Assembly: GCA_051382305.1 (NCBI GenBank)
Contig: JBBCAV010000298.1
Span: 1-41,541 of the forward strand
Length of the DNA: 41,541 bases
Direction of reading: 5' to 3'
DNA from: Bdellovibrionota bacterium FG-2
Lineage (GTDB): Bacteria; Bdellovibrionota; UBA1018
Program-made: the position numbers and the translations under genes
Shown: positions 1-41,541 of the stretch, one piece after another
Position numbering within the stretch: position 1 is the first letter of the stretch
How the letters are laid out: each line of letters begins with the position of its first letter
The notes under the pieces: model-generated
What the model was told of the DNA's origin: nothing
What the model saw: the letters and a program-made list of their open reading frames with translations, nothing else
Databases searched by the model: none

Positions 1-158
1 AACCGATATTCTGACAGAGTGCGGGATAGTGACGCTACCAGGTAATTCAACCAAAACTGCGCACCGCATCTAAGTAACAGATATTTTGAGGCAATTCGAT
101 GGCGTATTGAGGGTGTCCTCGTTACTGGGGGACAGGGGGTGTTCTCACCGCTAATACT

Positions 159-233
159 TGGTGGGCGATGCAGGGATTGAACCTGCGACCTTGGCCGTGT
201 AAAGACCCTGCTCTACCGCTGAGCTAATCGCCC
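159..233 (-). tRNA. tRNA-Val(TAC)
   Basis: Reverse complement folds as a cloverleaf: acceptor GGGCGAT/ATCGCCC, anticodon loop TTTACAC, T-arm GCAGG-TTCAATC-CCTGC, encoded CCA. Confidence 0.93.
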
Positions 234-259
234 AAACCCTTTTTACAAGTACGCTATAA

Positions 260-3200
260 CTAAACCGTTGCTACAGCCTCAAGTGCGGGAGCTTGCTCCA
301 CACTTACTTCATCTTCAACCACTTTGGCTTGAAGAAGTTTGTAATGCAACAATCCCGTTCCCGCGGGAATCAAGCGACCCATGATCACGTTTTCCTTCAA
401 GCCGCGCAAGTAATCCACTCGACCAGCGATACTGGCCTCGGTGAGAACCTTCGTCGTTTCTTGAAACGATGCAGCCGAAATGAAACTATCCGTGCTCAAA
501 GATGCTTTCGTGATCCCAAGCAACATCGGCTCGGCCATGGCAGGAGCACCACCGGCTTGCATGATCTTCTGGTTTTCGTCTTCGAAAGCCATCTTTTCAA
601 TCTGCTCACCCGGAAGGAACGTCGCCGAATCGCCAACATCCTTGATTTTCACTTTGCGCAACATCTGGCGAACAATGGTTTCAATGTGCTTGTCGTTGAT
701 CTTCACCCCTTGCAAACGATAAACTTCTTGGACTTCATCGACCAAGTATTTCGCAAGAGCCTTCTCGCCCAGCACGCGCAAGATATCGTGCGGATTAATC
801 GGTCCATCCATCAAAGGCTCACCAGCTTTCACGAAGTCACCCTCGTTCACAGCTAAGTGGCGACCTTTGCCGATGAGATATTCTTTTCTTTCACCCGTCT
901 CAGGGGTCACTTCGAGTTTTCGCTTACCCTTGGTGTCCTTACCGAATGAAACAATGCCATCGATTTCGCTAATCACTGCAGCGTCTTTGGGCTTGCGTGC
1001 TTCAAACAGTTCGGCAACGCGGGGAAGACCCCCAGTAATATCCTTCGTTTTGGTTGTTTCCCGATGGATCTTAGCGATGATATCACCGCCCTTAATCTGA
1101 TCCCCATCGTTCACGATTAGGTTAGCCCCCATAGGAAGCATGTAACGAGCGACGCGATTAGTACCTTCAATCTTAAGGACATTGCCTGCGCCATCGGTCA
1201 CAAGTAGTTTGGGACGTTTGTCACTGGCTTTAGACTCCACAATTACTTTGTGGGAAAGGCCGGTCACACTGTCGAACTGCTCCTGCATCGTCAAACCTTC
1301 TTCGATGTCTTCGAACCGAATGACACCCGAAGCTTCCGTTACGATCGGAGTGGAATAAGGATCCCACTCAGCAATAAGCTTAGCCTTTTCAACGCCCTCG
1401 CCGTCACGAACAAGAAGTTTAGCTCCGTAAACAACAGGATATTTCTCGCGCTCACGGTTGTTTGCGTCCAAAATCGCGAGCTCCCCGTTTCGATTCATGA
1501 CCGTCAGGAAGCCTTCTTTGTTCACGACCGTATTAAGGTTGATGAACTTGACTTTCCCTTTCGTCTTCGACTCGAGGCTAGATTGCTCAGCACGCCGAGA
1601 AGCCGTACCACCGATGTGGAAGGTACGCATCGTAAGTTGCGTTCCAGGCTCTCCGATAGACTGAGCAGCAATAACTCCAACTGCTTCTCCGTTGTTGACC
1701 ATACGTCCACGAGCGAGATCTCGGCCATAACAAAGGCTACAAATCCCCTTCTTAGACTGGCAAGTTAACACGGAGCGAATCCGAACGCGATCGATCCCTG
1801 TTTCATCAAGCTTCTTAACAAGATCTTCGGTGATTTCGTGATTTGCGGGGACAACCACTTCATTCGTTACAGGATCAATAACCTCATCCAGGGTCACACG
1901 ACCCAAGATACGATCTCCCATCTTCTCAATCACTTCACCACCTTCAATCAAAGCACCGACATACAAACCATCAAGAGCTCCGCAATCGGGCTCAGTAACG
2001 ATCACGTCCTGAGAGACGTCAACCAACCGTCGGGTCAAATATCCCGAGTTCGCCGTCTTCAGAGCGGTATCGGCCAAACCTTTGCGCGCTCCGTGTGTAG
2101 ATACGAAGTACTGCAACACGGATAATCCTTCACGGAAGTTCGCCACGATAGGCGTTTCGATAATTTCACCAGAGGGTTTCGCCATCAACCCACGCATTCC
2201 GGCGAGCTGACGAATCTGCGCATTACTACCTCGGGCTCCAGAATCGGCCATCATGAAAATAGAATTGAACGCGGGCCCTGTGACCTGAGCTTCTTTATGA
2301 TTTCTCGTCGCTTTCCAACCCACGGGAGCCTTGAATGTCTGAACCGACAATTGCTTCATCATCGCAGATGCAATTTGCTCCGAAGTTTGAGCCCAAATAT
2401 CAATAACCTTGTTGTAGCGCTCACCATCAGTGATGAGACCTTCAATGTATTGATTTTCGATCTCATGAACCTGAGCATAAGCTTGATCCAAAAACACCTG
2501 TTTCTCAGAGGGAATGGACATATCATGAATCGAAATCGAAATCCCGGCCCTCATCGCCTGTTTGAATCCCGTTTGCATCAAATGATCGGCCAAAAGAACC
2601 GTCTTCTTGTTACCCGTCAAACGATAGCAAGTATCAATTAGCTCAGCGAGATCTTTTTTCCCCAAGACTTTATTGTAAGCTGGGAATGGAATGTCCTCAG
2701 GAACTATTTCTGCCAACAATACCCGACCAACAGTGGTATCGTAGAGCTTGCCAGCCACGCGACTACGAATCTTACTCTGAAGACCCACGACGCCGGTATC
2801 ATAGGCAAAATGAACTTCTGCAGGACTCGAGAACGACTTGCCTTCACCCTTCCCATAAGGGCGCTCGCGGGTCATGTAATACAAGCCAAGAACAATGTCC
2901 TGACTCGGAACAATAATTGGCTTCCCATGAGCGGGAGACAAAATGTTGTTCGTAGACATCATTAGGACTCGAGCTTCAATCTGTGCTTCGATCGAAAGAG
3001 GAACATGCACAGCCATTTGGTCACCGTCGAAGTCGGCATTGAAAGCCGCGCAAACGAGCGGGTGAAGCTGGATCGCTTTTCCTTCAATCAACACGGGTTC
3101 AAACGCTTGAATCCCGAGACGATGCAGCGTCGGCGCACGATTCAACATAACAGGGTGTTCGCGCACAACTTCTTCAAGGATATCCCAAACTTCTTGGCGC

Positions 3201-4411
3201 TGTTTTTCGACCATCTTTTTGGCAGACTTGATGGTAGTGACATAGCCATACTCAGAAAGTTTATTGTAAATAAACGGTTTGAAAAGCTCGAGCGCCATCA
3301 CTTTGGGCAAACCGCATTGATGCAGCTTCAACTCGGGCCCCACAACGATCACAGAACGACCAGAGTAATCGACCCGTTTGCCAAGCAAGTTCTGCCGGAA
3401 ACGACCTTGCTTGCCCTTGAGCATATCCGACAGTGAGCGCAGAGGACGCTTATTGGGACCCGTAAAGGTTTTACCGCGTCGTCCATTGTCAAAAAGCGCA
3501 TCCACAGATTCCTGCAGCATACGTTTTTCGTTCCTGATAATAATTTCAGGAGCATTCAGTTCCATCAATCTCTTCAGACGATTGTTACGATTGATTACGC
3601 GACGGTAAAGATCATTCAAATCAGACGTCGCAAAACGTCCGCCATCCAAAGGAACAAGCGGTCGCAACTCAGGCGGAATAACCGGAATCACATCCAACAT
3701 CATCCAATCAGGCTTATTCGTTCCACTGACCTTCAAGGCCTCAACAACCTTAAGGCGTTTCGAAAGTTTCGTGCGCTGAGCTTCCGAATTTGTTTGCTTC
3801 AAATCACGACGCAATTGACGAGAAAGAAGTTCTACATCGACCTTCTTGAGAATATCACGGATCGCCTCTCCACCCATTGCGGCCGTAAAGGTAAAACCTT
3901 CCTTAACCATTTGAGTATATTTTTCTTCAGAGACGACAGAGTTCTCTTCGAGACCGCTGTTTCCTGGATCCAAAACCAAATAGGCCTCGCAATAAAGAAC
4001 CTTCTCCAGATCCTTTAACGTAATATCGAGCAAAGCCCCAATACGCGAAGGGAGCGAACGTAAAAACCAAATGTGCGCAACGGGAGTTGACAACTCAATA
4101 TGTCCCAGTCGTTCACGGCGAACCTTCGACTGAATGACTTCAACCCCACACTTTTCACAGACTACGCCCCGATGCTTCATGCGTTTGTACTTGCCGCAAT
4201 TACACTCATAATCCTTGATTGGTCCAAAGATCTTGGCGCAGAAAAGACCGTCACGCTCAGGCTTGAACGTTCGGTAGTTGATCGTTTCAGGCTTTTTCAC
4301 CTCTCCAAAGGACCACTCCCGAATCTTTTCAGGAGAAGCCAAGGAGATTCGAATCCCCGTGAAGCTCAATGGATCTTTTGGTTTATCGAAAAAGTTTAGA
4401 AGGTCTTTCAT
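260..4411 (-). CDS. rpoC: DNA-directed RNA polymerase beta' subunit
   Basis: 1383 aa; NADFDGD catalytic motif, N-terminal Cys zinc-binding region, TQLTMRTFH trigger loop. Confidence 0.99.
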
Positions 4412-4473
4412 TGCTCGCCCTCGCCTTAATTTGTCTAGAAATACGTTTTGAAAACTTGAAACACGCTGCCAGC

Positions 4474-7400
4474 CTAGTGAACGTCGGCCTTTGCACCCTT
4501 ATCATCTTCGATCAGCTCAACGTTCAAAGCCAAACTTTGAAGTTCTTTGACCAAGACGTTAAAGGATTCTGGAAGACCTGGCTCCAACAACTGCTCACCC
4601 TTCACAATCGCTTCGTACATGCGATTACGGCCAGTCACATCGTCAGATTTCACCGTGAGGAACTCTTGCAGCGCATACGCTGCACCATAAGCCTCGAGTG
4701 CCCAAACTTCCATCTCTCCCAAACGTTGACCCCCAAACTGCGCCTTACCACCCAACGGCTGCTGAGTCACAAGACTATAGGGACCAATGCTTCGCGCGTG
4801 GATCTTTTCCTCAACGAGATGATGCAATTTCAACATGTACATCACGCCGATCGTGACTTCTTCAGCAAACGGATCACCCGTCACCCCATCGAACAAGGTC
4901 GTCTGACCCCGAACAGGCAACTGAGCCACGGTAAGCATTTTCTCGATATCCTTTTCAGACGCCCCGTCAAAAACAGGGGTTGAAATATGAATACCTTTCC
5001 TCAAATGCCAAGCCATCTTCTTCACATCATCGTCTGATGCCTTATCAAGATATTTATCCACTTCAGGATTTGAATAAGTATCCTTGAGGATCTTGCGAAG
5101 CTTCTCGCCATTGAAGTTTTCCATATAGGAATTAACCCGCTCGCCGATTCCGTGAGCAGCCCAACCCAAGGTCACTTCAAGCAACTGCCCGATATTCATT
5201 CGCGAAGGAACGCCAAGTGGATTCAAAACCATGTCCACCGATGATCCATTTGCCATGAAAGGCATGTCTTCCATAGGAAGGATACGGCTGACCACACCCT
5301 TGTTCCCATGTCGACCGGCCATCTTATCGCCAACCTGCAAACGACGCTTGATCGCAATCTGAACCTTGACCATCTTGATCACGCCCGGAGCCAACTCATC
5401 GCCACGCTTCAACTTATCGGTCTTGTCCTTGAAGATATAGCGAACCGCTTCGATTTTCTCCTTGGCGGTTTTCATGACGGTTGTCACTTCTTGCTCAAGC
5501 TCATCCTTCACAGGAATAAAACCCAGCAACTCGAATGGAATCTGAGACAGCGTATCGCGATCCAGTTTTTGAGCCTTCTTCAATAGCTCCTCAGAGCCAT
5601 CTTCAGAAAGCAACTTGCCCGTCGTTGATGCGCCCTCCAGAACCTTAGAAATCTTATTGAAAGCAGACTGCCGAATCGCATCGACTTCAATCTTCTCATC
5701 GCGACGAATGGTAGCAATATGTTCTTCGAGAATTGCAGTGGTTCTCTCATCAGGCTCAGTCCCTTCACGGGCAAAAATCTGCGCATTGATGACAATCCCT
5801 TGAACGCCGGACGGCACACGAAGAGAGGTGTCACGAACATCGCCCGCCTTTTCACCAAAAATAGCGCGCAGGAGTTTCTCCTCAGGAGAAAGCTGAGTTT
5901 CACCTTTCGGAGTCACCTTCCCCACAAGGATATCGCCCGGCTTCACTTCGGCGCCAATGCGAATAATTCCGCTGCTATCCAGATCCTTCAACGCCTCTTC
6001 GCCCACATTCGGAATATCGCGAGTGACATCTTCTTTTCCAAGTTTCGTATCACGCGCGACACACTCAAACTCTTCGATATGAATCGAAGTAAAGGTATCT
6101 TCTTTAATGATGCGTTCAGAAATCAAAATCGAGTCTTCGAAATTATAACCACCCCACGGCATAAACGCGATGAGGATGTTTTGTCCCAAAGCCAACTCGC
6201 CTGCATCCGTTCCCGGTCCATCAGCCAAGACGTCGCCCGCCTTAACCTTGTCACCCATATGCACAACGGGTCTTTGGGTCATACACGTATTCTGATTAGA
6301 ACGCTGATACTTCGTGAGATTGTAAATATCGACATCTGATCCAACTTCGTCGGACTTAAGAGCCGCACGCCTCACGACGATCTTCGTTCCATCGACCATG
6401 ACGACTTCGCCATCATATTTCGAAAGAATGATTTGTCCCGAGTCACGCGCTACAATACGCTCAATCCCTGTGCCCACAAAGGGCGCAGAAGTCCGAATCA
6501 ACGGTACTGCCTGGCGCATCATGTTCGAACCCATCAACGCACGGTTAGCATCGTCATGCTCAAGGAAGGGAATCAAAGACGCCGCAATCGAAACCAATTG
6601 GTTCGGCGAAACATCCATCAGCTCCACTTCATCCGGATTAACGAGTGCAAAATCCCCTTTTCGACGAGCAGAAACAAGATCTGAACCAAGCTTCCCAGCC
6701 TTGAGAGACTCCGGTGTCACCTGAGCGATAACCTTATTTTCTTCTTCGGTCGCCGTAAAGAACTTAAGATCTGAAATGATCTTGCGACCCTGTACTACGT
6801 GGTAGGGCGTTTCAATGAAACCGAAGTCATTCACACGCGCATAGGTTGACAAGCTGGCAATCAAACCAATGTTTGGACCTTCGGGAGTTTCAATCGGGCA
6901 AATACGACCGTAGTGGGTATTATGAACGTCGCGGACCTCGAAGCCAGCGCGCTCACGAGTCAAACCACCAGGTCCAAGAGCCGAAAGGCGACGTTTGTGT
7001 GTCACTTCAGACAAAGGATTGGTTTGATCCATGAACTGAGAAAGCTGGCTCGATCCAAAAAACTCTTTCACGACCGCAGCCACAGGCTTCTGATTAATTA
7101 GATCATGGGGCATGAGAGTTTCAACTTCTTGAATACTCATGCGTTCCTTAATCGCCCGTTCCATGCGAACCAAGCCAATACGATATTGATTTTCGATCAA
7201 CTCACCGACCGCGCGAACACGTCGATTTCCAAGGTGATCGATATCATCAATCGTTCCGCGCCCATTATTTAGCTCACAAAGGTAGAACATCGTTGCGAGG
7301 ATGTCCTCCTTCATAAGAATCTGGGTCTCTTGAGGAACACCATTTTCCGGGAACTTGTAATTCAATTTCAATCGCCCGACCTTAGAAAGATCATAACGAT

Positions 7401-8604
7401 CTGGATTAAAGAACAGATTTTCAAACAGTTGCTTGGCAGCCTCAACAGTTGGGGGATCACCGGGCCGCATTCTCTTATAGATTTCGATCAACGATTCTTC
7501 CGGGCTAGAAACTTTATCAATAACGAGCGTTTCACGAATAAACGGCCCGTAAGTGAGGTTGTCGGTAAAAATAACCTTCACTTCTCTCACGCCACGAGCT
7601 TTGAGTTCTTCAATTCGCTTTTCGCTCAGCTCATCGTTACACTCAAGAAGAACTTCGCCCGTCTTCTCATCAACAATATCCTCAGATGCCACTCGACCAA
7701 AAACAGCTTCGAGAGGGACCTCAAAGCGCTTGATGCCCGCATCCTGAATTTTCTTAATAACCGCCTTGGTGAATTTGCGATTCTTGCGGACGATTACTTC
7801 TTCGGTCTTAGGATCGAGAATATCTTCTTCGGCGCGCTGCCCGGAAAGAATCTCTAGATCAACGGCTTTGTAATACTTGCCATCTTTGTCAAAAGAAAGT
7901 TTCTCGGCACGATAGAAATAATTCAAAATCTCATGATTCGACATTCCCATGGCGCGCAACACGATCGTTGCAGGAAGCTTACGCTTGCGATCGATACGAG
8001 CATGAACAATGTCTTTGTGGTCAAACTCAAAATCGAGCCAGGATCCGCGATGAGGAATAACTCGCGCAGAGTAAAGGATCTTACCGCTGGAATGGGTTTT
8101 CCCTTGATCGTGATCAAAGATAACGCCGGGAGAACGATGGAGCTGACTCACGATAACGCGCTCAGTCCCGTTAATGATGAACGAGCCCGCTTCAGTCATC
8201 AGCGGTATTTCGCCCATATAAACTTCTTGTTCTTTGATATCGCGAATGTTGCGAGTACCCGTTTCTTCTTCGACATCGTAGACCACGAGCCGAACAGTGA
8301 TCTTCAAAGGGGCCGCAAAGGTCATTCCCCGTTGACGGCACTCACCCACATCGTACTTGGGCTTTTCAAGAACATAGCTCTCAAACTCAAGTGAAGCTGT
8401 GCGATTAAAGTCTTCAATCGGAAATACAGACTTAAAGACAGCCTGAAGACCCGAATCATCCCGCTTGCTAGGGAGAACGTCAGCCTGAAGAAACTTCTCA
8501 TAACTCTTGCGCTGGAGTTCTATAAGATTCGGAATCTCCACGGGAGAACTAATTTTAGAAAAATCTTTTCGAATACGGCGATTTTCAGCGAACAAAGACG
8601 CCAT
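4474..8604 (-). CDS. rpoB: DNA-directed RNA polymerase beta subunit
   Basis: 1376 aa; [29 protein letters not shown] and [12 protein letters not shown] motifs; SD GAGGAG upstream. Confidence 0.99.
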
Positions 8605-8644
8605 GCCTACTCCTCACGTGCAGAGTTGCACAGGATAAAATAAA

Positions 8645-8712
8645 ACAACAAAAGGCGCCACCGCACCCCCACAACTCTCTCTTAAGAGAGGTGGGGGCAC
8701 AGTAAACGCATC
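8645..8712 (-). terminator. rplL-rpoB intergenic attenuator/terminator hairpin
   Basis: On the mRNA strand TGTGCCCCCAC...GTGGGGGTGCGG closes an inner CTCTCT/AGAGAG stem and is followed by a U-rich run (CTTTTGTTGTTTTA). Position matches the known rplL-rpoB attenuator of E. coli. Confidence 0.6.
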
Positions 8713-8748
8713 GAACCAGACGTGTTACAAAAACTGGGTAGATCGCGA

Positions 8749-9132
8749 TCACTTGATCTCGACCTTAGCTCCCTCAGCTTCAAGCTTTTTCTTCATTACT
8801 TCAGCGTCTGCCTTGCTCACGCCGTCTTTCAAGGTCTTAGGAGCCCCTTCAACGAGATCTTTGGCTTCTTTCAAGCCAAGACCTGTGATTGCGCGAACTT
8901 CCTTAATCACATTGATCTTCTTGTCGCCAGCGACAGAAAGAATAACGGTAAATTCCGTTTGCGCTTCAGCAGCAGGGCCTGCAGCAGCACCTGGAGCAGC
9001 CGCCATAGCGACGGGTGCCGCAGCGGAAACACCAAACTTACCTTCTAAATCCTTCACGAGCTGCGAAAGCTCGAGAACTGACATGTTTTCGATAAACGAA
9101 ATAACATTTTCCTTATTAATAGCCGTACTCAT
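8749..9132 (-). CDS. rplL: 50S ribosomal protein L7/L12
   Basis: Ala-rich hinge; [27 protein letters not shown]. Confidence 0.99.
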
Positions 9133-9262
9133 TGTTCTACCTCTTCACTTCTGGTTCAAATTGTGCCGCAAGACCATCCGTGATCCACGACCCTTTTCCC
9201 CTGAGTTACCTCAGGGTGTGCTACCCGAGGGCCATCCGGACCCTCGGCACCAAACTAAAAAA

Positions 9263-9802
9263 TTATGCTTCTGGATTAGCTTTCTTTTTCTCAATCGCCG
9301 AAAGAACGGTGACTAAACTCCTTGGGACAGCCGCCAAAACGCCGACAAAGTTCGTAATCGGCGCGTTCATAGTGCCCAACAACTTAGCAAGAAGAACTTC
9401 GCGACTCGGCAAGTTAGCCAGAGCTTCGATATCCGAAACAACTAATCGCTTCGAACCCATGAGGCCATCCTTAAGTTTCAAGGCCTCATTGTCTTTTGCG
9501 AATTTGTGTATGATCTTTGCTGACGCGGCAGCATCATTATTTGCAAAAGCAACAAGTGTTGGACCCACAAGCTCATCAAGGAGCTTCTGGGCAGCCTCGC
9601 CCATCGAGCCATCCTTAGTGACCAACCGTGCAATATTGTTTTTCAAAACCTTCACTTCGGTCTTTTGAGTCCGAAGTGCCCGACGAAGATCATCCGCTTG
9701 GGTAGCCGTCAACCCTTTGTAGTCCGCGAAAAATGCGACCTGAGCCTTAGAAAACCTAGATCTCATGTCATCAGCCAATTGTGTCTTTTCAGTACGATTC
9801 AT
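9263..9802 (-). CDS. rplJ: 50S ribosomal protein L10
   Basis: DYKGLT, VKVLKN and LANLPSREVLLAKLLG motifs; synteny. Confidence 0.98.
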   Translation of the reverse strand: MNRTEKTQLADDMRSRFSKAQVAFFADYKGLTATQADDLRRALRTQKTEVKVLKNNIARLVTKDGSMGEAAQKLLDELVGPTLVAFANNDAAASAKIIHKFAKDNEALKLKDGLMGSKRLVVSDIEALANLPSREVLLAKLLGTMNAPITNFVGVLAAVPRSLVTVLSAIEKKKANPEA

Positions 9803-9843
9803 GGTTTTTAAACCTCTCTATTTGAAAATAGAAAACTTAGTTT

Positions 9844-10581
9844 TTATGCAAGGCCCGATGCGACCAATGCGCTAGACGGATCAACCGAAATCCCAGGACT
9901 CATGGTTGTCGAAACCGTAATATTTTTTAGATAGGTCCCTTTGCTGGTTGGGGGCTTAGCGCGCATAATAGCAGACATAAGCGCTACAAAATTTTCCTGA
10001 AGCTTTGCCGCACCAAAGGACTTCTTGCCAATGCCAACATGGATAATACCAGCCTTCTCAGTCCGATACTCGACCTTACCAAGCTTCTGTTCCTTAACCG
10101 CTTTGGCTAAGTCAAAAGTCACCGTGCCAAGTTTCGGATTTGGCATTAGACCGCGGGGTCCAAGAATCTTACCGATTTTAGAAACGGCGACCATCATGTC
10201 AGGAGTGGCAATCATCTTATCGAACTCCATCCAGCCGCCGGTAATCTTTTCAATCAAATCGTCGGCGCCCACAAAATCCGCTCCGGCTGCTTCAGCCTCT
10301 TTTGCTTTTTCACCCTTCGCAAGAACGGCAACACGAACTTTCTTTCCAATCCCATTTGGGAGGACAATAGCACCTCGAACCATTTGATCGGAGTGTTTTG
10401 GATCAACACCCAAACAAAAAACAGCCTCAACGCTCTCATCGAACTTAGCATAGGCAATCGCCGGAAGTAGGCCAAAAGCCTCTTCAACCGAATACTTCTT
10501 GCCGTCTTCTAGTTTCGCCAATGACGAGAAATATTTTTTCCCGTGGTGACCTAAACGCTTTTTCTTTTCAGTCTCACTCAT
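9844..10581 (-). CDS. rplA: 50S ribosomal protein L1
   Basis: [23 protein letters not shown]. Start moved to the ATG at 10581 (SD GGGAG); the track's GTG start runs through the regulatory leader. Confidence 0.98.
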
Positions 10582-10589
10582 TTTCAACT

Positions 10590-10627
10590 CCCGTGGTGCA
10601 TGCGTCAGCTTATCACTGACTCCCACT
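10590..10627 (-). promoter_or_regulatory. Putative L1-binding autoregulatory RNA site before rplA
   Basis: mRNA GTGGGAG-TCAG-tgataag-CTGA-cgcatgc-ACCAC: GTGG/CCAC stem, purine-rich internal loop and apical TCAG/CTGA stem, next to the rplA SD. Matches the known L1 rRNA-mimic layout. Confidence 0.6.
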
Positions 10628-10646
10628 TATTTACGCTTTATTTAAA

Positions 10647-11072
10647 CTAATCTTCGACGGTAATACCAGAGCTTCGCGCGGTGCCGGCAATAGTACGCAT
10701 TGCTGCCTCAACACTGCCAGCATTAAGATCTGGCATTTTGAGCTTCGCAATTTCTTCAACTTGTTTACGCGTCACCTTGCCGACCTTCTTCTTATTTGGC
10801 TCGCCCGAGCCCTTTTCAATTTTTGCAGCTTTAAGCAGCAAAATCGATGCGGGAGGCGTTTTCGTAATAAATGTGAACGAACGGTCAGAATAGACCGTAA
10901 TGATCACAGGAATTATAACGCCTTTTTGGTCCTGAGTTTTTGCATTAAATGCCTTACAAAACTCCATGATGTTGACGCCACGCTGACCGAGCGCTGGACC
11001 AACTGGAGGTGCAGGATTTGCCTGACCGCCAGGAATTTGAAGTTTAATCTGACCTGTTACCTTCTTTGCCAT
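10647..11072 (-). CDS. rplK: 50S ribosomal protein L11
   Basis: [26 protein letters not shown]. Confidence 0.99.
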
Positions 11073-11096
11073 AAGTGTGCCCTCTTACCAGTCTTC

Positions 11097-11654
11097 TTAA
11101 ATTTTTTCAACTTGAATAAAATCGAGTTCTACAGGAGTCGACCTCCCAAAGATACTCACCAAAACTTTAACTTTGCCTTTATCGGGATTGACGTCCTCAA
11201 CGGAGCCACTGAAATTCGCAAAAGGCCCATCGATAACACGAACATTTTCGCCTTCTTGAAAGGAAATGCGTGGACGAGGCTTCGCTTGTCCTTCCGCGAT
11301 TCGGTTGGTCATTTTCTGAACATCCGACTCAGGGACAGGTACGGGCCGAACTTTATCGCCCACGAAACCAGTAATCTTGGGCGTATTCTTTACGATATGC
11401 CAAGTTTCATCCGTGAGGATCATTTTTATGAGGATATAACCCGGGAAGAAACGGCGCTTCGTCGTCTTTTTTTGTCCCTTAACCAGCTCGACCACGTTTT
11501 CCTCAGGAACAATAATTTCTCCAAAAAAAGGTTCTTTTTTAGCCGCCTTAATTCTTTCCTCAAGAGCAAGCTTCGCTTTGTTCTCAAAACCAGAATAAGT
11601 GTGAATTACATACCAGGCCATATCGGAGCCAGCCTGTACTTGAGTTTCGATCAC
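11097..11654 (-). CDS. nusG: Transcription termination/antitermination factor NusG
   Basis: [17 protein letters not shown] and C-terminal KOW ([11 protein letters not shown]...[10 protein letters not shown]); SD AAGGAGG before the GTG start. Confidence 0.99.
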
Positions 11655-11667
11655 AGTCTAGTCCTCC

Positions 11668-12042
11668 TTATAGAACCCACTTCAAGAGCAGGGTCCAAAA
11701 ATAATCCAAAAATCCCAAAATAAAACCAGAAATAATGACCATTACAATCACAACCAAAGTAGCAGAACTGGTTTCCTTCTGTGTTGGCCAAGTCACACGA
11801 GATAACTCGACCATGACTTCATTCATGAACTGATTCACTTGCTCATTTTTATAGAGCATAAAAAAGAGAACCCCACCCATGACAACAGAAGTGATCCGAA
11901 TAATGAGATCGATATTTCTAACCCGAGCTTCAAAATCGTACATTCCCACAAGCTTTGCTGAAAGCTCGAAAACTATGTATCCTAAAAGGACCGCCACAGC
12001 GAGATAGCTAAGATTTACCCACTTCTGAAATTGGTTTTCCAT
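11668..12042 (-). CDS. secE: Preprotein translocase subunit SecE (long, about 3 TM form)
   Basis: ELSRVTWPT motif, hydrophobic helices, position between tRNA-Trp and nusG. Confidence 0.96.
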   Translation of the reverse strand: MENQFQKWVNLSYLAVAVLLGYIVFELSAKLVGMYDFEARVRNIDLIIRITSVVMGGVLFFMLYKNEQVNQFMNEVMVELSRVTWPTQKETSSATLVVIVMVIISGFILGFLDYFWTLLLKWVL

Positions 12043-12075
12043 ATTCTAAAACTCCGATCGCCTATAGACAAAATC

Positions 12076-12151
12076 TGGCAGGGCAGGAGGGACTCGAACC
12101 CACAACCTACGGATTTGGAATCCGCCGCTCTACCATTAGAGCTACTGCCCT
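12076..12151 (-). tRNA. tRNA-Trp(CCA)
   Basis: AGGGCAG/CTGCCCT acceptor, anticodon loop TTCCAAA, GTTCGAGT T-loop, encoded CCA; canonical position before secE. Confidence 0.97.
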
Positions 12152-12161
12152 AACAATGAAA

Positions 12162-12311
12162 CTATTTGCCCTCGCGATGAACCGTATGCTTGCGACACGC
12201 CCGACAGAATTTCTTGAATTCGAGCTTATCGGTCGTTTTCTGCTTATTCTTCGTCGTGGAATAATTTTTACGTTTACAATCTGTACAGTCAAGACTCACA
12301 ATTACACGCAT
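12162..12311 (-). CDS. rpmG: 50S ribosomal protein L33 (Zn-ribbon, C+ form); missing from ORF track
   Basis: Hand translation: MRVIVSLDCTDCKRKNYSTTKNKQKTTDKLEFKKFCRACRKHTVHREGK* (49 aa, two CxxC); SD GAGG. Confidence 0.97.
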   Translation of the reverse strand: MRVIVSLDCTDCKRKNYSTTKNKQKTTDKLEFKKFCRACRKHTVHREGK

Positions 12312-12402
12312 GGTACTACCTCAGTATCCAGCTCCGTTCCAAACGGGGAGGATGACCGAAGCCACCCCCCCCTTTTTTCTCCGGAAACCAGAATTAGGAT
12401 CG

Positions 12403-13593
12403 TTAATCTACGATCTCGGAAACAACGCCTGAACCCACAGTTCTGCCACCTTCACGGATAGCGAAACGTAGTTCTTTTTCCATAGCAATCGGGGTGATCA
12501 GCTCAACTTCAACCGCAACGTTGTCACCAGGCATCACCATCTCAACGCTTGCAGGAAGCGTCACGACGCCTGTCACGTCTGTCGTACGGAAATAAAACTG
12601 AGGACGATAGCCATTGAAGAACGGAGTATGACGTCCGCCTTCTTCTTTGGTCAGAATGTAGGCTTGACCTTTGAACTTCTTATGCGGAGTGATCGTGCCC
12701 GGATGAGCAAGCACTTGACCGCGCTCAACCTCTTCTTTTTTCGTTCCACGAAGAAGTGCACCGATGTTGTCGCCTGCCTCACCCTGATCGAGAAGCTTAC
12801 GGAACATTTCAACGCCAGTAACAACGGTCTTCGTTGTCGGACGCAGACCGATGATTTCTACTTCTTCGCCGATTTTAATGATCCCACGCTCAACTCGACC
12901 CGTAACAACAGTTCCACGACCAGAGATCGAGAAAACGTCTTCAACAGGCATCAAAAATGGCTTATCTTTTTCGCGTTTTGGCTGTGGAATGTAGTTGTCG
13001 CAAGCATCCATGAGTTTCATGATAGAGCCTTCACCCATATCACTTAGATCACCTTCGCCGGCTTTCAAGGCTGACCCGCGAATGACCGGAATCTTATCGC
13101 CAGGGAAATTGTAGGAGGTCAAAAGCTCACGAACTTCCATTTCAACGAGATCAAGAAGTTCTGAATCATCAACCATGTCACACTTGTTCATATAGACAAC
13201 AATCGCAGGAACACCGACCTGACGAGCGAGCAAGATATGCTCACGAGTCTGCGGCATCGGACCGTCAGCAGCAGAAACAACGACAATTGCGCCGTCCATC
13301 TGAGCAGCGCCGGTGATCATGTTTTTAACATAGTCAGCATGGCCTGGGCAGTCAACGTGTGCATAGTGGCGATTTGCAGTCTGATATTCAACGTGCGTGG
13401 TATTAATCGTGATACCGCGCTCTTTTTCTTCAGGCGCATTATCGATTTGGTCGTAAGCACGCGCTGTCGCCCAACCTTTTTTCGCTAACACCGTCGTAAT
13501 TGCCGCTGTTAACGTGGTCTTCCCATGGTCGACGTGACCAATAGTCCCAATGTTACAGTGGGGCTTGTTTCTTTCAAATTTCTCTTTTGACAT
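12403..13593 (-). CDS. tuf: Elongation factor Tu
   Basis: [17 protein letters not shown]. True start is MSKEKF at 13593 (396 aa); the track's longer ORF begins inside the upstream tRNA. Confidence 0.99.
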
Positions 13594-13658
13594 ACCCTTC
13601 TTGCCTCCGAAATGTTTGGGTAGGTTTTCCCGGAACCTACAACCGGTTTTTTCAAAAC

Positions 13659-13735
13659 TGGAGCTCTTGATGGGATTTGAACCCATGACCTCTCCCTTAC
13701 CAAGGGAGTGCTCTGGCCAACTGAGCTACAAGAGC
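13659..13735 (-). tRNA. tRNA-Thr(GGT)
   Basis: GCTCTTG/CAAGAGC acceptor, anticodon loop TTGGTAA, encoded CCA. Confidence 0.97.
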
Positions 13736-13865
13736 GTACATCACCCTATGAGCAAAATTTCAAAAAGTTCTGGAGCAAGGTGTTTACACAGTTTCTCACC
13801 AATTTTCAGCTTTTTTTTGAACTTTTTCTCTTTTGCGAAATCTACAGCCATTTTTGGCTGAAATT

Positions 13866-13942
13866 TGGAGCGGGAGACGGGATTCGAACCCGCGACCCTC
13901 AGCTTGGAAGGCTGATGCTCTAGCCAACTGAGCTACTCCCGC
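13866..13942 (-). tRNA. tRNA-Gly(TCC)
   Basis: GCGGGAG/CTCCCGC acceptor, anticodon loop CTTCCAA, encoded CCA. Confidence 0.97.
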
Positions 13943-13961
13943 CCAAAACACAGTCTAGAAG

Positions 13962-14047
13962 TGGTGGAGAGAGAAGGAATCGAACCTTCGAAGGCATACG
14001 CCGCCAGATTTACAGTCTGGTCCCTTTGGCCGCTTGGGTATCTCTCC
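13962..14047 (-). tRNA. tRNA-Tyr(GTA)
   Basis: GGAGAGA/TCTCTCC acceptor, anticodon loop CTGTAAA, long variable arm, encoded CCA. Confidence 0.97.
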
Positions 14048-14125
14048 ATCAAATTTTCAACTGCGAAATAAATTTCGCTTTGCAAGCTGGTGTACGGCTT
14101 TTGGCTGCAATCCTCTTGCGTAAAA

Positions 14126-14201
14126 TGGAGCTGGAGAAGGGATTCGAACCCGCGACCTGCGGTTTACAAAACCGCTGCTCTACCAACTGAGCTACTCCAG
14201 C
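14126..14201 (-). tRNA. tRNA-Thr(TGT)
   Basis: GCTGGAG/CTCCAGC acceptor, anticodon loop TTTGTAA, encoded CCA; first gene of the canonical Thr-Tyr-Gly-Thr-tuf operon. Confidence 0.97.
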
Positions 14202-14307
14202 ACAAATTTACGCAAAACAACTAGCACATCGCGTGTTCCTTAAAACCTTGGCTAGGTTTTTTTAGACAAACGAACCCCAAAAAGCTTTTGCCAGCTCCAA
14301 GGTACGA

Positions 14308-14379
14308 AAATTTCCATTATTTCGAAAAAAAGTCAACAAGAGTTTACCAATTGACGAGAAAGCCAACGCACGAGACTAT
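14308..14379. promoter_or_regulatory. Back-to-back sigma70-type promoters (tRNA-tuf operon and the 14386 gene)
   Basis: Minus strand TTGACT (14336-14331)-17 nt-AAATTT; plus strand TTGACG (14351)-17 nt-GACTAT (14374). The -10 matches are weak. Confidence 0.4.
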
Positions 14380-14385
14380 TTCAGG

Positions 14386-14973
14386 ATGAAAAACACGAAA
14401 AAGACACTCACCGCCATATTGGTAATTCTCTGTTGTACACTTACTCTCGAACCCAGCTACGCCAAGGAAGGAGGTTCCAGGAAATCTGCAACTCCAGCCG
14501 CCGATACCAGCGGGGACGCGCCAGCAGGCGCGCCTACGGATACACTTCGGCACCGAACAGGCTTCGGAATCGCCGCAGTTCAGGGGCTCACCAACACACC
14601 CACCACTCCGACGATGCTTTTTGATTTGTCGGGATCCAACGTTTTCCAGCTATTTTTTGGGGTTCCGGGAACAAGTCCTTTTCAATTCTCTCTAGGAATG
14701 CTCTTCAAACATAACCTCAAAGAAAATGCGACCAACGGTTTTCACCTTGGAGGGGGATTTGGTGCGGGTTCCCAAATTACTGAGGGTACTACCACCGCTT
14801 TTGCAACGGCAGTCACCGCGATTTTTGGATTTCACTTTTTAATTCCTGACGCCCCGCAGATCGCCATGCACTTTGATGCGGGTCCGACTTTGCGCAGTTT
14901 TTCGGGGAAAACTGATATTTCAATAGCCGCTCTCTCCCCCGCACTCGGGATGAGCTTGCTTTACATGTTCTAA
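14386..14973 (+). CDS. Exported hypothetical protein, probable small outer-membrane beta-barrel
   Basis: Basic and hydrophobic signal peptide (...SYA), Ala/Pro/Thr linker, alternating Gly/hydrophobic strands, C-terminal Y-x-F. Confidence 0.7.
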   Translation: MKNTKKTLTAILVILCCTLTLEPSYAKEGGSRKSATPAADTSGDAPAGAPTDTLRHRTGFGIAAVQGLTNTPTTPTMLFDLSGSNVFQLFFGVPGTSPFQFSLGMLFKHNLKENATNGFHLGGGFGAGSQITEGTTTAFATAVTAIFGFHFLIPDAPQIAMHFDAGPTLRSFSGKTDISIAALSPALGMSLLYMF

Positions 14974-14997
14974 GATTTTAGAATATTTCCAGGTATT

Positions 14998-15933
14998 ATG
15001 AAGACACGCAACGAGCGGCGAAAACCTGTCCTCATCGTCCAGCACGCCCTTCATGAACATCCCGCCGTCATTCGTCGTGCACTGGAAGCGCAGGGCATAC
15101 AGACCCTTCTCATTCACCCCTATGAGGGAGAATCCTATCCCTTGGTCGGAGAAATCTCCGGATTTATTTCGCTGGGTGGGCCCATGGGGGCGAATGACGA
15201 AATGCAGCACCCGTGGATTCCGTCGGAGTGTATGCTCCTTCGAAAATGTACTGAAAAAGGCCTTCCAGTCGTTGGAATTTGTCTGGGAGCTCAACTCTTG
15301 GCAAAATCTTTGGGAGCGGTAGTGGAACAAAATCCGCAAGCGGAATTCGGCTGGTTTCCTGTCACTCTGAACGCACAAGGATTAGAGGATCCTGTGATGG
15401 GAGCCGCGGGTGGGCATCCGATTGTTTATCATTGGCACCACGATACGTTTCACCTTCCGGCGGGGGCAGAACTGCTCGCGCACTCGCGCTTATGTGAAAA
15501 ACAGGCCTATAAAATTGGAGATTTGGCGTATGGATTTCAGTTTCATCCGGAGGCTGACGCACAATTGGTAGCTGAGTGGCTTGCGATCGAAAGCTGTGGA
15601 GATGAAATTCAAGCCACACAAAAGAAACACGGTCCCTCAGGCGTGCAAGGTCAAAGTGTTCAGGGTAATTTTTCCAAGAAAGGCGAGCGCGGTAGTCTCA
15701 AAATTACGGATGCGCTCAGTCGAATTTTCAGGCAACTGCCTATGAGGGAACCTTTGAAAGATGTCGAGTTAGTGCTGCCTCAAACCACCGTTCAACGAAA
15801 GCGGATTTGCATCGAGTTCCACGATTCTTCTCGAAAAACACAGCAGATTTTGGGCGTGGTCATTAATTTACTGCGAATTCCTGCGGGCGAGTTTGTGGTT
15901 TTTCGGGATGATAGGGGACTGCTTTGGCCGTGA
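14998..15933 (+). CDS. Type 1 glutamine amidotransferase-like protein with extra C-terminal domain
   Basis: LGGPMGAND, GICLGAQ (Cys nucleophile), QFHPE (His-Glu); about 70 aa C-terminal extension. Confidence 0.9.
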   Translation: MKTRNERRKPVLIVQHALHEHPAVIRRALEAQGIQTLLIHPYEGESYPLVGEISGFISLGGPMGANDEMQHPWIPSECMLLRKCTEKGLPVVGICLGAQLLAKSLGAVVEQNPQAEFGWFPVTLNAQGLEDPVMGAAGGHPIVYHWHHDTFHLPAGAELLAHSRLCEKQAYKIGDLAYGFQFHPEADAQLVAEWLAIESCGDEIQATQKKHGPSGVQGQSVQGNFSKKGERGSLKITDALSRIFRQLPMREPLKDVELVLPQTTVQRKRICIEFHDSSRKTQQILGVVINLLRIPAGEFVVFRDDRGLLWP

Positions 15934-15969
15934 AGAGCGAATGAACGATTCAAAAGAAACATGCGACAC

Positions 15970-16719
15970 TCACTTACACACATAGATCTGCTTCAGTGAT
16001 TTCGAAGAAAACGGACCTTTTTGGGAATCGCCGAATCGGTCAACCATCTTGAACCCGCTGTAACGAAGCAAGGCCTGAAGCTCGAGTGGATAAATACACT
16101 GCATATCGAGCTTCTGCCGGTAAGACCTCCCTTCAAGATGTATTGTCCAAGTTGCGCGAATGATTTGAATAGCGGCGTTGTAGCGACAGCTTTCATCGAT
16201 AACGATTTTTCGACCGTCCGGTAATTGAAATCGATATCGCCCGCCCACGGGCTTGCGCTCGGAATCGACGATAAACTAAACTCTCGGATTGAACACATCA
16301 AAGAGAAACCTCCCGCCCGGTGCTAGGTGCCGGCGAACGGTTTCAAAAACTCGCTCTGTGTCCTCGATCGTGTAGGTATTTAAGAGAGAGTAAAATGGGA
16401 TGAAGATCATCTTGAATTTCTTACGCAGGCGAACCGCTCTCATGTCTTCCTTGATGAATGGAATATCGAGACCCGCAGATTTGGCCTTTTCTTTCGCTCG
16501 AGTTAGCATTGACTTGGTAAAATCCAGCCCCGTGATTCGAATTCCAGCTTTTGCCATCGGGATTGTCAATCGACCGGTGCCACAACAGAGCTCGAGGACT
16601 TCGCCACGCGCTCGTAACGCGTAATCCAAATAGAATGACAGGTCCGTTGTAAACGTGTTCATCGCATCATAAAAGCATGCATCATAGATTTTTCGATCAA
16701 CACCCAAGTTCTGAGTCAT
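15970..16719 (-). pseudogene. Class I SAM-dependent methyltransferase interrupted by one in-frame TAG
   Basis: VLELCCGTGRL motif I. Track ORFs 16276..16719 and 15970..16248 share a frame: ...FDVFNPRV-TAG(16276-16278)-FIVDSERKPVGGRYRF...; SD GGAGG upstream. Confidence 0.85.
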
Positions 16720-16729
16720 AAGTCCTCCA

Positions 16730-16943
16730 TCATCCCCGGCTCATTAGCGCTGCCACTGAAAATACACAAATCAGGGCGCCTGAAAATCGATTGACCCAAA
16801 TCATCACTTTGGCTGAAAGAGATTTTTTCCATTTTGCCGTAATGAAACTCAGGAAAAGCCACCAGGTCATTGAACCGAGAAAAACCCCAATCACTATGAG
16901 GCTAGCCGCATAGGAGTCCAAGAAATATACTCTTAACAAGCAC
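16730..16943 (-). pseudogene. LysE-family exporter remnant with large internal deletion
   Basis: C-terminal LIVIGVFLGSMTWWLFLS...WVNRFSGALICVF is typical of the LysE C-terminus. A different frame from GTG 16943 gives (M)LVKSIFLGL, resembling a LysE N-terminus. Divergent from an Lrp regulator. Confidence 0.75.
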
Positions 16944-17066
16944 GGCTATAGTGAACACTAGTAAGAACATCCCCACATATTTAGTCATTAGTATCGACTT
17001 ACTTTTACGGCAACATTATTAAATTAAGAAATTGACTTATATTTCTAATTTTATTAGCAAGGCTTA

Positions 17067-17522
17067 ATGGATGCTACAGATATTAAAATCGTGAAAAATC
17101 TAATGGAGAATGGGCGAATTGCCTGGAAAGAGCTGGCACATAACCTTCGGGTATCTGCTCCCACAATCGCTGAACGAGTTCGAAAACTTGAAGAGCAACG
17201 GGTCATTGTCGGTTACGGGGCACTGGTGAACCCGAGCGCAATTGGATTGAAACTGACCGCGTTCATTTCTATAACTCTTGCTCGGCCGGACGATAGAGAA
17301 CCATTTTTGAAAAAGATCTTAAAAATGCCTGAAATTCAAGAGTGCCATCACGTCGCGGGAGATTACGATTATCTTCTGAAAGTACGGTGTAGTGATACAA
17401 AAGCTTTAGATAAACTCCTGAGCATCGAACTCAAAGGGATCAAGGGAATAGTTCGAACTCGGACCACAATCGTATTGGACTCGACGAAGGAAACTTCATC
17501 GCTGCCTTGTTCAAGTTCGTGA
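17067..17522 (+). CDS. Lrp/AsnC family transcriptional regulator
   Basis: MDATDIKI...GRIAWKELA...VSAPTIAERVRKLEE HTH; ECHHVAGDYDYLLKV ligand-binding domain. Confidence 0.96.
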   Translation: MDATDIKIVKNLMENGRIAWKELAHNLRVSAPTIAERVRKLEEQRVIVGYGALVNPSAIGLKLTAFISITLARPDDREPFLKKILKMPEIQECHHVAGDYDYLLKVRCSDTKALDKLLSIELKGIKGIVRTRTTIVLDSTKETSSLPCSSS

Positions 17523-17664
17523 CGTCACCGTCTCATGGCGATGCACCAATATTGCTTCGAGTGCACTTACCTAAAAATACTGAATGATTTCATATAAAAA
17601 ATAATGACGCAGACACTCCTGTCGCGATACAGGCTTTTCGAGCGGTTCAGTCAGATATTTAGCG

Positions 17665-18198
17665 CTATCCCACGAATGGAAATTCTGAAATCTCCCTTGC
17701 CGTCCCCGTTTCAATAACTCCAATTGAGACAATTTCTCCCGCGATCCTGGTATCATACTTCAGGCAGACTTCAATGATCCGGGGCACCTGTTGAAGATCG
17801 CATCGAATTGCAAGAGTGCTATGGGGCACCCAACTTCCAGGCTGATAATAGGCTGAGCAACGTGCCATCAACTCGCGATTGCCATTATGAAATCGTGAAT
17901 GAAGACCCAACAATTCCGTGGAGGGTACCAGGGGCAGGAAAACGTGAGCGGGCTCAGTCGGAAAAGTCGCCACTCCATAGGACAATACTTTAACTCCGGA
18001 GCTTACCTTCGCGAATACTTCTGCAAAAGCACTCAACTCATCCGCCGTTGCCTCAGCCCAAACGCCTAAGGTTACACCCGGTCGAGACCCCGAATCTTTC
18101 ATAAATTGAGCCAAGGATTCGTTAGCGAGATCATCCCATATGAGTCTGATCGCCTTCGACGAAGCATCCGAAAAAAAGCATTTAACAGCAAATCCCAT
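17665..18198 (-). CDS. 2H phosphoesterase (2'-5' RNA ligase family)-like protein
   Basis: C-terminal YYQPGSWVPHSTLA (HxT motif); the equivalent N-terminal motif reads SRPGVTLG. Confidence 0.8.
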   Translation of the reverse strand: MGFAVKCFFSDASSKAIRLIWDDLANESLAQFMKDSGSRPGVTLGVWAEATADELSAFAEVFAKVSSGVKVLSYGVATFPTEPAHVFLPLVPSTELLGLHSRFHNGNRELMARCSAYYQPGSWVPHSTLAIRCDLQQVPRIIEVCLKYDTRIAGEIVSIGVIETGTAREISEFPFVG

Positions 18199-18205
18199 GT
18201 CGAAT

Positions 18206-18961
18206 CTACTTCGTCAAATGGGACATCAACACCCCGGCCGCCACCGATACATTCAGCGAAGTCACTGACCCTTTAGGTTGAATCCCGCACAAAACATCGC
18301 ATGATTCTTGGGTTAAACGACGCATTCCTTTTTCCTCATTGCCCAGCACAAGTAGCCACGGGCGATCAGGCTTTACCGTTTCAAGCCCCTCTTTCGCATG
18401 CTCCGAAGTTCCTAAAACCCAAATGCCCTGATCTTTTGCACATTGAAGGGCTTGCTGAAGATTGGTTTGTAGCGAAAATGGAACGACTTCGACACCGCCT
18501 GAAGCCACATCATAAACCGTGGGAGAAATCGGCGCCGAACGCTCTTGCGTGAGCAAAATCCCCTGCACCCCAAAAAATCCTGCGGCCCGAAAAATCGCTC
18601 CAACATTATGAGGATCTTGAAGACAATCCAGCGCAAGCCAAAGTCCTCGTCCGCCCTTCTTTTCTGAAGCCCCTGAAAACAGCTGTTCCATTGGGATGGA
18701 GTCTTTTTCCTTCACGGTGCCTTCGGCGCCCCCTTCTCTGCCACCTTCATCGGAAGAGGAAAAACCGCCGTGAGGAGGCTCTAGAGCTTTCGTTGAAACC
18801 TGGATTTTATGATCACGCGCAAGCTTCAGAACCTGTTGCCAGGGATCATCGGGGTTGCCGCTTTTTTCCATTCCGCGCGAAATTTGGATTTTTTGGACAT
18901 CTTTGGGACGAGTTTTCAATACAGCCAAAAGGCTATGGGGGTTCCGAATTCTAACGCTCAC
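18206..18961 (-). CDS. TrmH/SpoU-family RNA 2'-O-methyltransferase (RlmB-like)
   Basis: LDCLQDPHNVGAIFRAA, VLGNEEKGM and SLNVSVAAG SPOUT motifs. Confidence 0.93.
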   Translation of the reverse strand: MSVRIRNPHSLLAVLKTRPKDVQKIQISRGMEKSGNPDDPWQQVLKLARDHKIQVSTKALEPPHGGFSSSDEGGREGGAEGTVKEKDSIPMEQLFSGASEKKGGRGLWLALDCLQDPHNVGAIFRAAGFFGVQGILLTQERSAPISPTVYDVASGGVEVVPFSLQTNLQQALQCAKDQGIWVLGTSEHAKEGLETVKPDRPWLLVLGNEEKGMRRLTQESCDVLCGIQPKGSVTSLNVSVAAGVLMSHLTK

Positions 18962-18992
18962 GGTTCTACTCCTCTATTTTTATTGGAAACAC

Positions 18993-19736
18993 TTATCCAT
19001 TAAAATAAGCGCTTTGGCCACTCTCTCTTAAAATTAATTCGGTAACTTTTCGAGGGTCCTCAGACTCGCAAATGGGTCGGCCCACCACAATCGCGCTTGC
19101 CCCCGCAAGATGCGCCTCATTAGGCGTGATCACCCGCGCCTGATCCTGGGCTGAAAATCCCTGGGGACGAATTCCAGGCACAACGGTGTAGAGGCCAGGA
19201 AACTGCTCGCGGATCGGCTTTAGTTCTATCGCAGAACAAACCACACCATCCACACCCCATGCTACTGAATGCTCAACCAAACCAAGCACCGAGTCCATCA
19301 CATCGACCGCATGGCCGGAAATCGCCTTGGTTACTTCCGCCCACCTCACATCGTCAAAGGAGGTGAGGACGCTGACTCCAAGAATCCTAGTGCGAATGGA
19401 TTCAATTTCAGCCAGTTCATTCACAACGGACTTGAGCATATGGCTTCCGCCCGCCAAGTGAACCGTGAGCATTTCCACCCGCAGCAAAGTTGCTTGCTTG
19501 ATTGCACGAGCGACCGTATTTGGAATATCGTGAAACTTGAGATCCAGAAATATGCGCTTTTTTTGGTGCACGAGTTCTCTGACCAAATCAGGGCCGCCCG
19601 CCAAGAACAGTTCAGAGCCCACTTTGTAGATCACGGGCAAATCGCCCAACTCCTTCACGAGCTGAAAAGCAGGCTCAGTTCTGGGAAAATCAAGGGCAAC
19701 GATGAGGTCAGTGTGATGAGTTGTTTGGTTTGGCAT
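18993..19736 (-). CDS. pyrF: Orotidine-5'-phosphate decarboxylase
   Basis: IVALD, FLDLKFHDIPNTV, VPGIRP, VVGRPI; start set at the ATG after SD AAGGGGGAG. Confidence 0.97.
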   Translation of the reverse strand: MPNQTTHHTDLIVALDFPRTEPAFQLVKELGDLPVIYKVGSELFLAGGPDLVRELVHQKKRIFLDLKFHDIPNTVARAIKQATLLRVEMLTVHLAGGSHMLKSVVNELAEIESIRTRILGVSVLTSFDDVRWAEVTKAISGHAVDVMDSVLGLVEHSVAWGVDGVVCSAIELKPIREQFPGLYTVVPGIRPQGFSAQDQARVITPNEAHLAGASAIVVGRPICESEDPRKVTELILRESGQSAYFNG

Positions 19737-19836
19737 TATGACTCCCCCTTCGCCTAAATCGCTCCTCGCCAATTAAATAAATGCAAAAATCGAGCGCGCA
19801 CTTTGCCTATGTTCAGCTGCACGCTATAACACGACT

Positions 19837-22800
19837 TTACTTGAAGGGTTTTCGTCTGTCCATGGGAGAGGGATCCCCTCCTCCCGTGGGAAAAGTTGTC
19901 GGCAAGGGCGAGGGGATTAGGCTTTTTTCGATCCACTGGAGGTCCTTTAGATTGGGTAGATTGGGGCCAGAATTGAAACCATAGTTCTGCCATCCCTCCA
20001 CCGTTGTCCTCGATTTCGCGGTAAAATCAAATTTCTGATACATCGGAACCGAAACCCCCACGGGATCACTCCAATCTGAATAAGTCTTGCCCTCATAGTT
20101 GGAACCAGGGGATCCTCCGATTCCCAGCAAAGTCACGACATAGGCCCTCACTCGGACAAAGGCCTGTATTGGCTTCAGGCTTGAAACTTCATAGGGAAGC
20201 GGTCGCATAAAGACTTTGTTAACTGTGGTCTTCACCCACAAAGACTCTTCCTTCGCGGGAGGCGCTGCAGGTGGCACATCAACGGTCTTCTTGAATTGTG
20301 TGAAGGGAAGATCACTCTTAAAAGGTTCGGTAAACTCAAACTCAAACCCCACGGAATTCCCCATGCAATTATAGGATTCTGCCTGGAACTTGTATTCAAC
20401 GACATCCTGAGTGAATTGAAGCTGCTCCGGCACCTTTGGTGTCGGAACAACAGGGGGCGGGATCCCAAATAGACACAGCGGAACATGCTTGGAGGTAAAA
20501 TGTTGAAGTTTTCCACTCAGCCCTATTTTCACCCGAGGAAGTTCGGCCACAACCGACTCTTTTCCATTTTCGCAAACCTGCTTCGCGCCCCAAACCCAAA
20601 CACCAGTATCCATAGATTGGACCCAAGTCGCCTCTCCATTCTTATTCTTCTTCGTATCGTGCTCAAAAACGGTGTTCGTAAGAAGTTCAGTAAAGCTAAA
20701 ACGGACCACACAGGGAGCGTACTTGTAGGAAGGTGCGACCACCTGCGCCTTTAATTTAGGCTTGGGCTGACTGATCCCCTCGAGATAAGTGTAAACAAAA
20801 TGCGTCGTGGAATCCCCAGGGATCTCATCCCCCGCAGTATCAATCACGCTCTGAGTGAGACCCAGGGGCACATCAGGTGACGAGACAAAACTCGGAGCAC
20901 TTAGATCGCCCGTATCTATGAAGTTTGAACGCAACAGCGAAGCCCATTGAGGCTGACTCAACAAACCCTTGCCCACAAAATACTTGCCCAAAGAGAGGGG
21001 AGACAAAGGACTAGAATTCGTTGAAAGCCTCAGAACATTATATTTATGCCCAGTATTCGGCATTTCAACAGCAGCAGGCGTTCCTGGAGGATCGAATTCG
21101 GCACCGGGTTTGGACTTCACGAAATTTGCCATTCCCCTTAAGAAGGGAATAAGATCCAAAGAAAGGTTTTCCTCATAACCCGTATCAGCCCAAGTTTTCT
21201 TATAGCCCGCGATAAATGAATCCACGTCCTTTACTGTGCCATCCATAATTTCAGCCGCGATATAAGTTGAATCGGCTATATACTGAGATTTGATATTCAA
21301 AAAAGTTGCCTTGTTGCCGGGAACGCTATCGAGTAAATCACATCCCAACTGCGACCAACGTGCCTCATTGTTGGCCGTAACTCGTACCGCGGTCTCTCCC
21401 ATCGCATAGATTCTCTTAATCAAAGTCTGAAGTTGGTCTCTTCTGCGAATCCATTCTTTGGAGTCTTCAACTACACCCCTTTTCAGCATCTGATAGCGAA
21501 AAAAGTGGTTAGAGCACCCATCCTTTTTGTCGCAACTCGAAGTCGAATTGAACACCGCACCTAGAAAGCTGTCATCATATTGAACTAACGATCCCCCCAC
21601 GGGCCCCCCCGAAGGTCGAGAAGAATCGTCCCAATGCGCGCACCGATTAAGAATATACTGCCCCAAGGAACTGGCGAATCCTTCGACAAAAGCGGTACCT
21701 AATTCTTGGTACTGACCATAATCATGTCCGATATCGTAGATAGGATGAGGGTATTTTTCGGGATCATCTTTTATAGCCGCTTTAAAATCATCCAGCGTCT
21801 TAAATTCAGCCGGCTGCGCATAATCTTTCGGAAGAGGATTGGGACGACGATAATTATTTGCAAACGAATAATCGTATGTGAAGCTTGATGACGCGAATGC
21901 CGCATGAACCGAGTGACCGAATTCATGAGCGATCGTCTGCGTTCCCCCAATCAACCAAAATAGATCCATGGGGTCATCCCCCAGCTTCTCAGCATAGGGT
22001 CCAAAAAACGAAATCCCTCCCAACCCCCCAAACGCCCAGGTCGCATCAACATTAACAAAATAGAAACCCGTGTCCGAAAAGATCACGTCCAAGCTCTTTG
22101 AGACGTTTAGATTCTTGTCCCACAAGAACATGGCCTTGACGTACTGATCGGGAACAAGACTTTTCATAAATTCTGCTCGCAACCGGCGATGAAGCTCCAC
22201 CACATTTTGAAACCCAGAAACAACTTGCCTCACATAGTTAAAATAGAAATCCTGAGCGGTCTGAGAACCCAAGAAAACCAACGTTCCCAAATCCACGCTT
22301 GGGGCCTCATCAAAGGCGGTAAAAAAATTGAATGTCGGTGTTTGGCTCTTTTTCCCCGTGGCGTCTTCATAAGTGGGTACTTGTCCCAGGAAAAACTGTG
22401 GCTGTGCATTAATATCCCACGCCATAATCTTGGTGACCAATAAGTCAAGGCTATTGGTCTTCTTTACTTCCTCTCCCCCCTCATTTTGCGGCCAACCGGC
22501 CACTATCGCACCCGTTTTGTCAAAGCCCTTGAGCTGATAGACAAGCTTCGCTTCCAGTGAAACGATCACCTTCTGCCCTGCGCCACACGCCTGAAGATCA
22601 ACTTCAAAGTTCCCCTCCGAATCCGTTTGAACAACCTTCGACACGTCGCAGAGTTGAAGATCTGGTTTAGTTCCTTTAAAAAGGCTGATCTTCACTTGAG
22701 CGCTAAAAGGACGAAGCAAGGGGTAGAGTTCGCCTGTTACAGAATCATAGATTTCCTCCGGCATCAGATCTTCAGTAACCGGTTTTCCCAAATTGGGACC

Positions 22801-23043
22801 CGCTCCATAAAACCGATGTTTATACTGATGACATTCCTGTCCAGAAACAAACTGTCCTGGCACGGAGCTGTCACACCCCCAGTTTTCTTCAAAAGCCAAA
22901 CGCCCTTTAATGGTGATCTTTTTCTTAAAAGAAGAAACCGGATCGCCTTTATATCCGTCTTCGCCCAGACCAGCAGCCGCTGCGGCCATCTGCAATGAAC
23001 AGAATACCAGAAACCCTAACAGAAGGATCTTGGAGATATTCAT
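19837..23043 (-). CDS. Large secreted zinc metalloprotease-like protein (gluzincin HEXXH) with C-terminal beta-sandwich domains
   Basis: Signal peptide; IAHEFGHSVH; downstream AFVEGFA third-ligand motif; VRVRAY...YSDWSDPV FN3-like signature; Pro-rich linkers; paired Cys. Confidence 0.75.
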   Translation of the reverse strand: MNISKILLLGFLVFCSLQMAAAAAGLGEDGYKGDPVSSFKKKITIKGRLAFEENWGCDSSVPGQFVSGQECHQYKHRFYGAGPNLGKPVTEDLMPEEIYDSVTGELYPLLRPFSAQVKISLFKGTKPDLQLCDVSKVVQTDSEGNFEVDLQACGAGQKVIVSLEAKLVYQLKGFDKTGAIVAGWPQNEGGEEVKKTNSLDLLVTKIMAWDINAQPQFFLGQVPTYEDATGKKSQTPTFNFFTAFDEAPSVDLGTLVFLGSQTAQDFYFNYVRQVVSGFQNVVELHRRLRAEFMKSLVPDQYVKAMFLWDKNLNVSKSLDVIFSDTGFYFVNVDATWAFGGLGGISFFGPYAEKLGDDPMDLFWLIGGTQTIAHEFGHSVHAAFASSSFTYDYSFANNYRRPNPLPKDYAQPAEFKTLDDFKAAIKDDPEKYPHPIYDIGHDYGQYQELGTAFVEGFASSLGQYILNRCAHWDDSSRPSGGPVGGSLVQYDDSFLGAVFNSTSSCDKKDGCSNHFFRYQMLKRGVVEDSKEWIRRRDQLQTLIKRIYAMGETAVRVTANNEARWSQLGCDLLDSVPGNKATFLNIKSQYIADSTYIAAEIMDGTVKDVDSFIAGYKKTWADTGYEENLSLDLIPFLRGMANFVKSKPGAEFDPPGTPAAVEMPNTGHKYNVLRLSTNSSPLSPLSLGKYFVGKGLLSQPQWASLLRSNFIDTGDLSAPSFVSSPDVPLGLTQSVIDTAGDEIPGDSTTHFVYTYLEGISQPKPKLKAQVVAPSYKYAPCVVRFSFTELLTNTVFEHDTKKNKNGEATWVQSMDTGVWVWGAKQVCENGKESVVAELPRVKIGLSGKLQHFTSKHVPLCLFGIPPPVVPTPKVPEQLQFTQDVVEYKFQAESYNCMGNSVGFEFEFTEPFKSDLPFTQFKKTVDVPPAAPPAKEESLWVKTTVNKVFMRPLPYEVSSLKPIQAFVRVRAYVVTLLGIGGSPGSNYEGKTYSDWSDPVGVSVPMYQKFDFTAKSRTTVEGWQNYGFNSGPNLPNLKDLQWIEKSLIPSPLPTTFPTGGGDPSPMDRRKPFK

Positions 23044-23678
23044 CGCCCCCTCCCTAAAGGAGGAATCACATAGCCTGCATTCGGAAGTTTACCTTGATTG
23101 ATTCGCGTTCGATGTTCACGGATCAGGTCACGCGCCAAAATTTCGCGCCCGCGTCCTTTGGAATCAAAAACGACACCCCAACCTGCTCGAGCCACAACCA
23201 CGCCGTTAATAAGGAGCTGTCCTCGAACACGCGCACCAAAATTTCCGGTCGGCGTAAATTGAATGGATTTTCGCAAACCCCGTTTTGCCTCCGACAGATC
23301 AATGGCAAAAACGAAATCCCGGCTTCTGTCACTTCGATTGGGCCGATTACGAACACCCCGAATCCGCTGAGATTCGGGCAAATTCAAAGCTCCATCGGTT
23401 GCGCTAAGCAGCACTTCGATCTGTGGTTTCCTGCCAGCAGTCGATTGCATGTGAAAGGCGGCAGGTAAATCTGGAAACGTAAACGAAACGTCCACCGGCA
23501 CGCCTTGTCCACGTTTCACTTGAGTCATGGAAACTTTTGACTCAACGGTGAACTTATAAGGATTTGAAATCTGCGAACGGCGCCCCTCTGCTCGAGATGA
23601 AATTGAAGCACTCATTCCCATCAGCATGAAAACAAGTGCAAATCCGTAATTTCCCCTGATCTGTGTAAAAGGAGACAA
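23040..23678 (-). CDS. Exported basic hypothetical protein, translationally coupled to the metalloprotease
   Basis: 212 aa; hydrophobic N-terminus (...SSRA); stop overlaps the next ATG (ATGA at 23040-23043). Confidence 0.7.
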   Translation of the reverse strand: MSPFTQIRGNYGFALVFMLMGMSASISSRAEGRRSQISNPYKFTVESKVSMTQVKRGQGVPVDVSFTFPDLPAAFHMQSTAGRKPQIEVLLSATDGALNLPESQRIRGVRNRPNRSDRSRDFVFAIDLSEAKRGLRKSIQFTPTGNFGARVRGQLLINGVVVARAGWGVVFDSKGRGREILARDLIREHRTRINQGKLPNAGYVIPPLGRGR

Positions 23679-23814
23679 ACGCCCCGCCCTTCACCCTCAT
23701 TTTGACAAACCAGACCAAATTACTCAACTAACGAGTTAAGAAAGCATCTGAAAATAAAGAAACCTATAAATTTCAAATGCTTTTTATGACTTAGCGCAAT
23801 CAGGTTGTACGAAA

Positions 23815-25212
23815 TTACGTCTCGATCCCGTAAGATTTGATCTTCCGATGAAGATGGCTGCGCTCAATTCCTAAAACCTGGGCGGTCTTGGAAATGTTCC
23901 AATCATGCTCCTTAAGCGTCTTCAAAATAAACTCGCGCTCAAATTCCTGCCGAGCATCACGAAGATTGCGCCCACCGGTCTCTGCCGTGTCTCCGCGGGG
24001 TTCATCGGCCCGCTCTTCGAGATTGAAACTCCAAGAGTCATCCTTTAGATGCCCCAAAATGTGTGCGGCCAAAATCAACTGCCCCTCTTCACTTTCGGCA
24101 GTCAAAATCACAACACGTTCAATAAGATTCTTCAGCTCTCTCACGTTCCCGGGCCAAGGATACGCCATGAGGACTTGCATCGCTTCTTTCGAAAACTCTC
24201 TGAGTTTCCGCCCATGATTCGCAACCGAGTCCTTCAAAAAGTGCTCCGCTAACAAGGGAATATCCTCTTTGCGATCACGCAAGGGAGGAATCACAAACGG
24301 AATTACATTCAATCGGTAAAAAAGATCTTCCCGAAATCCACCCTTTTGGATTTCAGCTTTCAAATCCTTATTCGTTGCAGCAACAATTCGCACATCGACG
24401 GCGATGGTCTGCGCCCCCCCCACTCGTTCGAATTTTTGTTCCTGAAGAATACGAAGAATCTTCGCTTGAGTCTTCAGCGACATATCGCCGATTTCATCCA
24501 AGAAAAGTGTCCCGCCATGAGCTAAGTCAAATTTTCCCCTTCGCAAATTTGTCGCGCCCGTGAAGGAGCCCTTTTCATGGCCAAAGAGCTCACTTTCGAT
24601 CAACTCTTCAGGAATAGCGGCGCAATTCACCTCTACAAAAGGTTTGTTAAAACGCTGTGAAAGCGCATGAATACTGTGAGCCACCACTTCCTTGCCCGTG
24701 CCATTTTCACCCGTAATCAAGACTGAGCCCGTCGTGGGCGCGACTCGTCGAATGAGCTCCTGAATCTGATTCATGGCTGGACTCGCCTCCACCAAGGTGT
24801 GAGACTTGCTAACCTGTTTGCGTAGCGCCTGGTTTTCACGCGCGAGATCCTGAACGCCCGCCATGTTTTGAAGCAACACTAAAATACGCTCGAGCGAAAG
24901 CGGTTTTTCCACGAAATCGAAGGCCCCAAGCTTTGTCGCGCGCACCGCTGTCTCAATATTTCCATGCCCCGACATCATGATCACAAACTGATCAGGCCAC
25001 TCGGCCTTAATGAGCTTCAAAGTTTCAAGCCCATCGAGCGAAGGCATCCAAATATCTAAGATCACTACATCCGGCCGCTCCGAGCGAATCAGATCAATCC
25101 CTGCACGCCCCGAAGAAGCCGTGACCACACGATAGCCCTCGTCTTTTAAAGCCCCCGAAAGCGATTCCAAAATCGATGTCTCATCATCTACGACCAAAAC
25201 TAATCGCGACAC
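23815..25212 (-). CDS. Sigma54-dependent response regulator (NtrX/NtrC family)
   Basis: Receiver (VVDDE, ILDIWMP), Walker A GENGTGKE, GSFTGA loop, LFLDEIGD, Fis-type HTH; downstream of an NtrY-like kinase. Confidence 0.95.
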   Translation of the reverse strand: MSRLVLVVDDETSILESLSGALKDEGYRVVTASSGRAGIDLIRSERPDVVILDIWMPSLDGLETLKLIKAEWPDQFVIMMSGHGNIETAVRATKLGAFDFVEKPLSLERILVLLQNMAGVQDLARENQALRKQVSKSHTLVEASPAMNQIQELIRRVAPTTGSVLITGENGTGKEVVAHSIHALSQRFNKPFVEVNCAAIPEELIESELFGHEKGSFTGATNLRRGKFDLAHGGTLFLDEIGDMSLKTQAKILRILQEQKFERVGGAQTIAVDVRIVAATNKDLKAEIQKGGFREDLFYRLNVIPFVIPPLRDRKEDIPLLAEHFLKDSVANHGRKLREFSKEAMQVLMAYPWPGNVRELKNLIERVVILTAESEEGQLILAAHILGHLKDDSWSFNLEERADEPRGDTAETGGRNLRDARQEFEREFILKTLKEHDWNISKTAQVLGIERSHLHRKIKSYGIET

Positions 25213-25238
25213 GGTGCCACCCCTTTCATCATATTTAA

Positions 25239-27539
25239 TTAAACCCTGGGTGAGCGTTGTTCTAACTGATTTCGTACCGTCGTGGGAAGCTCAATTACGA
25301 AACGGGTCCCCTCTCCCGGAGCCGAATGAACTCGAATAAATCCATCATGATCATTGATAATGCGCTTCGTAATCGCAAGCCCCAGCCCCGTCCCGCCTGT
25401 TTTAGTGGAAAAATAAGGTTCGAAGATCCTCGCTTTAACGTCCTCACTGATACCCGGTCCATTATCCCCTATCTCAACAACCGCAATTTTCAGCTCCTCG
25501 TTGAAAAACGTAGAAAGGTCTATTCTTTTGGGGCTCCCCAGGGGCAAGGAGTTGAGGGCCGCGACGGCATTATCCAACAAATTGATCACCACGCGTTTAA
25601 TTTGATCACGATCAAACTCAAAAATCGGCATGCGCGCTTCAAGCGCCACCTTAAATCCAATCGAAGGATGAGCTTGCTCAAAAAGCGGGAGAACCTCCCC
25701 CAAGGCCTTATTAAGATCGTGAGGCGCGGGAGAAGCCTCAGGGAACCGAGCGAAGTTTGAAAACTCATTCACCATTTCCTTCAGTTCATCCGTATGACGT
25801 ATAATGGTGTCCGTACATTCTTTCATCAGGGCACCATCTTTGCCTGCAAGCGCGCCCAGTCGGCGCTGCAGCCGCTGAGCAGAAAGTTTAATGGGGGTCA
25901 GAGGGTTCTTAATCTCATGAGCGATTCGACGAGCGACTTCTCTCCAGGCCATTTCTCTCTGGCCTTTAATTAGATGGGTCATATCATCGATAACAGAAAC
26001 GACCCCCCATTGTGCCCCGCCCTCCTGAAGAGGAGTCGCGATAGCCGACAAAACCTGAACGCTCTCTCCTTGGTGAACATTCCACTGGGCGAGTTCCGGC
26101 TCACCGGCAATCGCCCCACTCGATCCCCGAAAAGCCTGATCAATAGCCAATACCAATGGAGCGGCCTTCGAGACAAGAAGCACATCATAGCGCCTCCCGA
26201 CCGCTTGCGAAGGCTCAATCTCAAGCAAGCGCGCGACCGCGCGATTGAAGGTCGTAACAATCCCATCGCGATCGACCGCGATCACACCCGTTCCGACATT
26301 GGCAAGAACCGCCTCGAGCTGTAATCGCCTTCGCTCAAGGTCTGCGCCAGCTTGAGTCAGTCGCTCCTGATGATCTTTGAGATCGCGAGTCATCTTATTG
26401 AAGGACTCGACGAGAACCGCGATCTCATCGTGTCCAACCGCGGAAATTGAAACATCCAAGTTCCCCGCGCCGACCGCCTGGGCCGCTAGCACGAGCCGTT
26501 CAACGGGAACCGTCAGCTCTCTGGCGATGTACAAGCCAATCCAAATCGCGACAAAGATAATCACAAGCGTGATCATGATCAAGATAAGAAGATAGGTCGT
26601 CTTCATCGGGTACTTCAAAGGGTTTGTTTCTTTATAGTCCTCATAGACGCTCGTGATTTCAGCCACTTTGCTCTTCATACTGACCGGAATATAGGCACTC
26701 ACGACTAAAACCGCCGTGACGGGACTTTCAATGCCCCCCCCCCTTCTGATCCCCGCTAAACATCTGATGAGATCGCCGGAACCCACATGCTGGGTGATGA
26801 AAAACTTCTCTCCCGAAAAAGCCCGTTCCAAGACATCCACAGATAACCGCGGCAGCTGATCAACAACCTCCGGTGAGATCGGTCTCTTTGCCAAGAACCG
26901 CTCCTCCAACGGATCTGCATAAACCTCAACCGCATCGAGCGCCAGAAGCTCACGTTGGAGACGTAAATAAATCTCCACTGAACTTGAAATTTCGCCTGAA
27001 TCCGAGGAACTCCACTTTGGCGCCAAGCCTTCGGCTAAATGTTCCGCAAAATGCATCGCTGTCTGCGCAGTGTTTCGATAATAAGTTTGAGTGATATCCA
27101 AGGATGCCTGAAGCGTGTTCTGAATTTTGAGGGAAAACCACTTTTCGAAGCTAGAATTGATATAAAGAGCAGAAATCACGAACAACACGAGCGTCGGCGT
27201 GATCGAAAGCCCCAAAAAGGCGATCACGAGCTTTGTTTTGAGCCGCGCACCGAGAATTTTGCGTCTTCGTTCCAAAAAGAGCTTCCCGATGTTTCTAAAA
27301 ACAAGCCATACGAGAAGAATGAGGATGATAATGTTGACGTTCAACAACCCAAAAAAGAAAATTGAGTTTACGAAGGGAAGCGTTTTTGCCACTTGTGTAA
27401 GCTGAAATTCAGCAAAAGTGAGAAGAATGAAAAACCCCGCCAACAAAATGATCGCAAGCGCCTCACGACGACGTTTCAATCGCTCCTTGGGATCCAGTGG
27501 AGGAAGAGAAGGAAGATTTTTCACCGATTCGCGTCCCAT
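25239..27539 (-). CDS. NtrY-like sensor histidine kinase (TM, HAMP, PAS, HisKA, HATPase)
   Basis: AWREVARRIAHEIKNPLTPIKLSAQRL H-box, N box, DNGPG, GTGLGL. Start set at ATG 27539 because the track's upstream part overlaps the micropeptide locus. Confidence 0.94.
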   Translation of the reverse strand: MGRESVKNLPSLPPLDPKERLKRRREALAIILLAGFFILLTFAEFQLTQVAKTLPFVNSIFFFGLLNVNIIILILLVWLVFRNIGKLFLERRRKILGARLKTKLVIAFLGLSITPTLVLFVISALYINSSFEKWFSLKIQNTLQASLDITQTYYRNTAQTAMHFAEHLAEGLAPKWSSSDSGEISSSVEIYLRLQRELLALDAVEVYADPLEERFLAKRPISPEVVDQLPRLSVDVLERAFSGEKFFITQHVGSGDLIRCLAGIRRGGGIESPVTAVLVVSAYIPVSMKSKVAEITSVYEDYKETNPLKYPMKTTYLLILIMITLVIIFVAIWIGLYIARELTVPVERLVLAAQAVGAGNLDVSISAVGHDEIAVLVESFNKMTRDLKDHQERLTQAGADLERRRLQLEAVLANVGTGVIAVDRDGIVTTFNRAVARLLEIEPSQAVGRRYDVLLVSKAAPLVLAIDQAFRGSSGAIAGEPELAQWNVHQGESVQVLSAIATPLQEGGAQWGVVSVIDDMTHLIKGQREMAWREVARRIAHEIKNPLTPIKLSAQRLQRRLGALAGKDGALMKECTDTIIRHTDELKEMVNEFSNFARFPEASPAPHDLNKALGEVLPLFEQAHPSIGFKVALEARMPIFEFDRDQIKRVVINLLDNAVAALNSLPLGSPKRIDLSTFFNEELKIAVVEIGDNGPGISEDVKARIFEPYFSTKTGGTGLGLAITKRIINDHDGFIRVHSAPGEGTRFVIELPTTVRNQLEQRSPRV

Positions 27540-27685
27540 AATCTTGTTGTCGCACAATCTGCAGCGCTCGATTAAAAAAAAAGTGAATTTATTTTTGATC
27601 TTTACTTGATCTAAAATAAATTCAAGGTAACATCTAGGTATGTCAATAATTGGGCACCTAAGCTCAAATGACGGAGGAGAAAAAA

Positions 27686-27757
27686 ATGGCAACAAAGAAA
27701 AAAGCTACAAAGAAAAAAGTAGCAAAGAAAAAAGTAGCAAAGAAAAAGAAGAAATAA
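27686..27757 (+). CDS. 23-aa Lys/Ala-rich histone-H1-like micropeptide (not in ORF track)
   Basis: GGAGG SD, then ATG; reads MATKKKATKKKVAKKKVAKKKKK-TAA; strong terminator follows. Confidence 0.75.
   Translation: MATKKKATKKKVAKKKVAKKKKK
27689..27748 (+). repeat. Four imperfect 15-bp tandem repeats encoding (A/V)(T/A)KKK
   Basis: GCAACAAAGAAAAAA / GCTACAAAGAAAAAA / GTAGCAAAGAAAAAA / GTAGCAAAGAAAAAG. Confidence 0.9.
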
Positions 27758-27777
27758 CTTCTTCGCTTCTAAAAGCT

Positions 27778-27818
27778 CACAAAAGCCTCGGGCCTCAAGC
27801 CCGGGGCTTTTGTGTTTT
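27778..27818. terminator. Intrinsic terminator, probably bidirectional (micropeptide and pyrD)
   Basis: CACAAAAGCCTCGGGC-ctcaa-GCCCGGGGCTTTTGTG-TTTT: 16-bp stem with A/T tracts on both sides. Confidence 0.88.
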
Positions 27819-28860
27819 AGGACTGTTTTCGGCCTATTTTGCGAAGAATTTCGACAGGAAAAGAAGGCCCATTCAAAATCCACCCCGAATAAATTTGAAT
27901 TAAATTTGCGCCCAAGTTTAATCGCTCAATCGCCTCCGCAGCCGTAAGAATCCCGCCCACTGAGATAATAGGCTTCGATGTCATCCCTCTAACCTCTACG
28001 AGCCGCCGCCGAGAAATCTCCCTCAACGGATTCCCACTCCATCCCCCTTGGACCTTTTGCCCCCCCCGACTCAAGGTCCCGCCCAACGTATTGGTCAAAA
28101 TCCATCCATCAGCCGCGACTGAATGAATAATATCGGCTAATTCAGGGCCCTCTAGCTCTGGTGCGAGCTTCAAAAAGGTGGGCGGTACCTTTTTCCACCC
28201 TGATTTGACTTCCAAGACAGCGGACATGATCTGCGCGAGCGTTTCTTGGGTCTGCAAAGAGCGCAGGCCGGGCGTGTTTGGAGAGCTCACGTTAACCACA
28301 ATATAGTCCGCGAGCCCGTCAAAAGGCTTGATGGCTGCCGCATAATCCTCAAAAGCGCGCTCAAGAGGCGTATCTTTGTTCTTACCCACATTCACGCCCA
28401 CGCGAAACCCCTGCGGTAGCCCGCGCTCTCTGAGTTGAGCAAGTCGCCGCGCACCTTCGGCCGCTCCCGAATTGTTGAACCCCATGCAATTAAAGAGCGC
28501 CTGAGCCTTCGGATCTCGAAACAAGCGCGGACGGGGGTTACCCCCCTGCGCCCGAGGGGTCAGTGTTCCGATTTCCGCAAAACCAAACCCAAGATGCGGA
28601 AGCGCCAAGAGAATTTCACAATCCTTGTCAAAGCCGGCAGCAAGACCCAATGGAGAGTGAAACTCGAGGCCAAGGACTTCAACTGGCGCAACGCCTAGAG
28701 TATTCAAAGAACGCACGCCACTCACAATCCGCAGAACTTTAGGATTCAGAGCACTGAGTTCACGCACAAGGGAAACCATCCCTCGGTGAGCCTTTTCAGC
28801 ATCAAACCGAAACAAGAAAAATTTTACGAGTTTCCAAAGCAGCTTTCGAAGCATGAGCAT
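27817..28860 (-). CDS. pyrD: Quinone-dependent dihydroorotate dehydrogenase (class 2)
   Basis: LGLAAGFDKD, GNPRPRLFR, VNVSSPNTPGLR, LKLAP, ISVGGI. Confidence 0.97.
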   Translation of the reverse strand: MLMLRKLLWKLVKFFLFRFDAEKAHRGMVSLVRELSALNPKVLRIVSGVRSLNTLGVAPVEVLGLEFHSPLGLAAGFDKDCEILLALPHLGFGFAEIGTLTPRAQGGNPRPRLFRDPKAQALFNCMGFNNSGAAEGARRLAQLRERGLPQGFRVGVNVGKNKDTPLERAFEDYAAAIKPFDGLADYIVVNVSSPNTPGLRSLQTQETLAQIMSAVLEVKSGWKKVPPTFLKLAPELEGPELADIIHSVAADGWILTNTLGGTLSRGGQKVQGGWSGNPLREISRRRLVEVRGMTSKPIISVGGILTAAEAIERLNLGANLIQIYSGWILNGPSFPVEILRKIGRKQS

Positions 28861-30162
28861 TCAAGAAGTCCTCGTTTTTGATCCCCTCACGAATTCTTTC
28901 ATATAGAACCCATCACTAGGACCCGGACCGAAAAAACCCCCGAACCCCTCCTTAAAATCAGAGTTGTTTTTCAAAAACTGCTCAACGACATCAAGAGTTT
29001 CTTGTTTACGAAAAGTACAGACCCCAAACACAAGGTGCCCCCCCCTTTTTACCAATGGGGCGTAGGCTTCCAAAAGTCGCAACTGAACCTTTGGTAAGCG
29101 TTCGCGCTCGGCCAGAGTTTGGCGCCACTTGATATCCGGGTTTCGCCTCAAAACACCCCACCCACTACAAGGAGCATCCACGAGAACAATATCCGCACGC
29201 GCCGAAAACTTTTTGACGGTCAAATGTTCTTCGTTTTCGATCACGCAAACTGTTTGGATGTTTCGAAGGCCGGCCCGCGAAGCTCGCTTTCGCAAAGCTT
29301 GCAGTTTCCTCTCCGAAACATCGTAAGAGTACACCCGCCCTTTTCCGTGAAGAAGATCGGCCATGGCAAGACTCTTACCGCCCGCACCTGCGCACGCATC
29401 GATCACGGTGAGCGCGCTCGGGAAGACGACAGTCGCGGGGTCGATCGGCGCACTCACAGTGGACCCTGGCTGGGCCTGTAGGAATTTTGAAAACACCTCC
29501 GGATTCAATGCAAAAGCAGACATGAGCTGAGAGCCTTCATCCTGAATTTCAAAGTCGCCTTTTTTAAAAGCGTCAGATCCCAATACCGGAGCATATCCCG
29601 AAAGTCCGATGCCGCGGGGAACTCGCGGCATTATAAAAGGGACATCCTTTATATCAAAAAGCTGAAGATGCGCTTCTAAGGCGCTCCGCACTCCCTCTAA
29701 ATCAGCGTTTGATGAAGCCCTCATCGTCAGGGGGGGCTCCTGACTCAAGAGCCGAGCAAGATCCTTTACCGCCGCGACTCCCCAGCACTGTTCCCACTCC
29801 GAAATCATTTCAGGGGGGAAATTATCGACGAAAGACTCGTATCCCTTCGATCGGGGGGACTCCCGATTTTGAACTAAGAACTCAGCCAAGTGCGAAACCC
29901 AAGCCAGCTTGGTCATCCCGGGGGAACCAGGCTCCCGTAATGACCAAGGTTCCCCCAAGGGAATCCTAACCTTCGCCCATCGCGCCACCGACGCTGGCCG
30001 AAGCAAGATCTTAGACATCACAGGACTCAAAATGGGCTTGAGTTCTTTGGGAAGCCGCGACAAGGCCGAATCAAGATGAATGGGGGAAGAAAACAAATCG
30101 GCCCAAAGGGATGCAAAAGCGATGCGCCAAGAGGGGAGTTTCGTGGTCTTTGTAATACTCAT
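28861..30162 (-). CDS. RsmB/NOP-family RNA m5C methyltransferase
   Basis: FEIQDEGSQ, IDACAGAGGKS, LVDAPCSGWG, VCT; start set at MSITK to avoid overlap with the divergent gene. Confidence 0.92.
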   Translation of the reverse strand: MSITKTTKLPSWRIAFASLWADLFSSPIHLDSALSRLPKELKPILSPVMSKILLRPASVARWAKVRIPLGEPWSLREPGSPGMTKLAWVSHLAEFLVQNRESPRSKGYESFVDNFPPEMISEWEQCWGVAAVKDLARLLSQEPPLTMRASSNADLEGVRSALEAHLQLFDIKDVPFIMPRVPRGIGLSGYAPVLGSDAFKKGDFEIQDEGSQLMSAFALNPEVFSKFLQAQPGSTVSAPIDPATVVFPSALTVIDACAGAGGKSLAMADLLHGKGRVYSYDVSERKLQALRKRASRAGLRNIQTVCVIENEEHLTVKKFSARADIVLVDAPCSGWGVLRRNPDIKWRQTLAERERLPKVQLRLLEAYAPLVKRGGHLVFGVCTFRKQETLDVVEQFLKNNSDFKEGFGGFFGPGPSDGFYMKEFVRGSKTRTS

Positions 30163-30264
30163 GGATACTGTTGTACCGCATCTTAAACTTGCCTTGCAAT
30201 TCATGTCGCAATAAACTTCAGAAACAGTATACTTAACCCAAAAGTTCACTTCACTGGAGGATCT

Positions 30265-31407
30265 ATGATCGACTTTACACTTTCCGATGAGCAGCAACAG
30301 CTACAAGACCTGGCCCGAAAGTTTGCGAAGGAAGAAATCATTCCGAAAGCCGCCCACCACGATGAAACAGGCGACTACCCTCATGAAATTGCAAAAAAAG
30401 CTTGGGAACTAGGCATCATGAACACTCACATCCCTGGCGAATACGGCGGAATGGGTTTAGGCGTTCTCGAAGGTTGTATCATTACTGAAGAACTCGCTTA
30501 TGGCTGCACAGGGATTGCCACTGCGATGGAAGCCAACACCCTTGCTGCCGCACCGTTGATTGTCGCCGGAAGCGACGAAGTGAAGAAAGAATTCCTTGGC
30601 ATGCTCACCGCTGAGCCAAAATTTGCTGCTTATTGCGTGACCGAGCCCGGCGCCGGATCGGATGTCAGCGGCATTCGCACGATTGCTAAAAAAGTGGGCG
30701 GAGATTACGTCATCGATGGATCTAAGATGTGGATCACCAATGCCAGCGTCGCGAGCTGGTACTTTGTACTTGCCTACACCGATCCTGCAGCCAAACACCG
30801 AGGGATGTCGGGTTTTGTCGTTCCGGCTAACCTTCCTGGAATTACGGTTGGGAAAAAAGAATGGAACATGGGTCAACATGCCAGTGATACGCGCGGAATC
30901 ACCTTTGAAAATGTTAAAATCCCAGAGCGCTATCGTATCGGCAAAGAAGGCGAAGGCTTTAAGATCGCGATGAGCGCATTCGACCACACCCGCCCCGCTG
31001 TTGCCTCCGGAGCCGTAGGGCTCGCTCGCCGCGCCATGGATGAAGCCATTGAATACGCAAAAACTCGCAAAGCCTTTGGACAGCCGATCGCAGCGTTTCA
31101 AGCCATTAGCTTCATGATTGCCGATATGGCCAAAGACATCGAAGCGGCTCGAATGTTGGTGCAAAAAGCCGCTTCGATGATCGACAACGGACATCGTAAT
31201 ACGAAGTTTGCCGCGATGGCCAAGACATTTGCGGCCGACACAGCGATGCGAGTGTCCACAGATGCGGTGCAAATCTTGGGCGGTTATGGATACTCGGCTG
31301 AATATCCAGTCGAAAAGCTCATGCGCGACGCCAAGATTTATCAAATCTACGAAGGCACGAGTCAGATTCAGCGCCTGATTATCTCAAAAGAGATTTTTGA
31401 ACGCTAA
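30265..31407 (+). CDS. Acyl-CoA dehydrogenase (medium-chain type)
   Basis: [45 protein letters not shown]. Confidence 0.97.
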
Positions 31408-32450
31408 ACTTCATCGAGTTCTTGAGTCAATGACTTAAGAATTCGATGATAACTCGCCAAGCGCAAAGAAACGACGTCACCCGTTGCATCTGCGACGCAA
31501 GTCGTTTCGCCATTGTGTTTGCAGCCTTGCGTGGAGCATTCGAGTTCGTTGAGATCTGGAAAATATTCTAACAAAGACTCCTCTGTCACGCCTTCCAGGC
31601 CCAAATCTTTGATTCCGGGGGTATCGATCCAATACGATTGATCCGGCCCGGAAAACATGGCGGCACTCGTGGTGGTATGACGGCCCTTGCCAGTAGCGGA
31701 AATGATTTCACCGACTCTTCCAACCTCACGCTGCAAAAGCGCTCGTAAGAGCGTGGTTTTTCCAACACCTGAGTGGCCGCAAAAAACGGCAGTGCTCCCC
31801 CTCAGTGCGTCTAAAAGCTCCGAAACGCCTGAGCCTTTTTTCGCACTAATTTCAAAGATGCGAGCAGCCAATTTAGTATACAGGGCTTCGAGAACCTCCG
31901 TGCTTTCATCTTTTCTTAAGTCTATTTTGTTCAAACACAAAACCACCGGAATCCCCTGCGCTTGAGCTGCAATTAAGAAACGATCAACAAGCCCTGGGCT
32001 AAAATCGGGCTCCCTGATGGAACACACAACCACGAGCAAATCGACGTTTGCGGCTAAAACATGTCTCATTTTCGCTTCAGAACCACCGGGTGCGGGCCTT
32101 GAAAGACGGTTTCGTCGCGGAGTGACGGCCTCGACCACCCCATTTTCGCCACTGAATGCGCCGACCACGACTCGGTCGCCTACGGCTACGGGCGTGCGTT
32201 CCCTCACTTGGCCTTCTTCCAGATTCTCTCCCGCACGAAAGATACGCGCGCGGCGATAATGACAAAGATACTCTGCCGAACTCTCAATCATCCGCACTTT
32301 GCAAAGCTTAGGAAATACCTCAATAACGACCGCGTTCGCTTGTTCAGCGCTCAGCGTCGCACGAGAAGAGGGCGTCTTCTTCTTAGCGCTTCGTTTAACA
32401 CTGCGCTGGTCGTCCAACCAGTCATCACTGCCGCCCCGATATTTGGACAT
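31404..32450 (-). CDS. rsgA: Ribosome small-subunit-dependent GTPase A
   Basis: Circularly permuted G motifs [23 protein letters not shown]-terminal C-x4-C-x-H-x5-C Zn site. Confidence 0.96.
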
Positions 32451-32500
32451 TAAGAAATCTCACTCCTTATTTTAGTAATTTCGACTATACTCTCATTTAT

Positions 32501-33724
32501 ATGGCTACCACATTTCAAAAAAATGAAATCAAAGTTCTGCTCCTCGAAAACGTCCACCAAATCGCCCGCGACCTATTTTCAGGCGAAGGTTTTAGTGTCG
32601 AATGCCTTCCCCAAGCGCTCGGCCCCGAGGAGCTCAAGAAAAAGCTCCGTGATGTCCATGTCCTTGGGATCCGAAGCAAGACCCAGATCACTGAAGAGGT
32701 CCTCGCTGAAACGAAAAACTTGATCACGATGGGCTGTTTTTGCATCGGCACCAACCATGTCGATCTCATGGCGGCCAAAAAACGAGGAATCCCGGTCTTT
32801 AACGCTCCTTTTGGAAATACTCGGAGTGTCGCGGAGCTCATGATTGCCGAGATCATCTCGCTGTCTCGCAAACTGGCCCAGCGGACCATGGAAATGCACA
32901 ACAAGGCTTGGAACAAAAGCTCAGCTTCATGTTTTGAGGTCCGCGGCAAGACTTTGGGAATCATCGGCTACGGCAACATCGGCTCTCAGCTCTCCACGCT
33001 CGCCGAATCCCTAGGAATGCGGGTCATTTTCTACGACATCGTTTCAAAGCTCCCCCTGGGAAACGCAAAGGCATGCAATACGCTTAATGAACTTTTGCAA
33101 ATGAGCGATTTTGTCACCTTACATGTCCCTGCTACTCCTTTGACTCATATGATGATCTCGCAAGAGCAATTGCGCTGGATGAAAAAAGGCTCCTATCTGA
33201 TCAATGCCAGTCGCGGCACGGTGGTCGATATTGAAGCTTTGGCCGAAGCCCTGAAATCCGGCCATTTGGCGGGAGCGGCGGTGGATGTTTACCCCGAAGA
33301 GCCAGAAGGAAATTCCAAGAATTTTCAAACGCCACTTCAAGGTTTAGCCAATGTGATTCTCACCCCGCATGTCGGAGGCGCAACCGAAGAAGCCCAAGTC
33401 AATATCGGCGGTGAAGTTCCCGTTTCGCTCATGCGATATGTGAATATGGGAGTGACGACGAGGGCTGTGAATTTTCCAGAAATTGCGATGCCTCCCACCC
33501 CAGGAAGTCACCGCATTCTAAATGCACACCAAAATACTCCGGGAGTTTTGAAAGAAATCAATCGCATCGTCTCTGAACTCGGAGCCAACGTTCGCGCGCA
33601 GACGTTAGCGACGGATGGAGATTTGGGTTACTTGGTGATGGATACCGATCAAGAGCTATCGTTTGAAGTGAAAAATGCGATTGAGGGGTTAAAGACTTCG
33701 TTGAAGACGAGGATTTTGTACTAA
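32501..33724 (+). CDS. serA: D-3-phosphoglycerate dehydrogenase (E. coli-type, ACT domain)
   Basis: GIRSKT, CFCIGTN, NTRSVAE, GIIGYGNIG, LTPHVGG. Confidence 0.97.
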   Translation: MATTFQKNEIKVLLLENVHQIARDLFSGEGFSVECLPQALGPEELKKKLRDVHVLGIRSKTQITEEVLAETKNLITMGCFCIGTNHVDLMAAKKRGIPVFNAPFGNTRSVAELMIAEIISLSRKLAQRTMEMHNKAWNKSSASCFEVRGKTLGIIGYGNIGSQLSTLAESLGMRVIFYDIVSKLPLGNAKACNTLNELLQMSDFVTLHVPATPLTHMMISQEQLRWMKKGSYLINASRGTVVDIEALAEALKSGHLAGAAVDVYPEEPEGNSKNFQTPLQGLANVILTPHVGGATEEAQVNIGGEVPVSLMRYVNMGVTTRAVNFPEIAMPPTPGSHRILNAHQNTPGVLKEINRIVSELGANVRAQTLATDGDLGYLVMDTDQELSFEVKNAIEGLKTSLKTRILY

Positions 33725-35124
33725 AATATTTTCCCCGGATTCAACAATCCTTTTGGATCTAAGAGAGATTTCACGCCTTTCAAAAGCGCCATCTCCTGCG
33801 GCGTGCGCGAATAATGAAGCGCTTCTTTTTTGAGCAAACCAATCCCGTGCTCTGCGGAGACGCTCCCCGTATACTTTTGAACCAGGGCAAACAATTCTTC
33901 GTCGACCGCTTCACATCGCTTCGTGAACTCGTTTTTATCGAGGTTATCCGGCTTCATTGTATTAAGGTGCAAGTTCCCGTCTCCCAAATGTCCAAACAGG
34001 TAAAGTTCAAAACCATGACGAGGATTTTTAAAAAGCTCGATGAGTTCGTGGACAAAGGGCTTGAGACTCGAAATCGGCACTGAAACGTCGTTCTTATGAA
34101 CAAAGTTCTTTTGCATAAGGCTCTCGGGCGTGCCCTCGCGCAGCGACCAAAGATCGGTGGCTTGGCGTTTGGATTGAGCCAAAACTCCGTCTAGAACGAG
34201 AGTATTTTCAAAAAGCCCAGTAAGCCAAGCGCTCAAATCCAAATCCGAACGCTCGATCTCGAGCAAGACATAGGCCCCCACCTCATCGCTAGACCCACCG
34301 GCCGACTGAGCAAATGGATGCGCCAAACTCCGCTGTGCAACCACCGTCTCTAAACAGTTCTTCGATAGGCACTCAAACGCCATGACCGAAAACGGTGACC
34401 GCCGTACCGCATGGAAAAGATTCACGGCGGCATCGAGATCTTTGAGTGCAAAAAAGAAAACATCCAGCTCTCCGGACATGGGCGCAAGCTTTAGGGTGGC
34501 TTCGGTAATAATTCCCAAGGTGCCTTCGGTCCCAATAAATAGCTGCCTCAAATCCAAACCGGTATTGTTTTTCTCTAAAGCCCCATTCAATTCAAGAACC
34601 TCGCCCGACATTGTCACAACCTGCAAACCCAAAACCCATGCGCGAGTCAAACCGTAACGAATCACCTTCACGCCACCCGCGTTGGTCGCGATGTTCCCAC
34701 CCACTGTGCTTGATCCTTTTGACGCAAAATCAATGGGCCAAGTCAGACCCTGTTTTTCACAATGATGATGAACCGCTTCGGTGACCGCTCCCGCCTGGAC
34801 GCGCAAGGTGTTCGAGAGTGTATCCACATCGCCTAATCGGCGCATTTTAACGAGACTAACGACCACTTCGCCATTTGTCGCGACCGCCCCGCCCGCCAGT
34901 CCCGTTCGTCCGCCCGAAGGAACGAGCGCCACACCGAACTCCGAGCAAAGCCGCGCGAGATGGGCGACCTCGGTGGTTTCCCTAGGAAAACAAATCAAGC
35001 TGGGTTTCGGAGGATAGAGCTTCGTCCAATCCCAGCCGTATTCTTCCAAATCAGCAGGCGCGACAGAAGAGAATCCCTCCGCGAATTCCTGCCTTAGTCG
35101 TTGTAAATAAGCTTGAGGCAACAT
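33721..35124 (-). CDS. FAD-binding oxidoreductase, D-2-hydroxyglutarate/D-lactate dehydrogenase family
   Basis: PSGGRTGLAGGA, GGNIATNAGG, FIGTEGTLGIIT, FGHLGDGNLH, SAEHGIG, LNPGK. Confidence 0.92.
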   Translation of the reverse strand: MLPQAYLQRLRQEFAEGFSSVAPADLEEYGWDWTKLYPPKPSLICFPRETTEVAHLARLCSEFGVALVPSGGRTGLAGGAVATNGEVVVSLVKMRRLGDVDTLSNTLRVQAGAVTEAVHHHCEKQGLTWPIDFASKGSSTVGGNIATNAGGVKVIRYGLTRAWVLGLQVVTMSGEVLELNGALEKNNTGLDLRQLFIGTEGTLGIITEATLKLAPMSGELDVFFFALKDLDAAVNLFHAVRRSPFSVMAFECLSKNCLETVVAQRSLAHPFAQSAGGSSDEVGAYVLLEIERSDLDLSAWLTGLFENTLVLDGVLAQSKRQATDLWSLREGTPESLMQKNFVHKNDVSVPISSLKPFVHELIELFKNPRHGFELYLFGHLGDGNLHLNTMKPDNLDKNEFTKRCEAVDEELFALVQKYTGSVSAEHGIGLLKKEALHYSRTPQEMALLKGVKSLLDPKGLLNPGKIF

Positions 35125-36092
35125 CAGCGCAAGGCACTCAGTTTTGTTAGAAAGGTGGTATATTTTTGCATTTCATCGTGCCGAGGATCTGCCGTTTCAA
35201 ATTTGACTTGCTGGAACAGTTTCATCGCGCCTGCGTAGTCTTTCTGAAAAATCGAAAGTTTCGCGAGTTCGTATTTCAAAACGTCGTTCCCTGGGTCGGT
35301 CATCAAGACGGACTTCATCGTTTCAGTAGCCCACATCATATGTAGCTTCATCATCACTTTCGGACGCTCTGGATTTAGAGGTGAAAGATCCTGGGCCCTG
35401 GTCAAATAATCAAAGGCCTGACGAAACTCTTTTTTCTTGAGATACAAAAGTCCTAACTCATTAAGCGCCACCACACACTGAGGATCGATCTTGACCGCTC
35501 GCTCGAGATGTTTTTCGGCCTGGGTGTAATCCGGAACCTTCGCGTAATAAGCACCAGCCTTCGAAAGAATTCTGGCATTTTCGCCGCCCGTTTGAATCGC
35601 GAGGCGAAATAATTTATCCGCAAAAGTAAACGCCTTTTCATCAAAAGCTCTCTCGGCTTGCCGCACTAGCGACGAAACACTGGTTTTGTCGTCTGCACGT
35701 TTTTGGCATGCAAGAAACTGCTCTTCGATATTTTTCGCACTGAATGGTTTCATCAGAATGGCATCGACATGCATTTCTTCAGCAATATTTTTTAAAGCTA
35801 GGCTATCTTCATCTACAGCCAAGATCGTAAATACATTTGCGGAGGCGGGAAGCTTTTTGATCTCTTGAAGTAAGCGAAACGCGGTCCCATCCGCATATTC
35901 ATATTCCATTAAGATGATGTCGGGTATCGTGTCTGCTATCACTCTTTGGGCCGCGACCATACCCGTAGCGTAGTATGTGCGATGAGGCCCCATCGTACGA
36001 ATGTATTGATCCATTACATCTTTGGTGAGCAGCCGAGTACCGACACTCAAAAAATTCAGGCCACCTTCTTCTTGCGATTCTTTCTTTGCCAT
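35124..36092 (-). CDS. Receiver-like domain plus TPR-repeat protein
   Basis: PDIILMEY...AILMKPF receiver fold, followed by TPR helices (AEKHLERAVKIDP, AFDYLTRAQDLSP). Confidence 0.8.
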   Translation of the reverse strand: MAKKESQEEGGLNFLSVGTRLLTKDVMDQYIRTMGPHRTYYATGMVAAQRVIADTIPDIILMEYEYADGTAFRLLQEIKKLPASANVFTILAVDEDSLALKNIAEEMHVDAILMKPFSAKNIEEQFLACQKRADDKTSVSSLVRQAERAFDEKAFTFADKLFRLAIQTGGENARILSKAGAYYAKVPDYTQAEKHLERAVKIDPQCVVALNELGLLYLKKKEFRQAFDYLTRAQDLSPLNPERPKVMMKLHMMWATETMKSVLMTDPGNDVLKYELAKLSIFQKDYAGAMKLFQQVKFETADPRHDEMQKYTTFLTKLSALR

Positions 36093-36373
36093 TCCTAGAA
36101 GTATGATCTTCTAAGGTTCGTTTTTCGAGGGGAATTTATTCCCCGATTTGAGATAGAGCGGATCCGTTCCAAAGCCGGCGGAAATCGACGTTAATTATGC
36201 CGATATGGAATCAAACAATTCCACACGAGAATGAGGCTGCGCAGCATCTGACCTATTGCGTCACTGGAAATTTAAGGTTTTTTTGCGGTGCAACTAGAAT
36301 TCTTTGCATATTACGACTCGGTGCCGTATTTGATGCTCCGAGTTCTTAATGTACCAAAAAAAGGGGGAATTTA

Positions 36374-37114
36374 ATGTTTAAAGCTTCAAAACGAAATCAG
36401 CTCTTAGGCACGGCTATCATAGCTCTAGCGCTCTCCGTCACACCTGCTTCTGCCGCTTCAAAAAAGCTAAAAGCAAAAAAGGGCGACCTTAAACTTCGCA
36501 TTGCGAAAATCCACACCGAAGAAGTTGCGATTGATCCATCACTCATGACCGATCTAAAATACTCCAATCCGGCACCGCAACTTAAACTGTTCGGCTTCAT
36601 GGAAGACATCACCGAGTTGGAAATGGCTTTTGACAAAGTTGTAAATCTCGGGAAAAAAATGTGGGCGCTTGTTGAAGAGAACAGACCCGTAGTTAACGTT
36701 AGTCTCGATTCTGCGAATGCACTGCCCTTTGGTGTACAAAACGCCTTTGACCTCGAAGGATGGCGCGCTCCGTATGCCCGTGCCTATCGCAAAACCTATG
36801 AAAACTTCTATGGCGTCACTGTCATTGACTACACCTACCAAGTGATGTTCACCTATGGCGGATCGATGGATGGGGTGGGCCGCTATATTGCCAACGCGCA
36901 AATTATCCCTTCGAATCTACGTGTAATGTGGGGATATACATTTAACGCTAAAGCCAAGGTCCAAGTGGTTACCAACGCCGGCTCAAGAGCCAACCCTGTG
37001 GCTGCCATTCAGTTGGCTCAGGTCTGGAGTATTGATACGGCGATCAACCACGAAGAAAACACCAACACGTTCTACATGTCAGGTGCCGGTGAATTCAAAG
37101 ACATGAATCCTTAA
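36374..37114 (+). CDS. Secreted hypothetical protein, aromatic and beta-rich
   Basis: SD AAGGGGG; signal peptide ending ASA; 246 aa. Confidence 0.85.
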   Translation: MFKASKRNQLLGTAIIALALSVTPASAASKKLKAKKGDLKLRIAKIHTEEVAIDPSLMTDLKYSNPAPQLKLFGFMEDITELEMAFDKVVNLGKKMWALVEENRPVVNVSLDSANALPFGVQNAFDLEGWRAPYARAYRKTYENFYGVTVIDYTYQVMFTYGGSMDGVGRYIANAQIIPSNLRVMWGYTFNAKAKVQVVTNAGSRANPVAAIQLAQVWSIDTAINHEENTNTFYMSGAGEFKDMNP

Positions 37115-37140
37115 CCCTGAAATACGAAAAGGTAACTTCC

Positions 37141-37611
37141 ATGAAAATCGATAAATCAGTCCTTACGTGCCTTCTTGCGCTTGGAACTCTAGGCCCCACT
37201 TCCCTAGCTTTTGCAACGGCACCCAAGGAGAGCTGCAAGCTCGAAACGACCCTCAAGATCGAAAGATCTTTGATTGAGTCGCCTGATCAAACCCTTTTTG
37301 TGGAGGTGACCTTTCGATTTCACGCCGAAACACCGTATGCGCGAATCATCGAAAAAAAGCTACTAACCATTGAGGCAGCGGGGCCCTCAAATCCTTCGGA
37401 AGCTTCTTTCGCGGCTCTCGCCGTGGATGCGCAGATCAGCTCTGTTCTTTACGAACGCACTCTTCAAGACGTTTTAGTCTCTGTTTTTCTCGATCCAAAC
37501 ACGCGAACAGGTTTTCCCATCGCGGTTGAGAGGTTCTTGCCTGAACGTGTTGAGCAAGGCGAAACATCCAAAGAGGGAATTGCCCTCGTATGTACGCTGT
37601 GGGCGAGTTGA
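37141..37611 (+). CDS. Secreted hypothetical protein
   Basis: Signal peptide ending AFA; 156 aa; co-oriented 26 bp after the previous gene. Confidence 0.7.
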   Translation: MKIDKSVLTCLLALGTLGPTSLAFATAPKESCKLETTLKIERSLIESPDQTLFVEVTFRFHAETPYARIIEKKLLTIEAAGPSNPSEASFAALAVDAQISSVLYERTLQDVLVSVFLDPNTRTGFPIAVERFLPERVEQGETSKEGIALVCTLWAS

Positions 37612-37645
37612 GCGCGTTTTGTTAAGTTGGTTTCGATTCTTGACA

Positions 37646-38060
37646 CCAGAACTCCAATTGAACCCACCGAGCAGATCGTTGCTTTTGGAGCCTGCCAAAT
37701 TTTGAGTTTTCGCCCATCCGGAAACATTAACCAACTGAACTGATTGAGTTTATTGATTACCGCATCTAAACTTGTCGACTGCGCCGTATTATCAAAGCGC
37801 TCAAGCTCTATTTCGACACTATGAGCGGAGGTGCGAATTCGTCCGGGCTGTTTCAGCACATGACGAATCAGGGAAAGGGTCTCATCCTTTTTCGCGTGGA
37901 CTTCAACAAACATCTGCTGCAACCACTTCTCACAATTATAGTTCATGGCCTTAACAAGATTGATCAGCATCCGCCTGCGCTGTTTTGTGATGACACATTC
38001 GTCTGCGAGGTTCACTTCAATCTTTGATTCTAACTCGGATCGCTGCCGCTCAAGCGGTGG
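37646..38060 (-). mobile_element. Transposase C-terminal remnant (5'-truncated)
   Basis: Frame open from about 38060: LERQRSELESKIEVNL...RMLINLVKAMNYNCEKWL...LIRHVLKQPGRI...INKLN...FPDGRKL. Resembles C-termini of long putative transposases (from recollection); no start or SD. Confidence 0.6.
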
Positions 38061-38061
38061 T

Positions 38062-38221
38062 CATTGTTTATTGTAAGAACCGCTTCGCCGCCTTCGCAGC
38101 TCTTGAATACACCGAGCTGGTCCTTTCTCTCCCTGCCGCAGCACGCGAAAAGGTGCTTGAGAAAATCCGTCGACTCAGGCGCACGCTCACCGACGAACTT
38201 CTTGACGCCCGCCCGGCTTAA
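38062..38221 (+). pseudogene. 5'-truncated gene fragment, possibly a second transposase C-terminus
   Basis: IVYCKNRFAAFAALEYTELVLSLPAAAREKVLEKIRRLRRTLTDELLDARPA* looks protein-like but has no credible start and begins at the junction with the opposite-strand remnant. Confidence 0.4.
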
Positions 38222-38414
38222 AACAAGTCCGACTACATCACTGGGTCATTCGCCGTTTTTGAGCCACTTTTCGTGCCGCTTTTGTTAACAGCAAAATCAT
38301 AGACGGATCAAATTCCGAATTTTCAAATTCTCCTGCTATTTTAAGCTGTGTCACTGCAGACCCCCGGCCTTTAGTGCCCCCCACTGTCTGAGCCACAGAA
38401 TTTAGAGCCGCCCC

Positions 38415-38443
38415 TTGACATCCCCCAAAAACTCCTTCACGCT
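38415..38443 (+). promoter_or_regulatory. Sigma70-type promoter of the leader-peptide transcript
   Basis: Perfect TTGACA at 38415-38420, 17-nt spacer, CACGCT -10 (keeps the conserved A and T). Confidence 0.55.
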
Positions 38444-38485
38444 TATATACAAGGAGAGTTGAAAACTCTCGAAAGGAGGCCTCGA

Positions 38486-38542
38486 ATGAAAACCTTCACG
38501 CTTCCCCACCAACGTCAGCAAATCCTTTGGTGGCGTTTCTAA
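38486..38542 (+). CDS. Putative Trp-sensing leader peptide MKTFTLPHQRQQILWWRF
   Basis: Strong SD AAAGGAGG 6 nt before ATG; tandem TGG-TGG-CGT near the 3' end, as in TrpL (GWWRTS). Confidence 0.72.
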   Translation: MKTFTLPHQRQQILWWRF

Positions 38543-38624
38543 ACCCACTCACCTGTCCATATTTTTTTCCCGCCCGTCCAACACCATAAACGCTATCGCT
38601 CTTTTTTCAAGGAGGAAACCGAGC

Positions 38625-38987
38625 ATGAAATTAGCCACACTTGTATCAACCGTTCTAGTTATTTCCCTAGGAACTCTCACCGCAGCTTTTGCTATGGAGC
38701 GAGATTTCTCCAACACCGTCATCCGAATGGAAAGGGGCAATCCAACCACAACCGTATCGATCTCCGGCACCCTCTCCTGCGTTTCGCAGGAAAACGGGAC
38801 CCCGTGTGAACTTCAAGTCCGAGATTCCAAATCGGGCAAGAACTTCCGCCTCGCCAACGCTACCAACGCGATGCGCATGCATCACGACGGAATCAATAAC
38901 GTCGTCATTGAGGGCGTCATTGCTTCAACTGAGCAGACGGCGAATTCTTTAAACACACTTGAAATCAAAAAAATCGATCGTCTCTAG
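38625..38987 (+). CDS. Small secreted hypothetical protein (possible OB-fold, one Cys pair)
   Basis: SD AAGGAGG; signal peptide ending AFA; 120 aa; no Trp. Confidence 0.85.
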   Translation: MKLATLVSTVLVISLGTLTAAFAMERDFSNTVIRMERGNPTTTVSISGTLSCVSQENGTPCELQVRDSKSGKNFRLANATNAMRMHHDGINNVVIEGVIASTEQTANSLNTLEIKKIDRL

Positions 38988-39041
38988 CTCTAATGCATTT
39001 GGCAGTAGCCTCCAGGGTGAAATCCAAGTAATCCTGGAGGC

Positions 39042-39266
39042 ATGCTAAATTTCGACAAAGAAAAATATCTGCAGATCGCAATAACTCAAGGGCCCCACGT
39101 GGCGCTCACAGAACTCCATCGTGAACAAAATCTTTGGGAAATAGACATGTTTGAGGGACCCAAGGGTTATCAACCCGAGAGAGTGTCTGAACTCGAAGAA
39201 GTTCGCAAATTCTCTCGCGAACTATGGGAAATAGCGCTCCGAAGTGACGGGGAAAGTCCTCAATGA
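39042..39266 (+). CDS. Hypothetical protein (74 aa, acidic, helical)
   Basis: SD GGAGG; ATGA overlap with the next gene. Confidence 0.75.
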   Translation: MLNFDKEKYLQIAITQGPHVALTELHREQNLWEIDMFEGPKGYQPERVSELEEVRKFSRELWEIALRSDGESPQ

Positions 39267-39595
39267 TCAGAGTCATTTCATGTGATGGCACCTTAGCCAT
39301 CACACAAGAGGAGGCTGAAGCACGCCTTCATACTGAAGGGTACCGCGCGTTTCGCTGGCATGACGTCCCGGGTTCTGCCTATCCACGCCACATCCATGAG
39401 ACGGATGACTGTTTTTGGGTCATCACCGGCGAAGTTTTATTTACGATCGCAGACACTCAGTACAAATTCAAGGGTGGAGATCACCTCTATATCCCTGCCC
39501 GTATCCCTCACTCTTCAGAGGTCGCGTCCACAGCAGGCGCAACCTATCTCGTTGGCGAAAAGATAGGTCCCAAAAATTATTCGACACATGAATAA
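39263..39595 (+). CDS. Cupin-domain protein
   Basis: YPRHIHETD...VITGEV motif 1; GDHLYIPARIPHS motif 2. Confidence 0.9.
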   Translation: MIRVISCDGTLAITQEEAEARLHTEGYRAFRWHDVPGSAYPRHIHETDDCFWVITGEVLFTIADTQYKFKGGDHLYIPARIPHSSEVASTAGATYLVGEKIGPKNYSTHE

Positions 39596-40067
39596 ACAGA
39601 AAATTATCGAACGGCTTCTTCAAAAACTCGAAAAAGAAATTGCTGTTATCAGCGACGCCGCCCATGCTGCCCACCTCGCAGCTACGCACGAGGAGAGCAG
39701 AGCTGAAGACTCACACGACACCCGCGGAATCGAAGCCTCTTATCTGGCCGGAGCCCAAGCAAACCGCGTCGCTGAGCTCAAGAAACAAAGTCAGATGCTC
39801 AGGACACTCCCCCTGCTTGCTTTCAAACCCTCTGACCCCATCGCTTTGGGCGCCCTCGTAGAGCTGGATTTGGACGGACAGCGCTCTTTTTGCTTGTTGG
39901 TAGAAACCGGAGGAGGACTTACGGCTGTAATCGATGGGAAAACCGTTCAACTCCTCACCTTTCAGGCGCCATTGGGCGAAGCGTTATTCGGTAAACGACG
40001 GGGAGATGTTGTTGAGGTTGAGGCTCAAAAGACAGTGCGAGAATATGAAGTCGTGGGGATTCAATAG
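39588..40067 (+). CDS. GreA/GreB-family protein (atypical)
   Basis: N-terminal coiled coil [24 protein letters not shown]-terminal LGALVEL...[16 protein letters not shown]. Confidence 0.85.
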
Positions 40068-40096
40068 CTCGCGCATTAATTCCTCAGAATATATTC

Positions 40097-40125
40097 TTGA
40101 CAGTGCCGCTAAGATAGGGCATTTT
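40097..40125 (+). promoter_or_regulatory. Probable sigma70 promoter of rplU-rpmA-obgE
   Basis: TTGACA at 40097-40102, 17 nt, CATTTT at 40120-40125. Confidence 0.5.
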
Positions 40126-40134
40126 CCTGCGTCT

Positions 40135-40656
40135 ATGTACGCAGTTATTGAAACAGGTGGAAAACAGTATCGTGTTGTTGCGGGCGATGTCGTGCAAGTC
40201 GAGAAACTCGACGGAGAAGTCGGCGCTAGCTTAACACTGGACCAAGTTCTTTTCGTAGGGAAGCCCGGAGCCGATAAATCTCAAATTTGGCTGGGCAAAC
40301 CTCTTCTTCAGGGCGCCAAAGTGCAGTCTGAAATCGTCGGCCAAGGCCGCGGCGAAAAAGTCGTTATCGTTAAAATGAAACGACGAAAACAATATCGCCG
40401 CACGCAAGGTCATCGCCAATTTCAGACCCAGCTTCTCATCACCAGCATCGACAACGGTGCCGGCGAGACTTTCGCGATGAGCGCTGAAGATAAAAAGGCA
40501 TTTCTCGGGAAGTACTACACGCAGCTGGCCCCCAAAGGCGCTGCAAGTACGAATCCCCATCTTCAAGCTAGCCCGAGCGAGCCAATCGCCAAAGCCAGCA
40601 AGACGCCAAGTAAAAAGGCAAGCGCTAAGCCGAACGCTAAGCCAAGCAGCAAGTAA
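40135..40656 (+). CDS. rplU: 50S ribosomal protein L21 with C-terminal extension
   Basis: [14 protein letters not shown]...[14 protein letters not shown]; true start at 40135. Confidence 0.97.
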
Positions 40657-40676
40657 GACACGAGGATTCTTAAACC

Positions 40677-40937
40677 ATGGCACACAAAAAAGCAGGTGGT
40701 AGTTCTAGAAACGGTCGCGATAGTAACCCCAAAATGCGTGGTGTGAAGCGCTTTGGTGGACAAGTCGTCAACTCCGGCGAGATCCTCGTGCGTCAAGTTG
40801 GAACGAAGTTCCACCCTGGACGTAACGTAGCCTTGGGCCGCGATTTCACCCTCTACTCCCTCATTCCGGGAGTTGTGAAATTTGAGCAGTACGATAAACA
40901 GAGAAAACAAGTCTCTGTCTATCCTGCCGCTTCGTAA
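40677..40937 (+). CDS. rpmA: 50S ribosomal protein L27
   Basis: [16 protein letters not shown]. Confidence 0.99.
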
Positions 40938-40999
40938 GCAGCGATTGCCGTTCGCTACACACCCCAGTCAATCCTAGTCAACCCTAGCTAAGAAGTACC

Positions 41000-41541
41000 A
41001 TGCGTTTTATCGATGAAGCCCTTATCAAAGTCTCTGGAGGTCACGGCGGCCCAGGGTGCGTAAGCTTTCGAAGGGAAGTCTTCGAGCCTCGTGGCGGACC
41101 CAATGGTGGCGACGGTGGCGCAGGCGGCGGCATTATCTTCATAGCCTCGGTTCAACTCGGCTCACTTCAAGACTTTCGATTCAGACGTACCTATACCGCA
41201 GACAGCGGAGATAATGGTTCGGGAGCTAACAAAGCAGGAAGAGATGGCGACGACGTCGAAATCCTAGTTCCAGTGGGCACGATCATTCGCGATGCAGACT
41301 CGGGCGAGATCTTGTATGACTTCTCCAAAGACAAAGAGCGTTGGGTGGCATGCAAGGGTGGACGAGGGGGTAAAGGGAACACACATTTCGTTTCTTCGAC
41401 TTTTCAAGCACCCAAGTTTGCCCAACCCGGAGAAGAAGGCGAGCATAAGAATCTAAAACTTGAGCTCAAACTTTTGGCAGATGCCGGGATCATTGGCTTC
41501 CCCAATGCGGGCAAATCCACGCTCATCTCTCGCATCAGTGC
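41000..41541 (+). CDS. obgE: GTPase ObgE/CgtA (partial; runs off the window end)
   Basis: MRFIDEA...[14 protein letters not shown]...[12 protein letters not shown]...[22 protein letters not shown]; synteny with rplU-rpmA. Confidence 0.98.

Follow-up and report, generated by a model that had tools for sequence, protein, structure and literature searches.

An upstream open reading frame with adjacent tryptophan codons near its end probably couples a secreted OB-fold protein gene to tryptophan supply in a Bdellovibrionota bacterium

Results

Organization of the locus

Within the window (the whole 41,541-nucleotide stretch of DNA that was analyzed from Bdellovibrionota bacterium FG-2), a leader with an 18-codon upstream open reading frame (uORF) precedes the gene of a 120-residue secreted protein, which is followed on the same strand by genes for a 74-residue protein, a cupin and a GreA-like protein. 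The features of the locus are as follows:

38415..38420, + strand, −35 hexamer TTGACA of the leader promoter, read directly and the same in the congener
38438..38443, + strand, putative non-consensus −10 element CACGCT, 17 nt past the −35 hexamer, proposed from homologous leaders
38454..38470, + strand, 5′-terminal stem-loop GAGAGTT/AACTCTC, 7 bp with a 3-nt loop, from the MFE fold and a hairpin scan
38472..38479, + strand, Shine-Dalgarno (SD) sequence of the uORF, AAAGGAGG, 6 nt 5′ of the ATG, read directly
38486..38542, + strand, uORF of 18 codons, MKTFTLPHQRQQILWWRF, stop TAA, from the ORF read and the congener alignment
38528..38533, + strand, tandem TGG TGG, codons 15-16, 3-4 codons 5′ of the stop, the proposed sensor
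38543..38610, + strand, C-rich, G-poor and weakly structured spacer, a candidate rut-like Rho-loading region by composition
38592..38635, + strand, hairpin at the main ribosome-binding site (RBS), with AAGGA in the loop and the remaining SD in the stem, from folds
38625..38987, + strand, gene of the 120-residue secreted small OB-fold protein with invariant C52 and C61
39008..39041, + strand, 11-bp hairpin, 3′ arm containing the SD for the gene that starts at the ATG at 39042
39042..39266, + strand, gene of the 74-residue partner, no signal peptide, conserved across the order at a position 3′ of the OB gene
39263..39595, + strand, cupin gene (Pfam Cupin_2, 2.2e-11)
39588..40067, + strand, GreA/GreB-C-terminal-like gene, overlapping the cupin gene (Pfam GreA_GreB, 4.7e-8)

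The original prediction had placed a TTGACA promoter ahead of the leader. The hexamer is present at 38415-38420, whereas a full promoter around 38415 was not called in a sigma-70 consensus scan of the + strand because the −10 element (CACGCT, 38438-38443) is non-consensus. The reading of a promoter at this position rests on conservation, which supports it: an exact TTGACA lies upstream in 19/34 homologous loci, homologous leaders carry TAC..T or CAC..T 17-18 nt 3′ of this hexamer, and the promoter block is nearly identical between this genome and the congener. Transcription would start near 38450. A look for RNA runs containing this locus found none, the single run listed being probably the source sample. 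The 5′ hairpin claimed at 38454-38470 was recovered in both the MFE fold and the hairpin scan; in the congener this 5′ place is taken by another hairpin, of 8 bp, similar 5′ hairpins are visible in other homologous leaders, and the stem-loop may serve, for example, in mRNA stabilization. Likewise, the strong SD with its ideal spacing, the 18-codon ORF (38486-38542), the 82-nt spacer between the uORF stop and the gene (38543-38624) and the second AAGGAGG, which lies inside the main RBS TCAAGGAGGA at 38607-38616, were all found where they had been described.

A secreted OB-fold protein in a lineage that appears Trp-auxotrophic

The ORF at 38625-38987 was confirmed to encode, as first read, a 120-residue protein without Trp codons, and its signal peptide was judged by eye from a Sec-signal-like N-terminus (Lys, a hydrophobic run and AFA). 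The AF2 model (pLDDT of 75.7 overall and 85-93 in the barrel) places strands at residues 43-53, 62-67, 73-77, 92-101 and 110-119 and a helix at 80-87; this barrel of five strands, with its helix between the third and fourth, assigns the exported protein, at first described as uncharacterized, to the OB folds. The top structural matches are all OB folds, both in Foldseek (best E of 3.6e-3; SSB, RPA, PriB, OBody and SilF) and in VIA-align, where the C-domain of NlpE (Z of 8.0, rmsd of 3.6, 72 residues aligned) is followed by Bacteroides lipoproteins (7.6), potempins (7.1), SilF (6.4) and YgiW (5.2). The barrel and strand 3-4 helix are shared with envelope OB folds such as the NlpE C-terminal domain, NigD-like lipoproteins, potempins, SilF/CusF and YgiW. 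In contrast, identity to these proteins is 6-17%, the Z values lie in the common range of the tool, no family-level sequence match was obtained, and the two invariant Cys residues are a trait of this protein family itself (the invariant positions among homologues are G48, C52, C61, G89, V93 and G97). No Pfam or NCBIfam family was found for the OB protein. Weak leads are Pfam DUF5818, matched by 2/10 homologues (best E of 0.032; Atlas feature score of 0.85), and, in the Atlas, DUF4431 and again DUF5818 beside unnamed clusters.

It had been argued that a Trp-free protein could be made during Trp starvation. This argument proved weak, and the lack of Trp was rejected as a signal: at the genome Trp frequency of 1.27%, a protein of 120 residues lacks Trp with P = 0.22, and both the 74-residue partner and the cupin contain Trp. 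Trp-free homologues (22/34) are kin to each other and occur with or without a uORF alike.

Downstream of the OB gene, the hairpin at 39008-39041 folds with −31 kcal/mol (z of −5.1), and its counterpart in the congener (z of −3.7) has the same loop. A homologue of the 74-residue protein (LHRD..FEG..GY.P..FSRELW) follows the OB gene in most loci and returned no Pfam, NCBIfam or usable Atlas match. This two-gene module of OB protein and 74-residue partner is found in about one third of one Oligoflexia order, and the cupin and GreA-like gene order (39263..40067) is syntenic in the congener only. As originally proposed, the leader thus precedes a secreted protein rather than trp genes, the downstream genes being without a trp match; Pfam searches of these genes also gave no tryptophanase.

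The trpA, trpB and trpC genes were not found in this genome (G000, 85% complete). Among relatives, trpA was found in 0/5, and trpB above the cut-off and trpC in 0/5 genomes that include the 98%-complete congener and other uORF-bearing genera, while 14/14 control genomes scored in these searches. Based on these searches, in which the genome itself is 85% complete, the lineage appears to be Trp-auxotrophic, which provides a rationale for a Trp sensor.

The uORF looks like a real, conserved coding sequence

The sole congener available is an Oligoflexia MAG of 98% completeness, and the leader is single-copy in both G000 and G001. The congener uORF has 14 codons (MKTFTLPLHRWWRR) and encodes the same residue at 11/14 aligned codons, with three synonymous changes (3/8 conserved degenerate codons) and an in-frame 12-nt indel. 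The WWR motif, the SD, the ATG, the reading frame and the stop are all kept, and the last residue is Phe here and Arg in the congener. The SD belongs to a 34-nt stretch that is identical in the two genomes and is predicted, in folds of both, to pair with uORF codons 5-7. For comparison, the neighboring genes share 75-79% amino-acid identity and 40-62% same-codon use with the congener, and the spacer 3′ of the uORF is unalignable. From this pattern of substitution, the 18-codon uORF looks real and appears to evolve as coding sequence. The claim that the short ORF is a real leader ORF is borne out by this selected-like behavior, with the Trp codons as the conserved feature in the congener and in homologous leaders.

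Adjacent Trp codons occur in 5/673 SD-led ATG ORFs of 8-40 codons in this genome, a background at which a single WW ORF alone could be chance; the conservation in the congener and the pattern across homologous leaders argue that this one is not. Of the other four, one lies within a longer ORF and one is without conservation. A second WW-ending SD-led ORF (C280:5670), ahead of a toxin-antitoxin-like pair, was treated as chance; the congener gave no match to the pair, and no WW ORF lies upstream of the only homologue found. A search for close relatives among 5.8 billion proteins returned the protein itself and one cluster at 75% identity, with nothing further. The metagenome scan with the OB protein matched 472 pattern stretches and yielded 0 relatives, that with a degenerate leader pattern gave 0 matches, and a related-locus scan with a single protein returned the congener record alone. 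Since the WW version is present in two genomes only, its conservation rests on one comparison.

Trp codons near the stop recur in homologous leaders

Across the order, eight SD-led ATG uORFs were counted among 33 homologous leaders, with counting criteria that were fixed after the data were seen. This number is ~7-fold above the expectation from shuffles (1.1 ± 1.0), and the antisense strand gave three. Five of the eight (4/7 genera) have Trp within the last four codons, 2-4 codons before the stop. Across 200 shuffle sets, such Trp-near-stop uORFs had a mean of 0.07 and a maximum of 1, and the genome background for Trp in the last four codons is 379/4865 (7.8%), or 18/127 (14%) for AGGAGG-led ORFs. 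In 7/7 leaders with a strong upstream SD, a short frame begins at an ATG 4-10 nt beyond it. The predicted conservation of an upstream WW ORF in homologues therefore held in part: the WW pair is kept in the congener, but the other genera have a single Trp or, in 3/7 uORF-bearing genera, none near the stop, and 25/33 homologous leaders have no SD-led uORF. A tree of 34 homologues (11/31 forks open, many long branches), of which the shared ancestry of the Trp-type uORFs was asked, gave no resolution, and the genera may accordingly not be independent. Rfam searches of five other homologous leaders returned nothing.

In folds of the five Trp-type leaders, the TGG codons always lie inside predicted local GC hairpins (5/5), so RNA pairing could account for their retention. 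This result bears on a reading in which the uORF is regulatory and does not sense Trp. The C-terminal W(W)R-x/WG residues or the G-rich TGG hairpin would then set a fixed or peptide-dependent pause or slow termination; alternatively, the uORF would keep ribosomes on the leader, shielding it from Rho or RNases and tuning basal expression. Such a role would also suit the Trp-free uORFs of homologous leaders (MITLHSGFSTLSSLGYRP and a Pro-rich 29-mer) and the three genera with one Trp codon only, which would be a weak starvation gauge. In contrast, it leaves aside the enrichment of Trp near the stop over background, the exact retention of WWR in the congener while neighboring codons changed, and the Trp-auxotrophic context, which suits sensing. 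On this balance, a non-sensing uORF is doubtful, though it is a serious competitor to the Trp-sensing reading.

The main RBS resembles a CsrA/Rsm site

The CsrA/Rsm consensus is 5′-A/U CANGGANG U/A-3′ (PMC6849547). The main RBS looks like such a site: the pattern [AT]CANGGANG[AT] is found there in 20/34 homologues, with all four bases occurring at the N position among those that match, relative to 13/366 GGAGG-SD genes of the genome. The AAGGA sequence occupies a 5-nt loop, and the inner stem, UUUUC/GGAAA in this genome, is AUUUC/GGAAU in the congener, a difference of a single compensatory pair. A csrA gene is encoded (90.8 bits). The locus thus shares with CsrA/RsmA-RsmE targets an RBS that fits A/U-CANGGANG-U/A, with GGA in a loop over the SD; the likeness is one of sequence and fold, and the upstream site, unlike those targets, is off consensus.

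These features could also mean that the leader is mainly a CsrA/Rsm target. CsrA on the GGA-loop hairpin over the main SD, and possibly on GGA-rich upstream SD-like sites, would repress translation, with Rho termination secondary and the uORF SD serving as the second site. The consensus is also matched by the uORF RBS of three leaders, ACAAGGAGGT, and a covarying hairpin whose loop is CAGGATG occurs in one uORF-less genus. Against this reading, the uORF SD at this locus, GAAAGGAGGC, falls outside the consensus, over 100 nt separate the two sites, both predicted from sequence, AAGGAGG is frequent as an SD here (621 copies in the genome), and an ATG at 4-10 nt opening a short frame after every strong upstream SD would be unlikely for a mere protein site. 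CsrA control as the principal explanation is therefore considered unlikely, and it is compatible with Trp sensing by the uORF.

The same data address the view that the short ORF is a functionless chance frame in the 5′ UTR. Although WW does arise in the genome background and one congener is available for comparison, the retention of frame, SD, ATG, WWR and stop across an in-frame indel while the spacer was scrambled, together with the excess of uORFs over shuffles, makes chance very improbable.

A C-rich spacer follows the uORF in place of a terminator

The 68-nt spacer at 38543-38610 is 38% C and 7% G, and its C-G skew of 0.68 is reached by 0.04% of 200,000 random 68-nt windows of the genome. 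In the MFE fold, 38543-38591 is without predicted structure, and the genome encodes rho (Rho_RNA_bind, 121 bits). The leader therefore has the composition of uORF-controlled Rho-dependent attenuators, namely ~70 nt of C-rich, G-poor and unstructured RNA in a rho-encoding organism, and Rho may act at 38543-38610. C exceeds G in 31/33 homologous leaders; the C-rich leaders could merely reflect selection against structure.

The original prediction had proposed TrpL-like control, of which the WW-ending, SD-led leader ORF stands and the remainder does not. A scan of the + strand from 38470 to 38625 gave no terminator-like site, and a scan of the congener leader found no intrinsic terminator. The T-runs at 38562-38568 and 38602-38607 have no GC hairpin before them, and the leader fold is no more stable than those of shuffled sequences (z of −0.55). 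Folds of two leaders, too few for covariation, show local hairpins only and no antiterminator pairing that overlaps the uORF end, and no long-range pairing between the uORF and the main RBS was common to both genomes by eye and in folds. Rfam 15 matched tRNAs only at the gathering threshold across the whole window, and at E ≤ 10 gave just two chance-level eukaryotic matches in 38300-38700. The missing terminator is meaningful because these organisms use clear terminators elsewhere in the same loci: GC-hairpin and T-run terminators are plain after the OB gene in sister loci. A literal TrpL-type transcription attenuator, in which stalling on WW selects an antiterminator over an intrinsic terminator, matches the locus in its short SD-led ORF, where WW and then Arg stand 3-4 codons ahead of the stop, but with neither hairpin switch nor Rfam match nor trp genes it is largely refuted and is the least credible reading of all.

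Discussion

The evidence assembled here suggests that the uORF probably couples the OB gene to tryptophan supply, and that it does so by means other than the textbook trp-attenuator hairpin. The preferred reading, a uORF that senses Trp-tRNA and acts through Rho access so that expression is on under Trp shortage, is put forward tentatively, with a likelihood somewhat short of even. In this mechanism, the 18-codon uORF would be the translated regulatory leader of an mRNA that starts near 38450 and encodes the OB-fold protein and probably also the 74-residue, cupin and GreA-like proteins. The adjacent Trp codons would gauge charged tRNA-Trp, and the read-out would involve no terminator/antiterminator hairpin switch. 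When Trp-tRNA is plentiful, a ribosome would complete the uORF and leave at the UAA, exposing the 68-nt C-rich, G-poor and unstructured spacer ahead of the main RBS, which would itself lie in a hairpin or CsrA-type site; Rho could then load and halt transcription, and expression would be low. With scarce Trp-tRNA, the ribosome would be parked on WW, at the 5′ edge of the spacer, where it may hinder Rho loading and/or remodel the local RNA, and transcription and translation of the OB operon would rise. Translation of the uORF, stalling at WW, the involvement of Rho and the direction of the response are all inferred. Expression in starvation is favored because, with the spacer untranslated in both states, the only effect that a parked ribosome can have on Rho access is to lessen it; a ribosome stalled on WW would cover few bases past the stop, fewer than in the TnaC case.

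Comparison with known leaders places these features in context. Sensing of amino acids by leader peptides is textbook regulation and is almost always found with biosynthetic operons and terminator/antiterminator hairpins, and known trp leaders have an SD-led ORF of 14-18 codons with adjacent Trp codons 3-5 codons before the stop. The uORF described here resembles TrpL of Enterobacteria and rhizobia in being a short SD-led ORF with adjacent Trp codons near the stop and in presumably sensing charged tRNA-Trp. It differs in lacking terminator/antiterminator hairpins, an Rfam match and downstream trp genes, and trp biosynthesis is seemingly absent. TnaC responds to free Trp by arrest of the nascent peptide at the stop codon, and has a conserved Trp ~12 residues before the C-terminal Pro and stop, with tryptophanase encoded downstream. 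The present peptide, in contrast, carries Trp 3-4 residues before its end and lacks a terminal Pro, and tRNA charging is the likely signal. What tnaC-tnaAB, SpeFL, MgtL and ToiL have in common with the present leader is a uORF followed by an untranslated spacer and a proposed gating of Rho by the parked ribosome. In the Bacillus subtilis anti-TRAP operon rtpLP, the stop of the leader ORF adjoins the downstream SD, and the terminating ribosome occludes that SD. That system is similar in that a very short leader ORF with Trp codons in a row controls a non-biosynthetic gene and no terminator is used at that step, whereas in the present leader 68 nt separate the stop from the main SD.

Trp-codon runs that report Trp supply outside trp leaders have a precedent in the WWW motif of Chlamydia trachomatis YtgCR, which is reported to make downstream expression depend on Trp and to couple stalled translation to transcription termination (PMC7755916). 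That organism likewise depends on external Trp; its WWW motif is embedded in a long coding gene and downstream expression falls on starvation (PMC7755916), whereas the present locus has a dedicated 18-codon uORF and a response of the opposite sign is proposed. A literature search of journals other than subscription titles returned no paper on Oligoflexia or Bdellovibrio-like bacteria that treats leader peptides or uORFs, nor any on Trp-codon leaders ahead of secreted proteins.

A broader scenario, which is speculative and rather unlikely to hold in every part, is that in Trp-auxotrophic Oligoflexia an ancestral, terminator-less tRNA-Trp gauge gates Rho on a C-rich leader with a CsrA-type RBS, so that Trp shortage would turn on a secreted, disulfide-bonded OB protein and its cytoplasmic partner. 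If true, this arrangement would switch secretion on in response to starvation, which might serve, for example, foraging or the acquisition of prey-derived nutrients. The same kind of sensor as in biosynthetic operons seems to have been kept in organisms without a detectable Trp pathway and wired to a secreted protein without a hairpin switch. If confirmed, the leader would reveal how bacteria that are auxotrophic and possibly predatory gauge the supply of amino acids, would represent a compact regulatory module of Trp codons and Rho-type control, and would give a handle on the uncharacterized two-gene module of an OB-fold protein and its 74-residue partner.

Architecture of the leader and its promoter

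The window is contig C298 of a genome (G000) that is 85% complete in 433 contigs. Every element named in the original prediction is present in its sequence:

38415-38420, + strand: −35 hexamer TTGACA
38454-38470, + strand: 7-bp hairpin
38472-38479, + strand: Shine-Dalgarno (SD) sequence of the leader ORF, AAAGGAGG
38486-38542, + strand: leader ORF (uORF) of 18 codons, MKTFTLPHQRQQILWWRF
Between the uORF and the 120-aa ORF, + strand: gap of 82 nt
5′ of the 120-aa ORF, + strand: second AAGGAGG
38625-38987, + strand: 120-aa ORF (OB gene) without Trp; by eye, its N-terminus resembles a signal peptide

No + strand promoter was called at the leader TTGACA by a consensus scan, because the −10 element would be CACGCT. 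The promoter reading is based instead on a block that is near-identical in the single congener among the genomes compared, an Oligoflexia MAG, and on the exact TTGACA that 19 of 34 homologous loci carry in a comparable position. Promoters of the family are unusually uniform (exact TTGACA, 17–18 nt, then TAC..T or CAC..T, not TATAAT), and a GC-rich hairpin follows them at the presumed mRNA 5′ end. This pattern points to a strong promoter type common to the family, perhaps with its own mode of recognition. In several genera (L006, L009, L010, L011; L021, L038, L047), a divergent tRNA gene lies just upstream of the TTGACA promoter; this arrangement is absent from the window and the congener, whose upstream flanks differ from each other. 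Six tRNA genes were identified by Rfam on the minus strand of the window (162-233 and 12079-14201), five of them clustered in ~2.1 kb. The ~950 bases 5′ of the promoter (37464-38414) hold just overlapping ORFs without a Pfam match (183 aa on the minus strand, 65 and 74 aa on the plus strand). The congener does not share this segment, which may be decayed or inserted; there, a 265-aa membrane-like protein ends right before the promoter.

Conservation of the tryptophan-codon uORF

Tandem Trp codons (WW) occur in 5 of the 673 SD-led ATG ORFs of 8–40 codons in G000, so a single WW ORF alone proves little. In the congener, the promoter, the SD and the first seven uORF codons are almost identical, the peptide is MKTFTLPLHRWWRR, and 11 of 14 aligned codons specify the same residue. 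Synonymous differences are found at three of eight conserved degenerate codons (Pro, Arg, Arg), and a 12-nt indel is in frame, with WWR and the TAA stop retained. The sequence 3′ of the stop cannot be aligned until ~40 nt before the main start. Four neighbouring genes share 75–79% amino-acid identity with the congener and just 40–62% same-codon use, which indicates well-diverged synonymous sites; taken together, these comparisons argue that the uORF evolves like its coding neighbours. On this evidence, the uORF is genuine, its Trp codons are conserved and it precedes the gene of a predicted secreted protein; a chance ORF without function is unlikely. A search among 5.8 billion proteins matched two and gave no further close relatives, and two metagenome scans returned none.

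On contig C280 of G000 (~5650-6270, locus L055), a second SD-led ORF of 15 codons ends in WW-stop; 12 nt separate it from an antitoxin-like gene, which is followed by a RelE/ParE-like ORF. This candidate second leader is probably due to chance: no such gene pair was detected in the congener, and the single homologue that turned up (63% identity) has no short ORF upstream.

The family of the 120-aa protein is small (189 representatives at E ≤ 1e-3 among 1.84 billion). It is present in 34 of 116 genomes of the order and in 27 of a phylum sample of 401, just one of these outside the order. Upstream regions of 250 nt from 33 homologues (one locus offered just 31 nt) were surveyed for ATG ORFs of 8–45 codons led by GGAGG, AGGAG or AAGGA; under these criteria, fixed after leaders had been seen, eight SD-led uORFs were counted, versus 1.1 ± 1.0 in dinucleotide-type shuffles and three on the antisense strands. 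Five of the eight, from four of seven genera, contain Trp within the last four codons (...LWWRF, ...RWWRR, ...HLWG, ...FPWG and ...SWRG), and more than one such uORF was never seen in any of 200 shuffled sets. Against the G000 background for Trp near an ORF end (379/4865, 7.8%; AGGAGG-led ORFs, 18/127, 14%), the binomial tail for four of seven genera is ~0.001–0.01, with the uORF-bearing genera possibly sharing one ancestral uORF on an unresolved protein tree and hence possibly non-independent. One locus has an additional Trp-ending uORF (...SWRP), 292 nt upstream and outside the counting window. Of the 33 leaders, 25 contain no SD-led uORF, and the uORFs of three genera are Trp-free. In one genus (L029-L036, eight genomes), the leaders have no uORF and share a hairpin ~40–60 nt upstream of the OB start. 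Its stem varies (TCGTTC..GAACGA, GCTC..GAGC, ACTC..GAGT) around a constant CAGGATG loop, which we take to resemble the GGA-loop sites of CsrA-type proteins.

The putatively regulated protein and downstream genes

Structure prediction, suggested with the original reading, yielded an AF2 model (pLDDT 75.7, barrel 85–93) with the strand/helix order of an OB-fold. The best Foldseek matches are OB folds (E 3.6e-3 and weaker). All-against-all structure alignment ranks envelope OB domains first, at Z scores in a range that the tool calls common (NlpE C-domain, 8.0; Bacteroides lipoproteins, 7.6; potempins, 7.1 and 6.8; SilF, 6.4; YgiW, 5.2). The protein is predicted to be a secreted OB-fold protein, and two Cys residues are invariant in its family. 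It does contain no Trp, as first described, but this absence is unremarkable (P = 0.22), and the conserved Trp of its 74-aa partner means that the two-protein unit is not Trp-free. Two features follow the OB gene:

39008-39041, + strand: 11-bp hairpin between the OB gene and the partner (−31 kcal/mol, z −5.1)
39042-39266, + strand: 74-aa partner, 3′ of the OB gene in most loci, pattern LHRD..FEG..GY.P..FSRELW

The partner lacks a signal peptide, gave no hit in Pfam, NCBIfam or Atlas, and lies downstream of the OB gene across the order (L003, L007, L009, L022, L025, L027, L029-L033, L035, L036, L038, L042-L044). Outside this genus, a GC hairpin and T-run terminator separates the two genes in most loci. 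The 3′ arm of the 39008-39041 hairpin holds the partner's GGAGG SD, directly before ATG 39042, and the congener shares both hairpin and loop (z −3.7). In this genus, the partner is followed by a cupin gene and a GreA-C-terminal-like gene.

A TrpL-type attenuator is essentially excluded

No + strand terminator-like site lies between the uORF and the main gene in the window or the congener, and the two spacer T-runs have no preceding GC stems. The leader folds no better than shuffles (MFE z −0.55), Rfam gave nothing for it at gathering score or E ≤ 10 and nothing in five sister leaders, and none of the downstream genes is a trp gene. The missing terminator is meaningful because these bacteria use obvious ones elsewhere, such as the GC hairpin and T-run right 3′ of the OB gene in most sister loci. 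A TrpL-type hairpin attenuator is, by these results, essentially excluded; the original prediction was right about a conserved leader ORF with Trp codons preceding a secreted-protein gene but wrong on mechanism. No report of such leaders in Oligoflexia or Bdellovibrio-like bacteria was found in the openly accessible literature.

A proposed two-layer leader

The 68-nt spacer between the uORF stop and the main SD (38543-38610) is 38% C and 7% G and is unpaired in the MFE structure. Among 200,000 random 68-nt G000 windows, 0.04% reach its C–G skew of 0.68, and C exceeds G in 31 of 33 family leaders. Rho loads on C-rich, G-poor, unstructured RNA, and a rho gene is present. The main ribosome-binding site (RBS) is part of a small hairpin whose loop carries AAGGA; in the congener, one base pair of the stem is altered on both sides. 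The RBS word, TCAAGGAGGA, matches the CsrA/Rsm consensus in the available part of PMC6849547. The pattern is found at the RBS of 20 of 34 homologues, versus 13 of 366 GGAGG-SD genes of G000, and all four bases occur at its free position among the homologues. A csrA gene is present.

Based on the C-rich spacer, rho and the CsrA-type RBS hairpin, a two-layer leader is proposed, of which we infer everything beyond anatomy and conservation. A weakly initiating CsrA-type RBS would leave the C-rich leader accessible to Rho. Upon Trp-tRNA shortage, the uORF ribosome would park on WW at the 5′ edge of the C-rich region, and termination would decrease. Alternatively, the uORF may regulate without sensing Trp, as favored by the heterogeneous uORF contents and by TGG codons that are always inside predicted local hairpins. 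CsrA may also be the dominant regulator, in which case the upstream SD would serve as another CsrA site; an ATG 4–10 nt 3′ of each of seven strong upstream SDs argues against a mere CsrA site.

Regarding Trp supply, the 85%-complete G000 yielded no trpA or trpC with Pfam and no trpB above cut-off with NCBIfam. trpA was found in none of five relatives, and trpB above cut-off and trpC in none of five genomes, among them the congener (98% complete) and the three further genera whose uORFs are of the Trp type; all 14 control genomes gave hits in these searches. The lineage is thus probably Trp-auxotrophic, with the caveat that its genomes are MAGs and incomplete. Trp-codon runs report Trp supply outside trp leaders in a different bacterium that depends on external Trp, according to the available part of PMC7755916. 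Because no ribosome translates the spacer in either state of the proposed two-layer leader, a parked ribosome could only lower Rho access, and we infer that the OB operon would be ON in Trp starvation.
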